Source: an uncultured Planctomycetota bacterium (GTDB lineage Bacteria; Planctomycetota; Phycisphaerae; UBA1845; Fen-1342). From it: a stretch of DNA of 64,000 nt. Under the pieces are notes generated by a model, which was not told where the DNA came from, did not search any database, and saw nothing but the letters and a program-made list of their open reading frames with translations. Positions 1-64,000 of the stretch are shown in pieces. The stretch is from assembly GCA_900696525.1 (NCBI GenBank), contig CAADGL010000004.1:32471-96470 (forward strand). Direction: 5' to 3'. How positions within the stretch are numbered: the stretch's first letter is position 1; every line of letters starts with the position of its first letter. A program made the translations under genes and the position numbers.

Positions 1-2
1 TT

Positions 3-1223
3 GACCGGAACGCGCCGAACTTCATGGCGAACCAGCACGCGGCCGACTACCTGCGCAACATTGATTGCAGCATCAGGGCCTACACCTCGAACCCCGACCC
101 GCTGACGCGCTCGCCCGGGCAGTTCCTGGCGCAGTCGTTCTTCCTCGAGGGCTGCCAGGACGCGCCGCAGAGCGACGCCGACCCGATCATCTTCGACCCG
201 AACGCCCCTGGCTACGTCGTCAACACTTCGCTCCAGAACGACGTGATCGCCAACAACAACCTCGACTGCCCGCTGCTGACGAACCCCGGCACGGGGCTGA
301 TCGTTCCCGCCTACGGCGCGATCAACGTCGCCGGAAAGGTCCCCAACCGCAACGGAAACGGCGCCAACCTCGGCAACTACGTCTACGTCACGACGCCCGG
401 CGACCCCAACGCCCTCACGTCCATCGCCGCCGGCGGCAACCTCTCCTGCAAGAACCGCGTGACGGGCGACTTCGACCAGAACGGCGTGCGCGACGCCAAT
501 GACATCCCCCAGATGCTCACCGCGCTCGACAACCCCAACGGCTGGATGGCCGCGCGCGTCACCACCGGCGCTCCCGCCTGCAACGGCACCATGATCGTCG
601 ACGTGCCCATCCCGGACGTGATCGGCGACGTCGACGGCGACGGCCTGTTCACCGCCGACGACCTGCGATACTTCGCCGACGGTCACGCCATGGTCAACGG
701 CCAGCTCAACCGCAAGACCGGCTTCACGCTGATCGACGTGGCCAACGGCGGGGCGCACTTCAATCTGTTCGGCACGACGATCAACTCGCCCTGCGGCCCG
801 CGGCCGTACGTCGCCGGCGCCGCGCGCTTTGACGTGGCCGGCAATCAGACGCGCCCGGGTGCCGATCCGACGGGCTGGGACGGCGTGGTCGACCAGACCG
901 ACCTCCAGTACATCATCGCCAACTTCGGCGACTGGCAGAGCAGCCTCGATGTCGCCGCCGGCATGGACCTGAGCTGTGACATGAACGGCGACCTCAAGGT
1001 CGATCTGAACGACGTGGACGAGTTCCTGCGCGAGGCCTGGGGCTCGTGCGTCGGCGACCTGAACTGCGACGGGCTCATCGGCCAGTCCGACCTGGGCATC
1101 CTGCTGGCGAACTTCCAGATCGGCGTCGGCGGCTACCTCCAGGGCGACATCAACGGCGACGGGTTGATCAACCAGTCGGACCTGGGCATCCTGCTGGCGA
1201 AGTTCAACACGCCCTGCCCGTAG
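3..1223 (+). CDS. Secreted/cell-surface protein, probably 5'-truncated by the window edge, with C-terminal dockerin/EF-hand-like Ca-binding repeats
   Basis: The frame is open back to nt 3 and there is no signal peptide after the ATG at 24. The C-terminus carries repeated DxNxDGxIxxxDL motifs (DMNGDLKVDLNDVDEF, DLNCDGLIGQSDLGILLANF, DINGDGLINQSDLGILLAKF). Confidence 0.6.
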   Translation, partial: DRNAPNFMANQHAADYLRNIDCSIRAYTSNPDPLTRSPGQFLAQSFFLEGCQDAPQSDADPIIFDPNAPGYVVNTSLQNDVIANNNLDCPLLTNPGTGLIVPAYGAINVAGKVPNRNGNGANLGNYVYVTTPGDPNALTSIAAGGNLSCKNRVTGDFDQNGVRDANDIPQMLTALDNPNGWMAARVTTGAPACNGTMIVDVPIPDVIGDVDGDGLFTADDLRYFADGHAMVNGQLNRKTGFTLIDVANGGAHFNLFGTTINSPCGPRPYVAGAARFDVAGNQTRPGADPTGWDGVVDQTDLQYIIANFGDWQSSLDVAAGMDLSCDMNGDLKVDLNDVDEFLREAWGSCVGDLNCDGLIGQSDLGILLANFQIGVGGYLQGDINGDGLINQSDLGILLAKFNTPCP

Positions 1224-1358
1224 ACGGGCGGGGTGGGTGGCTCACCTGGCGCTTTGGCGGAGGCCGGCGCGCACCGCCGGCCTTCGCTTCGTCGATACGC
1301 AGGCGGGCCGCTCGGGGTTGACCCCCGGGCGGCCCGCGTCTGGTTCAGGGCGTTGCGG

Positions 1359-3419
1359 CTACTCGCGCTCCTTGGTGTCGCCGCGGGCGAAGATGCTGGC
1401 GACGTAGTTGAGCACGTCGGTGGCGCTGGCCTCGTTGTAGCCGAAGAACTTGATGAGCCGCTGCTTGACGACGTCGATCTTGGCCTGGGTCTCGTCGTCG
1501 ACGACGCCGGAGACGACGTTCTTGAGCTTGATGGTGTCGCGGCTGTCCTCGAAGAGCTTGAGTTCGAGCGCCTTGTGCAGCCGGGCGTTGGTGTGGTACT
1601 CGAACTTCTTGCCGTCGAGGGCCAGGGCGCCGATATAGTTCATGATCTCCTGGCGGAAGTCGTCTTTGCGGCTGTCGGGGATGTCGATCTTCTCCTCGAT
1701 GCTGCGCATCAGGCGCTCGTCTGGGGCTTCCTCGCGGCCGGTGAACTTGTTGCGGACCTTCTCGCGCTGGGTGTAGGCGCGGACGTTCTCGATGTAGTTG
1801 GCGCAGAGGCGGGTGATGGCGTCCTCGTCGGCGGAGATGGCCCGCTGCACCTCGCCCTTGAGGATGTCCTCGTATTCCTCGCGGACGACGCTGAGGAGCT
1901 CCTTGTAGCGTTTCTTCTGCTCCTCGTCGGTGATGAGCGAGTGGTGGCTCAGGCCGTTCTCGAGCTCGTTCATGACCATGAAGGGGTTGATCATGCGGTC
2001 CTGCTGGGCCTGCTCGCTGACGAGCGAGTTGCTGATCTTGTCCTGGATGTAGCGAGGGCTGATGCCTTGCATGCCCTCGCGCGGGGCCTCCTCGCGCAGC
2101 TCCTTGACCGAGTCCTCGGTGAAGCCCGGGATGCTGCGGCCGTCGTAGAGCTTGAGCTTCTGCACCAGCGACAGGCCGGCCTTCTTCGGCTCCTGCAAGC
2201 GCGTCAGCACCGCCCACATCGCCGCCATCTCGACCGTGTGCGGCGCGAGGTGGATCCCGCGGACGCGCTCCTTGCTGAAGTCCTTCTCGTAGATCTTGAT
2301 CTCGTCGCTCAGGCGCGTGTTGTACGGCACGTCGATCTTGATGGTGCGGTCGCGGAAAGCCTCCATCAGCTCGTTGCTCTGGAGCTTCTTGTACTCGGGC
2401 TCGTTCGTGTGACCCAGGATCACCTCGTCGATGTCCGTCTGCGCGAACTTCTTCGGCTTGATCGTGTGCTCCTGGCTCGCCCCCAGAAGGTCGTACAGGA
2501 ACGCCACGTCCAGCTTCAGCACCTCGATGAACTCGCAGATGCCGCGGTTCGCGATGTTCAGCTCCCCGTCGAAGTTGAACGCCCGCGGGTCGCTGTCGCT
2601 GCCGTACAAGGCGATCTTGCGGTAGTTGATGTCCCCAGTCAGCTCCGTCGAGTCCTGGTTCTTCTCGTCCTTCGGCTGGAAGGTCCCGATCCCCACCCGG
2701 TCCTTCTCGCTCAGCATCACCCGCCGAACCACCACGTGGTCCAGCACCTTGCGCCAGTTCCCCTCGTACTTCAGCAGCAGGTCCTCGAACGTCCGCCGGC
2801 AGAACGGGTCCAGCTCACCGTCGATGGCGACGCGCTGGTCCTCCGGAAGGTCGGCGTTGATCTGCGACAGGATCTCGGCGCGCGCCCGCAGCGGAATCAG
2901 CTTCAGCGGCTCCTCGTGCATCGGGCAGGGGAAGACCTCGCTGTTGCCCGCGTCGTCCGTCAGCTTCCACGAGAACGAGTACAACGCCCCCTCGTCCGTC
3001 GCCGAGTAGTGCTCCAGCCCCTTCTTCAGCAGCCGGGCGATCGTGCTCTTGCTGCTGCCCACCGGGCCGTGCAGCAGCAGAATGCGGCGGTCGGTGCCGT
3101 AGCCCTGGGCGGCGGACTTGAAGAAATCCACCAGGCGCATCAGCGCCCCGTCAAGGCCATAGATCGCGTCGGCCCCGTTGTCAAACGGATCATCGAAGAA
3201 GTTGTAGTGAACGTAGCTGTGCTTCAGGTACGTGTACCGCCGTGTGCCGAACGACAGGATCATGTCGTAGACGCGCTGGAACGCGTTGCGCACCAGCTTC
3301 GGGTTCTGGAGCACCATGTCCAGGTACTCCAGAAACGTGCCCTCCCAATGCTGCTGGCGGAACCTGTCGCGGTCCAGGTAGCGATCAACGATCGACAGCA
3401 CGCCTTCCCGTTTCGACAT
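1359..3419 (-). CDS. prkA: PrkA family serine protein kinase (AAA-type P-loop, YeaG-like)
   Basis: Residues from [15 protein letters not shown] onward match PrkA/YeaG over the full length, including [16 protein letters not shown] at 3419. The upstream 216 codons of the track ORF are Arg/Pro-rich junk. Confidence 0.9.
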
Positions 3420-3613
3420 ATCCCTGTCTCCCACCTCGTCGCCGGCCGCGCCGCGCCCGGCGACAGCGCCATCCTTCTCGTTTATTCCAGCGGCCGCGAG
3501 TTCGCGCCGCCGTCCGTCACCCGGCCGGCGCGCAGCGCCCGCCGACCGCCAACCCCCAGGGGATATTATCGACCGCTCCGCGACCGACCGCCAGAAATGC
3601 CGGCCGAGCGCTG

Positions 3614-4054
3614 TTACGGGCGGGCAACTGCCGTGCCGACCCGGGTGCTTCCGCAGCGAGGGCAGGCGCGGTCCCCGGCGTTCGGGTCCGGCACGAACGT
3701 GCGCTTGCAACTCAGGCAGAGCCACAACTCGTGGGCAGCCCGCTCCCGGCACCGCGAGCAGACCAGCGGAAACGCGTCTTGCGGGCCGACGCGGCGGGTT
3801 TCGGCGTACTCGCACCGCGCACAAAGCACGCGGACGGGGTAGCTGTTGGGCCCGACGCGGCCCTGCGCGGGCACGAGCGCCCAGGTGAAGGCGGCGGCGA
3901 GAACCGTCAGCCCTCCGCCCGCCAATCCGATCGCCAGGCGCCTGAGGCGTCGGCGCCGGGCGCGCACGCCGATCTCCATCTCCTCGCGACCCGCCCGCGA
4001 AAGGCTGGTCGGCTCGGGAAACCAGGGTCTGGGGCGATCGGGTCGCACGGCCAT
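3614..4054 (-). CDS. Hypothetical membrane-anchored zinc-ribbon protein
   Basis: One TM segment ([22 protein letters not shown]) followed by four CxxC pairs (CARC, CSRC, CLSC, CPRC). No family recognised. Confidence 0.45.
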
Positions 4055-4298
4055 GGGAGTATATCACGGGGTCGTGGCGCCCGGTCTTGGAGGCGATGCG
4101 GCTAGTATCGCGGCGTCCGGGACCCGCGCGTGATGATTATCGGCTACTCGCGGCGGGGTGGCTGGACCGGGGGGCGGCGGCGGCGATGCCACGCGGGCTC
4201 GGGCACGGAACGCCGGGCGGGTATAATGCGCTCGATGGCTACGGTGCAGAACGGGCGCGCGGGAGGGAACCGAATGAGCGCGCGGACGCGGGCACGGC

Positions 4299-4865
4299 GT
4301 GCGCGGGAGCAAGGACGTGGAGACCTGGAAGGAATTCGACGCGAATATCGTGACGCACAGCGCGGCGCATCACCTGATGGCGATAGCGGACCTGCTGGCG
4401 AAGCTGGGCTACGCGCGCGTCTCGGACGTGGCGCGGGCCCTGAACATCACGCGCGGCAGCGTGTCGATCTCACTTCAGCCGTTGAAGAAGGCGGGCCTGG
4501 TCGTGCAGGATGAGAATCGCCATCTGCGGCTGTCGGCGCGTGGACAGGCGCTGGTGGAGGCGATCAAGACCAAGCGGCGCATCGTGGAGCGGTTCCTGGC
4601 TGGCGTGCTGGGCGTCGAGCCCGTTCAGGCCGAGATCGACGCCTGCAAGTTCGAGCACCTGCTGAGCGACGAATCGGCCCGGCGGCTGGTCTCGTTCCTG
4701 CGGTATTTCGATTCGGACCAGCGGCGGGCGCGGCACTTCCTGGAGGCCTGGCGCAGCTTCGACCAGGAGTGCGCCCACGAGCCGCATGCGTGCAGCACGT
4801 GCGAGGAGGGGTGCATGGCGGAGGCGCTTGAGAATCGCGGCCCGGCCCGCGGGGGGGCGCGATGA
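4299..4865 (+). CDS. DtxR/MntR-family metal-dependent transcriptional regulator
   Basis: Winged-helix N-terminus (VSDVARALNITRGSVSISLQPLKKAGLV) and a DtxR-like dimerisation/metal region. The start is uncertain (GTG 4299 or GTG 4317). The stop overlaps the next gene's ATG (ATGA). Confidence 0.8.
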   Translation: MRGSKDVETWKEFDANIVTHSAAHHLMAIADLLAKLGYARVSDVARALNITRGSVSISLQPLKKAGLVVQDENRHLRLSARGQALVEAIKTKRRIVERFLAGVLGVEPVQAEIDACKFEHLLSDESARRLVSFLRYFDSDQRRARHFLEAWRSFDQECAHEPHACSTCEEGCMAEALENRGPARGGAR

Positions 4866-5287
4866 GCCGCCTGACCACGCAGAACATCGTGATGGAGCTG
4901 AACCGCGCGTTTGCCGAGGAGGTCGAGGCGGCCACGCGCTACCTGCACCTGGCCAACGCGGTGCGCGGGCTGGATCGCCTGCTCGTCGAGCCGGTTCTGA
5001 AAGAGGCCTTCACGGAGACGATCCAGCACGCCGAGGTGCTTGCGCAGAAAATCCGGGCGCTGGGCGCCGTGCCGAAGCTCGAGATCAGCGTGCAGTGCCC
5101 GGCCGAGCCGCTGAGTGGGCGTGAGGCGCTGCGGCAGGCGCTGACCTTCGAGGAGGCGGCGCTCGAGTGTTATCAGGACATTCTCCGTCGCGTGGAGGGC
5201 GACGTGCCGCTCGAGGAGTTCATCCGCTCGCAGATCGCGGTCGAATCCGAGCACGTGGCCCAGCTCAAGGAGCTGCTTGACGAGTGA
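4862..5287 (+). CDS. Ferritin-like/DPS-like four-helix-bundle protein
   Basis: Ferritin-like pattern (ELNRAFAEEVEAATRYLHLA ... EEAALECYQDIL ... ESEHVAQLKELL). Translationally coupled to the DtxR-like gene. Confidence 0.7.
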   Translation: MSRLTTQNIVMELNRAFAEEVEAATRYLHLANAVRGLDRLLVEPVLKEAFTETIQHAEVLAQKIRALGAVPKLEISVQCPAEPLSGREALRQALTFEEAALECYQDILRRVEGDVPLEEFIRSQIAVESEHVAQLKELLDE

Positions 5288-5379
5288 CGCCGCCCGCCGA
5301 TGCCCGGTTCTGATGCCCGTGGGTCAAGGAGGAGGCTGCTCGTGGCCGATAGGGACTCACGGCATTCTCAGGCCGACCT

Positions 5380-6117
5380 ATGCTGCATCGCCTCGCCATT
5401 TCCGTGCTCGCGTCCCTGCTGCTGACGGGCTGCCTGCGCTTCGCGCCCGGCGGGGACCTGCCCGGCGGGGGTGACCCGAATCAGGCGCCCGCCGACAGCG
5501 ACAGCGACAGGGACGGTCTGACCGACGCCGACGAGCTGCGCCTGGGGACTGACCCGAACAACGCCGACAGCGACGGCGACGGCCTGAGCGACGGGCTCGA
5601 GGTCGGCCTGGGAACCAACCCGCTGAGCAGCGACACGGATGACGACGGGCTGAGCGACGGCGAGGAGCGCGGCCTCGGCACGGACCCGAAAGTCGCCAAC
5701 TTCGTCGGCACGGTAAGCGACGTGCTGTGTGCCGGGTTCGTCTCCGTGACGCCGGCGCAGGGCGAGCCGAAGGCGGTCGCCTTTGGCGCGACGGGCGCGG
5801 CGCGATTTGGGCAATGGAACAGCGGCGATCGCGTGGTGTATCACGGCGCCAGCCTGCTGAACATTACGCGCGGCGCGTCGGCCAGGGCCGAGCGCCTGGG
5901 CCAGGTGCAGCAGCAGGCGGCGATCTTCAGCTTCGCCGTCGGGCGGACGGTTCTGCTGCTTGACGATTCCACGTCGTGGGCGATCGACGCAGACGACCTG
6001 CTCATCTCGCAGGACTGGCGGGCGACCGACCCGGTTGTCGTGACCGCCGGCTCGGGCGGCGTGAACATCGTGATCAACGCGCCTCGTTGCGAACGCGTGC
6101 GCGCCAGTCCGCTGTGA
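5380..6117 (+). CDS. Lipoprotein with thrombospondin type-3-like calcium-binding repeats
   Basis: Signal peptide with lipobox LLLTGC. Repeated DSDxDGLxDxxE units (DSDRDGLTDADE, DSDGDGLSDGLE, DTDDDGLSDGEE). Confidence 0.7.
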   Translation: MLHRLAISVLASLLLTGCLRFAPGGDLPGGGDPNQAPADSDSDRDGLTDADELRLGTDPNNADSDGDGLSDGLEVGLGTNPLSSDTDDDGLSDGEERGLGTDPKVANFVGTVSDVLCAGFVSVTPAQGEPKAVAFGATGAARFGQWNSGDRVVYHGASLLNITRGASARAERLGQVQQQAAIFSFAVGRTVLLLDDSTSWAIDADDLLISQDWRATDPVVVTAGSGGVNIVINAPRCERVRASPL

Positions 6118-6373
6118 CACACGATTCAGTCCCTGTGCCCACAAACCTCGCGCTCAGAGCCGGGCTGTCCCCAGCCCGGAACAGCATCAGGAGCACACGC
6201 GTGCAACCCGACACGGCCGACACGGCAGTGGCGCACGACCCGTCATGCTGAGCGCAGCGAAGCACCCGGCTTCGGATCGAGAATCCGCCGAGTTCGCCGG
6301 AAGGTCTTTTCGGCCGCTGGGATAGCGGGCGGGGGGCTTACGCGGCCATCCCAGAACGGGGAGACGGAGGCGA

Positions 6374-6491
6374 CAGGAATGCAGATGCGATCGAACGCGA
6401 ACCGTAGGGCCTCGGTCGCAACCGCTTCCTCGCGGGCGCGGCTCGGATCATGGAAGACCCTCTTACGCGCGCGGCTCGGATCGGGTTCTGG
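6374..6491. repeat. Dispersed intergenic repeat element, copy A plus a partial second copy
   Basis: 6374-6452 is about 80 percent identical to 15554-15628 (core GCAACCGCTTCCT..GGCGCGGCTCGGATC). 6466-6491 repeats CGCGCGGCTCGGATCGGGTTCTGG. A GC hairpin, CCGGGCTG-N4-CAGCCCGG, lies nearby at 6160-6179. Confidence 0.8.
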
Positions 6492-6541
6492 ATCACCTCT
6501 GTCTCTGGATGGATGCAAGTCTCCGGACGGATGCCACTTCG

Positions 6542-7759
6542 TCAGAACGCCGACACGCCCGTGATCTCGCGTCCGACGATCAACTGGTGGATCGTCTCGG
6601 TGCCCTCGTAGGTGATGACGCTTTCGAGGTTGAGCATGTGCCGGATGGGGCAGCACTCGACGCTGATTCCACCGGCGCCGAGCAGGTCGCGGGCGTCGCG
6701 GGCGACGTCGAGCCCGAGGCGCACGTTGTTCCACTTGGCGAGCGAGACCTGGGCGTGGTGCATGGTTCCGGCGTCCTTCAGCCGGCCGAGCTGGAGCGCG
6801 AGGAGCTGGCCGGTGGTGATGCGGCGGAGCATGTCGGCGAGGCGCACCTGGATGGCCTGCTTGTGGATGAGCGGCTCTCCGAACAGCACGCGTTGCCGGG
6901 CAAAGGCGAGGGCCTCGCGATAGCAGGCGATGGCGGCGCCGACGCCGCCCCAGGCGATGCCGTAGCGCGCCTGGGTGAGGCAGCTCAGCGGCGCGCCGAG
7001 GCCCTCGGCGAGCGGGAGGCGGTTGGCTTCGGGGACGCGGACGTTGTCGAAGAACAGCTCCGAGGTGATGCTGGCGCGCAGGCTGAACTTGTGGTGAATG
7101 TCGCGGGTGGTGTATCCCGGCATGCCGCGCTCGACCAGGAAGCCTCGGACGCCCGCGTCGGTCATGGCCCAGACGATGGCGATGTCGGCGATCGTGCCAT
7201 TGGTGATCCACATTTTGGCGCCGCTGAGGACCCAGTCGCCGCCGGTCTTTCGGGCGGTGGTCTTCATGGCGCCGGGGTCGCTGCCGCCGTCGGGCTCGGT
7301 GAGGCCGAAGCAGCCGATCTTCTCGCCGCGGGCCATCGCGGGCAGCCACCGGCGCTTCTGCTCGTCGCTGCCGTAGCGGTGGATGGGGAACATGCACAGG
7401 CCGCTCTGGACGCTGGCGAAGCTGCGAACGCCGCTGTCGCCGCGCTCCAGCTCCTGCATGATGAGGCCGTAGGCGACGTTGCTGAGACCGGCGCAGCCGT
7501 AGTCTGAGAAGGTGGCGCCGAAGAGCCCGAGCCGGGCCATCTCGGGCACGAGCTCGCGAGGAAAGCGCTCGCGCTCGAAGCACTCGGCGATGATCGGCAG
7601 GACGCGCTCGTCGACGAAGCGCCCGACGGTCTCCTGCACCTGGCGCTCTTCTTCGGTCAGCAGGGCGCGCACCGCGTAGAAGTCGGGCGACGCCAGGTCG
7701 TGGCCGAGGCCGGGGGCCTGTTGCGAAGCGCGCTCCGGAGACGAATCGAGTTTCGGCAC
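6542..7759 (-). CDS. gcdH: Glutaryl-CoA dehydrogenase (acyl-CoA dehydrogenase family)
   Basis: Full-length similarity to GcdH-type ACADs (GCFGLTEPDGGSDPGAM, KMWITNG, YEGTETIHQLIVGREITG). GTG start at 7759. Confidence 0.9.
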   Translation of the reverse strand: MPKLDSSPERASQQAPGLGHDLASPDFYAVRALLTEEERQVQETVGRFVDERVLPIIAECFERERFPRELVPEMARLGLFGATFSDYGCAGLSNVAYGLIMQELERGDSGVRSFASVQSGLCMFPIHRYGSDEQKRRWLPAMARGEKIGCFGLTEPDGGSDPGAMKTTARKTGGDWVLSGAKMWITNGTIADIAIVWAMTDAGVRGFLVERGMPGYTTRDIHHKFSLRASITSELFFDNVRVPEANRLPLAEGLGAPLSCLTQARYGIAWGGVGAAIACYREALAFARQRVLFGEPLIHKQAIQVRLADMLRRITTGQLLALQLGRLKDAGTMHHAQVSLAKWNNVRLGLDVARDARDLLGAGGISVECCPIRHMLNLESVITYEGTETIHQLIVGREITGVSAF

Positions 7760-8032
7760 AGCAAGCCCCTCGCGCGCGGCGGGTCATGTGGAAACACGCC
7801 CGCGGTGCGTCCCGCGGGTGGGTTGTGATTCTAACGCCGCGACGGCGGCCAGGGAACCGAGCCGCGCTCCGGGCGGCAGCCCGGAAGCGGCTCGGGGGGC
7901 GGCACGGTCGCGCTGCGTCGCTCGCTGGCGGCGGCTGGCAGCCTCGCGGCGCAGCGCGATCCGGGCTGGGTCACCCGCGGGCGCCCGCGGCTCGCATTTT
8001 GGGCCGCGTCCGGCTCGGCGACTGGTTTGGGC

Positions 8033-8653
8033 TCAGGCGCCCTTGCGCGTGTAGGTGATCTCCATGGTCTTGCTCTCTTTGCCGGCCCGGGTCTCGTACC
8101 ACTCCATAATGTGCTTGTTCTTGTCGATGATGCGGATGACCTCGCGCGCCTTGACGGGCGACTGCTCCATGGGGCAATCGAACGTGCAATTGAAGGTGAA
8201 GCTCTTGGAGCCAGAATCGTAGGAGCCCTCAACGCTCAGCACGCAAGTGCCCATGTTGTCCACCCAGCTTCCGACGAACTTCTTCTTCAGGTTGTCGTAG
8301 CCGGTGATGCCGCGGCCCTCGAAGGGCTCGCCCATGAACTCGCCCTTGTGCGTGCTCTCGATGAAACGGCCGCCGAGGATCATTCGCGAGCTGCACGTGC
8401 CCTTGCCAACGGTCGGCTCGCCGCCGGGCTCCATCCACATCTTGGTGGCGACCTCCCACTCGCCGGCGAGGTAGTCCGAAAGGAGCTTGTGCTGCTCGCC
8501 CACGGCCCGCGCCTTCTCCCAGGCCTCCATCTGGGCCTTCTGCTCCGGGGTCATCTCCGGGGGCTGCTTACCGTGATCCTGGGCAAGCGACAACGCCGCG
8601 CCGAGGACAATGAGACTGACCGACAGACCCGCCAAGCGAATACGGCCATTCAT
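8033..8653 (-). CDS. DUF1579-like secreted protein
   Basis: Only the last 206 codons of the 1163-aa track ORF look real. Signal peptide MNGRIRLAGLSVSLIVLGAALSLA, then DUF1579-like GEWEV..KMWMEPGGEP..RMILGGRF..GITGYDN. ATG at 8653. Confidence 0.75.
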   Translation of the reverse strand: MNGRIRLAGLSVSLIVLGAALSLAQDHGKQPPEMTPEQKAQMEAWEKARAVGEQHKLLSDYLAGEWEVATKMWMEPGGEPTVGKGTCSSRMILGGRFIESTHKGEFMGEPFEGRGITGYDNLKKKFVGSWVDNMGTCVLSVEGSYDSGSKSFTFNCTFDCPMEQSPVKAREVIRIIDKNKHIMEWYETRAGKESKTMEITYTRKGA

Positions 8654-8932
8654 GATGATGCTCCGCGCAAAATAGGAGGGAAACGCCCGAGCCGGACACC
8701 CTGTCCGACCATTAACCGAACAAATGCTAGTCCGAGCCGGAGCGTTTGTCAACCCCTTTTCGGCCAGCCTGAGCCACCGGGGCTGCAACCGCTTCCGGTT
8801 GTGAGGCGGCGGCACCGTGCGAGCGGCGCGCGTTTCGTGTAATCTTGAGGGCATGGCACGGTCTGGATCTCGGCCGGCACGATGTGGCCAGGCGGCCGGG
8901 CCATTCGTACGCAACCGGAATGAGAAAGACGC

Positions 8933-11539
8933 ATGAGCGACGCCCCCACCGTTCGCGACGTTCCCACCCCGATCGCCCAGGAGATGCAGGAATCGTATCT
9001 GACCTACGCCATGAGCGTGATCATGGCCCGGGCCCTGCCCGATGTGCGCGACGGGCTGAAGCCCAGCCAGCGGCGCATCCTGGTGGCGATGAACGACCTG
9101 GGGCTGCGCCCGACGGTCAAGCACCGCAAGTGCGCGCTGATCTGCGGCGAAACGATGGGCAAGTATCACCCGCACGGCGAGGGCGTCATCTATCCGACGC
9201 TGGTGCGCATGGGCCAGGAGTGGGCGATGCGGCACACGCTCGTCCACCCGCAGGGCAATTTCGGCAGCATCGACGCCGATCCGCCCGCGGCGATGCGCTA
9301 CACCGAGGCGCGGCTGGCGCGGCCGGCGGAAGAGATGCTGGCGGACCTCGACCTGGAGACGGTGGACTTCGAGGACAACTACGACGCGACGCGCCAAGAG
9401 CCCGTCGTTCTGCCGGGCAAGTTCCCCAACCTGCTGGTCAACGGCAGCGAGGGCATCGCCGTCGGCATGGCGACGCGGCTGCTGCCGCACAACCTGGGCG
9501 AGATCTGCGACGCGATCGTGGCGGTGATCGAGAACCCGGAGATCACGGTCGACGAGTTGATGAAGATCGTGCCGGGCCCGGATTTTCCGACCGGCGCGGT
9601 GATCTGCGGCACGCAGGGGCTGCGCGACGTGTACGCGACGGGCCGCGGCTCGATCACCGTCCGCGGCGTCGTGCGCACGGAGGAGACCCGCGGCGGGCGG
9701 CTGCAAATCATCATTGACGAGATTCCGTACGGCGTGCTGCTGCCGACGATCCGCGAGCGCATCACCGAGGCGATCGAGAACGGCACGATCAAGGGCGTGG
9801 AGGACGTGCGCGACGAATCGGGCCGCGACGCGATGGTGCGGCTGGTGCTGGTGCTCAAGCGGGACGCGAACCCCGACGTCATCATCAACCAGCTCTGGCA
9901 CCACACGCCGCTGCAAAGCAACATCCACGCCATCAACATCGTGCTGGTGAACCGGGCCCCGGTCACGCTGTCGCTCAAGCAGCTCATCGAGCACTACGTC
10001 AGGCACCGCGTGGACGTCATCCGCCGCCGGACGGCCTTCCTGCTGCGCAAGGCGCGGCAGCGGGCGCACGTGCTGGAGGGGCTGATCCTGGCGGTGGCGG
10101 ACATCGACGAGATCATCCGCATCATCCGGCACTCGCCGGACGTCGACGCGGCCCGCGAGCGGCTGATGGCCAAGGGGCTGCGGCTGAGCGAGGCGGCGAC
10201 GCTGCGCCGGCTGCTGCCTGAGAAGTTCGTGGCGCGGGTCGGCGCCGGCGACCAGCACCTGACGCGCCCGCAGGCCGACGCGATCCTGGCGATGCAGTTG
10301 CGGCGGCTGACGGGGCTGGAGATCGAGGAGCTGGCCGGAGAGTATCGCAAGCTGGTGGAGGAGATCAGCGGCTACGAGCTGGTCCTGTCGGACGAGCGGC
10401 GCGTGCTCGACATCATCGTCGAGGACCTGCGCGAGATGAAGGAGAAGTACGCCGAGCCGCGGCGGACGAAATTCGGCCCGCCGGTGGGCGAGGTGCGGCT
10501 GGACGAGCTGATCGCGCGCGAGGACGTGATCGTCACGATCTCGCACGAGGGGTACGTGAAGCGCGTGCCGAAGGACACGTATCGCAGCCAGGGGCGCGGT
10601 GGACGCGGGGTGCGCGGGACGGACGCGAAGGACGGGGACTTCATCGAGCACCTGCGCGTGTGCTCGACGCACGATTACCTGCTGCTGTTCACGAACCGCG
10701 GGCGGGTGTACTGGCTGCGGACGTACGACATCCCCAGCGCCCAGCGCACGAGCCGGGGGCGTTCGCTGGTGAACCTGCTGACGATGCAGCCGAGCGAGCG
10801 GCACATGGCGGTGCTGCCGGTGAGCACGTTCGAGGAGCAGTTCGTCTTCTTCGCGACCGAGAAGGGCGTGGTGAAAAAGACGCCGCTGAACGCCTTCGCC
10901 AACCCGCGGCAGGCGGGGATCCAGGCGATCACGCTCGATCCTGACGACGCGCTGGTGGGCGCGGCGCTGACCAGCGGGGAGGACCAGATCGTGCTGGGGA
11001 CGCGTCAGGGGATGGCGTGCCGCTTCAAGGAAGGCGACGTTCGGGCGATGGGGCGCGCCGCCCACGGGGTGCGCGGGATCGCGCTGCGCGACGACGACCG
11101 CGTGGTGGACATGGCGGTGATCCGACCGGGCATGAGCCTGCTGACGGTGTGCGAGCGCGGCCTCGGCAAGCGCACCGATATTGACGAGTACCGCTTGACG
11201 AAGCGCGGCGGCAAGGGTGTCATTAACGTCCGCGTCACCGAGAAGAACGGCCTGGTGGTGGCGTTGCGCGCCGTGACCGACGACGACTCGCTCATGCTCA
11301 TCACGGGCAAGGGCATTCTGCTGCGGATGGACCTGGCCGAGCTGCGCGAGATCGGCCGCGCCACCCAGGGCGTCAAGCTCATCCGCGTCGAGGACGACGA
11401 TCGCGTCGTCGCTGTCGCCAAGGTCGTCAACGAGCGCCAGGAGGCGGAACAGGTCGGCGGCCCACTGCCCGAGCCCGGTCCCGACGCCGCCGGGAATGGC
11501 GATGGATCGCCAGAACGCGACCATCCGCGCCAGGAATGA
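8933..11539 (+). CDS. gyrA: DNA gyrase subunit A
   Basis: Canonical GyrA N-terminus ([35 protein letters not shown]) and C-terminal beta-pinwheel repeats. Confidence 0.97.
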
Positions 11540-11625
11540 TTGCGGCGCCGGGGCCCGGCGGCAGCGGTGCGCGGCTGGCGCGTGAACGTGCGGTTTGGCT
11601 GAGACTGAGAAAGGGGTGGAGACAC

Positions 11626-11979
11626 ATGGCGCATATTGTGACCGGCCGATGCGTGGACTGCCGCTACACGGACTGCTGCACCGTCTGCCCGGTGGACTGC
11701 TTCTACGAGATCGAGAACCCGCGCATGCTGGTGATCGACCCGGATACCTGCATCGACTGCCAGCTCTGCGTGCCCGAGTGCCCGATCAATGCGATCTACG
11801 AAGAAGCCGAGCTCCCCGAGCCGTACAAGGAGTGGATTGCCAAGAACCGCGAGCTGTTCCCCACGGGCACGGTGATCACCACCAAGAAGGATCCTCTGCC
11901 CGGCGCCAAGACCCTCGAGCAGTGGCAGGCGTGGGAGAAGGCCCAGGGCTGGGACATCTCGGAGCCGCGGAACGCCTGA
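11626..11979 (+). CDS. fdxA: 7Fe (3Fe-4S/4Fe-4S) ferredoxin, FdxA type
   Basis: [20 protein letters not shown] and [12 protein letters not shown] resemble Azotobacter-type FdI. RBS AAGGGGTGGA lies before the ATG at 11626. Confidence 0.9.
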
Positions 11980-12102
11980 GGCGCCGTGGCCGGCAAGCGC
12001 CCGCCGGCGGCAACGGATCGATGAAGCGATGCGACCGACCGCGGCGGACGCGGCCGGTCAGGGCGCGTCCCGGTCGGGGTCGCGACAACCAGGGAGATCG
12101 TC

Positions 12103-12456
12103 ATGGCGTATGTCGTCGTGGGGCGCTGCGTGGACTGCCGGTACACCGACTGTGCGGCGGTGTGTCCGGTGGACTGTTTCTATGAGATCCAGAGCCCGCG
12201 CATGCTGGTGATCGACCCCGACACGTGCATCAGTTGCCACCTGTGCGCCCCGGCGTGTCCGGTGCACGCGTGCTACGAAGAGGACGAGGTGCCGGAGCCG
12301 TACAAGGAGTGGATCGAGAAGAACCGCGAGCTGTTCCCCACCGGGACGCTCAGCAAGGGCAAGGAAGACCCGCTGCCGGGGGCCAAGACCCTGGAGCAAT
12401 GGCAGGAGTGGGAGAAGGCCCAGGGATGGAACGTCTCGGAGCCGCGCAGCGCCTGA
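12103..12456 (+). CDS. 7Fe ferredoxin paralog (tandem duplicate)
   Basis: 117 aa, collinear with and highly similar to the 11626-11979 product, including the C-terminal tail [18 protein letters not shown]...[20 protein letters not shown]. Confidence 0.9.
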   Translation: MAYVVVGRCVDCRYTDCAAVCPVDCFYEIQSPRMLVIDPDTCISCHLCAPACPVHACYEEDEVPEPYKEWIEKNRELFPTGTLSKGKEDPLPGAKTLEQWQEWEKAQGWNVSEPRSA

Positions 12457-12553
12457 TGGCATCGCGGCGGCTCTCGCCAGACCCGCACGAACTGAAGCCG
12501 CGCGACGCGCGCGATGATCCGGACCGCGACCGGTCGGACTCTCGCGCGGCCCT

Positions 12554-14410
12554 CTAACGCTCCGCGCCGCCGGCCGGCTCGACGTCCTGCATGATGAAAG
12601 CGAACAGATCGCCCGGCTCGCCGTTGAACAGCTCACCATAGGCCACTGGCATCAGCATCGACCAGTAGTACGGCGTGCAAAGCAGCGGCGCGGTGCCGTC
12701 GAACAGCACGCCCACGCCGTCGTCCGCGGCGCTGATGAACGTCGGCTCGCGCACCGCCGCCACGAGCGCCCGGCCGCGCGGCAATGCGAATGGATCGAAG
12801 CCGCGGGCCTTCTGCGGCGCGGGTCTCGGCGAGTGCCCGACCGGCGTCGGGAAGTACAGGTATTGCAGCGACTGGAGCATCGTGATGAGCTGGTTGGCCT
12901 GCGGCAGCCAGGCGTCCATGATGCCGCGGGCGAACCCGCCCGGCGGGAAGTACATAAGGAAGCACGCATCGCCGAGGATCAGCGGCTCAATCGAGCGGAA
13001 CTCCGGCGTATCAACGATCGACGGCCCCGGGCTGCGCCACTGCTCGATGGCGTCCTTCAGGGCCCCGGCGTCGGTCGTGACCAGCAGGTCGCTGCCGACC
13101 GCCGCCATGTGCAGCGTGGCGTAGAACACGTTCACCTGGCGCACGTCGACGCCGCGCCAGGTCGTTTTCCTTACGGGGATCGAGCCGGCGGCCATTGCGA
13201 GCAGCGCATCGAGGGCCTCTTCGAACGCCGCGGGGTCGCGCAGCTCCAACGCGACGACGGCGTTGTGCGTCGGCAGGCTGTTCGAGCCCGGGAACGCGCC
13301 GTAGCGCTGCGGCACGCGATAGACCAGGTAGCGCGGGCCAAGCGTGCGCACCAGCGGGTCGAGCAGCGCCAGTCCGCCCATCGCCTGCTCGAGCATCTCA
13401 TCGGCCTGGGCGTCCAGGCTCGCCGACTCGAAGAGCACCGCCTGGAGTCCGACGAACGAACCGACGAAGCTCGTGGCGTCCCATGCGCCGGTCGTCAGGC
13501 CGCTGGCATCGGCGGGGACGCGCCGGAGCCATTCGCGGTTCAGGCGTGCCTCGCGCGTGTGGCGAAACAGCCCGTAGCGCTCCGGTCCGATGCGCCAGTA
13601 GTGCCGGTTGCGCAGCAGGCGGCCTTCGACGAACGTGGCGCCGCTCAGGCTGTCGAGGCTTCGCCAGGAGAGCCGCTTCCAGGCTTCGGCGGCGCTGGTC
13701 GCATCGCGGCGGCGCCAGGCCGGCCGCAGGTCGTGGTAGTACAGCGCCAGCGGCGTGTCCTTGCGGCCCGCCAGCAGCGGCTCCACCGCCATGCGGAACG
13801 CGGGCGCGTCGGCCAGCGGCCGCTCGGCGCGCGGGCGATTGAGCCACTCGCGCGCCTCGCCCACGAGCCAGTAAACCCGGTCGTCGCGCCAGGCGCTGCG
13901 CAAGGTCGGCGGCGCGCTGCGCAAGTTCGCGATGGCCACGCCGTCCTCCTCGGCTGCCGAGAAGTCGCCAGGCCAGACCTTGAGCGCCGCGTGGTAGCTC
14001 GCCCGGAATGACGGCCGCTTCTCGGCCGCGGGGCGGAGGATCAGCAGCCGCACCGGCACGGCGTTGTCGGCCGTCACCTCCCAGCGGCCGCCGACCACCG
14101 TTTCATGCGTGAGCGACTCATGCACGAATCGAAAGAGCGCGTCGCGCGCCTCGCCGCGGCGGCCCAGGCGCTCGAGCTCGGAAAAGAAGGCGTCGGCGTC
14201 GGGCGTGCGGAGGGCTTCGAGCGCGCGCGTGCCGTCGAGGCGGGCGACCAGCTCATCGACACCGGCGTGATAGAGGTACAGCGTGGCGCCCTCGTCGAAG
14301 CGCTGCGCCTCGGGCAACCGGGCGATCAACTCGGACGTCTGGCCCCACGCAACCACCGGCGACAGCAGGATGAGCAAACCGGCACCAGGACTGATAAAGA
14401 GGTGGCTCAT
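12554..14410 (-). CDS. Hypothetical secreted protein
   Basis: Start chosen at the ATG at 14410, giving the signal peptide MSHLFISPGAGLLILLSPVVAWG. Coding-like composition throughout. No family recognised. Confidence 0.6.
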   Translation of the reverse strand: MSHLFISPGAGLLILLSPVVAWGQTSELIARLPEAQRFDEGATLYLYHAGVDELVARLDGTRALEALRTPDADAFFSELERLGRRGEARDALFRFVHESLTHETVVGGRWEVTADNAVPVRLLILRPAAEKRPSFRASYHAALKVWPGDFSAAEEDGVAIANLRSAPPTLRSAWRDDRVYWLVGEAREWLNRPRAERPLADAPAFRMAVEPLLAGRKDTPLALYYHDLRPAWRRRDATSAAEAWKRLSWRSLDSLSGATFVEGRLLRNRHYWRIGPERYGLFRHTREARLNREWLRRVPADASGLTTGAWDATSFVGSFVGLQAVLFESASLDAQADEMLEQAMGGLALLDPLVRTLGPRYLVYRVPQRYGAFPGSNSLPTHNAVVALELRDPAAFEEALDALLAMAAGSIPVRKTTWRGVDVRQVNVFYATLHMAAVGSDLLVTTDAGALKDAIEQWRSPGPSIVDTPEFRSIEPLILGDACFLMYFPPGGFARGIMDAWLPQANQLITMLQSLQYLYFPTPVGHSPRPAPQKARGFDPFALPRGRALVAAVREPTFISAADDGVGVLFDGTAPLLCTPYYWSMLMPVAYGELFNGEPGDLFAFIMQDVEPAGGAER

Positions 14411-14525
14411 GGCGCGCTTGTCTACCTGAAGCTGCGGAGGCGTGCAACCGCGAATGCGTTGACCCGGCGTTCTCGGTCCTCCTAAACTCGGTTGGTGGCG
14501 AGTGCCTTCCACCCCGGAGCACAAG

Positions 14526-15491
14526 ATGCGCGCACGGCTTCTCGCGGGCGCGGCGCTGGCGTTGTCCTGCACCGCCCTATCGCTCGGCCAGTCCGGACTC
14601 CCCGTGCGCGAAGTGCGGCCCGGGCAGGTGCACGTGCGAGCGCTCCGCGGGGAAGCGGCGCCGCGGCCGGCCGGCCCGGTCGGCACCCGCGTCTACGACA
14701 CGCTCGGCGGTCAGTATCACGTGGTGTCCACGGCGCCCTGTACGCCGCGGCCGAACCGCTGCATCGACGACGGGCGTTTCACGCCTGGGCCGGGCCAGGG
14801 GGGCGGGCCGCTCTCGCACGTGCGGGTCGCCGTTGCGATTCTGAATGATCCGAATCAGCCGGCGCAGGTGGATGTCGACGTCGAGCTGACGTTCTACGAC
14901 CAGGTGGGCGTCGGCGACCCGAACGCCCCGGCCGGCCAGTTCCCGCTCGGCGGAGTCGTGCTGGCGCTCAGCGGGCTGGAGCAGGGCGCGACCTGGGTCA
15001 TGCCGGCTCCGGTGGACGTATCCTTCCTGGAGATCGCGTTTCCCGACGACGACTGGGGCGTGCAGGTTCGCCTGCTGCGCCCGGGGCTACAGGCGCCCGC
15101 GACCTATGCCACGCTCGCCTTCTCGCAGACGCCGCCCTCGCGCGGCAGCAGTCTCGACCAGCTCTTCCTCGACACCGACTGCGACAACGTGATCGAGAAC
15201 TTCGAAATCTGGAGCTTCGGCGGCCCGCCGCTGCTGGCGAACGTCGCGCTGGCGCTGTACTTCCCGGGCGGAACGGACTGCATCGGCGACATCGACGGCG
15301 ACGGGGGGACGTGCCAGGGCGACCTGGGGATTCTGCTGAGCGCCTACGGCAAATGCGAGGGCGAGCCCGGCTACGTTCCCGCGGCCAACATCTCACCGGG
15401 ACCCGTGGCGGCCTGCGGCGGGCTGGAGGGCATCGACCAGTCCGACCTCGGCGTGCTGCTGGCCGACTACAACTGCGGCACGTGCCCGTAG
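14526..15491 (+). CDS. Secreted protein with C-terminal dockerin-like module
   Basis: ATG at 14526 gives the signal peptide MRARLLAGAALALSCTALSLG. The C-terminus reads DIDGDGGTCQGDLGILLSAY ... IDQSDLGVLLADYNCGTCP, resembling the tail of the 3-1223 protein. Confidence 0.65.
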   Translation: MRARLLAGAALALSCTALSLGQSGLPVREVRPGQVHVRALRGEAAPRPAGPVGTRVYDTLGGQYHVVSTAPCTPRPNRCIDDGRFTPGPGQGGGPLSHVRVAVAILNDPNQPAQVDVDVELTFYDQVGVGDPNAPAGQFPLGGVVLALSGLEQGATWVMPAPVDVSFLEIAFPDDDWGVQVRLLRPGLQAPATYATLAFSQTPPSRGSSLDQLFLDTDCDNVIENFEIWSFGGPPLLANVALALYFPGGTDCIGDIDGDGGTCQGDLGILLSAYGKCEGEPGYVPAANISPGPVAACGGLEGIDQSDLGVLLADYNCGTCP

Positions 15492-15553
15492 TGCGGTGCC
15501 TCTGAGAATACCGCGACGGATCTGCGTGAGTGTGGGACAGGCGATCAGCCTGT

Positions 15554-15635
15554 CAGGATGCAGTGCGATCGACCTGAGACCGCAGGCCTTCCGTGGCAAC
15601 CGCTTCCTTACCGGCGCGGCTCGGATCGGGTTCTG
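15554..15635. repeat. Dispersed intergenic repeat element, copy B
   Basis: About 80 percent identical to 6374-6452. Followed by the hairpin GCCGGGCTG-GAGA-CAGCCCGGC at 15661-15682. Confidence 0.8.
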
Positions 15636-15736
15636 GGTAGCTTTGTGGTTCCGACTTGAGGCCGGGCTGGAGACAGCCCGGCGCTGACGTCGCGCTTGCT
15701 TCGTCAGCGGCGCCGGGACTCATGGCGCCGGGATCC

Positions 15737-16720
15737 TCAGCTCCGGTAGCCGCGCGGGTGGCTCTGGTGCCAGCGCCAGGCGCTGGCGATCACGCCGCGC
15801 AGATCGTCGTGCTGGTGGCGCCAGTTGAAGCGCTGGCGGACGCGGGTGGGGTCGGCGTAAAGGCTGGGCGGGTCGCCGGGGCGGCGCGGGCCGATGACGA
15901 CGGGGATGGAATGGCCGGTGACGTCGCGCGCCGCCTGGATGACTTCGAGCACGCTGTATCCGCGGCCGGTGCCGACGTTCAGCGCGTCGGCGGTTCCGGG
16001 CTCGATCGACGTGACGGCGCGCAGGTGTACCTCCGCCAGATCGTCTACGTGAATGTAATCGCGCACGCAGGAGCCGTCGGGCGTGGGGTAGTCGTTTCCG
16101 AAGACCTGCACGTGCGGCCGCTGACCCAGCGCCACCTGCAACACGATCGGGATCAGGTGCGTCTCCGGTGTGTGATCCTCGCCGATGCTCGCGTCCTCCG
16201 CCGCCCCGCAGGCGTTGAAGTACCGCAGGGCCATCGAGCCGAGCCCCCAGCTCGCCGCGGAATCGCGCAGCATCCACTCGACCACCAGCTTCGTCGCGCC
16301 GTACGGGTTGATCGGCGCCTTCGGCAGGTCCTCCGAGATTGGCAGCCGCTCCGGCACGCCGAAGACGGCGCACGTGCTGCTGAAGACCAGGCGGCGGACG
16401 CCGGCGGTGCGGATGGCGTCCAGCAGATTGGTGGTGTTGGTGACGTTGCCGCGATAGTACTTCAGCGGCTCGGCGACCGACTCGCCCACGTTGGTGTAGC
16501 CCGCGAAGTGCATGACCGCGTCGAAGCCGGGGGCCAGCGCCCGCGCCAGCGCGTCCGGGTCGCTCAGGTCGCCGACTACGAACTCGGCCGGCGGCGTCAC
16601 CGCCTGCTGGTGGCCGTACTCGAGGTTGTCGAAGACGGTGACGGCGTGCCCGTCGGCGACCAGCCGCCGAACGCAATGGCTGCCGACGTACCCCGCGCCG
16701 CCGGTAACGAGAATGCGCAT
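15737..16720 (-). CDS. galE: UDP-glucose 4-epimerase
   Basis: MRILVTGGAGYVGSH Rossmann motif, YxxxK region (PINPYGATK) and full-length GalE similarity. Confidence 0.93.
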   Translation of the reverse strand: MRILVTGGAGYVGSHCVRRLVADGHAVTVFDNLEYGHQQAVTPPAEFVVGDLSDPDALARALAPGFDAVMHFAGYTNVGESVAEPLKYYRGNVTNTTNLLDAIRTAGVRRLVFSSTCAVFGVPERLPISEDLPKAPINPYGATKLVVEWMLRDSAASWGLGSMALRYFNACGAAEDASIGEDHTPETHLIPIVLQVALGQRPHVQVFGNDYPTPDGSCVRDYIHVDDLAEVHLRAVTSIEPGTADALNVGTGRGYSVLEVIQAARDVTGHSIPVVIGPRRPGDPPSLYADPTRVRQRFNWRHQHDDLRGVIASAWRWHQSHPRGYRS

Positions 16721-16932
16721 GTGCTGTCCCTGTCGGGCCGCGCCAGCCGACGGCCGCGACCGGTATGATTCGACGATCCGGGGCCGGCGTCAAACGCCTC
16801 GGCCGTTGGGCGCCGGCGTCGGCCGGGGCCAAGCCCGGTCCGGACGTTGAAATATCCGGCGGGCGGGGGCGAAATCGGGAAGGGACGAACCCGACCACGG
16901 AGCCCGCAGGACCAACCGCCGGGAGACCAGCG

Positions 16933-17424
16933 ATGTCGCTGTTCGAGTGGTTCAGCCAACTAGGGAACGGGACGCAGGCGATCCTCATCGTTTTCGCCGC
17001 GGGCGCGGTCATCGCCATCGGCTGCGCGGCGGTGGAGGCCTGGAAGCGGATTCGGCGGGCGGAGCTGCGCTCGGCGTTGACGAATCGCATGCTCGACGAG
17101 GGCATGAGCGCCGACGAGATCGCCCGCGTGCTGACGGCGGCGCACTTGTCGGGAGCCGAGGCCGACGAGAAGGCCAGGCCGAACAAAGTGGTTGACCCGG
17201 AGGTGCGGCTGGTGAAGGTCCTGACCGACAACCACTACGAGCCGAAGGATGTCAGCCGCATTCTGGCCGCCGCCCGCGTTGGCGGCCGCGTGGATGATTC
17301 GACCTACGGGGTGGTGCGGTCGCTGGCGACGGCGTGGGCGAGCACCAAGAACATCGTGGAAGTGCTCGACGCCCGCCGCGACCAGCATCGCACCGCGAGC
17401 GACGAGCCGACGCTGTCGAACTGA
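16933..17424 (+). CDS. Hypothetical single-pass membrane protein
   Basis: ATG at 16933 preceded by GGGAGA. TM segment AILIVFAAGAVIAIGCAAV. Three short helical repeats (ADEIARVL, PKDVSRIL, TKNIVEVL). Confidence 0.5.
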   Translation: MSLFEWFSQLGNGTQAILIVFAAGAVIAIGCAAVEAWKRIRRAELRSALTNRMLDEGMSADEIARVLTAAHLSGAEADEKARPNKVVDPEVRLVKVLTDNHYEPKDVSRILAAARVGGRVDDSTYGVVRSLATAWASTKNIVEVLDARRDQHRTASDEPTLSN

Positions 17425-17466
17425 CGCGCCGGCGCACGTGAGATCTATCCGTCACAATCGCCCCGC

Positions 17467-17562
17467 GCGCGAACCGACCGGTGCGTGAATTGACCGGCGC
17501 GCGAACCGACCGGCGCACGAACCGACCGGCGCGCGAACCGACCGGCGAGCGAACCGACCGGC
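17467..17562. repeat. Tandem repeat, 16-nt unit x6 (GCGCGAACCGACCGGC)
   Basis: Six head-to-tail units counted directly, with 0-4 substitutions each. The unit length is not a multiple of 3, so it is non-coding. Confidence 0.9.
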
Positions 17563-17588
17563 GAGCGCCGATCGAGCGCCAAGCGGGC

Positions 17589-17833
17589 GTACGAGCCGCG
17601 AGCGCAAGCGAGTGGAGTGTTTTGAACGCCCGAAGAGCACAAGCACGAGAATGGCTCGCCTGCCCTAGGCGCACTCGTCGCTTCCACTCGCCTTGCGCTC
17701 GCTCACGCTCGCTTCGCGCTCGAAGGCTCGCTCACGCTCGCTTGGCGCTCGAAGGCTCGCTCGTCGCTCGTCCGGCGCTTACGCTTCTTTGGGCGTTCAA
17801 GATACTCCACTCGCTTGCGCTCGCGGCTCGTAC
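17589..17833. repeat. Long inverted repeat (43-nt arms, 159-nt spacer)
   Basis: 17589-17631 (GTACGAGCCGCGAGCGCAAGCGAGTGGAGTGTTTTGAACGCCC) is the reverse complement of 17791-17833, with about 3 mismatches. Confidence 0.85.
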
Positions 17834-17970
17834 ACTCGCGGCTCGTACGCTCGCTTGCGCTCGCGGCTCGTAAGCTCGCGGCTCGTACGCTCGCGGCTCG
17901 TCAGCTCGCTTGCGCTCGCTCGTACACCCTCGCTCGCGCTCGTCGCCCGCTCGTGTGCTCGCTTGCGCTC
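17697..17970. repeat. Block of GCTCGC-rich tandem repeats (29-nt unit x2.3, then 40-nt unit x2 plus degenerate copies)
   Basis: 17697-17725 and 17726-17754 differ at 1 nt. 17811-17850 and 17851-17890 differ at 2 nt. Degenerate CTCGCGGCTCGTA sub-units continue to about 17970. Confidence 0.85.
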
Positions 17971-18006
17971 GAGTCGACGCCCAGACCATCTCCACGCAGT
18001 TCGTGG

Positions 18007-19347
18007 TTATCGCGAGGCGACGAATCGCGATTCGGTCGGCACGGCCTGGGCCGGGTGGGCGCCGGCGCCACGCGGACCCGAAGAAGCGGTCATCTGCGTC
18101 ACCAGCGGCAGCAGCGCCGCAAGCCGGTGCGAGAACAAATGCTGCCGCAACGTGCGCCGCTGGCCGGCGGCAGCGATCTCGACGACGCGCTGCGGGTTCG
18201 ACAGGTAGTACCGGCACTTGGCCAGCAGCTCCTCCTCGTCACGGAACGCGTCGCACTCCTGCCCGATCTCGAAGCACTCCGCCAGCTCCGGCCGCCACTG
18301 GTGCAGCATGAACCCGCCCGCGGCCGTGATCTCGAACGTGCGCATGTTCACGCCGGTCTCGGCGTTTCCGGAGACGAGGTTGATGTTGATCATGGCGCGG
18401 CGGTGACTGTCGAGGAACTGGTCGTAGGAGTCGATGGGCGGTTCGGAGGAAAGGCCGTAGGCCTCGTTCCAGTTGCGTCCGACGAGGCGGAAGGCGTCGG
18501 GCAGTGCGCGTCTGAGGAAGAGGACGAAGCGGTCGCGCTGCGCGATCCAGAGGGCCGCGTTGTAGAATATCTTTGAAGCGTAGTAATGTTCTATCTTTGC
18601 GACGCGGTCGGCGACGGGCTCGGTGGCCCGCGGCCCCTCCGCGAAGCCGTACAGGCCGTGATAGACGTCGAAGAACACCGTGTCGGGCCTGGCGGTGCGC
18701 ACGGCCAGCGCCACCAGCCCCGGCAACTGTGAGCGCGCCTCGTGCTGGCGACCCGCGTAGAAGTACGTGCCCAACTGCGAGCCGGCGAACGAGATCGCGC
18801 TGGTGAATTGCCCGGGATCGATCGGCCGCGTGTCGTACGCCCGGTCCACCGCGCCGATCGGCATGTGCAGGACGTTCGGCACGCCGAAGCTCCGCAGCTC
18901 GTACGCGTGTGCCTTGTCAAAGACCAGCTTGATCCACGAGCGGCTCTGGAGCGCCTGCCAGCGCTCCATCGGCGGCAGCGCCTGGAGCGCCGTCGGCATC
19001 GGGTCGATGAAGTGCGACACCAGCGGCACGCCCAGCCGCTCGTGCAACAGCGCCACGCGCCGCGGCGCCGCCCCCGAGTCCGCCGGCGCCTCTACGCCGC
19101 CCGCGGCGCCCGCACCTCCGCCGGAACTGACGAATTGCAGCCCGCTGCCGGCGTCGTCGAGCAGAAAATCAACACGCTGGTCGCGCAGTCGCTCGACGCT
19201 GCGCTCCCCGGCGGCCAGGCGCGCGGCGGCGTCGGCGTGGTGCTTGTCGGCGGGCGGCTCCAGCGGCATCGGCAGGGGGACGGCCTCGTGACCCAGCGCC
19301 GCGCACGCCGGAGTCCACCATTGCTGACCGAAGACGCCGATGCGCAT
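18007..19347 (-). CDS. CgeB-like/DUF3880-type glycosyltransferase family protein
   Basis: The C-terminal region (FEITAAGGFMLHQWRPEL ... FRDEEELLAKCRYYLSNPQ ... IAAAGQRRTLRQH) is typical of CgeB-type glycosyltransferase domains. Confidence 0.6.
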   Translation of the reverse strand: MRIGVFGQQWWTPACAALGHEAVPLPMPLEPPADKHHADAAARLAAGERSVERLRDQRVDFLLDDAGSGLQFVSSGGGAGAAGGVEAPADSGAAPRRVALLHERLGVPLVSHFIDPMPTALQALPPMERWQALQSRSWIKLVFDKAHAYELRSFGVPNVLHMPIGAVDRAYDTRPIDPGQFTSAISFAGSQLGTYFYAGRQHEARSQLPGLVALAVRTARPDTVFFDVYHGLYGFAEGPRATEPVADRVAKIEHYYASKIFYNAALWIAQRDRFVLFLRRALPDAFRLVGRNWNEAYGLSSEPPIDSYDQFLDSHRRAMININLVSGNAETGVNMRTFEITAAGGFMLHQWRPELAECFEIGQECDAFRDEEELLAKCRYYLSNPQRVVEIAAAGQRRTLRQHLFSHRLAALLPLVTQMTASSGPRGAGAHPAQAVPTESRFVASR

Positions 19348-19487
19348 GCGGGTACTCCCTTGGCTTTATCGCCCTATCGGCGGCCCGTGCAGTTGGGCTG
19401 AAGGCTCTGAGCCCCCGTCGCGGCTCATGCGCGCGGCTCGTGGTATGATGGATCGCCGGGCTGCGCTGGCCCCGCCGGCAGGGTACG

Positions 19488-20624
19488 ATGGCGCCGATCG
19501 CCTCCACCATTCCGCCGCACGTTGTCCGCGAGCACGTCCTGCGCCTGTGCGAGCTGATGCGCGAATCGGAGGTGGCCGCGGTGCTGCTGTTTGATCGGGC
19601 CAACATGCTGGCCTTCGCGGGCACGTCGCACGGTCCGTGGGACCGGCTGACTTGCGGGGCCGTGACGCGCGACGGGCAGGTGCTCGTGGTTTGTCCGGAG
19701 TTCGAGCGGCCGGCCGTCGCCGGCGCCGAGGCGATCGCGACGATTCACACCTGGCGCGAGCACGAAGACGCGTACGCCCGCCTGGCCGAGGCGCTGCGCA
19801 GCGCGGGCGTGCGCGGCGGGGTGCTGGGGTACGACGGCCGCGTCTGGCTGGAGAGCTACGAGCGTTTCCGCGACGCATGCGCGTTCCTGACGCCGCGGCC
19901 CGCCGGCGCGCTGCTGCGCGAAGTCCGCGTCTGCAAGTCGCGGGCGGAGCAGGCCCTGCTGCGCGCCGCGCAGGAGCGCGGCGTGCGTGTCTTCGAGGCC
20001 CTGGCGCCGCTGATGCGGCCTGGTGCGCGGGAGTGCGACCTGCACACGGCCGTTGCCGAACGCATGCGGGCCGAGGGACTGAGCGTCGATCCGATGATCC
20101 AGTCCGGGCCGAACGCCGCCGTGCCGCACAATGCGACCGGCACGCGCGGGCTGGAGGCGGGCGACCTGGTCGTCGTCGACAGCACGGTCATCGTCGACGG
20201 CTACTACAGCGACCTGACGCGCACATTCGCCATCGGATCGGCCGGCGCGATCTCGCCGCGGGCCCGCCGGGCCTACCGCGCCGTGCGCGACGCGCAGCGG
20301 GCCGCCATCGCCGCCGCGCGCCCCGGCGTGGCCTGCGAGACGCTCGACGCGATCGCGCGGCGGGTGATCGCGGAGGCCGGATTCGGCGAGCACTTCACGC
20401 ACCGGCTCGGCCACGGGCTGGGCATCGAGTGCCACGAGCCGCCGTACCTGGTCGGCGGCAACCGTGAGCCGCTGCGCGCCGGGATGTACGTGACAATCGA
20501 GCCGGGCGTGTATGTACCGGGCGAGTTCGGAGTGCGCATCGAGGACGACGTGCTGATCACGGAGAACGGCTGCCAGGTGCTTTCGAGCGCGTTGGCGACG
20601 GATCTCAGCCCGGAACTGGACTGA
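19488..20624 (+). CDS. M24-family Xaa-Pro peptidase
   Basis: Metal-ligand motifs VVDSTVIVDGYYSDLTRT, HRLGHGLGIECHE and VTIEPGVY..GVRIEDDVLIT. Confidence 0.88.
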   Translation: MAPIASTIPPHVVREHVLRLCELMRESEVAAVLLFDRANMLAFAGTSHGPWDRLTCGAVTRDGQVLVVCPEFERPAVAGAEAIATIHTWREHEDAYARLAEALRSAGVRGGVLGYDGRVWLESYERFRDACAFLTPRPAGALLREVRVCKSRAEQALLRAAQERGVRVFEALAPLMRPGARECDLHTAVAERMRAEGLSVDPMIQSGPNAAVPHNATGTRGLEAGDLVVVDSTVIVDGYYSDLTRTFAIGSAGAISPRARRAYRAVRDAQRAAIAAARPGVACETLDAIARRVIAEAGFGEHFTHRLGHGLGIECHEPPYLVGGNREPLRAGMYVTIEPGVYVPGEFGVRIEDDVLITENGCQVLSSALATDLSPELD

Positions 20625-20663
20625 ACGAACGCTCCTGAAGAACCTGCGGTGTGAGGAAACGTC

Positions 20664-22268
20664 ATGCGCATCACGCTGGTCCCGCTGCTTGTTTCCGCTA
20701 TTGCTGTTGCGGCCCATGCACAAACGCCGCCGCAGCCGGCCGCCGCCACGCAGCCCGGGCCGGCGGCGTCGCAGCCGTCGCGCGAGCACGGCGCGCTTCG
20801 CGTTCTGTGGACGTGGCCGCTGAAGTCCAACTCCTTCGGCAGCGCCGCGGTTGCGGACGTCGACGGGGACGGCCGGCCTGACGTCGCGTTTGCCACCTAC
20901 TTCGGAGATTCGAGCGTGCACGTACTGAGCGGCGTCGATGGGCGTCCGCTCTGGACCTGGCGCGGCGACAGCGAGTGCCTCGACGCGTCGTTGCGCTTCA
21001 CCGACCTGGACGGCGACGGAAGTCTGGAGCTGGTCGTGCCCGTATCGAACACCGGCCGCGTGCTCGTGCTCGACGCCGCGACCGGAAAGCCGATCTGGGA
21101 GCGGCGGCTGGAGGTGGGCGAGTGCATCGACACGCCGCCGTGCATCGCCGACGCCGACGGCGACGGCCGGCCCGACGTGGTCGTGGGCACGTTCAAGGGC
21201 AAGCTGCACGTGATCCGCGGACGTGACGGCGAGCTGCTGCGGAGCGTGCCGATCGCGCCGGGGGCGGTGCAGTCGTGCCCGATCGTGATGGACCTCGATG
21301 GTGACGGCGTCGTCGATTTCGTGGCGGCGAACTTCCGCGGCGATCACTGCGTGCACGCGATCAGCGGAAAGGACGGCAGCCCCTTGTGGAAAGTGCAAAC
21401 CGGGTCGCACATCTATCACGGCCCGTCTGTGGGCGATCTCGACGGCGACGGCGAGCCCGACATGGCCATCGGCTCGTACGACGGCAAGGTCTACGCCTTC
21501 CGCGCGCGTGATGGAAAGCCGCTCTGGACCGTGGCGCCGGGAGACCGCTACTTCATGTCGCCGACCGCCATGCACGACATCGACGGCGACGGCCGCCCGG
21601 AGGTCATCAGCGCCAGCCAGCGCGTCTCGGTCATTCGCGGCGACGGCAGGGTGCTCTTCAGTGTGCCGGCCGACGACTCCGGCGGGATGGACAGCGTGAC
21701 GCGCGGCGTCAGCGTCGCGGACATGGATGGTGACGGCCGAGCCGACCTGGTGGTGCTGAACAGCCGCGGGCTGCTGCGCGTGCTGCGGGCGCACGACGGG
21801 CGGACGCTCTACGAGTTCGACGCGTCGAAGCTGTCGAGCGGCCCGGTCACGTCGAACAGCCATGGTCCGGTGATCGGCGACTTCGACGGCGACGGGCGGC
21901 TTGACGTGTTCTTTGTCGTCGGCGGAGACTACCAGCGGCAGCACGGCGCGGCGGTGTGTGTGACGGGTTTCGCGGGCGGGGGCCCGGGCTGGTACATGCT
22001 GCGCCACGACGCGCGCAACACCGGCAACACCACAACCGAGCTCGAGCCCGCGCTGCGCAAGCGCTTGGGACGGTCCGCCCCGGCCTCGCAGCCCGCGCGG
22101 CGGGCGGCGCACCCGAGCGTCCCGACGCCGTCCGCCGCGGTCGACTGCTGGGCCCCCTGGAGGAATGGGAGGGCGAGTGGGATCGCCACGCCCGACGCGG
22201 GACAGCGGCGCGCCGCGGATCCTCATCCCGCTTCCGCTACACGGCCCGGGGCTGACAGCCCCCCGTAA
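20664..22268 (+). CDS. Secreted FG-GAP/VCBS-repeat beta-propeller protein
   Basis: Signal peptide [19 protein letters not shown]. At least 7 repeats of D(L/V)DGDG(R/E)P(D/E)(V/L)V. RBS GAGGAA. Confidence 0.8.
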
Positions 22269-22378
22269 CCGATGCGCCACGGCCCGTGTGCCGGCACGCT
22301 TTCTCGTCCGCGCCGCGCCAGCGGCTTTCGACGCGGTCTGGCTTCTAATGCGCGCTGCGCGCCAGTATCGTGAGCCGC

Positions 22379-23299
22379 ATGTCCAAGCGCGTCCGCATCA
22401 CTGACGTGTCGCCGCGCGACGGCCTTCAGAACGAGCCGGGCGTGATTGCGACCGCGGACAAGGTTCGGCTGGTCGAGCTGTTGGGGGGTGCGGGCGTCGA
22501 CGAAGTGGAGGTGTCGAGCTTCGTTTCGCCCAAATGGGTGCCGCAGCTTGCCGACGCCACCGACGTCTTCGCCGCGCTGCGCGGTCGCAAGCCGCCGGGA
22601 GTCGTTTACTCGGCGCTCGTGCCGAACGAGCATGGGATGCGCGCCGCGCTGAGCGTGAACCAGGCGGCGGGCGAGCGCCTGATCGACAAGGTGGCGGTCT
22701 TTACGGCGGCGTCGGAGACCTTCTCGCGACGCAACACGAACGCCACGATCGCCGAGACGCTCGAGCGGTTCGTGCCGGTGGTGCGGCTGGCGCGGGAGAG
22801 CGCGCTGCCGGTACGCGGCTATGTCTCGTGTGCCGTGCAATGCCCGTACGAAGGACCGGTCGCGCCAGAGCGCGTCGCGGATGTTGCCGCGCGGCTGCTC
22901 GACCTCGGTGTTGACGAGATCGACCTTGGCGAGACGATCGGCGCAGGGACTCCCGAGAGCGTTTCAGCGATGCTTGAGGCCGTGATGTCGCGACTGGGCG
23001 CCGGCAGCGGCGGCGCGGCCTCCGCGCCGCTGCTCACGTTGCACCTGCACGACACGTTCGGCCGGGCGGCGGATTGCGTGCGCGCGGCGTTGCGGCTGGG
23101 GGTGCGCTCGTTCGACGGAGCGGCGGGGGGGCTGGGCGGGTGCCCTTTCGCTTCGACGCCGGCGCGCCGCGTCCCGGGCAACATCGCGACCGAGACACTG
23201 GCGCGCGTAGTGATTGAAGAAGGCTACGCGGTGGGGCTGAACCCGGAGGCACTGGCGCTGGCGGCCGCGCATGCGCGCGGGTTACGCGCGGGTGCGTGA
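22379..23299 (+). CDS. Hydroxymethylglutaryl-CoA lyase
   Basis: VRITDVSPRDGLQNE, the HxH-type motif LHLHDTFG and GGLGGCPFA. ATG at 22379 preferred over GTG at 22370. Confidence 0.88.
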   Translation: MSKRVRITDVSPRDGLQNEPGVIATADKVRLVELLGGAGVDEVEVSSFVSPKWVPQLADATDVFAALRGRKPPGVVYSALVPNEHGMRAALSVNQAAGERLIDKVAVFTAASETFSRRNTNATIAETLERFVPVVRLARESALPVRGYVSCAVQCPYEGPVAPERVADVAARLLDLGVDEIDLGETIGAGTPESVSAMLEAVMSRLGAGSGGAASAPLLTLHLHDTFGRAADCVRAALRLGVRSFDGAAGGLGGCPFASTPARRVPGNIATETLARVVIEEGYAVGLNPEALALAAAHARGLRAGA

Positions 23300-23315
23300 A
23301 GCGCGGCGGCGGCCG

Positions 23316-23783
23316 TCAACGGCGAACGCCGCCGTGCAGACGCACGTCGAGCTGGCTGGCGTTCTCGACGCGTCCCCAGTCCAGGTCTTCGGCCGGCGCG
23401 CACGTGACCCAGAATCGCAGCAATTCGTCTTCGGCCGGCTCGGTGGTGTCGTCGCGATAGAGGATGACCGGGCCGCACTGCTGGGCCGCGGCGCCCTGCG
23501 CGTCAACCAGCCACATGCCCGAGATGCGGCGCGGATAGCCGGCCAACTGATCGTGCTCCACGGTCGATGAGAGCGTGAGCACGCGCACGGGCCGGTTCCC
23601 GTTCTCCGGGTCGAGGAGCACGCGGCTATGGGATGCCGTGCAATGCCCGGCGGCGACTCCTGCCACTCGTTCGTGAACGGTCCGCGAGACGCTCAGCGCC
23701 GGCTTGGGCCCTGCCGAAGATTGTACACGAGTCAGTGCAACCGAACGATAGCGGTCGGGAACTGCCCGGGGAGAATCGCCCAT
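23316..23783 (-). CDS. Hypothetical protein (boundaries uncertain)
   Basis: The C-terminal two-thirds look protein-like (VLLDPENGNRPVRVLTL ... LLRFWVTCAPAEDLDWG). The N-terminal third overlaps the frameshifted gene upstream. An alternative GTG start lies at 23621. Confidence 0.3.
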   Translation of the reverse strand: MGDSPRAVPDRYRSVALTRVQSSAGPKPALSVSRTVHERVAGVAAGHCTASHSRVLLDPENGNRPVRVLTLSSTVEHDQLAGYPRRISGMWLVDAQGAAAQQCGPVILYRDDTTEPAEDELLRFWVTCAPAEDLDWGRVENASQLDVRLHGGVRR

Positions 23784-23981
23784 CGGCTTCCGTTGTCGCG
23801 GTGCAGTTCGGCGCGTTCACTGTCACGACGATGTCGCCGTTGGCCGCCTGGCAGATGTAGATGTGCACCGTCCCCGAGACGCGCGGTTCCCTTTCGGACA
23901 GTACATGCAGGCAGAAACCGGGTCGGCGACCGCAAGCAATAATGCAGCACACGGGACCAGGCAACCAAGCGAGCGTTTCAC
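23732..23981 (-). pseudogene. Small lipoprotein gene interrupted by two frameshifts (or assembly errors at G/C homopolymers)
   Basis: AGGAG, 7 nt, then GTG at 23981, followed by the lipoprotein signal VKRSLGCLVPCAALLLAVADPVSAC. The protein-like sequence continues in a second frame (TVHIYICQAANGDIVVTVNAPNCTATTEADGRF) and then a third (LPGQFPTAIVRLH stop). Confidence 0.4.
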
Positions 23982-24181
23982 GGTGCAACTCCTGTGTATG
24001 CTGGTATGCTGGTGTGCTGGTGTGCTCACCATCGCAAACTCGCACTGCCTTCAGGATAGCACAGATTTCCCTGGTGTCACGCGCGTTTCTTGCGCTCGTC
24101 GCGCGACACCCCCTGGCCTGCCCACGGACTGCGAGCCCGGGTGTAGCAAGGCTGAACGCCGGCCGCGCGCGCAATCGCCGG

Positions 24182-25450
24182 TCAGGTTCCCTCGGTGCTG
24201 CTGGCGAGGTAGCGGACCTGCTCGGGGGTCAGCTTGTCGATGCGGATGCCCATGGCGCGGAGCTTGAGGTCGGCGACGGTGTCCTCGATCTGCTTGGGGA
24301 CGTCGTGCACGGCGACGTCGAGCCGCTTGCTGTGCTTGACGGCCCACTCGGCGCACAGCGCCTGGGTCGCGAAGCTCATGTCCATGACGCTGGCGGGGTG
24401 GCCGGTCGCGGCGCTGAGGTTCACGAGCCGCCCGTCCGCGAGCAGGTAGATGCGCTTGCCCTTCGGCAGCAGGTACTCGTCGACGTTGGTGCGCACGTTG
24501 CGCGTGACTTTGGTCGCCATCTTGCGCAGCGCGGGAATGTCGATCTCGACGTCGAAGTGCCCGCTGTTGCAGATGCGGGCGCCGTCCTTCATCTTGCGGA
24601 AGTGCTCCTCGCGCAGCACGTGCTTGTTGCCCGTCACGGTGATGAACACGTCGCCGACCGCCGCCGCCTCGCCCATCGGCGTCACCTCGAAGCCGTCCAT
24701 CGCCGCCTCGAGCGCCCGCAGCGGGTTGACCTCGGTCACGGTCACGATCGCGCCGGCCCCGCGGGCCCGCATCGCCACGCCGCGCCCGCACCAGCCGTAG
24801 CCCGCGACCACGACCCGCGCCCCGGCCAGAAGCGTGTCGGTGGCGCGCACCACGCCATCGATCGTGCTCTGCCCGGTGCCGTAGCGGTTGTCGAACAGGT
24901 GCTTGGTGTCGGCGTCGTTGACGGCGATGACCGGGAACTTCAGGATGCCCTGCTCGGCCATGGCGCGCAGGCGAATGACGCCGGTGGTCGTCTCCTCCAT
25001 GCTGGCGATCAGCCCGTTGGCGTCCTTGTTGCGCTTCGTGTGCAGCAGGTTCACCAGGTCCGCCCCGTCGTCCATCGTGAAGTGCGGCTTGCGGTCGATC
25101 ACCGCGTTGAGATGCGCGTAGAACGTATCGACGCTCTCGCCCCGACGCGCGAAGACCGGGATGCCGAAGTCCTTCACGAGGCTGGCCGCCGTGTCGTCCT
25201 GGGTGCTGAGCGGGTTCGAGGCGCACAGCCCGACCGTCGCGCCGCCGGCGACCAGCGTGCGCATCAGGTTGGCCGTTTCGCTGGTGACGTGCATGCAGCA
25301 GCCCATGCGCAGGCCCTTGAGGGGCTTGTGCTTTTCAAAGCGCTGACGAATCAGCGCCAGCACAGGCATGTCCCGATCGGCCCACAGGATGCGCTTCTTG
25401 CCCTGCCCGGCCAGCGAAAGGTCCGAAACATCGCAGGCGGTCTTCGCCAT
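24182..25450 (-). CDS. ahcY: Adenosylhomocysteinase
   Basis: Full-length AhcY similarity from [24 protein letters not shown] (ETTTGV, NAD site [10 protein letters not shown]). ATG at 25450. Confidence 0.95.
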
Positions 25451-25680
25451 GGCTTGCCTACTCCCGTTCTGGTTGGAACTCAAACGCCCGCGGCCCGGCG
25501 GCACGAGCCCAGCCGCCGCCACGCCGCCTGTGTCACGTATGGCGGGCTCGGCCGCGTCGGCGGCACGAGCCGAATCGGTGAGAGTACCTGCGAATCGCTC
25601 TGCCTGCAAGGACGCGCGCGCGACGCCGCCGGGTTACGCTACGCGCTGGTATCGCGCCACTCGCGACACAGGGAGGCCCC

Positions 25681-26802
25681 ATGCCCGACTCGTTGCCCGG
25701 CTCGTGCGCCTGCGCCGTCATGACCGCCTTCAACCAGCCGCTCGCCGTCCAGTCGTTCGCGATGCCGCGCGACCTGGCCCCCGGCGAGCTGATCGTGCGC
25801 GTCGAGCTCGCCGGCATCTGCGGCACGGACGTCCACCTGCACAAGGGCCAGCTCGCCATCCCGCTGCCCCTCATCCTCGGCCACGAAACCACCGCCTTCG
25901 TCGCTGCCATGGGCGCGAGCGACACGAAGGACTGGCTCGGCCGGCCGCTGAGCGTCGGCGACCGCGTCTCGTTCACCGTCGGCCGCACCTGCAAAGAGTG
26001 CCGTTACTGCCGCGTCTATCGCCTCCCCAGCCGCTGTCTCAAGCGTCAGGCGTATGGCGTCAACACGCCGTGCGCGCAGCCGCCGCACCTGCTCGGCGGC
26101 TACGGCCAGTACCACTTTCTGCACGCGGACACGGCGGTGTTCAAGCTGCCGGATGACCTGCCGAGCGAGGCGCTGGTGGGCGCCGGGTGCGCACTCGTGA
26201 CAGCGGTTCACGGATTCGAGCGGATGCGGATGTCGTGGGGCGAGTCGGTGCTGATCCAGGGCTCCGGGCCGGTGGGGCTGGCGGCGCTGGCCGTGGCCAA
26301 GGAGTCGGGCGGGCGGCCGATCATCGTCATCGGCGGACCGCGCGAGCGCCTGGAGCGTTGCCGGCGTTTCGGCGCCGACCTGACGATCGACATCGACGAA
26401 GTGCCCGACCCGCAGCAGCGGCTGCGGATGGTGCGCGAGGCGACCGATGGGCTCGGGGCCGACGTGGTTGTGGAGTGCGTCGGAATGCCAGTCGCCGTCG
26501 CCGAAGGCTGGGACCTGTGCCGCGACGGGGGCAAGTACCTAGTGCTCGGGCATTATGGCGACGCCGGGCCGATCGCGCTGAATCCGCACGTGATCACGCG
26601 CAAGGAGCTGACGGTCTACGGGTCGTGGGGCAGCGAGCCGCAGCATTGGGTGGCGGCCATCGAGCTGCTGCGCACGCGGCGCGAGCGCTACCCGTTCCAC
26701 GAGTTGATCACGCACCGCTACCCGCTGGCCGGGGTGAACGAGGCGCTGGCCGCCGTCGCGTCGTGGCAGACGGGCAAGGCGGTGATTGTGCCGAATGGAT
26801 GA
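25681..26802 (+). CDS. Zinc-dependent alcohol dehydrogenase family (MDR) oxidoreductase
   Basis: GICGTDVHLHKG, GHE, a structural-Zn Cys cluster (CKECRYCRVYRLPSRC) and the Rossmann motif IQGSGPVGL. RBS GGGAGG. Confidence 0.85.
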   Translation: MPDSLPGSCACAVMTAFNQPLAVQSFAMPRDLAPGELIVRVELAGICGTDVHLHKGQLAIPLPLILGHETTAFVAAMGASDTKDWLGRPLSVGDRVSFTVGRTCKECRYCRVYRLPSRCLKRQAYGVNTPCAQPPHLLGGYGQYHFLHADTAVFKLPDDLPSEALVGAGCALVTAVHGFERMRMSWGESVLIQGSGPVGLAALAVAKESGGRPIIVIGGPRERLERCRRFGADLTIDIDEVPDPQQRLRMVREATDGLGADVVVECVGMPVAVAEGWDLCRDGGKYLVLGHYGDAGPIALNPHVITRKELTVYGSWGSEPQHWVAAIELLRTRRERYPFHELITHRYPLAGVNEALAAVASWQTGKAVIVPNG

Positions 26803-26909
26803 TGCGAACAGGGTTGCCGAACGTGGTCTTGCGTGTCGAATCCGAGGTGTCGGGACACTCGGGCGTAGCGATGATTACGGCGGCGGCCGAGCGAGGGCAG
26901 GTTGCTCCA

Positions 26910-27305
26910 ATGTCGCGATCCCTTGGTTTCCTTGTGGCTGCACTGCTCGCCGTCCCATCCTTGAGCAGTGGCGATGAACTCCGATGTCCGGTGCGTTCCG
27001 ACGGCTATCCGCGAGTCGATGTCGTCCAGCTGGATGCGGATTTGTGCCTCGTGACGATCAGTGGCGAACCCGATGCGAAGGGCTTCGTCGAGTGGGTGTC
27101 CGTAACGGTGCCGGCGAATGCCACCTGCCCGGTCACGGCTCTGGTGGATGGGGAAGTCGTGAGCGTCCAGCCGAGGCCAGGAAAGACCTGGAGGACAGTA
27201 TCGTCCTGCGCGGACCTATGGCACCCATGGTTTGTGGCGCAAGCGGAACAACTCCTGGAAGCGATTCGGAACTGGTTCTCGGAGCAACAGAACTTCGGTT
27301 TCTAG
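26910..27305 (+). CDS. Small hypothetical secreted protein
   Basis: ATG at 26910 gives the signal peptide MSRSLGFLVAALLAVPSLSSG. No homology recognised. Confidence 0.4.
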   Translation: MSRSLGFLVAALLAVPSLSSGDELRCPVRSDGYPRVDVVQLDADLCLVTISGEPDAKGFVEWVSVTVPANATCPVTALVDGEVVSVQPRPGKTWRTVSSCADLWHPWFVAQAEQLLEAIRNWFSEQQNFGF

Positions 27306-27372
27306 CCGCTGTGAGCTAGAGACATGACAGGCGTCGGTCGTCCGCGACTCGCGACGGCGATGAGCGCCGGGC

Positions 27373-29220
27373 TCAGGTCGTCTGCCGGCGCACCGTCATG
27401 TCGAAGCTGCGCACCATGCCGCGGTACTGGACGAACGTGAACAGCAGACAGAGGCCGGCGGCGGCGATGCTGCCGATGAGCGTCACGATCCGCACCGCCG
27501 CCAGGTCGGCGCCGGAGACCGTGGCGCCGGCGTCGAAGAGCGAGCGCGGGTCGACCAGGGCCGAACAGGCCCAGTAGGGCGAGAAGGGGTGGGCAAAGGC
27601 GGCGACCGGCGGCCCGATGCGGCCGATCGAATAGGCGCAGCCGGTGAGGATGCTGGCGGCCATGATGATGGCGCCGGTGGCGACCATCACCGCCTGCACG
27701 GTCTTGCGGCTGTGCAGCGACATCTGCAAGCCGACGATCGCGGTGATCGAGGCGTACCCGACCATCAGCAGCGGTACGCACACGGCAGCCTCGAGCCATC
27801 CGGCGGCCTCGCCCATCTCGGCCCGGAACAGCGCCGCCAGCATGAAGATCAGCAGCGTCGAGACCGGGACGGCGATCAGCGGCAGCACCAGGCTCACCAG
27901 GCCGCGCAGCATGCCGGCGATGATGTAGCGGCTGGTCAGGGGCGTAGAGAGCAGCAGCTCGATCGTCAGCGACTCTTTCTCGCGCGTCAGCGTCGTGGCC
28001 GCCGTGTTCGTGCAGACGAGCAGGATCGCCGCCAGCTCGATGCGGATCAGCCAGGTGACCAGTTCAGGTCCGTTGCTGCGTGCGAGGCCCCACCAGCCGC
28101 TTTCGGTCGCCACGAGCATCACGAACCCGGCCAGCGCGGCGATCACCATCATGACCCAGCGCAGCACGGAGCGGCCGCCGGCGGACGCGCGGGTCGATGC
28201 CTCGCGCCAGGCGATGGGGTTGTTCCAGACGCTGCGGGGCGGCTTGCGGCGGTCCTCGACGCCGACGGCGCGTTTGAACGGGGCGGAGAGCCGGAGCCAC
28301 CATGTGGACTCGCCTTCCTTCTCGGACTTGCGCACGAAGGCCAGGCTGTAGAGGACGAGCGCGAGCGAGACCAGCGTGGTGAGCGTGATGTAGCCGTAGT
28401 GCGGGTACGCCAGCAGCCAGCGCGCGGGCCAGCCGTAGTGATGCACGTCGGAAAGCGCGGGCGCTGGCGTCTGGCCGGTGACGACCAGCAGCGACATGAA
28501 CGGGTGCACCGGCGCCAGCCAGCTCATGCGCGCCGTCGTGTTGCCGCCGAAGACCGTGCCGAGCGGCGCTTCCGGGAGCTGGCCGAAGGCCGAGAACCCG
28601 ATGGCCCACAGGCCGATCATGTACACGGCGACGCCGACGAAGAACGAGAAGATCGTGCGGCGGGTGCCGATGCGCATGACGCTGATGGCGATCGCCAGGG
28701 CGCCCATCACCAGCCCGGTGCTGGCCGCCAGCCCGAGGCTCAGAAACACCTCGGCGGCGGTGACGCCGCCGTAGATCATGGTGATGCAGAAGATGGGCAA
28801 GCCGCTGAGGAGCAGCACCCAGACGAAGTAGAGGCGGCTGACGAGCGAGCCGAGCACGATCTGGGCGGTGCTGAGCGGGGTCGTCAGCAGGATGTGGAAG
28901 GTGTTGGCGTCCTTCTCCTGCGTGATGGCACCGGCGGTGAATACGGGCGCGATGAAGCTGGTCAGGATGAGCTGGGCGAAGCTGACGAACATGAAGGCGT
29001 TGCTCGACTTCTTGGCCAGCTCCACGAGCGACCCGGAGCCGCCCAGCGAACTGCTCGCCACGATCAGCACGAAGAACAGCGCCGAAAGGTAGATCAGCCG
29101 CGCCCACAGGTGCCGCACGCGCTTGCCGCCCGTGGTCACCACGCGCACCAGGATCGGGTTGGCCGGCAGCAACCGCCACAGCGCCAGCCCGAGCTCGTGC
29201 AGCACCGTCATGGCCCGCAT
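27373..29220 (-). CDS. ABC-2-type transporter permease (internally duplicated, about 12 TM)
   Basis: Many hydrophobic segments. The ABC-2 signature occurs twice (LLTTPLSTAQIVLGSLVSR and LLLSTPLTSRYIIAGMLRG). The start is uncertain (ATG 29220 or 29211; the track ORF uses TTG 29247). Confidence 0.7.
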   Translation of the reverse strand: MRAMTVLHELGLALWRLLPANPILVRVVTTGGKRVRHLWARLIYLSALFFVLIVASSSLGGSGSLVELAKKSSNAFMFVSFAQLILTSFIAPVFTAGAITQEKDANTFHILLTTPLSTAQIVLGSLVSRLYFVWVLLLSGLPIFCITMIYGGVTAAEVFLSLGLAASTGLVMGALAIAISVMRIGTRRTIFSFFVGVAVYMIGLWAIGFSAFGQLPEAPLGTVFGGNTTARMSWLAPVHPFMSLLVVTGQTPAPALSDVHHYGWPARWLLAYPHYGYITLTTLVSLALVLYSLAFVRKSEKEGESTWWLRLSAPFKRAVGVEDRRKPPRSVWNNPIAWREASTRASAGGRSVLRWVMMVIAALAGFVMLVATESGWWGLARSNGPELVTWLIRIELAAILLVCTNTAATTLTREKESLTIELLLSTPLTSRYIIAGMLRGLVSLVLPLIAVPVSTLLIFMLAALFRAEMGEAAGWLEAAVCVPLLMVGYASITAIVGLQMSLHSRKTVQAVMVATGAIIMAASILTGCAYSIGRIGPPVAAFAHPFSPYWACSALVDPRSLFDAGATVSGADLAAVRIVTLIGSIAAAGLCLLFTFVQYRGMVRSFDMTVRRQTT

Positions 29221-29284
29221 TCTCGGCCGCGGCCGCCGCCGTGGCAACCGGCGCGGCGCGGGCCCGTTCGCCGGCGGCCGAAGG

Positions 29285-30121
29285 TCAGCCGAAGCGGCCG
29301 GTGATGTAGTCCTGGGTGCGGCGGTCCTTGGGGTTGGTGAAGAGGCGGCTGGTCTCGTCGACCTCGACGAGGTGGCCGAGGTGCATAAAGGCGGTGCGGT
29401 CGGAGACGCGCGAGGCCTGCTGCATGTTGTGGGTGACGATGACGACGGTGAACTGCTTTTTGAGGTCGTCGATGAGGTCCTCGATGCGCGCCGTGGCGAG
29501 CGGGTCGAGCGCCGAACAGGGCTCGTCCATCAGGATCACCTCGGGCCGCAGCGCGATGGCCCGCGCGATGCACAGCCGCTGCTGCTGCCCGCCGGAGAGC
29601 GCCAGCGCGCTCTGGTGCAGCTTGTCCTTGACCTCGTCCCAGAGGGCCGCGGCCCGCAGGGAGCTCTTGACCAGCTCGCGCAGGTCGCCGCGGTAGCCGT
29701 TGATCGCCGCCCCCCAGGCCACGTTGCGGAAGATCGACTTCGGGAAGGGGTTGGGCTTCTGAAAGACCATGCCGATGCGGCGGCGGAGGGCGACCGGGTC
29801 GCAGTCGCGGTCGTAGATGTTGCGGTTGTCGAAGCGGATCGCCCCGGTCACGACGACGCCGGGGATCAGGTCGTTCATGCGGTTCATGGCGCGCAGCAGC
29901 GTGCTCTTGCCGCAGCCGGACGGCCCGATGATGGCCAGCGCCTTGTGGCGCGGCACGTCCAGCGACACCTGGTGCACGGCGGTGAAGTCGCCGTAGCGGA
30001 CCGTCAGATTGCGGACTTCGAGGATCGCGGCATCTCGATCGTCGCCCTCGGCGTTGTCGGCCGGCAGCGTCTCTTCGTCGAGCGGCGATGTTTCGGTCGT
30101 AGCCATGCCCAACTGCTCCAT
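29285..30121 (-). CDS. pstB: Phosphate-import ABC ATPase PstB
   Basis: PstB-specific motifs [50 protein letters not shown] and the C-terminal [10 protein letters not shown]. Confidence 0.92.
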
Positions 30122-30177
30122 CGTGTGCTCAGCCGTGCGTGCGGCACCGCCGCGCCGGCAGTGTACTCCCTGGCATC

Positions 30178-31725
30178 CTAACCGGTGTTCCCCGACGCGC
30201 CGCCGACGAGCGGGGAGGGGGCGCGTCCGATCGGGAGGCTGACGCTGACGCGCGTTCCGCGTCCGGGCTCGCTGTCGAGCTCCAGCTCGCCGCCGAGCGC
30301 GGCGACCGCGTGGCGGACGATGGCGAGTCCGAGCCCGGTGCCGCGTTCGTGTCCGGAGCGGGCGCGTTCGACCTGGTAGAAGCGCTCGAAGACGCGCTGG
30401 CGATCCTCCTCGGCGATGCCGCAGCCGGTATCCTCGACGACGAAATCGACCGACCCGGGCCGGGCGGTGAGCGCGATCCGCACCTGCCCGTCGGGCTCGG
30501 TGAATTTCACGGCGTTATCGACCAGGTTGTCGAGAATCAGCCGCAGCAGGTGCGGGTTGACGTACAGCGCCTCGTGCGGACAGGCCGCCCGGTCCACCTG
30601 CCAGCGCAGTCCCTTGGCCGCGATGCGCTCCGCGAAGCTCTGCCGCAGGTCCTCGAGCACCTCATTCACCGAGATTCGCCGCGGCGGGAAGCGGTGCGGC
30701 GACGACTCCAAGCGCGCCAGCTCGAGCAGATCGGAAGCCAGCGCCTCCAGCCGCGCGCTCTGCCGCTCGATCACGCCGATGAAGCGTTCGGCGGATTCGG
30801 CGTCGGTGGCGAGCGTCATGCGTTGCAGCGTCTCGACCGCGGCGCGGATGGTGGACAGGGGCGTTCTCAGTTCGTGCGAGGCGTTGGCGACGAAGTCGGT
30901 CTTGATCTCGATCGCGCGCGCCAGGGCGGTGACGTCGGTGAGCACCAGCAGCCGGCCGACATTGCCGGTCGAACTGTCTCCCTCCGTGTCGAGCAGCACC
31001 AGATCCGACGCGTGCGCCAGCAGGTGACGCACGCCCTCGTCGCCGTCGATCTGCACGCGCGCCTCCGCCAGGTGCGAATCCGCCTGGGCGGCGGCCGGCC
31101 GGCCGGCCGGGGGGGACGGAATCAGCAGGACCTGAAGGTCATGCTGCACGATGCAGCGTTCCACGGCCCTGCCGACCAGGTCCTGTCCGTTGTCGGCAGT
31201 CTGGAGATTCAACAGGCGCACGGCGGCGGGATTCACCAGCAGCAGCCGCCCGTCCGCATCCGACACGACAACGCCCTCGCGGAGCTGCTGGAGCAGCAGT
31301 TCGAGCGTGCGGCGCTGGCGGTCGATCGTCTTGTAGTTGCGCACCAGGCGGTCACGCATCCGGTTCAGGGCGCGGGCCAGCACCGCCAGCTCGTCATTGC
31401 CCGAAGTATCGGCCCGGGCCGAGAGGTCTCCACGAGAGAGGCTGCGCGCCGTGCGGATGATCTGCCGCAACGGCCGGGTCCACAGCCGCACCAGCCCGAG
31501 CGCCAGCAGCACCGTCGTCACGACGGCAATGCCGGCGACCTCCAGCAGCAGCCGGACCAGCGCCGGCCAATCCGCCGACAGGCTGCCCCCGGCGGAGGCG
31601 ACCTCGCGCGTGATGAGCACCGAGGCGGCCACCAGCGTGAGCGCCACCAGCAGCGCGTTCCCGATGAGCACTTTCCATGTCAGGCGCCCCAGCGCGAACA
31701 GTCGTCTGCTACGTCGGCGAGCCAT
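30178..31725 (-). CDS. PhoR-like sensor histidine kinase (TM-HAMP-PAS-HisKA-HATPase)
   Basis: H-box [15 protein letters not shown] boxes ([21 protein letters not shown]) and an N-terminal TM plus HAMP. ATG at 31725 preferred over GTG at 31758. Confidence 0.85.
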
Positions 31726-32422
31726 TCTCGACCGGTTCCCGGAACGTGTAACCGACACCGCGAACCGTCTGGACCCACCCCGCCGCCTGGCCCAGCTTGC
31801 GGCGCAGGGCGGCGATATGGACGTCGATGGTGCGGTTCGTCACGGCCACACCGCTGCCGAGGACGCTGTCGATGAGCTGGTTGCGATCGAGCACGCGCCC
31901 GCGCGCCTGCATCAGCGCCGCCAGCACCCGGAACTCCGTCGCCGTGAGCTGCACCGCCGTGCCCTCGACCGTTACTTCGTGCCGGCTGCGATCAAGCACG
32001 ATCGGCCCGGAGCTCAGCGTCTCACCGTCCCGCTCGGCGGCCTCCCGGCGGCGAAGGACGGCGGCGATGCGCGCCAGCAGCAGCTTCATCGAGAACGGCT
32101 TGCTGATGTAGTCGTCGGCGCCCAGCGCAAACCCGACCAACTGGTCGGTTTCCTCGGCCTTGGCCGTCAGCATGATAATCGGAATATGCGCCGTCCGCGG
32201 GTCACGCTTCAGCCGAACGGCGACTTCGTCGCCCGGCGTCCGCGGCAGCATCCGATCAAGCAGGATCAGGTCGGGCGTTGACCGCCGAACCTCGGAGAGC
32301 ACGGCGCCGCCGTCGTTGAACTTGCGGCAGGAGTAGCCCTCTTTCTCGAGGTGGTAGCAGACGACCTCCGCGAGGTCGGCCTCGTCCTCTACAACCAGAA
32401 CTGACTTGCGGCTGCCTGACAT
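31709..32422 (-). CDS. OmpR/PhoB-family response regulator
   Basis: Receiver domain (VLVVEDE, DLILLD, IIMLTAK) plus a winged-helix output (LTATEFRVLAAL, VQTVRGVGY). ATG at 32422. Confidence 0.9.
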   Translation of the reverse strand: MSGSRKSVLVVEDEADLAEVVCYHLEKEGYSCRKFNDGGAVLSEVRRSTPDLILLDRMLPRTPGDEVAVRLKRDPRTAHIPIIMLTAKAEETDQLVGFALGADDYISKPFSMKLLLARIAAVLRRREAAERDGETLSSGPIVLDRSRHEVTVEGTAVQLTATEFRVLAALMQARGRVLDRNQLIDSVLGSGVAVTNRTIDVHIAALRRKLGQAAGWVQTVRGVGYTFREPVENGSPT

Positions 32423-32682
32423 CGCACGTCCTCGCGGCCAGACCGGGAGTTTCGTCATTGGCATTCAGTGTATGGCCGGCACGTTAGCGTTGGTAGTACA
32501 AAACGTTAACATAATGTTAAGACGGTGGCCCGGGATCGGGAGAACCTCACCCCGCCAGCCGCCGGTGCAGCCCCCTGATTCCCCGATTCTGGCGGGCGTC
32601 GTGCCGATCGGCCGAAGTTCGAATACAATGCAAGGCAGACGGTACGGCCGATTTCGACGTAGTCAGCTACAGGGGTCCATTG

Positions 32683-33129
32683 ATGAGTACAACGCCGAAC
32701 ATTGCCCAGGAAACCAGCACCGGAACCGAGAGCCCGGCCCGCCTCGTCGCCCGCGAGCGCGCCCGGAGCGTCGACGCCGGCCAGGGCGTCCAGCTCACCG
32801 CCCACGCGGCCGGGAAGATCAAGGAGATCCTCGAGAAGGACCAGCACCCGGCCTCGATGTACCTGTTCGTCGCCGTCAAGGGCGGCGGGTGCAGCGGCTT
32901 GCAGTACGTCCTGGACCTGCGCGACGAATCCGACCATCCGGTGAAGGACACCGACGAAATCTACCTGTCTAACGACATCGTCGTGGTCGTCGATCTCAAG
33001 AGCTACGTCGCCGGCAACCTCGAGGGCACCGTCATCGACTACCAGGAAGGGCTGATGGGCGCCGGGTTCACCTTCAACAACCCCAACGCCAAGCACTCCT
33101 GCGGGTGCGGCAGCAGCTACACGCCCTGA
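32683..33129 (+). CDS. Iron-sulfur cluster insertion protein (IscA/ErpA/HesB family)
   Basis: GGGCSGLQY and the C-terminal CGCGSS motif. ATG at 32683 (the track ORF starts at TTG 32680). Confidence 0.88.
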   Translation: MSTTPNIAQETSTGTESPARLVARERARSVDAGQGVQLTAHAAGKIKEILEKDQHPASMYLFVAVKGGGCSGLQYVLDLRDESDHPVKDTDEIYLSNDIVVVVDLKSYVAGNLEGTVIDYQEGLMGAGFTFNNPNAKHSCGCGSSYTP

Positions 33130-33207
33130 CACGCGGCGGCTCTTGCCGGGGCTTGCGACACCGTCCGTGCCCGGCGGCGCAGGCCCGTCGTTGGTGGGGG
33201 GGGGCGC

Positions 33208-35523
33208 ATGCGCAGGCGCTCGAACCAGGTTCGCAGGTCACCGCTCCTGTGGCTCGCGGGGGCATGGGTGGCGGCTGCGCCGCTCGTCGCCCAGCATGCC
33301 ACGCCGCTCGGACGATACCAGCTCACGCTCTCCGACATTCCCGACCCGGTGGCCAGCGCCTTTGCCCCGGATGGCCGCCTGTACGTCGCGTCGCCGCGCG
33401 GCTCGGTGCTGATCTTCGACGCGCTCGGGCGACGCCTGGGAGCCCTCGGCACGGGCGCGCCGCTTGGTCCGCGCGGCGTGGCCGTGGCGGAGGACGGCGC
33501 CGTCTTTGTGACGGATGGCGCTGCCGACCGTGTCGTCGTTTTCTCACCGGATGGCGCGCTGAAAGCCAACTGGGGTCGGCGCGGGCGCGCGCCGGGTGAG
33601 TTCTGCGAGCCGGGTGCGATCACCGTCGCCGCCGGCCGCGTTTACGTGCTCGACGCCGGAAACGCCCGCGTGCAGGTCTTTGACCGCGACGGGCAAGTGG
33701 TGCGGGTGCTTGACGCTCCGCCAAACGTGGCGGGTTTGCGGGCGGAGTGGTCGGGGCTGGCCGCGGATGCCGACGGGGCAATCTTCGTCACGGACGTGGC
33801 GTCGCATCGTGTCCAGCGTCTCGACGCGGAGGGCCGGCCCCTGGATGGGTGGGGCGACTGGGGTTCGCACCGTGGCCTGCTGGCCAGCCCGCTCGGCCTG
33901 GCACTGAGCGGCGGGCAGGTGTTCGTGGCGGATGCGTTCAACCACCGCATCCAGGTCTTCTCCGCCGCCGGAAGCCCGCAGTACGAATGGGGTCTGCACG
34001 TGCTGCGTCCGCACGAGGGCGAGGGGCGTCTGCACTACCCGGCGCACGTTGCCATCTCGCCCGACGGCGCCCTGGCGGCGGTTTGTGAGCCGCTCGAGGA
34101 TCGCGTGCAGCTCTTCGGGCGGATGGCGCCCGGCGAGCCTTTCCCGGAGCGCCTGCTCGAAGGGCCCGATCCGAGCGCTCACTACGGCCAGCGGTTCGCG
34201 GTCAGCGGTGACTGCCTGGCGATCGTCGAGCCCGAGGGGCAGGCCGTCCAGCTCTACGACGCGTCGCGCGGCACGCCGATCAACATCACGACGATCGGCC
34301 ACTACGGGTCCAAGCCGGGCCAGCTCTCCAACCCCCGCGACGTTGTGCTCGACGCGGCCGGCGGCGAGCTGCTCGTGCTCGACGCCGGAAACCGGCGCAT
34401 TCAGCAGTTCCGCGTCGACCTGGCGCCACAGGCCGAGGTGGCGTACTCGCTGCGCATCAGCCGACTTGAGCGCTGCGTGTCGTACGCCGCGATCGAGCGC
34501 CAGCTCGATCCGCCGTTGACGTGGCCGCTCGATCCGGCGGCGCTTGATCGCGGCGCGGATGGGCGCCTGTTCCTGCTGGATGGGCGCAACGCGCGCGTGA
34601 TCGTGCTCGACGCTGCCTGGCGTGTTACGGCGAGTTTCGGCCGGCGCGGGGCCGCGTCGGGCGAGTTGATGCGCCCGGTCGACCTGGCGCTGACGCCGGA
34701 CGGGCGGCGGGTACTGGTCGTTGACGCGGGGCGGCGCAGCGTCGAGTTCTTCGATCCGGAGGGCCGGCACAGCGACAGTTGGGGTGGCCGCGGCCTGGGA
34801 CTGGTCGAGCCGGCCGGCGTCGCGGCGCTGCAAGACGGCGTGGTGGTGGTGGATCGTGGCGCCGACGCCGTCCTGCGGCTTGACTGGCAGGGGCGCGAGT
34901 TGGCGCGCTGGGGCGGGCGCGGGGTTGAAGCCGGGCAGTTCTTCAAACCGACGGCGGCCGGCATCGACGCGCGCGGCCGGCTGATCGTGCTCGACCACGG
35001 CAATCATCGCGGGCAGTACTTCACCGCCGACGGGCGGTTCCTGCACGCGTTCGGCGCGCGGCTGTACGTGCTGCCGGCGCGTGCGGCGGGCCGGTTGACG
35101 GGGTCGCGCCAGGCGGCGGGCGCGGCGCCGACGACGCAGCCCGCCGATCCGTGGCCCGGTGCGGATATGCGGCCGGTGCGCGCGGACGTGCTGCGCGCCT
35201 GGAGCGCCGGCGGGAGGTACTTTGTTACGGCTGTTCCGAGCGTTTCGCCGTTGCCGCTGAACGAGCCGTTCGAGCTCGAGCTGCGGGTGACCCCGGGGGA
35301 CGAGTGGACGCGGCCGCTGGCGGACGTGGCGGTGCAGGTTGATGCGGACATGCCGGAGCACCGCCACGGCATGAACACGCGACCGCGGCTCCAGCGCGGC
35401 GAGCACGGCGTGATTCACGTCGAGGGGATGCTGCTGCACATGCCGGGGTACTGGGAGATCTACGTGGACGTGACGCGCGACGGCGTGACGGAGCGGGCGC
35501 AGTTCGGGCTTATGGTCGACTGA
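33208..35523 (+). CDS. Secreted NHL-repeat beta-propeller protein with a YtkA/FixH-like C-terminal domain
   Basis: Signal peptide. Repeated NHL-like units (G.F..P.G.A.D..G...V.D..N.R.Q.F). The C-terminus (MPEHRHGM ... MPGYWEIYVDV) resembles YtkA/FixH-type Ig-fold domains; that assignment is tentative. Confidence 0.78.
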   Translation: MRRRSNQVRRSPLLWLAGAWVAAAPLVAQHATPLGRYQLTLSDIPDPVASAFAPDGRLYVASPRGSVLIFDALGRRLGALGTGAPLGPRGVAVAEDGAVFVTDGAADRVVVFSPDGALKANWGRRGRAPGEFCEPGAITVAAGRVYVLDAGNARVQVFDRDGQVVRVLDAPPNVAGLRAEWSGLAADADGAIFVTDVASHRVQRLDAEGRPLDGWGDWGSHRGLLASPLGLALSGGQVFVADAFNHRIQVFSAAGSPQYEWGLHVLRPHEGEGRLHYPAHVAISPDGALAAVCEPLEDRVQLFGRMAPGEPFPERLLEGPDPSAHYGQRFAVSGDCLAIVEPEGQAVQLYDASRGTPINITTIGHYGSKPGQLSNPRDVVLDAAGGELLVLDAGNRRIQQFRVDLAPQAEVAYSLRISRLERCVSYAAIERQLDPPLTWPLDPAALDRGADGRLFLLDGRNARVIVLDAAWRVTASFGRRGAASGELMRPVDLALTPDGRRVLVVDAGRRSVEFFDPEGRHSDSWGGRGLGLVEPAGVAALQDGVVVVDRGADAVLRLDWQGRELARWGGRGVEAGQFFKPTAAGIDARGRLIVLDHGNHRGQYFTADGRFLHAFGARLYVLPARAAGRLTGSRQAAGAAPTTQPADPWPGADMRPVRADVLRAWSAGGRYFVTAVPSVSPLPLNEPFELELRVTPGDEWTRPLADVAVQVDADMPEHRHGMNTRPRLQRGEHGVIHVEGMLLHMPGYWEIYVDVTRDGVTERAQFGLMVD

Positions 35524-35538
35524 GCGCCGGCGTCGCGG

Positions 35539-37590
35539 TCAGGGCTGGTGGATCGCCTCACCGCGGCGCAGGCGGGCGAGCACGCGCTGCATTTCACCCG
35601 CGGATGCGACGAGTTCGAGCGACGGCCCGAGCCGCGCGGCCTCTTCGGCGGTCTGCGCGGCCTCGGCGTTCCGTCCGGCGGCCGCCTGGGCCGCGGCGAG
35701 CGCGAGCAGGTGGTCGGCGTTGGCGCGGCGGGAGCGCGCGACGGCGGACTGGGCCAGTCGCAGGGCCTCGTGCGGATCGCGCAGGGCCGCGTCGGAGGTC
35801 GTGGCCAGGACGAAGGCGAGGGCGCATTCGGCTTCGGCGCTGCCGGGGGAGCGCCGGAGAACTTCGCGGCAGGCTTCGATGGCGGTTGCGGGCTGGCCCG
35901 CGGCGCGCGCCAGGCGCGCCATTGCCATCAGCGGCTGGATCTCGCGCGGGCGCAGGCGCGCGACCTCGCGCGTCTGGGTGACCGCCTCGGCCAGGTTGCC
36001 CAGTTGAGCGTGCGCTTCGGCCAGCAGGGCGTGCGCCTCCCAGCGCTCCGGGGCCGCGGCGAGCGCATCGTGCAGGTGGGGCAGGGCCGCGGCCGTCCGC
36101 CCGCGCTGCATCAGCACATTTCCCAGGTTCAGGTGCGCGTCGAAGTTGTTCGGGTCAAGCCGGGCGGCGGCGCTGAACTGCTCGATGGCGTGGGAAACGC
36201 GCTGCGCGCCGACGAGCGCCGCGCCGTAGGCCACGCGCAGCCCGGAGTCGTCAGGAGCGTCCGCCACCAGTGCCGGCCAGATTTCGAGCGCTCGCGCGAA
36301 CTGCTGCCGTACGGTCAGCCGGCGCGCCAGCGCCTCGCGCGCCTCGCGCGAGGCCGGGCTGTCCGCCGCCGCACGCGACCAGAACGTCACGTCGTCGCGA
36401 TACGCCGGCACGCGCAGGAAGGTCAACGCGGCCAGCCCCAAGACGCACGCGGCGCCCAGGCCCTTCAGCACGGCGCCGAGCTCCGGACGGGCCGCGCGCA
36501 GCCGCTCCAGCCCGATTCCCGCCAGCAGCGCCAGCCCGACCGACGCCAGGTATATGAAATGATCTGACACCGGCGCGTAGCGCAGGTATCCGAACTCCAG
36601 CAGGCCAATCACCGGCGCCAGCGACACCGCGAAGTGCGCCAGGCACCACAGCGGCAGGCCGCCGACGCGCCGCCGCTGCCACGCCAGCAGCGCCACGGCG
36701 ATCACGATGATTGCGGGGGGCGTCAGCCAGGGCCACGTGAGCGCGATGTCCCACTTCGGGTACAGCACGCGCAGCTCAAGCGGCCAGAAGAACTCCCGCA
36801 GGTAGAGCAGCAGGGCCCAGGCGGCGTGCAGCGGCCGCAGCGGCCAGGGTTCGGCGTAGGTCTTGCTTCCTTCGCTCCATTCCTCAGATGCCGTGACGCC
36901 CGCGAGGACGGCTGCGGCCACCACGGCGGGAACGAGCGCCAGCAGCGGCCGAATGCCGCGCTTGCCCAGCACGAGCCAATCGAGCAGCGCGAGTGAGGCG
37001 ACGAGCGTGATGACGGCAGACTTGCTGAGCAGCGCGGCGAGCATGAACGCGACAAAGGCGCCGTAATGGCGCGGGCGGGCGGTCTGGCGGAACGCGACGT
37101 ACGTGTTCAGGGCCGCCAGCGCCAGCGCGGCGGAGAGCACGTTCTTGGTCGAGGCCAGCCACGCCACGGACACGACGTGCATCGGGTGCGTGGCGAAGAC
37201 GCCTGCGGCCAGCCACGCCGCCGCCGGCCCGAGGCCCAGGCGCCGCGCCAGCGTGAACAGGAGCACGCTGGCCGTCGCGTGCAGCGCGACGTTGAGCGCC
37301 AGGTATCCGACGGGCAGCGCGCCCCACAGGCGGAACCCCAGCCAGTAGAGCGTGTAGGTCAGCGGGTAGAACTTGCGGACCGGGTCAGCGTTCGGGGTCC
37401 AGATCGTCGCCAGGCCCGCCGGGTCGTGCAGGGCCGGGTTGTCGGCGATGAAGTACACGTCGTCCCAGTGAACGTACGTGTTGTTGATGCCCGAGATGTA
37501 GCACGCGAGCACCAGCGCCGGCAGCCCCAGCAGCGGCGCCAAGCCGAGCCGAGGCGACGGCGCTAGCTGTTCCCCTGCGGACGGGTTCAT
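35539..37590 (-). CDS. TMTC/DUF1736-like polytopic membrane protein with C-terminal TPR repeats
   Basis: ATG at 37590 (MNPSAGEQ). N-terminal motif YVHWDDVYFIADNP, about 10 TM segments and C-terminal TPR repeats. Its ATG overlaps the upstream paralog's stop (ATGA). Confidence 0.75.
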   Translation of the reverse strand: MNPSAGEQLAPSPRLGLAPLLGLPALVLACYISGINNTYVHWDDVYFIADNPALHDPAGLATIWTPNADPVRKFYPLTYTLYWLGFRLWGALPVGYLALNVALHATASVLLFTLARRLGLGPAAAWLAAGVFATHPMHVVSVAWLASTKNVLSAALALAALNTYVAFRQTARPRHYGAFVAFMLAALLSKSAVITLVASLALLDWLVLGKRGIRPLLALVPAVVAAAVLAGVTASEEWSEGSKTYAEPWPLRPLHAAWALLLYLREFFWPLELRVLYPKWDIALTWPWLTPPAIIVIAVALLAWQRRRVGGLPLWCLAHFAVSLAPVIGLLEFGYLRYAPVSDHFIYLASVGLALLAGIGLERLRAARPELGAVLKGLGAACVLGLAALTFLRVPAYRDDVTFWSRAAADSPASREAREALARRLTVRQQFARALEIWPALVADAPDDSGLRVAYGAALVGAQRVSHAIEQFSAAARLDPNNFDAHLNLGNVLMQRGRTAAALPHLHDALAAAPERWEAHALLAEAHAQLGNLAEAVTQTREVARLRPREIQPLMAMARLARAAGQPATAIEACREVLRRSPGSAEAECALAFVLATTSDAALRDPHEALRLAQSAVARSRRANADHLLALAAAQAAAGRNAEAAQTAEEAARLGPSLELVASAGEMQRVLARLRRGEAIHQP

Positions 37591-39713
37591 GGATGGTTCA
37601 ACGGCTGCGAGCGACGGAACTGGGAAATCGCCTGTTCGATCTCGGCCGCAAGCGCCCGGTCGCCGGCGGCGCGGGCGACCTGCGCCGCCTGGGCGGCGGC
37701 GTCGAGCGCCTGGTCGAAGCGGCCGGCGGCGGCGTGAGCGGCGGCGAGGGCGAAGACCGGCCGCGCCTGCGCACCCTGCGTGGCCCGGACGGCCATTTCG
37801 GCGAGCTTGACGGCTTCGCCGGGCCGGCGCTGGCCGGCGTCGGGCGCGGTGGCCAGCAGCCAGGCCAGCTCGGTTTGGGCCGCCGGCCAGTTCGGGCGGA
37901 GGCGCAGCGCGGCGTCGCACGCCCGCACGGCCTCGTCGTGCTCGCCGGCGCGCGCCGCCGTGTGCGCCAGCGCCAGTTGCAGGTCCGGGTTATACGAATA
38001 GGCCTCGACGGCGCGGCGGGCGTGCTGATGGGCGGACTTGTAATCGCCGGCGCGGACGTAGAGCTCGGTCAGAACGTTGCGCGCTTCCCAGTAATCGGGG
38101 CGCAGGCGAGCGGCCTCCTCCAGGTGCCGGATCGCTGCGTTGCCCTGGCCGCGGCGATAGAGCGTGAAGCCGAGGTTGAAGTGCGCCGGAGCGAAGTTCG
38201 GATCGAGGGCGATGGCGCGCTCGAAGGCGGCGATGGCCTCGGCCGTGCGGCCGAGCTCGCTCAGCGCCGCGCCGTAGTTGCTGTGGTCCTGGGCGCTGTT
38301 GGGGTCGTCGGCGGGCCGCGCGGCGATCACCTGGCGCCACACAGGCAGCGCCTCTTCGAACCGCCGTTCGTCGTTGTACGACTGCGCCAGCCGGCGCCGG
38401 GCGAACTCGTAATCCGGATTGCCCGCCAGCGTGTGCGACCAGAACGCCACCGGCCCGTCCCAGACCGGCACGCGCTGAAGCGTCAGCCAACCCAGCGCGG
38501 CGCAAGCGGCCGCGCCCGCCGCATACACGCCGATCGCCCGCGGCGTCCAGCCGCGCACGGCCGCTCCGGCGAGCCTCTCGGCCGCCCACGCCGCCGCGAT
38601 CACCGGTCCGACCGCCGCCAGGTACACGAAGTGGTCGGCCAGCGGCGCGTGGTAGAGATATCCGAACGCGGCGATTCCCGAGACGGGCAGCAGGGTGATG
38701 AGGAAATGGACGCCGCACCACTGCACGACGCCGCCTATCCTGCGCCGCAGCAGCCAGGCCGTCACCAGCACGAGCAGCAGGGCGGCCAGGGGGGCGATCC
38801 ACACCGGCGACCACTCGACGTGCCAGCGCGGGTAGATCGTGCGCAGGTCGAGCGGCCAGGCGAGCTTCAGCAGGTATTGCCACAGCGCGCTGGCGACCGC
38901 GAGCGGACGCAAGGGCCAGGGCTCGGCGAACGTATGGCCGGCGGCGTGCTCCTGGCCGGACTTGATCCAGACCAGCACGGCGCCCGCGACCATCATTGGC
39001 AGCAGCGGCCACACGGTTTTCCAGCCGCGGCGGCGGAGGATGAGCCAGTCGGCGGCCAGCATCGAGGCGGGCATGGTCATGACGGCGGTCTTGCTGAGCA
39101 GTCCGGCGAGCATGTAGACGAGCGACAGGCGGTACGGCCCCAGCCGGCCGTCGCGGCAGTACTTCAGGTAGGCGATCAGCGCCGCCAGCGAGAACAGCGT
39201 GCCGAGCAGGTTCTTTCGCTCCGCCAGCCAGGCGACGGACGCCGCGAGCATCGGGTGCAGCGCGAACAGCAGGCTGGCGAGCCACGCGGCCCGTGCGCCG
39301 AGCCCCAGCGTCCGCACCAGCGCGAACACGAGCAGGGCGTTGGCCGCGTGCAGCAGGACGTTGATCGCGTACGTTCCCGGCGGCCAGGCCCACCAGACGC
39401 GGAACTCGAGCCAGTGGGTCGTGTGCGTGACCGGGTAGTAGTTGCGGATCGGGTCCGGCCGGGTCCAGATGTCCATCAGCCCGCGGCCCGAGTGCAGGTC
39501 CGGGTTGTCGCGGATGAAGATGTCGTCGTCCCAGTTGACGTACTGCTTGGGCTTTTCGAACGTCCCAAAGCCGGGGAGATACACCGCCACCACCAGCAGC
39601 GGAATGACCAGCAGCGCGGCCCAGCCTACCCGCGGCGCCGCCGGCCGAGCCCGCTCCGCAGCCGGGGCTGATGCGCTCGCCGCGCTCGACGAATTGTCCG
39701 TCTCCGACGGCAT
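37587..39713 (-). CDS. TMTC/DUF1736-like polytopic membrane protein with C-terminal TPR repeats (paralog)
   Basis: Same architecture as 35539-37590 (YVNWDDDIFIRDNP, multiple TM segments, TPR repeats). Confidence 0.75.
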   Translation of the reverse strand: MPSETDNSSSAASASAPAAERARPAAPRVGWAALLVIPLLVVAVYLPGFGTFEKPKQYVNWDDDIFIRDNPDLHSGRGLMDIWTRPDPIRNYYPVTHTTHWLEFRVWWAWPPGTYAINVLLHAANALLVFALVRTLGLGARAAWLASLLFALHPMLAASVAWLAERKNLLGTLFSLAALIAYLKYCRDGRLGPYRLSLVYMLAGLLSKTAVMTMPASMLAADWLILRRRGWKTVWPLLPMMVAGAVLVWIKSGQEHAAGHTFAEPWPLRPLAVASALWQYLLKLAWPLDLRTIYPRWHVEWSPVWIAPLAALLLVLVTAWLLRRRIGGVVQWCGVHFLITLLPVSGIAAFGYLYHAPLADHFVYLAAVGPVIAAAWAAERLAGAAVRGWTPRAIGVYAAGAAACAALGWLTLQRVPVWDGPVAFWSHTLAGNPDYEFARRRLAQSYNDERRFEEALPVWRQVIAARPADDPNSAQDHSNYGAALSELGRTAEAIAAFERAIALDPNFAPAHFNLGFTLYRRGQGNAAIRHLEEAARLRPDYWEARNVLTELYVRAGDYKSAHQHARRAVEAYSYNPDLQLALAHTAARAGEHDEAVRACDAALRLRPNWPAAQTELAWLLATAPDAGQRRPGEAVKLAEMAVRATQGAQARPVFALAAAHAAAGRFDQALDAAAQAAQVARAAGDRALAAEIEQAISQFRRSQPLNHP

Positions 39714-39745
39714 CGGCCGTACGCTAGAAGCCGCCTACCGGCTCG

Positions 39746-40564
39746 TCAAACGGGTCGCTCCGCGGTGCTCGCCGGGTCCTGTCCATAGAACGTCGCGAGC
39801 TGCGCGTACAGCTCGGCGTGGCGGCGGCGCAGCTCGACCGGTTGCTCAAAAAAGCACTCGGTCGCCACGGCGAACAGCTCCGCCGGGTTCGTTGCGCCGT
39901 AGGGATCGAGCAAGGTCGGCTGGCCGGCGTCGGCGGCGGCGCGCAGCCGCTGGAGCTCGCCGGAGAAGACGCGGGCCCACTCCGCGGCGCGCTGCCGGGT
40001 CTCGAGCGGCGGCGTGCCGTCGATCAGGCCGTTGAGGAAATCGAGCGCGTGGGCGTACTCGTGGAGGATGAGGTTGCGACCGCGGCGGTGGGCCGGCGGG
40101 GCGTCGATGGTGCTCCAGGCCAGCCGGATGGGTCCGCGGTAGATGGCCTGGCCGAGGTTGCTCTCCCGGATTTCGTAGCGTTGGCCGTCGGGGCCGACGG
40201 CCTGGACGACCTGGCCGAAGTCGCGGGCGTGGATGATCACGTCCGGGTTGCGCGGGAACAGGCCGTGCTGCGGCAGGCCGAGCAGAAGCAGGCAGGCCGT
40301 CCCGGCGACCACGACCTTCATCTCCTCCGTCACCGCGATGCCGTTGCCCCAGAAGCGTTTCGTTGCGATGAAGCGCTGCGCGAGCCGCAGCAGCTCCTCG
40401 CGCTGGGGATCCGGCAGCCGCGCGAAGAACGTCGTCCGCGCCGCCAGCAGATCGGCCCAGGCGGCGGGCGGCGGCCCGGCGGCTTTCGGCCGCAGCGCGT
40501 CAAGGATACGTCTCAGGAGCTTCATCGGCGATCCGTTGCGGAGCGGGGTCGCAGCGTCGGGCAT
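39746..40564 (-). CDS. mtfA: MtfA-like zinc metallopeptidase (M90 family)
   Basis: HEYAHALD zinc motif and the conserved downstream NPAELFAVATECFFEQP, typical of MtfA. An alternative start ATG lies at 40525. Confidence 0.75.
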   Translation of the reverse strand: MPDAATPLRNGSPMKLLRRILDALRPKAAGPPPAAWADLLAARTTFFARLPDPQREELLRLAQRFIATKRFWGNGIAVTEEMKVVVAGTACLLLLGLPQHGLFPRNPDVIIHARDFGQVVQAVGPDGQRYEIRESNLGQAIYRGPIRLAWSTIDAPPAHRRGRNLILHEYAHALDFLNGLIDGTPPLETRQRAAEWARVFSGELQRLRAAADAGQPTLLDPYGATNPAELFAVATECFFEQPVELRRRHAELYAQLATFYGQDPASTAERPV

Positions 40565-40583
40565 TGCTCGCAGCCGACGGCGC

Positions 40584-43094
40584 TCACTTCTTCGCCGGCC
40601 GCGGCCAGAAGCGCAGGTCGCCGCTCTGCTGGCTGCGGTCCCAGTCGGCGCCGCCGTTGTCGACGCCGTCCAGGCCGGCGGAGTAGAGCGAGAACTCGCC
40701 GCCGTCGCTGCTGTAGGCGAAGGGCCGGCCGGTGAATGGATCGACCGTCATGTATGAGCCGATGGCGTCGAGCGAAGGCGGATAGGTGCCGTGCTGCTGC
40801 CGGTAGGCCTTTATCATGGCGACGAGGCCGGTGGCGCGGCGTTGCGCTTCGGCCTGTGTCGCGAGCTGGCCGGCGCGCGCCATGCTGGGCAGCAGCGTGG
40901 CGAGCAGCGGGTTGCTCAAGCGGAACGCCGGGTCCTCCAGGCGCTGCTCCAGCTGGCCCCAGGCCGCTGTTCCCTCGGGGTAGGGCAATTGCGAAGCGAC
41001 GGTCATCTCATCGTAGTGCGCGTTGGCGCGGGCGAGGGTCTGCTCGAAGCCGGCGGCGTTGAGCGCCAGCAGCGACCCGATCACGCCGAAGTCGGCCCCG
41101 CCGTCGCTGAGCCCGCTAACGGAGGCGAGCAGTTGCGCGCCGTCAGGGCTGACCTGGTACGAGCCGGTGCTTTCGTCGTAGGTGTAGGCGCGCTGCACCA
41201 CGTCAAGCAGCATCACCCGCTCGAACTGCAACGTCTCCGCCATCGGCCGCAGCGGCCGGTAGCGCTGCTCCAGTTGGTCCGCCAGCGCTGCGTAGTCCAG
41301 CGCGTCGCCGGCGTTTGCGAACGCGTCGAGCACCGCCTCCGAGCCGAGCCGCTGAATCGCGTTGCCCACCAGGTTCTCGATCAGCGTCGGGCCGCGGCTC
41401 TGCTGGGCGCCGGCTTCCAGAACCTGCATGTAGCGGTCCAGCGCCGCCTGCGGCTGGCCCTCGAGCACTTCCAGCCGCTTGCCATCCGCCACCATCGCCT
41501 TCGCGAGCCCGCGCACCGGCGCCAGGTTCGGCAGCAGGATTTCCATGACCATGCCGCTGTCGCTGTGCACCGGCATTCCGCGGTATTCGAGCTTGGTCGC
41601 GCTCGCCAATTGATCCATCGCCGCCCGGTTGGCTTCGAGCCAGGCGGTGACGGCCGCAGAGCTGAGCGCCGCGGGGTCGCCACGGAACGCCGCCGACTCG
41701 AGCGAGCCGTCTTCGTCGGGCAGCGGCACGAACGCCCGGGCCGCCGCCTCGATCAGGGGCGCCGCGCTCGGTCCGTCGGTCGCGGCCTGCTCGTTCATCC
41801 AGGCAATGTAGTCAACCGGCCTGGCGGGATCGGGCATGGGTACGCTGATCCCGGCGGTCGCGCTGACTTCGACAGGGCTGACCGCCTTCAGGACGACCGA
41901 GCCGCTCTCCGCCGAAAATTGAATCTCGAACGCTCCGCCCGACATCGCTTCCGCGGTCGCAACGAACTCCACGCCGCCCAGGATGATCTTGTTCGCGTCA
42001 GGATCCGCTGGTCCCGCCAAGCTCGGCTCGGCCAGTGTTTCGCTCGCGAGCTCGGGCTCGTGCGCCGCTTCCGCCGTCGCTTCGTTGGGCTCGTCCGGCG
42101 AGGCCTCGGCGGCAGCCCGGGCCTTCTCGAGCAGTTCGCGCAGCGCCTCGGGGTCATCGAGCTGGGCGAGCTGCTGCTCGGCGTGCTGCCGCAGGATCTC
42201 CTGCAACATCTCTCGGTCCGAGTCCATCTGGGCGTCGACGTGCTCGGCGATCAGCCGCTCCACGAGCTCCGTCTGCTCCAGGGCCTCGGCGTCGTCGTCG
42301 CCATCGGCAGCGGCGGCGAGGGCGTCGGCCCAGCCTGATTCCTCGTGGGCGGCGACGTGGACGTCGGTGGTCAGCTCCGCCTGCTCCAGGTCGATCCAGA
42401 TTTCACTCTGCGAGCGCAGGCGGATGACGAAGCGGTCGGGACCCGACACGAAGCGGCACTGCGCCCCTTCGAGCCAGACCAGCGCGGCGCCGCGGCGCTC
42501 CACGTGCCGCCGGTCGTCGCCCGCCAGCAGCTCATCCAGCGCGAACTCGCGCCGCAGCGCCCCGCGGGAGTCATAGACCACGACCGCGTGCTGGGCACCG
42601 CCGAGGCGGAAGTCGTCCAGCGTCACCAGCCAGCGGCCGTCGTCGTGAATGAACGCCTGGCCGGGCGCCACGTCGTTCACCAACCGGCCTTCCCAGCGCA
42701 ACCGTCCCGCCCCGCGCGCCTCGCGGTCGATCAGCCGCGCCCGCACGCCCTCAGCCTCGCGCCGGCCGAGCGTCCGGCGGATGACCCCGGGCGTCGCCTG
42801 CGGCTCGCCCATCTGAGGCGCGGCTTGATCGCCCGTTTCGGCGGCGGAGGGCTCGCCGGTTTCCAGATCATCGTCCGGGGGCTCACCTGCGGCCGGCGCA
42901 TCGTCGGCCGGCGCACCGGCGGCCTGGGCCTGGTCCTCGACGGCGCGGGCGGAGCGATCCGGGCGGCCGGCGTCGATCCGAAGCTGGAATCGGCCGTTGG
43001 CGGAGGTGCTCACGCGGAGCGGTCGGTCGCCGGCGGCAGCGACGGGGGCCAGGAGTAAGCCAATCAGGGCCAGGCAGCAAAGGCGGGTCAGCAT
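40584..43094 (-). CDS. Large hypothetical secreted protein
   Basis: Signal peptide MLTRLCCLALIGLLLAPVAAAG, acidic low-complexity linkers and a C-terminal pseudopilin-like tail (YSAGLDGVDNGG). Confidence 0.6.
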   Translation of the reverse strand: MLTRLCCLALIGLLLAPVAAAGDRPLRVSTSANGRFQLRIDAGRPDRSARAVEDQAQAAGAPADDAPAAGEPPDDDLETGEPSAAETGDQAAPQMGEPQATPGVIRRTLGRREAEGVRARLIDREARGAGRLRWEGRLVNDVAPGQAFIHDDGRWLVTLDDFRLGGAQHAVVVYDSRGALRREFALDELLAGDDRRHVERRGAALVWLEGAQCRFVSGPDRFVIRLRSQSEIWIDLEQAELTTDVHVAAHEESGWADALAAAADGDDDAEALEQTELVERLIAEHVDAQMDSDREMLQEILRQHAEQQLAQLDDPEALRELLEKARAAAEASPDEPNEATAEAAHEPELASETLAEPSLAGPADPDANKIILGGVEFVATAEAMSGGAFEIQFSAESGSVVLKAVSPVEVSATAGISVPMPDPARPVDYIAWMNEQAATDGPSAAPLIEAAARAFVPLPDEDGSLESAAFRGDPAALSSAAVTAWLEANRAAMDQLASATKLEYRGMPVHSDSGMVMEILLPNLAPVRGLAKAMVADGKRLEVLEGQPQAALDRYMQVLEAGAQQSRGPTLIENLVGNAIQRLGSEAVLDAFANAGDALDYAALADQLEQRYRPLRPMAETLQFERVMLLDVVQRAYTYDESTGSYQVSPDGAQLLASVSGLSDGGADFGVIGSLLALNAAGFEQTLARANAHYDEMTVASQLPYPEGTAAWGQLEQRLEDPAFRLSNPLLATLLPSMARAGQLATQAEAQRRATGLVAMIKAYRQQHGTYPPSLDAIGSYMTVDPFTGRPFAYSSDGGEFSLYSAGLDGVDNGGADWDRSQQSGDLRFWPRPAKK

Positions 43095-43291
43095 GCGGTG
43101 GACTCCTGCGGTGGGGGAGCGCCAGGGTGTTACCAGCCAAGCCTAGTGTTACTACCGGCTTCCATCGGTGATATTAGCAGCTTCCCTCGGGCAACCGGTA
43201 CAGATTTCGCAAGGATGCCGCGCCAGGCCGGTTCGGACCACGCGCGGGCGTTGGCGCTCTCTTTCGCGAGCGCCAGCGCGGCCTTGAGCGG

Positions 43292-43762
43292 CTACGGCTG
43301 CTTGAATATCTGCTGCGCCCGGCGCTCGCACTCCTCCGGAGTGACGTCCTCGATGTGGGTTGCCAGCGCCCAGCGCTGCCCGAACGGATCCTGAACCTTG
43401 CAGAAGCGGTCGCCCCAGAACATGTCCGCCGGCGCGGCGAGCTGCGTCGCACCCGCGTCGATCGCCCGCTGAAACGCGGCATCCACGTTCTCGACGTAGA
43501 TCAGCAGCGAGCCGCTGGCGCCGCCGAGGGTCTCGGGCGACGGCGTGCCCATTTCGTGCGATTCGTCGGCGAGCATCACGACCGAGTCGCCGATGCGCAT
43601 CTCGGCGTGCATGACGCGGGTGCCGTCGGGCATGTCGAGGCGCAGCAGCAGCTCGGCGCCGAAGGCCCGGGTGTAGAAGTCGATGGCCCGCGCGGCGTGG
43701 CGCACGTGCAGGTAGGGCGTGACGGTGTGATAGCCTTCGGGAATGGGGCGGACCTTGCTCAT
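43292..43762 (-). CDS. VOC-family (glyoxalase/PhnB-like) protein
   Basis: PEGYHTVTPYL.V..A..AIDFY..AFGAE ... MFWGDRFCKVQDPFGQRW pattern typical of PhnB-like VOC proteins. ATG at 43762. Confidence 0.85.
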   Translation of the reverse strand: MSKVRPIPEGYHTVTPYLHVRHAARAIDFYTRAFGAELLLRLDMPDGTRVMHAEMRIGDSVVMLADESHEMGTPSPETLGGASGSLLIYVENVDAAFQRAIDAGATQLAAPADMFWGDRFCKVQDPFGQRWALATHIEDVTPEECERRAQQIFKQP

Positions 43763-43881
43763 CGCACACTCCTTGCGGCGCACAGACGGCTGCCGTTCGG
43801 ATTGTAACGCGATGAGCGATCTGAAGAATCATTTGTGCTGGCGAAGGGGCCCGTCGATCGCCTGATCCGCGTCGCCAGGGT

Positions 43882-44472
43882 CTACACCTCGCGCCGGCCG
43901 CGCAGGGCTTCCTCGAGCATGGCGCGGCTGGCGTACTCGATGTGCGAACCCGGGGCCAGGCCGCGCGCCAGCCGCGTGATGGCCACGCCGGTCCCGGCCA
44001 GCACGCTGCTGACGTGCAGCGCCGTCGCGTCGCCCTCGACCGTCGGATTCGTCGCCAGCACAACCTCTCGTACGCCCCCGCCGCGCACCCGCTGCACGAG
44101 GGCCGCGATCGTGAGGTCGTCCGGGCCGACGCCTTCGAGGGGGGCGATGTGTCCCATGAGCACGTGATAGACGCCGCCGATCAGGCCCGTGCTCTCCAGG
44201 CTGAGGAGGTCCTTGGGCTGCTCGACGACGAAGACCTGGCCGGCGTCGCGGCGCGGATCGGCGCAGATGTGGCACAGCGGGCCTTCGGCCAGGTTGAAGC
44301 AGCGCGAACAGGGCTGGACCTTGTCCTTGATATCCGAGACCGCCGTGGCCAGCGCGAGCGCCTCCTCGCGGCCGGTCTTCAGCAGGTGGAAGGCGATGCG
44401 CTCGGCGGAGCGGGCGCCAATGCCCGGCAGCTTGCGCAGCTCGTCCATCAGTCGTTGAAGCGGTCCGGTCAT
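43882..44472 (-). CDS. recR: Recombination protein RecR
   Basis: LPGIGARSAERIAFHLL helix-hairpin-helix, a C4 zinc finger (CSRCFN...CHIC) and a Toprim domain. Confidence 0.95.
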   Translation of the reverse strand: MTGPLQRLMDELRKLPGIGARSAERIAFHLLKTGREEALALATAVSDIKDKVQPCSRCFNLAEGPLCHICADPRRDAGQVFVVEQPKDLLSLESTGLIGGVYHVLMGHIAPLEGVGPDDLTIAALVQRVRGGGVREVVLATNPTVEGDATALHVSSVLAGTGVAITRLARGLAPGSHIEYASRAMLEEALRGRREV

Positions 44473-44545
44473 TCGGCTCGCCCCGTCGGCCAGCCCGCCG
44501 CACGCGGGAGCGACGTGCAGCCGACCCCAGCGTCGCCGCAGGCCC

Positions 44546-44893
44546 TCACGGCTTGCCGCCTCCGAACATGTCCATGACCGAGCCCAGATTCACCCCGCCG
44601 GTGAGCGCTTCGACTTCCTTCTGGGCGCCCTCGCGACTGAGGCGCACGGCCTCGCGGACGCCGGCGCAGACGAGGTCTTCGATCAGCTCGGTGTCGCCGG
44701 CGCGCACCAGCTCCGGGTCGATGGTGATCGACTGAATCTCACCCTTGCCGTCGACCGTGGCGCGCACCTGGCCGCCGCCCGCCTCGCCGGTGAAGCGCGC
44801 CGCGGCCATGCGCGCCTGCATGTCCTTGAGCCCGTCCTTGATCTGTCCCGCATTGCGCAGCAACTGTGCCAGTTGCCCGAGATTCCCGAACAT
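44546..44893 (-). CDS. ybaB: Nucleoid-associated protein YbaB/EbfC
   Basis: MFGNLGQLAQLLRNAGQIKDGLKDMQ ... GGGQVRATVDGKGE...I.IDPEL. Sits between dnaX and recR, as in many bacteria. Confidence 0.92.
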   Translation of the reverse strand: MFGNLGQLAQLLRNAGQIKDGLKDMQARMAAARFTGEAGGGQVRATVDGKGEIQSITIDPELVRAGDTELIEDLVCAGVREAVRLSREGAQKEVEALTGGVNLGSVMDMFGGGKP

Positions 44894-44895
44894 GC

Positions 44896-46518
44896 TCACC
44901 CTGCTGCCTCCTGCGCCGGCGAAGGCCCCGACGCCGCCTCGCGCCATTCAAAATTCGTCACCGCCCCGTCGAACAACTCCAGAAACTCACGCAGAAACGG
45001 ATCGGACTCCGTCGGCGGCGTCCTCGCCGGCGGCGCTGCAGCCGTCTTCGCGGCAGACCGCCCCGCCGCCACGCGCCGCGCGGCTGGCTCAGGCGCCGGC
45101 TCGAGATCGGGCGGCCCATCGCCGCGTGAACCAGGCGGCGCGGTGCTCGAACTTGACGACGCAACCGCCGCGGCCGCGGCTGTCCGCTTGGCCGGCGCCG
45201 TCGCCGGATGTTCACCCGGCGCCGGCGGCGCCGCGATCGCCAGACCGTCCGGCCGTATGCCCGCGGGAAGCGGCGGTGCGGACGAGGCAGAACCGCCGGC
45301 GGGCGCGTGCGGCTCAGGCCCCGCCGGAGCGGCTAGGGCGCGGGCCTTTTTTTTTTCGTCGCCCACGTCGGGCCCGTCGGCGCCGGCGGGCAGGGCGGCA
45401 AGCAGTTGCTCGATCGCCGCCCACTGCCGCACATGCGCGAGGCGCACGAGCACGGCGTCGGTCAGGGCGCGGCCCGCGCCGCTGAAGCGGACGTTGCGCC
45501 GCAGCTCCTCGAGCATCGCGATCATCTGCACGTAGTGCGACGGCTCGAAACTCGCGCTCAGCGCCGCGTAGTCGTCGCGCGCGGCCGCCGGCACGTCGGC
45601 ATACGGCGCATCCAGGCCGCCGATGCGCACGAGCATGAGGGTGCGGAGCGTCTCGACCAGGTCGGAGCAGAGCTGCTCGACGCCGCGGCCCTGGTTGAGG
45701 ACGGCGTCGGCCGCGGCGAGGACGTCGGCGGCGCGGCCGCCGGCGGCGCCGCGCAGCAACCCGAGCAACTGCTCGTCCTGCGCCGGGGGCAGCATCTCGT
45801 CGAGGGCGGCGGCGGTGAGCATCTGGGCGCTGACCGCCATGAGCTGGTCGAGGATGCTGAGGGCGTCGCGCATCGAGCCGTTGGCAAGACGTGCGATTCG
45901 ACGGAGGACGGCGGGTTCGGCGGAGGCGCCCTCGTCGGCGATGACCGTGGCGAGGCGCGACGCGATGTCCTCCGGCCCGATGTTTCGAAAGACGAAGCGC
46001 TGGCAGCGGCTCTGGATCGTGGCGGGCACCTTCTGGAGCTCGGTCGTCGCGAGGATGAACTTCACGTGCTCCGGGGGCTCTTCGAGCGTCTTGAGCAGCG
46101 CGTTGAACGCCCCGGTGCTCAACATGTGCACTTCGTCGATGATGTAGACCTTGAAACGCGAGCGCGCCGGCCGATAAGCCGTATTCCCGCGCAGCTCGCG
46201 GATGTTGTCCACGCCCGTGTTGCTGGCGGCGTCGATCTCGACCACGTCGATGTCCTGGCCTTCGGCGATCGCACGGCAGGCCTCGCACTCGCAGCAGGGG
46301 TCCGGCGTCGGCCCCGCGGACTTCAGGCAGTTCAGGGCCTTCGCCAGGATGCGCGCCATGCTGGTCTTGCCGACGCCGCGCGTGCCCGTGAACAGGTATC
46401 CGTGGTGAATGCGGCCGAGGCGGATGGCGTTGGCGAGGGTGGTGGCGATCGGCTCCTGGCCGATGACCTCGGAGAAGGTGCGACTGCGGTATTTTCGCGC
46501 GAGTGCGGTGTAGGCCAC
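44896..46518 (-). CDS. dnaX: DNA polymerase III subunit tau/gamma
   Basis: ALARKYRSRTFSEVIGQE, GTRGVGKTS Walker A, zinc module CxxCxxC and IIDEVHMLS. There is no in-frame ATG near the N-terminus, so GTG at 46518 is proposed (start uncertain). Confidence 0.88.
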   Translation of the reverse strand: MAYTALARKYRSRTFSEVIGQEPIATTLANAIRLGRIHHGYLFTGTRGVGKTSMARILAKALNCLKSAGPTPDPCCECEACRAIAEGQDIDVVEIDAASNTGVDNIRELRGNTAYRPARSRFKVYIIDEVHMLSTGAFNALLKTLEEPPEHVKFILATTELQKVPATIQSRCQRFVFRNIGPEDIASRLATVIADEGASAEPAVLRRIARLANGSMRDALSILDQLMAVSAQMLTAAALDEMLPPAQDEQLLGLLRGAAGGRAADVLAAADAVLNQGRGVEQLCSDLVETLRTLMLVRIGGLDAPYADVPAAARDDYAALSASFEPSHYVQMIAMLEELRRNVRFSGAGRALTDAVLVRLAHVRQWAAIEQLLAALPAGADGPDVGDEKKKARALAAPAGPEPHAPAGGSASSAPPLPAGIRPDGLAIAAPPAPGEHPATAPAKRTAAAAAVASSSSSTAPPGSRGDGPPDLEPAPEPAARRVAAGRSAAKTAAAPPARTPPTESDPFLREFLELFDGAVTNFEWREAASGPSPAQEAAG

Positions 46519-46563
46519 GGGTTTCTGCTCGCTTGCCGCCGGTCCGCACCCTGAAGGGTGCGG

Positions 46564-46690
46564 AAAAGTGCCCTGACGCCGGCCAGGTGGTCGATGCACG
46601 TGGGTCGAGCCGGGTGGGCTGCTACCTTCCGATCCTGACCCGTTGTCCGGTCGAGGCACTGCACCGGCCCAACCGTGCCAGGGCACGCGG
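46564..46690 (-). ncRNA. ffs: Signal recognition particle RNA (small, 4.5S-type)
   Basis: The minus strand reads ...GGGUCAGGAUCGGAAGGUAGCAGCCC..., matching the universally conserved helix-8 motif (GUCAGGUCCGGAAGGAAGCAGC in E. coli) with a GGAA tetraloop. The closing helix GUGCCCUG/CAGGGCAC is followed by UUUU. It lies immediately upstream of dnaX, a common arrangement. Confidence 0.75.
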
Positions 46691-47036
46691 GCGATGGTAG
46701 CGGCAACGATCAAGGTGGGCCAGTGGCCGGGCACGAGTCGGACGCTGCATGGGGGACTGGCCGGCCGATCCTCACGCTCTGGCGAACGTGTGGAAGGGCG
46801 GCCACTGGGCCGGGACACCGGGCTGCGCTGATCCTGGCAGCCGGCGGCGAGGGATTGCGGCGGTGCGGGCATGGGACGAAACCGATAAAACAACTTGACT
46901 TTTGGGCGGTAGCGGCCTAGGCTGGGGTCGAAGTTGGCGGTGTTGTTTCGGGCCGTCCAGGCGGCTTGTGTTAAGTCTATTCCTTGCGGGGAATTGCGAT
47001 CAGATCGGGATTTTGGAGGAGACGTAAGGGGACGGC

Positions 47037-47065
47037 TTGACATTTCGGACGGGCCGTCCTATTAT
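47037..47065 (+). promoter_or_regulatory. Sigma70-type promoter of PEP-CTERM gene 1
   Basis: TTGACA (47037-42), a 17-nt spacer, then TATTAT (47060-65), 73 nt upstream of the ATG. Confidence 0.6.
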
Positions 47066-47137
47066 GCCGCCCATCTGAGAGGCATCTCTGTCGCTTGACG
47101 GTCGACGCTCAGAGAGAAGAGGAGAGGAGAACCTAGC

Positions 47138-47866
47138 ATGCATCGCTCCGGCCTGTCCCGTTTTCTTGCGTTGGGTGCGGTCGTTTCAGCGACGGCGTTC
47201 GCTTCCGCGGAAGTCTCGCTAGTGCTGTTCGATTGTCGCGTAGAAAGCTCGCTCGGCAGCTCGAGCTGGCAGTTCATCATCGCCGAGCCGCCCAAGGGCG
47301 ACATCGAGTGGGTGCTGGACTACCCGGTTCAGATGATCGACCCCTTCAACGGCAACCTGATCGCGACGATGGAAAGCGCGAGCGCGACGTACATCGCCGA
47401 TCCGCAGATCAACCTCAATTTCCTGGTGACTGCCGGGGCGGTTGACACGCAGTTCACGATCACGTCGGCGCTGTTGTCGTTCTCGACGATCGACCCGGCG
47501 GACGCCCGGGCCTCGGCGGCGATCACCGTGACAGACAACGACGGCTCCGGCGCGGTGATCAGCGGCGCGCATCCGTCCGGGAGGATCTTCCGGGCGGACT
47601 ACAACGGGGCGGTTCCCGGGGGCGGGTTAGACTTTGCGAACCTGGTGGCCTCGGTGGTCGCGGCGCCTTTCGACACGAACGATGCATTCGAGAACGTTCC
47701 GTTCACGCCGGTCGGCACGCCCGTTTCCAGCATGAGCACGCAGCTCAAGTTCTGGCTGACGGCCAACGACGACGCGAACGGCACGACGAATTTTGAGGTC
47801 ATCCCTGAGCCGGCCACCCTCTCCCTGCTGGGGCTGGCGGTTCTGGGTTTGATCCGCCGCCGCTAG
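47138..47866 (+). CDS. PEP-CTERM-anchored secreted protein
   Basis: Signal peptide. C-terminal VIPEPATLSLLGLAVLGLIRRR (PEP motif, TM segment, basic tail). RBS GGAGAGGAGA. Confidence 0.85.
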   Translation: MHRSGLSRFLALGAVVSATAFASAEVSLVLFDCRVESSLGSSSWQFIIAEPPKGDIEWVLDYPVQMIDPFNGNLIATMESASATYIADPQINLNFLVTAGAVDTQFTITSALLSFSTIDPADARASAAITVTDNDGSGAVISGAHPSGRIFRADYNGAVPGGGLDFANLVASVVAAPFDTNDAFENVPFTPVGTPVSSMSTQLKFWLTANDDANGTTNFEVIPEPATLSLLGLAVLGLIRRR

Positions 47867-47901
47867 CTTTTAACTGTAGCGGGGCGCCAGACTTGTATGT
47901 G

Positions 47902-47938
47902 AACCGGCCGGTCTCCGTCATGGGGCCCGGCCGGTTTT
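47902..47938 (+). terminator. Rho-independent terminator
   Basis: 10-bp stem AACCGGCCGG / CCGGCCGGTT with a 15-nt loop, followed by TT(TT). Confidence 0.7.
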
Positions 47939-47971
47939 CGCTACGACCGTAGGGAAGCTGCGGAAACGCGC

Positions 47972-48000
47972 TTGACTTCGTGCGGGCCGCGGCCTATCAT
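47972..48000 (+). promoter_or_regulatory. Sigma70-type promoter of PEP-CTERM gene 2
   Basis: TTGACT (47972-77), a 17-nt spacer, then TATCAT (47995-48000). The spacer sequence resembles that of the 47037 promoter. Confidence 0.6.
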
Positions 48001-48050
48001 GCGGTCCGCACGTTCGCAGGATGGGAACAACAGCAAAAAGGGAGAGGAGA

Positions 48051-48854
48051 ATGTTGCGAAGGCTTCTTGGGGCGTCCACCCCGGTGGGCGCAGTGGCGGT
48101 GTGTGTCTTGATCACATCCGCCGTCTCGCCGGCCTCGGCCAGCATTTCCAACGTGATATTCAAGGTTCGTGCCGAGAGCTCGCTGGGCGTGGCCGAGCAG
48201 GAGTTCTACTTCGCCGACGGCGCTTATGGTCCGCCCGGAACGTTCAACTGGACTCTTGCGAACTCCGGTGGCTTCACCGACCTGGTTGATCCCAACAACA
48301 ATAACATCATCGCCGCGCTGGAGGACGCCAGCACCACCATCGTCGAGACGCCGGCCCCTGGTGTTCCGTATCGCGTCCGAACCGGCTTCGTTCTCATTGC
48401 CGGTGCCGAAGACACGACGTTCACCATCACGTCGGCCCTGCTGGGCTTTGCGACCGTGGATGCCGCGGACGCCCAGGCGCGAACGTTTGCGAATATCACG
48501 TTGACAGACGGCCCGGGCGGAAACGGCTCGCATCTCGACGGCCTGGCCGACGGCGGCAACGCGGTCTACATCGGCCACTATAACGGCTTGGCTCCCCTCG
48601 GAACGCTCTTCGCCGGCCTGATCGGGGGACTGACGATCAGCCCCGGCGGCGGCAGCGCGTCGGCGAGCGAGGCCCAGCCGCCGGTCGGCTTTACTCCGCT
48701 CGGAGTGGCCGTCTCCAGTCTCAGCAACGGCTGGAAGTTCAGCGTCACGGCCAACGACAATGTCAGCGGCAACGGCACGATGCTCATTCTGCCGGAGCCG
48801 GGCACGTTGGCCCTCGTTGCCCTCGGCCTCTTCGCCGCTCTGCGGCGGCGCTGA
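48051..48854 (+). CDS. PEP-CTERM-anchored secreted protein (paralog)
   Basis: ATG at 48051 is preceded by the same RBS, GGGAGAGGAGA. Signal peptide. C-terminal LILPEPGTLALVALGLFAALRRR. Collinear similarity to the 47138-47866 product (TQFTITSALL.F.T.D.ADA). Confidence 0.85.
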   Translation: MLRRLLGASTPVGAVAVCVLITSAVSPASASISNVIFKVRAESSLGVAEQEFYFADGAYGPPGTFNWTLANSGGFTDLVDPNNNNIIAALEDASTTIVETPAPGVPYRVRTGFVLIAGAEDTTFTITSALLGFATVDAADAQARTFANITLTDGPGGNGSHLDGLADGGNAVYIGHYNGLAPLGTLFAGLIGGLTISPGGGSASASEAQPPVGFTPLGVAVSSLSNGWKFSVTANDNVSGNGTMLILPEPGTLALVALGLFAALRRR

Positions 48855-48897
48855 CGGGACAGCCGCCTGCGGCTGCCCAGGTGAATCCTTCGCAACG

Positions 48898-48928
48898 GAC
48901 CAGCCCTTTGCCGGGCTGGTTCTTTTTT
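48898..48928 (+). terminator. Rho-independent terminator
   Basis: Stem GACCAGCCC / GGGCTGGT(T) with loop TTTGCC, followed by CTTTTTT. Confidence 0.75.
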
Positions 48929-48989
48929 CGCGCCGCGCGCGCGGCCGCCGCCGTGGCGAATCGCTGGACCATCGGTTATCAAGTCCTAC

Positions 48990-50105
48990 ATGGCCGCCGT
49001 CTCGGTCGAATCCGTCCGCAAGCGCTTCGGGCGCGTCTGCGCCCTCGATGGCGTTTCGGTGGACATTCGCTCCGGCGAGCTGTTCTTTCTGCTCGGGCCG
49101 TCCGGGTGCGGCAAGACGACGCTCCTGCGCTGCCTCGCGGGCTTCTACGTTCCGGACGACGGGCGGATCCTCCTGGAGGGGCGCGACGTCACCCGCCTGC
49201 CGCCGCAGCAGCGCGACACCGGCATGGTCTTTCAGAACTACGCGCTCTGGCCGCACATGACGGTCGAGGCCAACGTCGGCTTCGGCCTGGCGGTCCGGCG
49301 CCTGCCGCGCGCCCAGCGCCGGCAGCGCGTCGCCGAAGTGCTCGACCTCGTGCGCATGCGAGAGTTCGCCCGCCGCCGGCCGAGCCAGCTTTCCGGTGGC
49401 CAGCAGCAGCGCGTGGCGCTAGCCCGGGCGCTGGCGGTGCGCCCGCGCTGCCTACTGCTCGACGAGCCGCTGAGCAATCTTGACGCGAAGCTGCGGCTGG
49501 AGATGCGCACGGAGATCCGCCGCATCTGCAAGGACCACGGCCTGACCGCGGTGTACGTCACGCACGATCAGAAGGAGGCGCTGACGATCGCCGACCGGAT
49601 GGCCGTGCTCTTCGCCGGGCACATCGCCCAGATCGGCGCGCCGGCCGAGCTGTACACGCGTCCTGCGACGGCGGCCGTCGCCGATTTCCTGGGCGAGACG
49701 AACTTCGTCCGCGGCCGCGTGCGAGAGATCGCCGATGGCGCCCTGGTGGACACGGCCATTGGCGCCGTGCGCGCGGTGGCGATCGGCGAGCGCGCCCAGG
49801 TCGCTCGCGGCGCGGAGTGCACACTCTCGATACGGCCCGAGGCCTTTGTGCTGGCGGCGCCCGCGCAAGCGGCGGATCGCAACCACGCCGATCGCGCAGA
49901 GCAGGCGGGCGACAGCGGGACGAATCGGATCGCCGGCCACATCGTAGAGCGCGTGTACATGGGGGACGGCGTTCAGTTGACCCTGGATGTCCACGGGGCG
50001 CTGCTGCGGGTCAACGTGGTCGAGCGCGCGGACGTGCGCCGCCTGGAGGTTGGCGACGCGCTGCAAGTCCGCGTCGATCCGCGCGACGTTGTGATTCTCG
50101 GCTAG
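48990..50105 (+). CDS. ABC importer ATPase (PotA/FbpC-like, Fe3+/polyamine type)
   Basis: Walker A GPSGCGKTT, Q-loop, [15 protein letters not shown], Walker B LLLDEPLSNLD and a C-terminal TOBE-like domain. Confidence 0.9.
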   Translation: MAAVSVESVRKRFGRVCALDGVSVDIRSGELFFLLGPSGCGKTTLLRCLAGFYVPDDGRILLEGRDVTRLPPQQRDTGMVFQNYALWPHMTVEANVGFGLAVRRLPRAQRRQRVAEVLDLVRMREFARRRPSQLSGGQQQRVALARALAVRPRCLLLDEPLSNLDAKLRLEMRTEIRRICKDHGLTAVYVTHDQKEALTIADRMAVLFAGHIAQIGAPAELYTRPATAAVADFLGETNFVRGRVREIADGALVDTAIGAVRAVAIGERAQVARGAECTLSIRPEAFVLAAPAQAADRNHADRAEQAGDSGTNRIAGHIVERVYMGDGVQLTLDVHGALLRVNVVERADVRRLEVGDALQVRVDPRDVVILG

Positions 50106-50212
50106 AATCAACGCGTCGCGGAGCGGCCGGCCGCCGGGGTGAAGGCCGCGGAGTACGCGCCCCTGGGGGGCCGCGTTGGTTCAGGGTGTGCAAGCGTCGC
50201 CGGGAGAGAGCG

Positions 50213-51529
50213 ATGGCGTTCAGGACCGGTCTTGCGATCGCGCTCGGTGTCGGACTGTGGTGGGCTGCGCCGGCGGCGGGCCAGTTCGATCTCGAGATCA
50301 TCACTCCGCATCACGAGCACATCCAGCAGGAATTCGAGCGGGCGTTCGTCGAGCACGTCGGCCGGCCGCTGAAGATACGCTGGCTCAAGCAGGGCACCGG
50401 GCAACTGCTGAAAGTGCTCGAAGCCAAGGACCGCGCGGAACCCGGGAAGAGCTTCGGTCTCGACGTGTTCTTCGGCGGCGGCGTGCCGGATCACCAGCTC
50501 GCGGCGGAGCGCCACTTCACCATCGCGGCCAATGTGCCAGCGGAGATTCTCTCCGGCATTCCGCCGGAGATCGCCGGCGTCGCCAACTATGACAAGGAGG
50601 GCCGCTGGTTCGGGTCGGCGCTGTCGGCGTTCGGCGTGCTGATGAACCGGCGCGGGCTGGGGCAGCAGAACCTGCCGGAGATCCAAACGTGGGAAGACCT
50701 GTGCCACCCGCGGATGTTCGGCTGGGTGGTGATCGCTGACCCGCGGAAGAGCTCGAGCGTGCGGGTGTCGTACGAGCTGATCTTGCAGCAGTACGGCTGG
50801 GAGAAGGGTTGGCCGCTGCTGATGCAGCTCGCGGCGAACTCGCGACTGATCGCCGATGCGAGCAGCGCCGTGCCGAACGAGGTCGCCAGCGGCAACGCGC
50901 TCGCCGGCCCGTGCATCGATTTCTACGGCCGGGCACGCGTCGCGCAGGCCGGCGGCGGCGTGCTGGCGTACGTGAATCCGCGCGGCGGATCGGCGATTAC
51001 GCCCGATCCGATCTCGCTGCTGCGCGACCCGCCGCACCGCGAGCTGGCGGAGCGCTTCATCGCGTTCGTGCTGAGTGCGGAGGGACAGGGGCTGTGGATT
51101 CTGCCGCCCGGGGCGCCGGGTGGGCCGCGCGAGCACGCGCTGTATCGCCTGCCGATGCGGCCGGACGTGTTCGAGCGTCACCGAGGCGAGTTGCTCGTCC
51201 GCAACCCCTACGAAGAGGCGGGCCAGGGTGTTTTCTGCCGCATGAACGACGAGCTTCAGAACGCGCGGACGGTGCTGCTGGCCGAGCTCGTCGGCGTGGC
51301 GCTGGTCGATCAGCACACGGAGCTGAAGGCCGCGTGGAAGGCGCTGATCGCCGGCGGCATGAAGCCGGCCGCGCTCGACGAGTGGCGCAAGCCGCCGTTC
51401 AGTGAGCAGGAGGGTCTGGCGCTGAGCCACCGGCTCGCGGAAGGGGGGCGCGGGGCGCGCGAGATCACGCGCGACTGGGTGCGGATGTTCAAGCAGAAGT
51501 ACGCCAATGTGCAGCGCCTCGCGAAGTAG
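50213..51529 (+). CDS. ABC transporter periplasmic substrate-binding protein (family 1, iron/polyamine-like)
   Basis: ATG at 50213 gives the signal peptide MAFRTGLAIALGVGLWWAAPAAG. SBP_bac_1/6-like pattern. It follows the importer ATPase. Confidence 0.78.
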   Translation: MAFRTGLAIALGVGLWWAAPAAGQFDLEIITPHHEHIQQEFERAFVEHVGRPLKIRWLKQGTGQLLKVLEAKDRAEPGKSFGLDVFFGGGVPDHQLAAERHFTIAANVPAEILSGIPPEIAGVANYDKEGRWFGSALSAFGVLMNRRGLGQQNLPEIQTWEDLCHPRMFGWVVIADPRKSSSVRVSYELILQQYGWEKGWPLLMQLAANSRLIADASSAVPNEVASGNALAGPCIDFYGRARVAQAGGGVLAYVNPRGGSAITPDPISLLRDPPHRELAERFIAFVLSAEGQGLWILPPGAPGGPREHALYRLPMRPDVFERHRGELLVRNPYEEAGQGVFCRMNDELQNARTVLLAELVGVALVDQHTELKAAWKALIAGGMKPAALDEWRKPPFSEQEGLALSHRLAEGGRGAREITRDWVRMFKQKYANVQRLAK

Positions 51530-51590
51530 GCGCGGAGGCGGCGATGCGTCCGGGGCCCCGACGCCAGCCGCACCGCCGGAGTCCATCCGC

Positions 51591-52364
51591 GTGAATGAGC
51601 GCCCCGAGATCGTCCGGCTGGAGCAGCTCGTCAAGGTCTACAGCCAGGCCGGCGCCGAGGTCGCCGTGCATGCGCTGCGCGGCATCACGCTGACGATCCG
51701 CCAGGGCGAGTACGTCGCGATCATCGGCGCCAGCGGCAGCGGCAAGAGCACGCTGATGAACATCCTCGGCTGCCTCGACCGCCCCACCGCCGGCACATAC
51801 TGGCTGGCGGGCCAGGACGTGTCGACGCTCGACGACGACGAGCTTTCGGACTTCCGCGGGCGGAGCATCGGCTTCATCTTTCAGAATTTCAACCTCATCC
51901 AGGCCCAGACAGTGCTCGAGAACCTCGAAGTCCCCATGTTCTACCAGGGCGTGCCGCCCGCCGAGCGCCGCCAGCGCGCCTTCGCCGCCGCCCAGCGCGT
52001 CGGCCTCGCCGACCGGCTCCATCACCGGCCCAGCCAGCTCTCCGGCGGTCAGCAGCAGCGCGTCGCGATCGCGCGGGCGCTGCTGAACGACCCGGTGCTG
52101 CTGCTGGCCGACGAGCCGACCGGCAACCTCGACAGCGCGACCGGGCAGTTGATCCTCGCCGTCCTCGACGAACTGCACCGCGCCGGCAAGACGCTCGTGA
52201 TCGTCACGCACGACCGCGGCGTCGCCGCCCGCTGTCAGCGTGTCATCGAGTTCCGCGACGGCGTCGTCATCCACGACGGCGCCCCCGACGCCGCAGGCGC
52301 GGACGTCGGCCGGCACCACGCGGCAGACGCCGCAAGCCGCGAGCGGACCACGCCTCCGGCGTAG
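51591..52364 (+). CDS. ABC ATPase, MacB/LolD type
   Basis: [33 protein letters not shown] and [12 protein letters not shown]. The start is uncertain (GTG 51591 or ATG 51507). Confidence 0.85.
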
Positions 52365-52595
52365 CACGGCGGACGCGATTGCCACGCGGCCTGCCGGAAT
52401 ACCGGACCGAACGCGACCCCGGGCTCTGGACCAGGTGCTCATCGTGGACCTGGGGTCGAACGAGGAAGCGGCGCGGGAATCAACAACGATCCTGGGCGAG
52501 GCGTTGCCGGAACAGGATGCAGGGATAGTAGTAATCTAGCCGGAGCCTGTAACTGAACGAGCACCGGTGTCGTCCCCCATATAGTCATTCCCGGT

Positions 52596-52702
52596 TTTTC
52601 CGTGGCCTACGAGCCGCGGCCCCATTGAAGATTGGCAGTCCGCAGGACCTGCCGATAAGACCTTTCCTATCCGCGGCTTAACAGCCGCGGCCCCATTCTC
52701 CA
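52596..52702 (+). CRISPR. Degenerate two-repeat mini-array (psiR1 52596-52631, pseudo-spacer 52632-52666, psiR2 52667-52702)
   Basis: psiR1 is 30/36 and psiR2 26/36 identical to the 36-nt repeat of the main array. The strand is the same and the pseudo-spacer is 35 nt. psiR1 retains the 3' handle part and psiR2 retains the hairpin. A possible -10, TATAGT, lies at 52580-85. Confidence 0.8.
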
Positions 52703-52745
52703 GAGGCATACGCGAAAGAAGTGATGGGTGAAACTGCCGGGGTGC

Positions 52746-52791
52746 TTGCGTCGTTCATCTTACAGAGTATCTTATTGGCCGTCCGCAGGAC
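52746..52791 (+). promoter_or_regulatory. Putative promoter of the sigma-like gene, overlapping a PAM-flanked partial target of the mini-array pseudo-spacer
   Basis: TTGCGT (52746-51), a 16-nt spacer, then TATCTT (52768-73). TTA at 52772-74 is followed by TTGGCCGTCCGCAGGAC (52775-91), which is 16/17 identical to pseudo-spacer nt 1-17. Confidence 0.5.
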
Positions 52792-52808
52792 AAGAGCAGG
52801 AGAACGAT

Positions 52809-53378
52809 GTGCTCGGCGATAACGGAATCTCCCGAATCCTGACGAGCGACGAGTTCCACCGGCGGCTGTATCCGAAGCTGCCGCGCAGTGTGGCTGTCGA
52901 GGAAGTACTGGGCCGAACATGGGAGCGAGCGCGCGACAAGATGCCCACTGTCGGCGACCACGTCGCGTGGCTGCTGCGAGTCGGCGCGAACATCGCGCGC
53001 GATGACCTGAAGGCCGAAAGACGGCGCAGGCGTCGCGAGCGAGAAGTGGGCTGTACCGATTGCCGCGATGAGACATGCACGAATGATCCTCCGAACATGC
53101 ACGCAACGCAAGCCCAAAACGAGCCGGTGCACGATGTGGGCCCTGGCGCCGCGCTCGAGCGTCGCGAACTCCGTCGCGCGATCGTCAACGCCGTGCGTAC
53201 GGCGCGCCTGCCACGAAATCATCGCTGCGCGCTATGGGCATGGCTCCGAGACGAGATTGCGAAGTGGGCCGCGGGGCGCGGGATTCCAGCGGCGACCGCT
53301 CGCGTGTGGGCGCTGCGCGCTCGCGACGCCCTGCGGCCTCACTTGGTAGCCGTTGGCCTCGCGTCGGCAGGTACATGA
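52809..53378 (+). CDS. ECF-type sigma-70-family factor-like protein
   Basis: AGGAG, 6 nt, then GTG at 52809. Region-2-like DHVAWLLRVGANIARDDLKAERRRRR and region-4-like HTH LPRNHRCALWAWL..EIAKWAAGRGIPAATARVWALRARDALR. The track ORF starts at GTG 52728. Confidence 0.6.
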   Translation: MLGDNGISRILTSDEFHRRLYPKLPRSVAVEEVLGRTWERARDKMPTVGDHVAWLLRVGANIARDDLKAERRRRRREREVGCTDCRDETCTNDPPNMHATQAQNEPVHDVGPGAALERRELRRAIVNAVRTARLPRNHRCALWAWLRDEIAKWAAGRGIPAATARVWALRARDALRPHLVAVGLASAGT

Positions 53379-53432
53379 AACCCCGGACGCTCGAGCGTCG
53401 TTCATTCGTTACCGGAGCGATCGCGACCGAGG

Positions 53433-53461
53433 TTGACGGAGACCATTAAGTTCGGTATGTG
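53433..53461 (+). promoter_or_regulatory. Putative sigma70-type promoter of the cas operon
   Basis: TTGACG (53433-38), a 17-nt spacer, then TATGTG (53456-61), 47 nt upstream of the cas7 ATG, in an AT-richer stretch. Confidence 0.4.
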
Positions 53462-53507
53462 TTTGGAGGCGTTCCGATCGAGTTGAGCTTCCGGAAGGAG
53501 AAATGCG

Positions 53508-55085
53508 ATGCCCGATTCACTCACACTCGAAACATTGCGCAGGGCCGTCGCCGGCTCGGCCGCTGCCTTTCGCTGCGTGACCGAGTACCAGCCGGCCGGC
53601 GGGCCGGGGGACAAGGTCTTTCCGCCCACGTATGAGGGCGGCAAGTACGCCACGGAGAAGCGCTACGTGCCCGGCCGCGAGGGGCCGGTGGACTGCGTGC
53701 TGCTCGATTCGGTGCAGTCGCAGGCCAACCGGATGGAGCTGGCGCTGCTGGATGCGTGGGAAGCTGGGCGCATCGAGCTGCCGGTCATCGTCGTGGATTT
53801 CACGAATGACCGGCTGGAAAAGCGGCTTCGCGTCACGAGCCTCGACGCCCCGCACCGCATCGCCGATGCGCTCCTGCGCGACAGCTACGACGGCAACGGC
53901 AAGGGGCGGGTGCTCTTCCGTCAATCGGAGCGCGGCAAGCGGCTGGACATGGTCGACCTGCGAAACGCGACGCCGCTGCTGGAGATGTGCCCGACGGCGC
54001 TGGTCTTCGGCATGTGGGACTCGACCGGGCCGAAGGGCGGCCTGGGCGCGAAGTTTCAGCGGGCGCTGGTTTCTGAGATCGTCGGGCACGACGCCACCGC
54101 GGGTGTAAAGACGAGCAGTCGAATCGACCCCGCGCAGATCGTGTTGGGCGCGGGTCCACTATTCCGCCGCCAAGACGGGCGCTGGACCCCATTTCCTGAT
54201 GACGCGGTTAGAGAGGGCAATCCCGAGAAGGACGGGAAAGTCAAACTCCTCCTTTACGGGAAGGTGAAGAAGAAGGATGTCTGGCATGAAGTCCCCGTCC
54301 TCAAGACGTCGTCTGGAAAGCCAACGGTGGACCCGTCTAAGGCCGAACGCCGCGAGAATCCGGCGCCTCAGCTTCGGTTGTACCACCGGACGGGCAACGA
54401 CGAGTGGATCAATGCGGGCGATTTTCCAACGTCCACCTCAGATGCGGCGCGGCCATCGATTAGCAATCACGGCAACGTGACGCCGACGATTGACGTCCGC
54501 AAGGACTCAAACGGCAACCCGGTGAGAGAGCACGTTCCGGCGATGTTCCTTCGCGACAATCGTGATTTTGTGGTCTATCGTGAGCATGAGACGCCAAGCT
54601 GCATCGGCGGCTTCACAATCTCCAAGGCCGTGCAGACCACGACGATGTCGCTGCCCGCGTTGCGCCGGCTGCACTTTCCGGTGGACGCTGGCGGACGACC
54701 GGCATCCGAGACCGAGCGCAAGAAGCAGGACGACATCAACGGCGCCGGACGCACGGCGCTGGCGGCGCTCGGGCTCTGCGCGGCGACACTCGCCCGTGAA
54801 TCCGGCTGTGACCTGCGCTCGCGTTGCCAGCTCGTCGCCACGACGCCATTCGAGTGGGAGTTCCTCGACAAACCCGGCGAGTCGGAGCATGCGCGCTACG
54901 CGCTGAGCGGGAACGAGGCCATCAAGCTGCTAAATGACGCCGTCGCCGATTTGCGCAAACACGTCTCTGGCGCGTGGCCGAAGAATCCGATCGAGCTCAC
55001 CCCGTCCGACGAGCTGCTCGAGCTGGTCGTCCGTAGTCAGAAACTGGCCGCGGCGGGCAAGGGCGAAACCGCCGTGGAGGAGTGA
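53508..55085 (+). CDS. cas7: Type I-G/I-U Cas7 (Csb1/GSU0053 family)
   Basis: Motifs VFPPTYEGGKY, LDSVQSQANRME and PTALVFGMWDSTGPKGG match my recollection of Csb1. RBS GGAAGGAG. First gene of a coupled operon next to the CRISPR array. Confidence 0.82.
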   Translation: MPDSLTLETLRRAVAGSAAAFRCVTEYQPAGGPGDKVFPPTYEGGKYATEKRYVPGREGPVDCVLLDSVQSQANRMELALLDAWEAGRIELPVIVVDFTNDRLEKRLRVTSLDAPHRIADALLRDSYDGNGKGRVLFRQSERGKRLDMVDLRNATPLLEMCPTALVFGMWDSTGPKGGLGAKFQRALVSEIVGHDATAGVKTSSRIDPAQIVLGAGPLFRRQDGRWTPFPDDAVREGNPEKDGKVKLLLYGKVKKKDVWHEVPVLKTSSGKPTVDPSKAERRENPAPQLRLYHRTGNDEWINAGDFPTSTSDAARPSISNHGNVTPTIDVRKDSNGNPVREHVPAMFLRDNRDFVVYREHETPSCIGGFTISKAVQTTTMSLPALRRLHFPVDAGGRPASETERKKQDDINGAGRTALAALGLCAATLARESGCDLRSRCQLVATTPFEWEFLDKPGESEHARYALSGNEAIKLLNDAVADLRKHVSGAWPKNPIELTPSDELLELVVRSQKLAAAGKGETAVEE

Positions 55086-55088
55086 GCA

Positions 55089-56675
55089 ATGGCCAGCCGC
55101 CCCAACCCGGTCGCCCCCGGGCCGGCAGGCCCGCCGGCGCCGCCGCAAGTGACGCGCTTCTCCATCGCCGTGCGCTATCTGAACGGCTGGGCAATGGCCA
55201 CGCACCCGACCGACCGCGAGCGGGCCGAATGGCCGCCGCACCCGGACCGGCTCTTCATGGCGCTCGTCGCCGCCGCAGCAGACAAAACCGGATTCGACGA
55301 GGCGTTGAAGTATGTCGAGCGTCAGGCAGCACCGGCAATCACGGCCTCGGACGCTGAGCAGCGCGAGGTTGTGACGAGCTACGTGCCCGTAAACGATCCG
55401 GAGATAACGCGGAAGAAAAAGCCCGAGTCGCCCAACAAGCGCTATGCTTCAATCCAGACCTTGGAAAAGGCCAAAGAAGCAGGCCTTGCGCTGCTCCCCG
55501 AGCACCGGGGGCGGCAGCCGCGGACGTTTCCCGTCGCGATTCCGCGCGAGCCGACCGTTCATATCATCTACGAGGCGAACGACGCCTTCACGCCGGAGAT
55601 TCGCGAGAAACTCGCCGCTCTGTGCATGCGCGTGGCGCGCGTCGGCCACTCGGCATCACTTGTGCAGTGCTGGCTCGATTTCGATCCGCCTCCGGCCAAT
55701 CTCATCCCGACCGACGGCGCTGCGCCGCACCGGCTCCGCGTCCCCAGCGCCGGCCGGCTGGAATACCTTCGCGGGCTGTATGAGCTGAACCATCAGCAAG
55801 GCACGGACCTGCGCCCGACGCCCGGCGTATGGGCGGGGTACAGACCAGCAGATTCCGCTACGGTCGCGACGAACATGGCGCTCTCTGTGTTCGGCCCGGC
55901 CTTCCTGCTGCTGCGGCCGGTCGAGGACGAGCGCCGTCGCCCGCCGCTGGTCTCGACGCTGCTCCTGACTGAAGCGCTGCGCGGCCTGCTGATGAACGGC
56001 ACGCGCGCCGTGGATATTCCCGAAGCCCTCAGTGGTCATGCCGCCGATGGCTCACGACTGGACCGGCCGCACCTGGCGATCGCGCCGTTGCCGTTCGTCG
56101 GTTTCGATCACGCAGACGGCCGCATCATGGGCATGGCACTCGTGCCGCCACGTAACGAGAGTGACGCCGGCGCGATCGCGCAGTCACTGAACCGAAAGCT
56201 GTTTGGCGAAGCCGGATTCGAGGCGCCGACACTTACGCTGAAGATGGGCGGCGCGGGCACGTGGGCGCTCGCGGCATCCGATGACTTCCGCCAGGCCTCG
56301 CTGCGCCCCGAGGTCTGGACCGCTGCGCCGGGTGGGGCGACCACCTGGGCAACGGTCACGCCGGTCGTACTGGACCGCCACCCGAAAGGCCGCAACGGCG
56401 GCGCGATGGCTCAACAAACCAAGGAGATCCTCGCCGATGCCTGCATAAACATCGGCCTGCCGCGGCCTGTCGCCGTCGAGTTCGGCCCGGTCTCGATCCT
56501 CCGTGGCGTGCCGCACGCGCGCGACTTTCCGCCGCTCCGGCGCAAGGACGGTTCGGCGGCAAACTACATGCACGCAGTGTTCGAATTTGACAGGCCCGTC
56601 ATCGGGCCGGTGCTGCTCGGCGCCGGACGGTATCGTGGCTATGGCCTGTGCCGGCCGGTGAAGGACGCCACATGA
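55089..56675 (+). CDS. csb2: Type I-G/I-U Cas5-Cas6 fusion (Csb2/GSU0054 family)
   Basis: The N-terminus FSIAVRYLNGWAMATHPTDRERAEWPPHPDRLFMALVAAA is Csb2-like. The gene starts 4 nt after the cas7 stop. Confidence 0.78.
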   Translation: MASRPNPVAPGPAGPPAPPQVTRFSIAVRYLNGWAMATHPTDRERAEWPPHPDRLFMALVAAAADKTGFDEALKYVERQAAPAITASDAEQREVVTSYVPVNDPEITRKKKPESPNKRYASIQTLEKAKEAGLALLPEHRGRQPRTFPVAIPREPTVHIIYEANDAFTPEIREKLAALCMRVARVGHSASLVQCWLDFDPPPANLIPTDGAAPHRLRVPSAGRLEYLRGLYELNHQQGTDLRPTPGVWAGYRPADSATVATNMALSVFGPAFLLLRPVEDERRRPPLVSTLLLTEALRGLLMNGTRAVDIPEALSGHAADGSRLDRPHLAIAPLPFVGFDHADGRIMGMALVPPRNESDAGAIAQSLNRKLFGEAGFEAPTLTLKMGGAGTWALAASDDFRQASLRPEVWTAAPGGATTWATVTPVVLDRHPKGRNGGAMAQQTKEILADACINIGLPRPVAVEFGPVSILRGVPHARDFPPLRRKDGSAANYMHAVFEFDRPVIGPVLLGAGRYRGYGLCRPVKDAT

Positions 56676-59600
56676 GCGCACTGCCAACCCTGGAAGCCAG
56701 CGAATTCGCGGCGTTCTTCATGGCGCTCAACGGCGTTGATCCGTTTCCCTGGCAACAACGCCTGCTCGACGACTTCGTCGCCGGCAAGTGGCTCGATGCG
56801 GAGAACAATCCGCAACAATGGCCGGCGGCAATGGCCCTTCCTACCGCCAGCGGGAAGACCGCCTGCATCGACATCGCGCTGTTCCATCTCGCGTTGCAGG
56901 CGGATTTGCCGCCGAACGAGCGGACCGCGCCGCGGCGCATCTTCTTCTGCGTCGATCGGCGCGTCATCGTTGACGAGGCCCACCAGCGCGCCCTCATGAT
57001 CGCAATGCGGCTTCAAGCGGCGGCCAGGAATGCCTCGATTGACGGTGATGTGCTCTCCCGCGTCGCGTCGCGGCTGCGGCATCTCGCGGGAAGCGACCAA
57101 GCCGCTCCGCTGGCCGTACACCAGCTCCGCGGCGGCATGTTTCGCGACGACGCCTGGGCCACGTCGCCATTGCAGCCGACGGTAATCTGCACGACGGTCG
57201 ACCAACTCGGCTCGCGGCTGTTGTTCCGCGCCTACGGCGTCAGCCCGCACTCGGCGTCGATCCACGCCGGCCTGGCCGCCAATGACGCGCTGGTTCTTCT
57301 CGACGAAGCCCACTGCGCCGAGCCGTTCCGGCAGACACTCAACGCTGTGCGGCTCTTCCGGGGTGCGAAATGGGCCGAACGGCCTCTTCCGTCGCCCTTC
57401 GCCTTCGTCGAGATGTCCGCCACGCCGCGGAGCGAAGGGCAACGGTTTGAGCTGGATGTAAGCGATCGGGGTCACGCGGAACTGAAGAAGCGGCTGGAGG
57501 CCAGCAAGCCCGCGAAATTGCTCCCATCTGCGTCCAGTACGAATGACAACGATTTCACTCCGAAGTTCGCGAGCGAGCTCGTGAAACATGTCGCTGAGCA
57601 GGTGAAGGCAGACTCGAAGCGTATCGCCGTCATGGTCAATCGCGTTCCGACGGCGCAGGCCGTCTACGCCGCACTTGAAAAGGCCTCTCGAACGGCGACG
57701 CCCGACTCTCCTGAACAGACCGATCCCGTTGCCGAATCAAAGAAAACGGAACCGATCGCCTGCGACCGCGTGCTCATGATCGGCCGCATGCGCCCGCTTG
57801 ATCGCGACGATCTCGTGCGCCTGTGGCAGCCGAAGCTGAAGGCGACGCCGGGCAGCAACGAACGACGTGAAACGCACCAGAAGCCCATCGTCGTCGTTGC
57901 CACGCAATGTCTCGAAGTCGGCGCGAACCTCGACTTCGACGCCCTGATCACCGAGGCTGCCAGTCTGGACGCCCTGCGGCAGCGCTTCGGCCGGCTGAAT
58001 CGACTTGGACGCGACGAATCGTGCCACGCCGTGATCGTGGCACCCAAGGACGCGATCAAGGACGGCGCCGACGACCCGATCTACGGGCCGGCCATCGCGA
58101 ATACCTGGAACTGGATGCACAAGCACGCGCAGCCCGCCGCGGACGGTGTTTCGCGGACTGCTGCGACCGCTACCACCGGGGCCGCCAAGCCGAGGAGAAC
58201 GAGCAGGAAGAGTGCGGCCGCCGCTGAGGCAACGAAGATGATCGACTTCGGCGTCAACGCGATCGCAGCGAGTCTGCCAACGAACGCCGACGAGCGTGCC
58301 AAGCTTCTCAAGGCGCTCTCGCCGCCCGCGCCGGATGCGCCTGTCATGCTGCCCGCGCACCTCGACCTCTGGTGCCAGACTGCGCCCGTCCCCGATCCCG
58401 ATCCCGATGTGTCGATCTTCCTGCACGGCCCGCAGCGCGGCGTGCCGACCGTCTCCGTCTGCTGGCGGGCGGACCTCGGCGATGATTCGGAGAAGTGGGC
58501 CGAGATCGTGTCACTGCTGCCGCCGTCGTCGCCCGAGTGCATGCCCGTGCCGCTGCACCTGGTTCGCAAGTGGATCAAGCACGAACCGGCCCAGCCAACG
58601 GACGATACCGGAGACGTCGAGCAGGCCGCGCAGGGCGACGACCGCGACGACCGCCAGGGAACGAGCGGTGAGCCTCGCTACGTTCTCCGCTGGCGCGGCA
58701 ATCCCCGTGAGAGGGAGAGCGAAACATGCCCGACAAACGACCCCAACGACCTTCGCCCCGGCGACGTCGTCGTCATCCCGGCGGCCTGGGCGCATACGTG
58801 CTCGTTCGGCCACCTTCCGAGAATCACAAGCGAGTGGACGCAGCAGAAGGACGGCGACAAGGAGAACGAGAAGCTTCGCCAGCCTCTTCCCGACTCGATC
58901 GCCACGCCGCTCGACCGCGCCGAGCAGGCCAACCTGATCGCCCGCCGGCGTTTGGCGCTTCGACTCACGCCGCAGTTCGTCGAGTCGCGGCCCGACCCGC
59001 GCGATGACGAGAACCGTCCCGTGATTCCCGCGCGTTGCGAGTTGCTCTCCCTTCTGCAAGACCCGGAAACGCGCGAGCGTCTCGGCGAGCCGGACGTGGC
59101 CGGCCAGCTCAAGGCGACTCTGCGCGACCTGAGCCGTCAACTCAAGGACGGCGCGAAGGCGAAAGGGGTCGATACCGAATCGGCATGGCTGCGTGTGCTG
59201 ATTGCCGCGACCACGACGCGCGCGCTGCGCGCCGAGGTCGTCGGGCATCCCGCCGGCGGGCTCGTCGTCCGCAGTCGGAGGCGTATCGGCGAGCGCGCCC
59301 TGCGCGCGGCGGGCCTGATACCCGGCGAACTCGAAGCCGGTGTTGGCGATGAGGACGAACGCTCGCTGGCCGCCCCGCGGCCCGTCGCGCTCGAAGCCCA
59401 TGTTTCCGCCGTTGCCAACCAAGCTAAGACATTCGCTCGCGCCGGCGGCGCGAAGGGGCTGGCCGATGCCGTGTGTCGCGCCGCGCTGCTGCACGACCAC
59501 GGCAAGCTTGACCCGCGCTTTCAGGCATATCTCCTCGGTGCGGGATGTCTCGCGGTGAACGCTCGTGCGCCGCTCGCCAAGTCCGGCCGCTCGCCGACCC

Positions 59601-60082
59601 CTGCCCAGATTCGTGAAGATGCTCGCCGCGCGGGCCTGCCCGCGGGCTTCCGCCACGAGATGCTCTCCATGCACATCGCCGAGCATGCGAACAACGACGG
59701 CAAGTCTTTGCTGGACGGCCTGCCGGACGACTTGCACGACCTCGTCCTGCACCTCATCGCCAGCCACCACGGTCATGCTCGCCCCTTCGCCCCCGTCGTG
59801 GTTGACAAGAATCCTCCACCGCTGCCGACATTCGAGCTCCGGTGCGAAAGTTCATCCTCCGACGCCAACGTGAAACTCCCTGCCATCGACGCAGGTCAGC
59901 GCGCCGAATGGGAGCGGTGCCCCGCCCATCGGCTCGACTCCGGCGTCTGCGACCGCTTCTGGACGCTCACTCGCCGTTACGGCTGGTGGGGCCTGGCCTA
60001 CCTGGAGGCGATCCTGCGCCTGGCCGACCGCGCGGCGAGCCGCGAAGAGGAGCAGAGTCCTAGCAGGAGCACCGGCAGATGA
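56672..60082 (+). CDS. cas3: Cas3 helicase-nuclease with C-terminal HD domain
   Basis: Walker A PTASGKT, DEAH box LLDEAHC, helicase C region, and C-terminal HD motifs LHDHGKLD, FRHEMLS and ASHHGHARP. ATGA overlaps with both neighbouring genes. Confidence 0.93.
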   Translation: MSALPTLEASEFAAFFMALNGVDPFPWQQRLLDDFVAGKWLDAENNPQQWPAAMALPTASGKTACIDIALFHLALQADLPPNERTAPRRIFFCVDRRVIVDEAHQRALMIAMRLQAAARNASIDGDVLSRVASRLRHLAGSDQAAPLAVHQLRGGMFRDDAWATSPLQPTVICTTVDQLGSRLLFRAYGVSPHSASIHAGLAANDALVLLDEAHCAEPFRQTLNAVRLFRGAKWAERPLPSPFAFVEMSATPRSEGQRFELDVSDRGHAELKKRLEASKPAKLLPSASSTNDNDFTPKFASELVKHVAEQVKADSKRIAVMVNRVPTAQAVYAALEKASRTATPDSPEQTDPVAESKKTEPIACDRVLMIGRMRPLDRDDLVRLWQPKLKATPGSNERRETHQKPIVVVATQCLEVGANLDFDALITEAASLDALRQRFGRLNRLGRDESCHAVIVAPKDAIKDGADDPIYGPAIANTWNWMHKHAQPAADGVSRTAATATTGAAKPRRTSRKSAAAAEATKMIDFGVNAIAASLPTNADERAKLLKALSPPAPDAPVMLPAHLDLWCQTAPVPDPDPDVSIFLHGPQRGVPTVSVCWRADLGDDSEKWAEIVSLLPPSSPECMPVPLHLVRKWIKHEPAQPTDDTGDVEQAAQGDDRDDRQGTSGEPRYVLRWRGNPRERESETCPTNDPNDLRPGDVVVIPAAWAHTCSFGHLPRITSEWTQQKDGDKENEKLRQPLPDSIATPLDRAEQANLIARRRLALRLTPQFVESRPDPRDDENRPVIPARCELLSLLQDPETRERLGEPDVAGQLKATLRDLSRQLKDGAKAKGVDTESAWLRVLIAATTTRALRAEVVGHPAGGLVVRSRRRIGERALRAAGLIPGELEAGVGDEDERSLAAPRPVALEAHVSAVANQAKTFARAGGAKGLADAVCRAALLHDHGKLDPRFQAYLLGAGCLAVNARAPLAKSGRSPTPAQIREDARRAGLPAGFRHEMLSMHIAEHANNDGKSLLDGLPDDLHDLVLHLIASHHGHARPFAPVVVDKNPPPLPTFELRCESSSSDANVKLPAIDAGQRAEWERCPAHRLDSGVCDRFWTLTRRYGWWGLAYLEAILRLADRAASREEEQSPSRSTGR

Positions 60083-61041
60083 GCAGCTCGAATCCGCAGC
60101 ACGAACTCGTTCTCAGCGGCCTCGACGGCGCGAACCCGCTGGGTTTCCTGGCGGCCTTGGGCACGCTCCGGACTGCGACTCGCGCGTTCAACTCCCAACC
60201 GGTGAGAATGCGCTGGGAGCAGCACGGCGGTTGGCGCCCGGTCCTGATCTCGCCGATCGACACGCCGGACGCGCTTGCCGACGCGCTCCACGATTGCCTG
60301 ACTCAGCCCCACAAATGCGAGACGTGTGGGGAGCGCCACTCCCATGCTTCCGCGCTCTGCGTTGGCGACGACCTTGCGCTACCAGCCGAGCAGTTTCGCC
60401 AGACGGCGTTGAGTTTCCGCGCCGGGGATCGTGAGGCCGTCGCGTTTCTCGCGGCCTTCGGAAGCGACGCCGTCATGAACAGCAAGAAGCAGTCTGTGAT
60501 CCAGGACACCGCTTTCCGGACGATGAGCGGCGCTGGACACCAGCACTTTCTCAAGTTCGCTCGCAACATCTGCTCGGCGTGCACGCGCGACCACATCAAG
60601 CGAGACCTCTTCGAAACCTGGCGATATGCCGACCCGGTGCAGAATCACACGCTCCGGCTGGACCCTCTTGACGACGCCCGCTACGCGCTGCGCTGGTCCG
60701 ACCCGAGCGGCGACCCGACGCGCCAGCAACGAGGGTCGGTGTATGGCGCCAACCGGCTCGCGATCGAAGCGCTTCCGCTGTTTGCGTGCGTGCCGCGTCG
60801 AGGGATTCTTCGCACGATCGGATTCGTCGAGAACAAGACCACCGGCGTTTGGTTTCGCTGGCCGATCTGGACGCAGCCGCTGTCGCTCGACGCCGTACGA
60901 TCACTGCTTACGCTCTCGACGGATCCAGCGAACGCTTCCCGTTCCGAGGCGTTGCGTGCCCGCGGCGTTGTCGAGTCCTTCGAGAGCCGTCGCCTGACGG
61001 TCGGCAAATTCAGGTGCTTTTCGCCGGCGCGGCCAGTATGA
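60079..61041 (+). CDS. Cas8u-like large-subunit candidate (Csb3/Csx17-like N-terminus), unusually short
   Basis: The position (last gene of the effector operon) and the N-terminal LSGLDGANPLGFLAALGTLR resemble the Csx17/Csb3 N-terminal motif as I remember it. Only 320 aa. Confidence 0.55.
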   Translation: MSSSNPQHELVLSGLDGANPLGFLAALGTLRTATRAFNSQPVRMRWEQHGGWRPVLISPIDTPDALADALHDCLTQPHKCETCGERHSHASALCVGDDLALPAEQFRQTALSFRAGDREAVAFLAAFGSDAVMNSKKQSVIQDTAFRTMSGAGHQHFLKFARNICSACTRDHIKRDLFETWRYADPVQNHTLRLDPLDDARYALRWSDPSGDPTRQQRGSVYGANRLAIEALPLFACVPRRGILRTIGFVENKTTGVWFRWPIWTQPLSLDAVRSLLTLSTDPANASRSEALRARGVVESFESRRLTVGKFRCFSPARPV

Positions 61042-61263
61042 TGTTTGACAAGTGAACACCGTGGTTGTTTCGCGCAACGGCCCGCGAGCGTGATGGTGGT
61101 GAAGGGGGGGTGCCGGGGACGCTCGCACGAACGGAGATCATTTAGAATTGGAGACTTACGACCTATCACGGGATCGAACTCAACCGAACGAAAGCCAACC
61201 AAGCGGCCCGTACTCGCCCGCACTTGCGCAACTGGCTGGTATCTTGGAGGTTGCGAGTACGGC
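61042..61263 (+). promoter_or_regulatory. CRISPR leader region
   Basis: A 222-nt non-coding stretch between the last cas gene and the first repeat. It includes an AT-richer core (GAGATCATTTAGAATTGGAGACTTACGACCTATCAC). Confidence 0.6.
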
Positions 61264-63942
61264 GTCTCCGCGGCTCACGAGCCGCGGCCCCATTGAAGCG
61301 TGACGAGCGTTGACGCTCGCATGCGTCAGCGGGTGGTCTCCGCGGCTCACGAGCCGCGGCCCCATTGAAGCAGCGCCTCGGCGCGCGCCACGTCACCGCG
61401 CCGCTCGTCTCCGCGGCTCACGAGCCGCGGCCCCATTGAAGCTCCGGGTTTTTCGTAGAAATCGCCAGGTCCAGATCGTCTCCGCGGCTCACGAGCCGCG
61501 GCCCCATTGAAGCCTGGCGGCGTACTGGGCTTTTGTGGCGGCGTTTTTTGGTCTCCGCGGCTCACGAGCCGCGGCCCCATTGAAGCCGCTGCCCGGTCAA
61601 CAGCCCGGCCGACGCCGAGTGTCTCCGCGGCTCACGAGCCGCGGCCCCATTGAAGCGGGCTGAGCGAGATCGATCTGATTCGCTCGCTCGTCTCCGCGGC
61701 TCACGAGCCGCGGCCCCATTGAAGCTCAAGCTGCGGCGGGCGCTTCGGCAGAAAAGACCGGATGTCTCCGCGGCTCACGAGCCGCGGCCCCATTGAAGCC
61801 GATACGGCCCCAGCACTTCGCAGGCCGACTCGTAGGAGTCTCCGCGGCTCACGAGCCGCGGCCCCATTGAAGCGCCACCTCGACGGGCGGGCAAGGCCTG
61901 GAGGCGGCGGTCTCCGCGGCTCACGAGCCGCGGCCCCATTGAAGCCAGGCCGAGCTGGAGCAGAGGGTAGGTGAGGTCGATGGTCTCCGCGGCTCACGAG
62001 CCGCGGCCCCATTGAAGCTGGCGACATGGGCCGGGCGCTCGGTCGTGCGGAGGGTCTCCGCGGCTCACGAGCCGCGGCCCCATTGAAGCGGCCTCGTTGC
62101 GTATTGCGTCGGGCGATGACTGCCGTCTCCGCGGCTCACGAGCCGCGGCCCCATTGAAGCCGGTACGGCCTCAGTACGTCGCGGGCCTCGCTGTAGCGTC
62201 TCCGCGGCTCACGAGCCGCGGCCCCATTGAAGCATCTCCTTCTCACAGGCTCGCGACCTGGTACAGGACGTCTCCGCGGCTCACGAGCCGCGGCCCCATT
62301 GAAGCTTCGCGCTGCCGCCTGTGTCGTTGGCCACCCCCGGTCTCCGCGGCTCACGAGCCGCGGCCCCATTGAAGCAGCGCCTCGGCGCGCGCCACGTCAC
62401 CGCGCCGCTCGTCTCCGCGGCTCACGAGCCGCGGCCCCATTGAAGCCGACGCTGCCACGCCAACACCGCCTGCCCACTACGGTCTCCGCGGCTCACGAGC
62501 CGCGGCCCCATTGAAGCTGTACACCACCCGCCCGCCGCCGGACTCGGGACGGGTCTCCGCGGCTCACGAGCCGCGGCCCCATTGAAGCACGGGATGAGTC
62601 GCGGGGTGGTTGAGAAGCTCCTCGTCTCCGCGGCTCACGAGCCGCGGCCCCATTGAAGCGCGGCGGGCTGCCGCACCGCGAACGGGGCGGCGCGATGGTC
62701 TCCGCGGCTCACGAGCCGCGGCCCCATTGAAGCCCATGCACCTCGCTCGTACCGCTCCACGCGGTCAGTCTCCGCGGCTCACGAGCCGCGGCCCCATTGA
62801 AGCACAGATACTCAGCCGGGCGTCAAGCGGATTTCCGGGTGTCTCCGCGGCTCACGAGCCGCGGCCCCATTGAAGCAACCCCGCTTTGCGTGGTGGCGGC
62901 ATGAATCTCAGTCTCCGCGGCTCACGAGCCGCGGCCCCATTGAAGCGATGCGAGCGGCTATCCAGCGACTGGAGGAGCTCGTCTCCGCGGCTCACGAGCC
63001 GCGGCCCCATTGAAGCGTCTCGTCGCCATAGAGCACGAGCCGGTCCCGGTAGTCTCCGCGGCTCACGAGCCGCGGCCCCATTGAAGCGCTGAGGACATCG
63101 AGGCTGCGGAGCAGGCCGGGGCCTGTCTCCGCGGCTCACGAGCCGCGGCCCCATTGAAGCCTGAGGTGGACGCCGTCCAGCTCCGCTCGGAGGGTCTCCG
63201 CGGCTCACGAGCCGCGGCCCCATTGAAGCTTTCGGCGGGTGATTGGGGGGTCGTACACACAGCGTCTCCGCGGCTCACGAGCCGCGGCCCCATTGAAGCC
63301 GGTGATGACCAGCGTGGGCATGCGGGCATAATAGCAGTCTCCGCGGCTCACGAGCCGCGGCCCCATTGAAGCCTCGCAGATCGGGCAGGGCTTGCCCACC
63401 GAACCCGGGTCTCCGCGGCTCACGAGCCGCGGCCCCATTGAAGCCGGAGAAGGCCGCAAAATTGATCCGCCGCCGAAACGCGTCTCCGCGGCTCACGAGC
63501 CGCGGCCCCATTGAAGCGCCCTGAGGGTCTTGTTTCGGATCCGTTCGCGCTGTCTCCGCGGCTCACGAGCCGCGGCCCCATTGAAGCCTAATCGTCACCG
63601 ACTCCTCGCCGATGAATTCGGGTCTCCGCGGCTCACGAGCCGCGGCCCCATTGAAGCAGGCCGCTGAGGAGCTGTACCCGCGATCGGCCGTCTCCGCGGC
63701 TCACGAGCCGCGGCCCCATTGAAGCGCCTCTGGCCACCGCTTCCACCACGCCTCGATCTGGTCTCCGCGGCTCACGAGCCGCGGCCCCATTGAAGCTGCT
63801 TGATTCGTTCGCGCTGCCGCTGGTCCCTGGCCGTCTCCGCGGCTCACGAGCCGCGGCCCCATTGAAGCGCAGCGAGTACGAGGTGCCGCCGTCGTAGTTC
63901 CGCCACGTCTCCGCGGCTCACGAGCCGCGGCCCCATTGAAGC
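61264..63942 (+). CRISPR. CRISPR array: 38 identical 36-nt repeats (GTCTCCGCGGCTCACGAGCCGCGGCCCCATTGAAGC) and 37 spacers of 32-38 nt
   Basis: All repeat coordinates were counted by hand. The repeat has an internal 8-bp hairpin (CCGCGGCT/AGCCGCGG) and a 3' ATTGAAGC typical of a type I crRNA 5' handle, so transcription is on the + strand, co-directional with the cas genes. Confidence 0.99.
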
Positions 63943-64000
63943 CTGAACGCGATGAGGACGACGCTTGCACCGGCAGCGGAGCCTCGCTCGAGGTCGTTCA

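Follow-up and report, generated by a model that had tools for sequence, protein, structure and literature searches.

A degenerate CRISPR-like unit located in front of the effector genes of a type I-G locus raises the question of whether it is the leftover of a former array or encodes an RNA that guides Cascade to a site in its own locus. We addressed this question in the 64-kb stretch of DNA that carries the unit (64,000 nt; hereafter the window), together with a comparison over 13 distinct loci with the same module from Planctomycetota metagenomes and metagenome-assembled genomes. The comparison loci were gathered by exact-protein look-ups, and a search with an alignment of the adjacent sigma-like protein gave one locus each in genome contigs and in metagenome contigs. 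L008 (30% identity) shows no mini-array and was taken for an ordinary ECF sigma and left out.

The effector genes, all on the + strand, were identified with Pfam and NCBIfam as csb1/cas7g (53508-55085), csb2 (55089-56675), cas3g (56648-60082) and a gene for a Cas3-extension protein (60079-61041). The locus thus contains the type I-G core of Cas3g, Csb1/Cas7g and Csb2, the last being a Cas5-Cas6 fusion, and the I-G models matched with E values of 2e-215 (TIGR02621), 1e-17 (TIGR02570), 2e-85 (TIGR02165) and 7e-78 (NF049934). The main CRISPR array (61264-63942, + strand) consists of 38 repeats of 36 nt, all identical, with 37 spacers that are 32-38 nt long, and runs towards the window end. On the other side of the module, an ABC-transporter gene (51507-52364; ABC_tran in Pfam) lies upstream of a cas2 remnant (52429-52539, + strand), of which the last 37 codons and the stop codon are left, with 33/37 identity to the Cas2 of locus L001 by BLASTP. 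The adaptation module is otherwise absent from the window locus, which has lost cas1, cas2 and cas4; relatives have cas4-cas1 and cas2.

The repeat of the main array, GTCTCCGCGGCTCACGAGCCGCGGCCCCATTGAAGC, was found in 38 exact copies, the first at 61264. Beyond the array, repeat-like copies were present on the + strand of the window only at 52596 and 52667, 71 nt apart, forming a mini-array that is separate from the main array by 8.6 kb. These units, psiR1 (52596-52631, + strand; 30/36 identical, 6 mismatches) and psiR2 (52667-52702, + strand; 26/36 identical, 10 mismatches), had been described with the same coordinates, identities and spacing in an earlier reading of the letters alone (hereafter the sequence-only reading), which also claimed that they decayed asymmetrically. 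Both descriptions held. psiR1 retains the 3' hairpin arm, CCCC and ATTGAAG, and its 5' handle is ATTGAAGA; psiR2 retains the full 8-bp hairpin, with a scrambled 3' end and a lost 3' handle. Across the 13 loci, the columns of the psiR1 3' arm, CCCC, ATTGAAG and the psiR2 hairpin are invariant in the alignment. The psiR2 hairpin is paired in all 13 loci (100%) with two compensated pairs (G-C to A-U and U-A to C-G), and that of psiR1 is paired in 81% of cells, also with two compensated pairs, which demonstrates selection on the hairpins. A psiR-psiS-psiR unit with degenerate repeats that lies within a CRISPR-cas locus, apart from the array and upstream of the effector genes, with the handle part kept in psiR1 and the hairpin part in psiR2, is the anatomy of CreR elements, and here it is kept in 13 loci. 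The sole Rfam match on the mini-array was a sub-threshold CRISPR-DR on psiR1.

The two degenerate repeats enclose a 35-nt pseudo-spacer, psiS (52632-52666, + strand), whose nt 1-17 constitute the guide segment, TTGGCAGTCCGCAGGAC. As had been noticed from the letters, this segment recurs on the same strand at 52775-52791 (TTGGCCGTCCGCAGGAC) with a lone mismatch at nt 6, behind a TTA in the PAM position (52772-52774, + strand, 5' of the protospacer on the non-target strand), and identity drops to 7/18 over nt 18-35. The 17-nt target begins 20 nt past the -10 element of the putative promoter (P2, below) of the first gene of the operon, which encodes the sigma-like protein; the motif before cas7 (P3) has no psiS match. 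A chance count, here within the 64 kb, found that the pattern TTGGCNGTCCGNAGGAC with up to 2 mismatches occurs just at psiS and the target versus 0.32 expected, leaving no further psiS targets, and an exact 15-base match is expected by chance about 1e-4 times per window by simple arithmetic.

The flank of the target was TTA, TTG or TTC in 13/13 loci. A TTN PAM, which the sequence-only reading had mentioned for type I-G, is indeed reported for a characterised I-G system (Almendros 2019, as cited in PMC9638904). Protospacers of the array spacers were searched by blastn of the whole array against 50,697 phage records, by a scan of IMG/VR with five degenerate spacer patterns, and by blastn-short against the window and all comparison loci, each of which returned chance-level matches only. 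Since no protospacer was found, the PAM of this system is not derivable from its own spacers, and its assignment draws on the literature and the conserved TTN flank. A PAM-proximal part of psiS (nt 1-17 save nt 6 and 12 over the 13 loci) that matches a PAM-flanked promoter site in its own locus is a further likeness to CreR.

Comparative analysis of psiS and target revealed a regular pattern. The two were identical in 10-13 of the 13 loci at each position of nt 1-5, 7-11 and 13-17, and in few loci elsewhere (a single locus at nt 6, four loci each at nt 12 and nt 18, and 1-5 loci at the positions of nt 19-35); overall, nt 1-17 were about 95% identical, versus chance level for nt 19-35. Matched double changes were observed at nine of the 15 block positions (nt 1, 2, 3, 4, 5, 7, 8, 16 and 17). 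Cognate psiS/target pairs matched at 14-15 of 15 positions in 11/13 loci and cross-class pairs at 5-13, the exceptions being L021, which scores 12 of 15 with three extra mismatches, and L007, which requires a 1-nt bulge. Four loci (L007 and L020-22) have an inverted mini-array, and the match is still kept. In all loci, psiS reads in the direction of the sigma coding strand, even where it is encoded on the opposite strand; this constant sense despite inversion points to RNA-DNA pairing and not to an antisense RNA, and the antisense reading was rejected, as psiS and the sigma mRNA share one sense throughout. The 13 loci make only about five pseudo-spacer classes, so the number of independent events is small. 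These data demonstrate selection on the psiS/target pairing, and the co-variation that the sequence-only reading had proposed to look for in related loci is present together with the TTN flank. Its CreA/CreR-like interpretation is strongly supported by the 13 loci, the 5+1-periodic match and the matched double changes, and the mini-array very probably encodes a selected Cascade-guiding RNA aimed at the sigma promoter.

The same comparison bears on two explanations that do without a guide RNA. If the unit were a functionless remnant of a former array and the match a duplication leftover, the offset of 143 nt between psiS and target in the window, which is near two array periods, would be readily understood; the sequence-only reading had noted a decayed array unit in register as a caveat for this reason. 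The offset varies from 131 to 153 nt over the loci, however, four mini-arrays lie on the other strand, nt 18-35 are at chance identity against about 95% for nt 1-17, and the matched double changes have no place in simple decay. The comparative data remove the caveat, and this explanation is virtually untenable. It could also be imagined that psiS and target are two sites of a dimeric DNA-binding protein that co-varies with them, the mini-array context being a fossil. A palindrome is present at nt 7-17 (GTCC-GCA-GGAC), which co-varies in some loci, becoming GCCC..GGGC or TTCC..GGAA, and is longer in psiS (about 10 bp), where nt 1-24 are also able to fold as a hairpin. Against such operators, the extension of the palindrome is missing from the target, the palindrome itself is broken in L007, L021 and L022, and in every locus the match begins precisely with the first spacer nucleotide. 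Moreover, TTN is found only at the target copy, psiS being preceded by the handle instead, selection acts on the repeat hairpins at the RNA level, and a 5+1 periodicity is the signature of a type I Cascade, all of which makes a pair of protein operators barely credible.

We then consider the gene whose promoter would be targeted. It encodes an ECF-sigma-like protein of 189 aa (52809-53378, + strand) with a GTG start and AGGAG at 52798-802. The sequence-only reading had treated it as a merely adjacent gene; this has to be corrected, since it is the conserved head gene of these I-G effector operons and its homologues always adjoin I-G cas genes. The label "sigma-like" was substantiated by the predicted fold. 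The AlphaFold model (pLDDT 75.6) has two helical domains and a disordered linker, giving the sigma2 plus sigma4 two-domain architecture in the predicted structure; the top 21 Foldseek matches in the PDB were all ECF sigmas, SigL, RpoE, SigH and AlgU among them, and the predicted sigma4 domain alone matched SigL sigma4 with a TM of 0.63 and an rmsd of 3.3. By sequence, the window protein passed none of the curated models (Sigma70_r2 / r4_2, TIGR02937): Pfam gave no match, and NCBIfam gave E values of 0.005-0.09, far short of the cut-offs. Sigma70_r2 was weakly matched in 7/15 relatives, and a profile search against the PDB gave RpoE with an E value of 0.012. Because the protein misses every curated family cut-off, we infer its competence as a sigma factor from fold and motifs alone, and the model suggests that it is a divergent ECF-type sigma factor of the locus. 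In the window, the interval that separates the sigma gene from the cas genes contains no anti-sigma gene; in some relatives, small uncharacterised ORFs occupy this interval.

The motif TG(T/A)AAC-N17-CGT was found exactly three times in the 64 kb, versus 0.29 expected, and all three copies are located in this locus: one precedes the mini-array, a second precedes the sigma gene, and the third coincides with the sigma stop codon, ahead of cas7. This layout is held in nearly all loci. P1 (TGTAAC-N17-CGTC; 52548-52574, + strand) is located 21 nt upstream of psiR1 and may serve as the promoter of creR; its position is conserved over the loci, and in L007 and L020-22 it shares the inverted orientation of the mini-array. 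P2 (TGAAAC-N17-CGTT; 52729-52755, + strand) is located 80 nt before the sigma start codon and is present in 12/13 loci; a promoter of the AAC...CGT type before its own gene is typical of ECF sigmas. P3 (TGAAAC-N17-CGTT; 53376-53402, + strand), whose TGA is the sigma stop codon, occupies that position in 11/13 loci and is the candidate promoter of cas7-csb2-cas3. The motif accompanies the sigma gene through divergent hosts and two gene orders. Judging from its position and from typical ECF promoters, TGAAAC-N17-CGT is presumably read by the sigma factor of the locus, and a host sigma could read it instead. The sequence-only reading had proposed a sigma-70-type promoter at the target, TTGCGT (52746-51) and TATCTT (52768-73) separated by 16 nt. 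These hexamers, which overlap P2, are weak, agreeing with 7 of 12 consensus positions, and were not called by a sigma-70 consensus scan of 52400-53600, which called nothing; the conserved signal is of the ECF type. A terminator scan of the same interval found none between the module parts and none between the sigma gene and cas7. An ECF-type motif is absent before the CRISPR leader (61042-61263), so the array seems to lie outside the proposed regulon.

Two further explanations accept the guide RNA and differ in what the sigma-like gene does. The element could act by plain CreR autorepression, the sigma-like gene being just the first cas cistron and the motifs being read by a host sigma or otherwise used; cas expression would then be lowered solely by blocking P1/P2 transcription through the sigma gene into cas7. 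The absence of a terminator between the two genes would permit this, the CreR elements described so far directly target the promoter in front of the first effector gene, and the sigma-like protein stays under every curated family threshold. The third motif copy on the sigma stop codon, just before the effector genes, in 11/13 loci, and the motif's co-travelling with the sigma gene and its occurrence nowhere else in the window, argue for a dedicated relay, and we consider an arrangement without one unlikely. Alternatively, unrepressed sigma might be harmful, for example through runaway self-activation or competition for RNA polymerase, in which case Cascade loss would poison the cells and the module would safeguard the cas genes as CreTA does. 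The architecture of a mini-array followed by the target promoter and gene resembles creA and its toxin promoter, and a sigma that activates its own gene, with no anti-sigma to restrain it, could run away. Known CreT toxins are, however, small RNAs or peptides and not sigma factors, the gene position is conserved as operon head, and the presence of the same motif before the cas genes speaks for a regulatory and not a toxic role. In 52703-52808, neither an ORF nor an RNA of a small toxin was evident, and addiction of this kind is highly improbable. The module is kept although cas1, cas2 and cas4 were lost, an observation that bears neither way on addiction.

A CreR-type regulatory mini-array with sigma-factor wiring is therefore probably the best explanation of the locus, and the full relay through the sigma factor is somewhat favoured. 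In the circuit that we propose, the mini-array would be transcribed, as P1 suggests, and Csb2, which is known to cut 4 nt 3' of the hairpin and to leave an 8-nt handle (PMC9638904), a geometry that agrees with the array repeat, would cut 4 nt past each hairpin. This would yield an RNA of about 71 nt composed of the 8-nt handle, the 35-nt pseudo-spacer and the psiR2 hairpin. In I-G Cascade, the RNA would pair with the template strand via nt 1-5, 7-11 and 13-17. As 17 nt would be too short for a full R-loop, Cascade would stay without Cas3 cutting and block RNA polymerase, and binding without cleavage together with negative feedback is what is expected of CreR. The sigma factor would turn on creR, its own gene and the effector genes, and Cascade-CreR would turn the sigma factor off, constituting a built-in feedback brake that may be released by whatever titrates free Cascade, such as an anti-CRISPR or a crRNA flood. 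Some observations count against this explanation. No Cas8g/Csx17 large subunit was recognisable in the window locus with Pfam or NCBIfam, which leaves PAM reading there without explanation, and for one I-G system from Bifidobacterium, Cascade on its own failed to repress a reporter in vitro (PMC9335239).

CreR is known for types I-B, I-E and V-A and predicted for I-C, I-D, I-F and I-U (Liu et al. 2023, bioRxiv 10.1101/2023.03.10.532045). Thus, the class is not new, because CreR-like elements had already been noted for subtype I-U in that work; the sigma wiring of a CreR-type element, which the sequence-only reading took to be undescribed, is, as far as could be found, undescribed in the literature. 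The present element differs from known CreR in that the targeted promoter is that of the ECF-like sigma of the locus and not that of cas8 or cas7 directly, the effector genes have a separate, untargeted promoter-like motif, creR seems to rely on that sigma as well, and the match consists of exactly three 5-nt segments; the I-G case is a prediction from sequence. It differs from CreTA, whose CreA RNA is found in I-B and I-F, in that its neighbour is a 189-aa sigma-like operon head and not a small toxin RNA or peptide. The regulatory mini-arrays of Shmakov et al. 2023 (PMC10120712) belong to the same class of cr-like RNAs with partial complementarity to cas or cargo promoters; they are listed there for 4% of I-G loci and the class was validated for I-F1, and the main text makes no mention of sigma. 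Likewise, CRISPR is not mentioned in the ECF classification paper PMC7826278.

Dedicated sigma factors are known from other CRISPR loci. In the Myxococcus xanthus island of type III-B CRISPR-Cas and CBASS, an adjacent ECF sigma, from the sigma/anti-sigma pair DdvS/DdvA, likewise drives expression (PMC6061681, PMC11506125). That system has a membrane anti-sigma, whereas no anti-sigma is seen here and the proposed brake is RNA-guided Cascade at the sigma promoter; subtype and phylum also differ. In dCas12f-sigmaE systems (PMC12259090), the gene of an ECF sigma similarly accompanies that of an RNA-guided CRISPR protein, and a guide to the locus itself provides autoregulation. There, the guide recruits sigma-RNAP, and transcription starts 46 bp past the TAM in the absence of promoter motifs. 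By analogy, Cascade-CreR might contact the sigma of this locus and place or pass on sigma-RNAP there, giving type I RNA-guided transcription or a dual repressor/activator switch. Here, in contrast, ECF-type motifs are conserved at all three sites with a guide match at one, the PAM is 30-52 nt from the start codon in 10/12 gaplessly aligned loci, too near for the 46-bp geometry and fitting repression, and the effector is a nuclease-competent type I complex with a full array. We give such contact very little credence.

Type I-G is, to our knowledge, the least characterised type I subtype. The conserved match could be a natural read-out of I-G target recognition, in which three 5-nt segments pair, nt 6, 12 and 18 are free and the flank is TTN, and would suggest a design rule for I-G CRISPRi, namely that a 17-nt match binds without cutting. 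The principle of CreR autoregulation itself is not new, having been described in 2023 and predicted for I-U. If the sigma-wired circuit proposed here is true, these type I-G systems bring their own promoter-specificity factor, and their own effector complex together with a fossil spacer guide would stand in for an anti-sigma factor at the level of transcription. Their expression would depend little on regulators of the host, an aid after horizontal transfer, and a sigma factor that activates its own gene under RNA-guided negative feedback would produce a sharp Cas burst when anti-CRISPRs or crRNA load deplete free Cascade.

The degenerate mini-array (creR) consists of two decayed repeats, psiR1 (52596-52631) and psiR2 (52667-52702), flanking a pseudo-spacer, psiS (52632-52666). 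A degenerate repeat scan of the + strand outside the CRISPR array recovered exactly these two copies, 71 nt apart, with 6 mismatches at 52596 and 10 at 52667. What survives in psiR1 is the hairpin's 3' arm, CCCC and ATTGAAG; psiR2 retains the whole 8-bp hairpin and has lost the handle. In a studied type I-G system, Csb2 cleaves 4 nt to the 3' side of the hairpin base, producing an 8-nt 5' handle, and then remains on the 3' hairpin (PMC9638904); given this geometry and retention, the surviving parts of psiR1 and psiR2 are exactly those that a mature RNA would need. The first 17 nt of psiS, except nt 6, recur at 52775-52791 (the target), with TTA in front (52772-52774), and identity falls to 7/18 beyond nt 17. 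All of these coordinates, and the match itself, had been reported in the sequence-only reading and were reproduced by the repeat scan and direct comparison. No further match to the seed pattern was found elsewhere in the 64-kb window with up to 2 mismatches allowed.

psiS is also self-complementary: nt 1-10 pair with nt 14-24 (52632-52655) to form a hairpin of ~10 bp. Its inner palindrome, GTCC..GGAC, is common to psiS and target, with co-variation in some lineages. The target lacks the outer part, and in loci L005 and L017 an A-to-G change at psiS nt 6 accompanies T-to-C at nt 19. This hairpin may account for both the conservation of nt 6 in psiS and its constant difference from nt 6 of the target.

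To compare related loci, we used the 13 distinct ones with enough upstream sequence, all of which carried a mini-array. psiS equalled the target in 13, 12, 10, 12 and 12 loci at nt 1-5, in 12, 13, 12, 13 and 13 at nt 7-11, and in 13, 13, 11, 12 and 13 at nt 13-17; agreement was found in 1 locus at nt 6, in 4 at nt 12, in 4 at nt 18, and at chance level (1-5) over nt 19-35. In type I Cascade every sixth guide base is flipped out, and the agreement pattern, as judged from sequence, is this 5+1 periodicity. In the cryo-EM structure of the I-G complex, each Cas7 likewise presents five bases for pairing (PMC9638904). The paired segments read TTGGC.GTCCG.AGGAC, ATGGC.GCCCG.AGGGC, TTGTT.TTCCG.AGGAA (or AGGAT) and TCTTT.TTCCG.AGTAT in different lineages. 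The seed co-variation that had been suggested as a check was found, with matched changes in both psiS and target at nt 1, 2, 3, 4, 5, 7, 8, 16 and 17. Cognate pairs agreed at 14-15 of 15 positions in 11/13 loci, against 5-13 across classes, the 13 loci representing only about five pseudo-spacer classes. Pairing in L007 requires that 1 nt of the target bulge out, there are three additional mismatches in L021, and the G-to-A differences at nt 3 in L009 and L012 would leave an rG-dT wobble. The target flank was TTA in nine loci and TTG or TTC in the remainder, in agreement with the TTN PAM named in the earlier reading and reported for the Geobacter I-G system (PMC9638904). The psiR2 hairpin was paired in 13/13 loci and that of psiR1 was 81% paired, each with two compensated pairs. 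These comparisons show that psiS/target pairing is under selection.

Four loci (L007 and L020-22) encode the mini-array on the other strand, divergently from the sigma-like gene, yet its RNA would still be in the sense of the sigma coding strand. An antisense-RNA mechanism is thereby excluded, as is the caveat that the target is a decayed in-register array unit; the psiS-to-target offset also varies, from 131 to 153 nt in co-oriented loci. An inert array remnant was refuted by the comparative data. In L022 (5889-5975), tandem duplication ahead of the sigma gene has given one pseudo-spacer two TTA-flanked sites, matching at 15/15 and 14/15 in the paired segments. L005 (3380-3850) has two copies of the cas2 3' end, lying ~425 nt apart and enclosing an 87-aa reverse-strand ORF, an arrangement that looks like an insertion adjoining the mini-array promoter; two small uncharacterised ORFs (81 and 140 aa) lie between its sigma gene and cas7.

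The locus encodes an interference module of type I-G (formerly I-U). On the + strand, the 189-aa sigma-like ORF (52809-53378), csb1/cas7g (53508-55085), csb2 (55089-56675) and cas3g (56648-60082) lie upstream of the main array, and cas3 is followed by a 320-aa 'Cas3-extension' family protein (NF049934; 60079-61041, +). The array starts at 61264 (+) and comprises 38 copies of the 36-nt repeat GTCTCCGCGGCTCACGAGCCGCGGCCCCATTGAAGC, all identical, separated by spacers of 32-38 nt. The window locus has no recognisable Cas8g/Csx17 and no intact adaptation genes; a cas2 remnant (52429-52539), comprising only the last 37 codons and 89% identical to Cas2 of an intact relative, abuts an ABC-transporter gene (51507-52364). 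cas4-cas1 and most of cas2 are deleted, yet all 38 repeats are perfectly identical. Cas7g has 525 aa, versus 418-434 aa in relatives. One 35-nt spacer occurs twice in identical copies (61372-61406 and 62376-62410), and the spacers at 61800-61837 and 62161-62197 are diverged versions of each other (CGATACGGCCCCAGCAC... and CGGTACGGCCTCAGTAC...), as though two related invaders had each yielded a spacer from the same gene; a protospacer search found none for any array spacer. A dense cluster of GC-rich tandem repeats at 17465-17909 (periods 16, 29 and 40; TRF scores 114-157) is unrelated to the CRISPR locus.

The exact 189-aa sequence is recorded in a Phycisphaerae (Planctomycetota) MAG. Homologues are rare (40 clusters among 5.8 billion), and wherever there was enough sequence to judge, their genes lay directly upstream of I-G cas genes, in the order sigma-cas7-csb2-cas3 or sigma-cas3-x-cas7-csb2. 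No curated family model matched the protein above threshold. The family alignment contains the motifs W..R(V/I)A.N..(K/R)D..KAE.RR and TxRVWAxRAR, and several members are annotated by JGI as sigma-24 family proteins. The AlphaFold model (pLDDT 75.6) shows two helical domains with a disordered linker between them, and its top PDB fold matches were all ECF sigmas (SigL, RpoE, SigH, AlgU and SigW; TM 0.63 for the sigma4 domain alone). The target gene thus appears to encode an ECF-type sigma factor of the locus, for which no anti-sigma gene was apparent there.

A conserved layout of three putative promoters was found outside the coordinates of the earlier reading. The 64-kb window holds exactly three copies of TG(T/A)AAC-N17-CGT (0.29 expected), each on the + strand: at 52548, 21 nt before psiR1 (P1); at 52729, 80 nt upstream of the sigma start codon (P2); and at 53376, ~107 nt before cas7 (P3). 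The three positions recur in nearly all loci. In 11/13 the third motif lies on the sigma stop codon (53376-53378 in the window), whose TGA doubles as the start of the TGAAAC -35-like element, and inverted mini-arrays have the motif inverted along with them, with the 22-nt spacing preserved. The classic ECF promoter signature pairs 'AAC' at -35 with 'CGT' at -10, 16-17 nt apart; the Bacillus sigmaW promoter is TGAAAC-N16-CGTA and that of sigmaX TGTAAC-N17-CGAC. Because the motifs bear this signature and ECF sigmas usually autoregulate, we infer from the sequence that the locus sigma drives creR (P1), its own gene (P2) and the effector genes (P3). In all co-oriented loci the protospacer starts 20-21 nt downstream of the P2 -10 element and so lies at roughly +10 to +30, a position in which Cascade, once bound, would collide with RNA polymerase. 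The sigma-70-like hexamers previously taken as the promoter, which overlap the P2/target region, proved weak (7/12 consensus positions, no call by promoter scan) and may be a basal promoter. A fourth, looser motif, TGAAAC-N18-CGTCGT (57868-57894, +) inside cas3g, may be chance or an internal promoter. The CRISPR leader lacks an ECF-type motif; at 61219-61250 it contains CTTGCGC-N10-TATCTTGG, an echo of the TTGCGT...TATCTTA words at the sigma promoter, with spacing too short for a sigma-70 promoter.

The element itself is strongly supported, and its best reading is a CreR-type RNA that would guide Cascade to the 17-nt seed-only site, where the bound complex would repress the sigma gene. Two rivals are a plain CreR without a relay, the motifs being read by a host sigma, and an addiction module like CreTA (CRISPR-regulated toxin-antitoxin), with sigma as the harmful product. 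If psiS and target were instead duplicated operators for a protein, the palindrome in nt 7-17 and the ~10-bp hairpin within psiS would fit, but the match begins exactly at spacer nt 1, a TTN flank is found on the target only, and the repeat hairpins are under RNA-level selection, all of which argue against it. RNA-guided activation of the dCas12f-sigmaE kind is disfavoured: dCas12f-sigmaE works without promoter motifs, with transcription starting 46 bp beyond the TAM (PMC12259090), whereas here promoter motifs are conserved and the PAM is only 30-52 nt from the start codon in 10/12 gaplessly aligned loci.

CreR has been demonstrated for I-B, I-E and V-A, and CreR-like elements were already noted 'for I-D, I-C, I-E, I-F, and I-U subtypes' (bioRxiv 10.1101/2023.03.10.532045); a published survey gives mini-arrays in 4% of I-G loci (PMC10120712). 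ECF sigma control of CRISPR-Cas is known from Myxococcus type III-B (DdvS/DdvA; PMC6061681, PMC11506125) and was proposed for PvdS with I-F. In the literature covered, which was incomplete, we came across no account of a crRNA-like RNA directed at the promoter of a CRISPR-encoded sigma factor, or of this I-G-associated sigma family; this amounts to no more than absence of evidence. The CreR-like class is thus already known, and the wiring to a sigma promoter is apparently new. In the predicted circuit, Cascade-CreR repression would close a negative loop around a positive one, because sigma would also drive creR and the cas genes.
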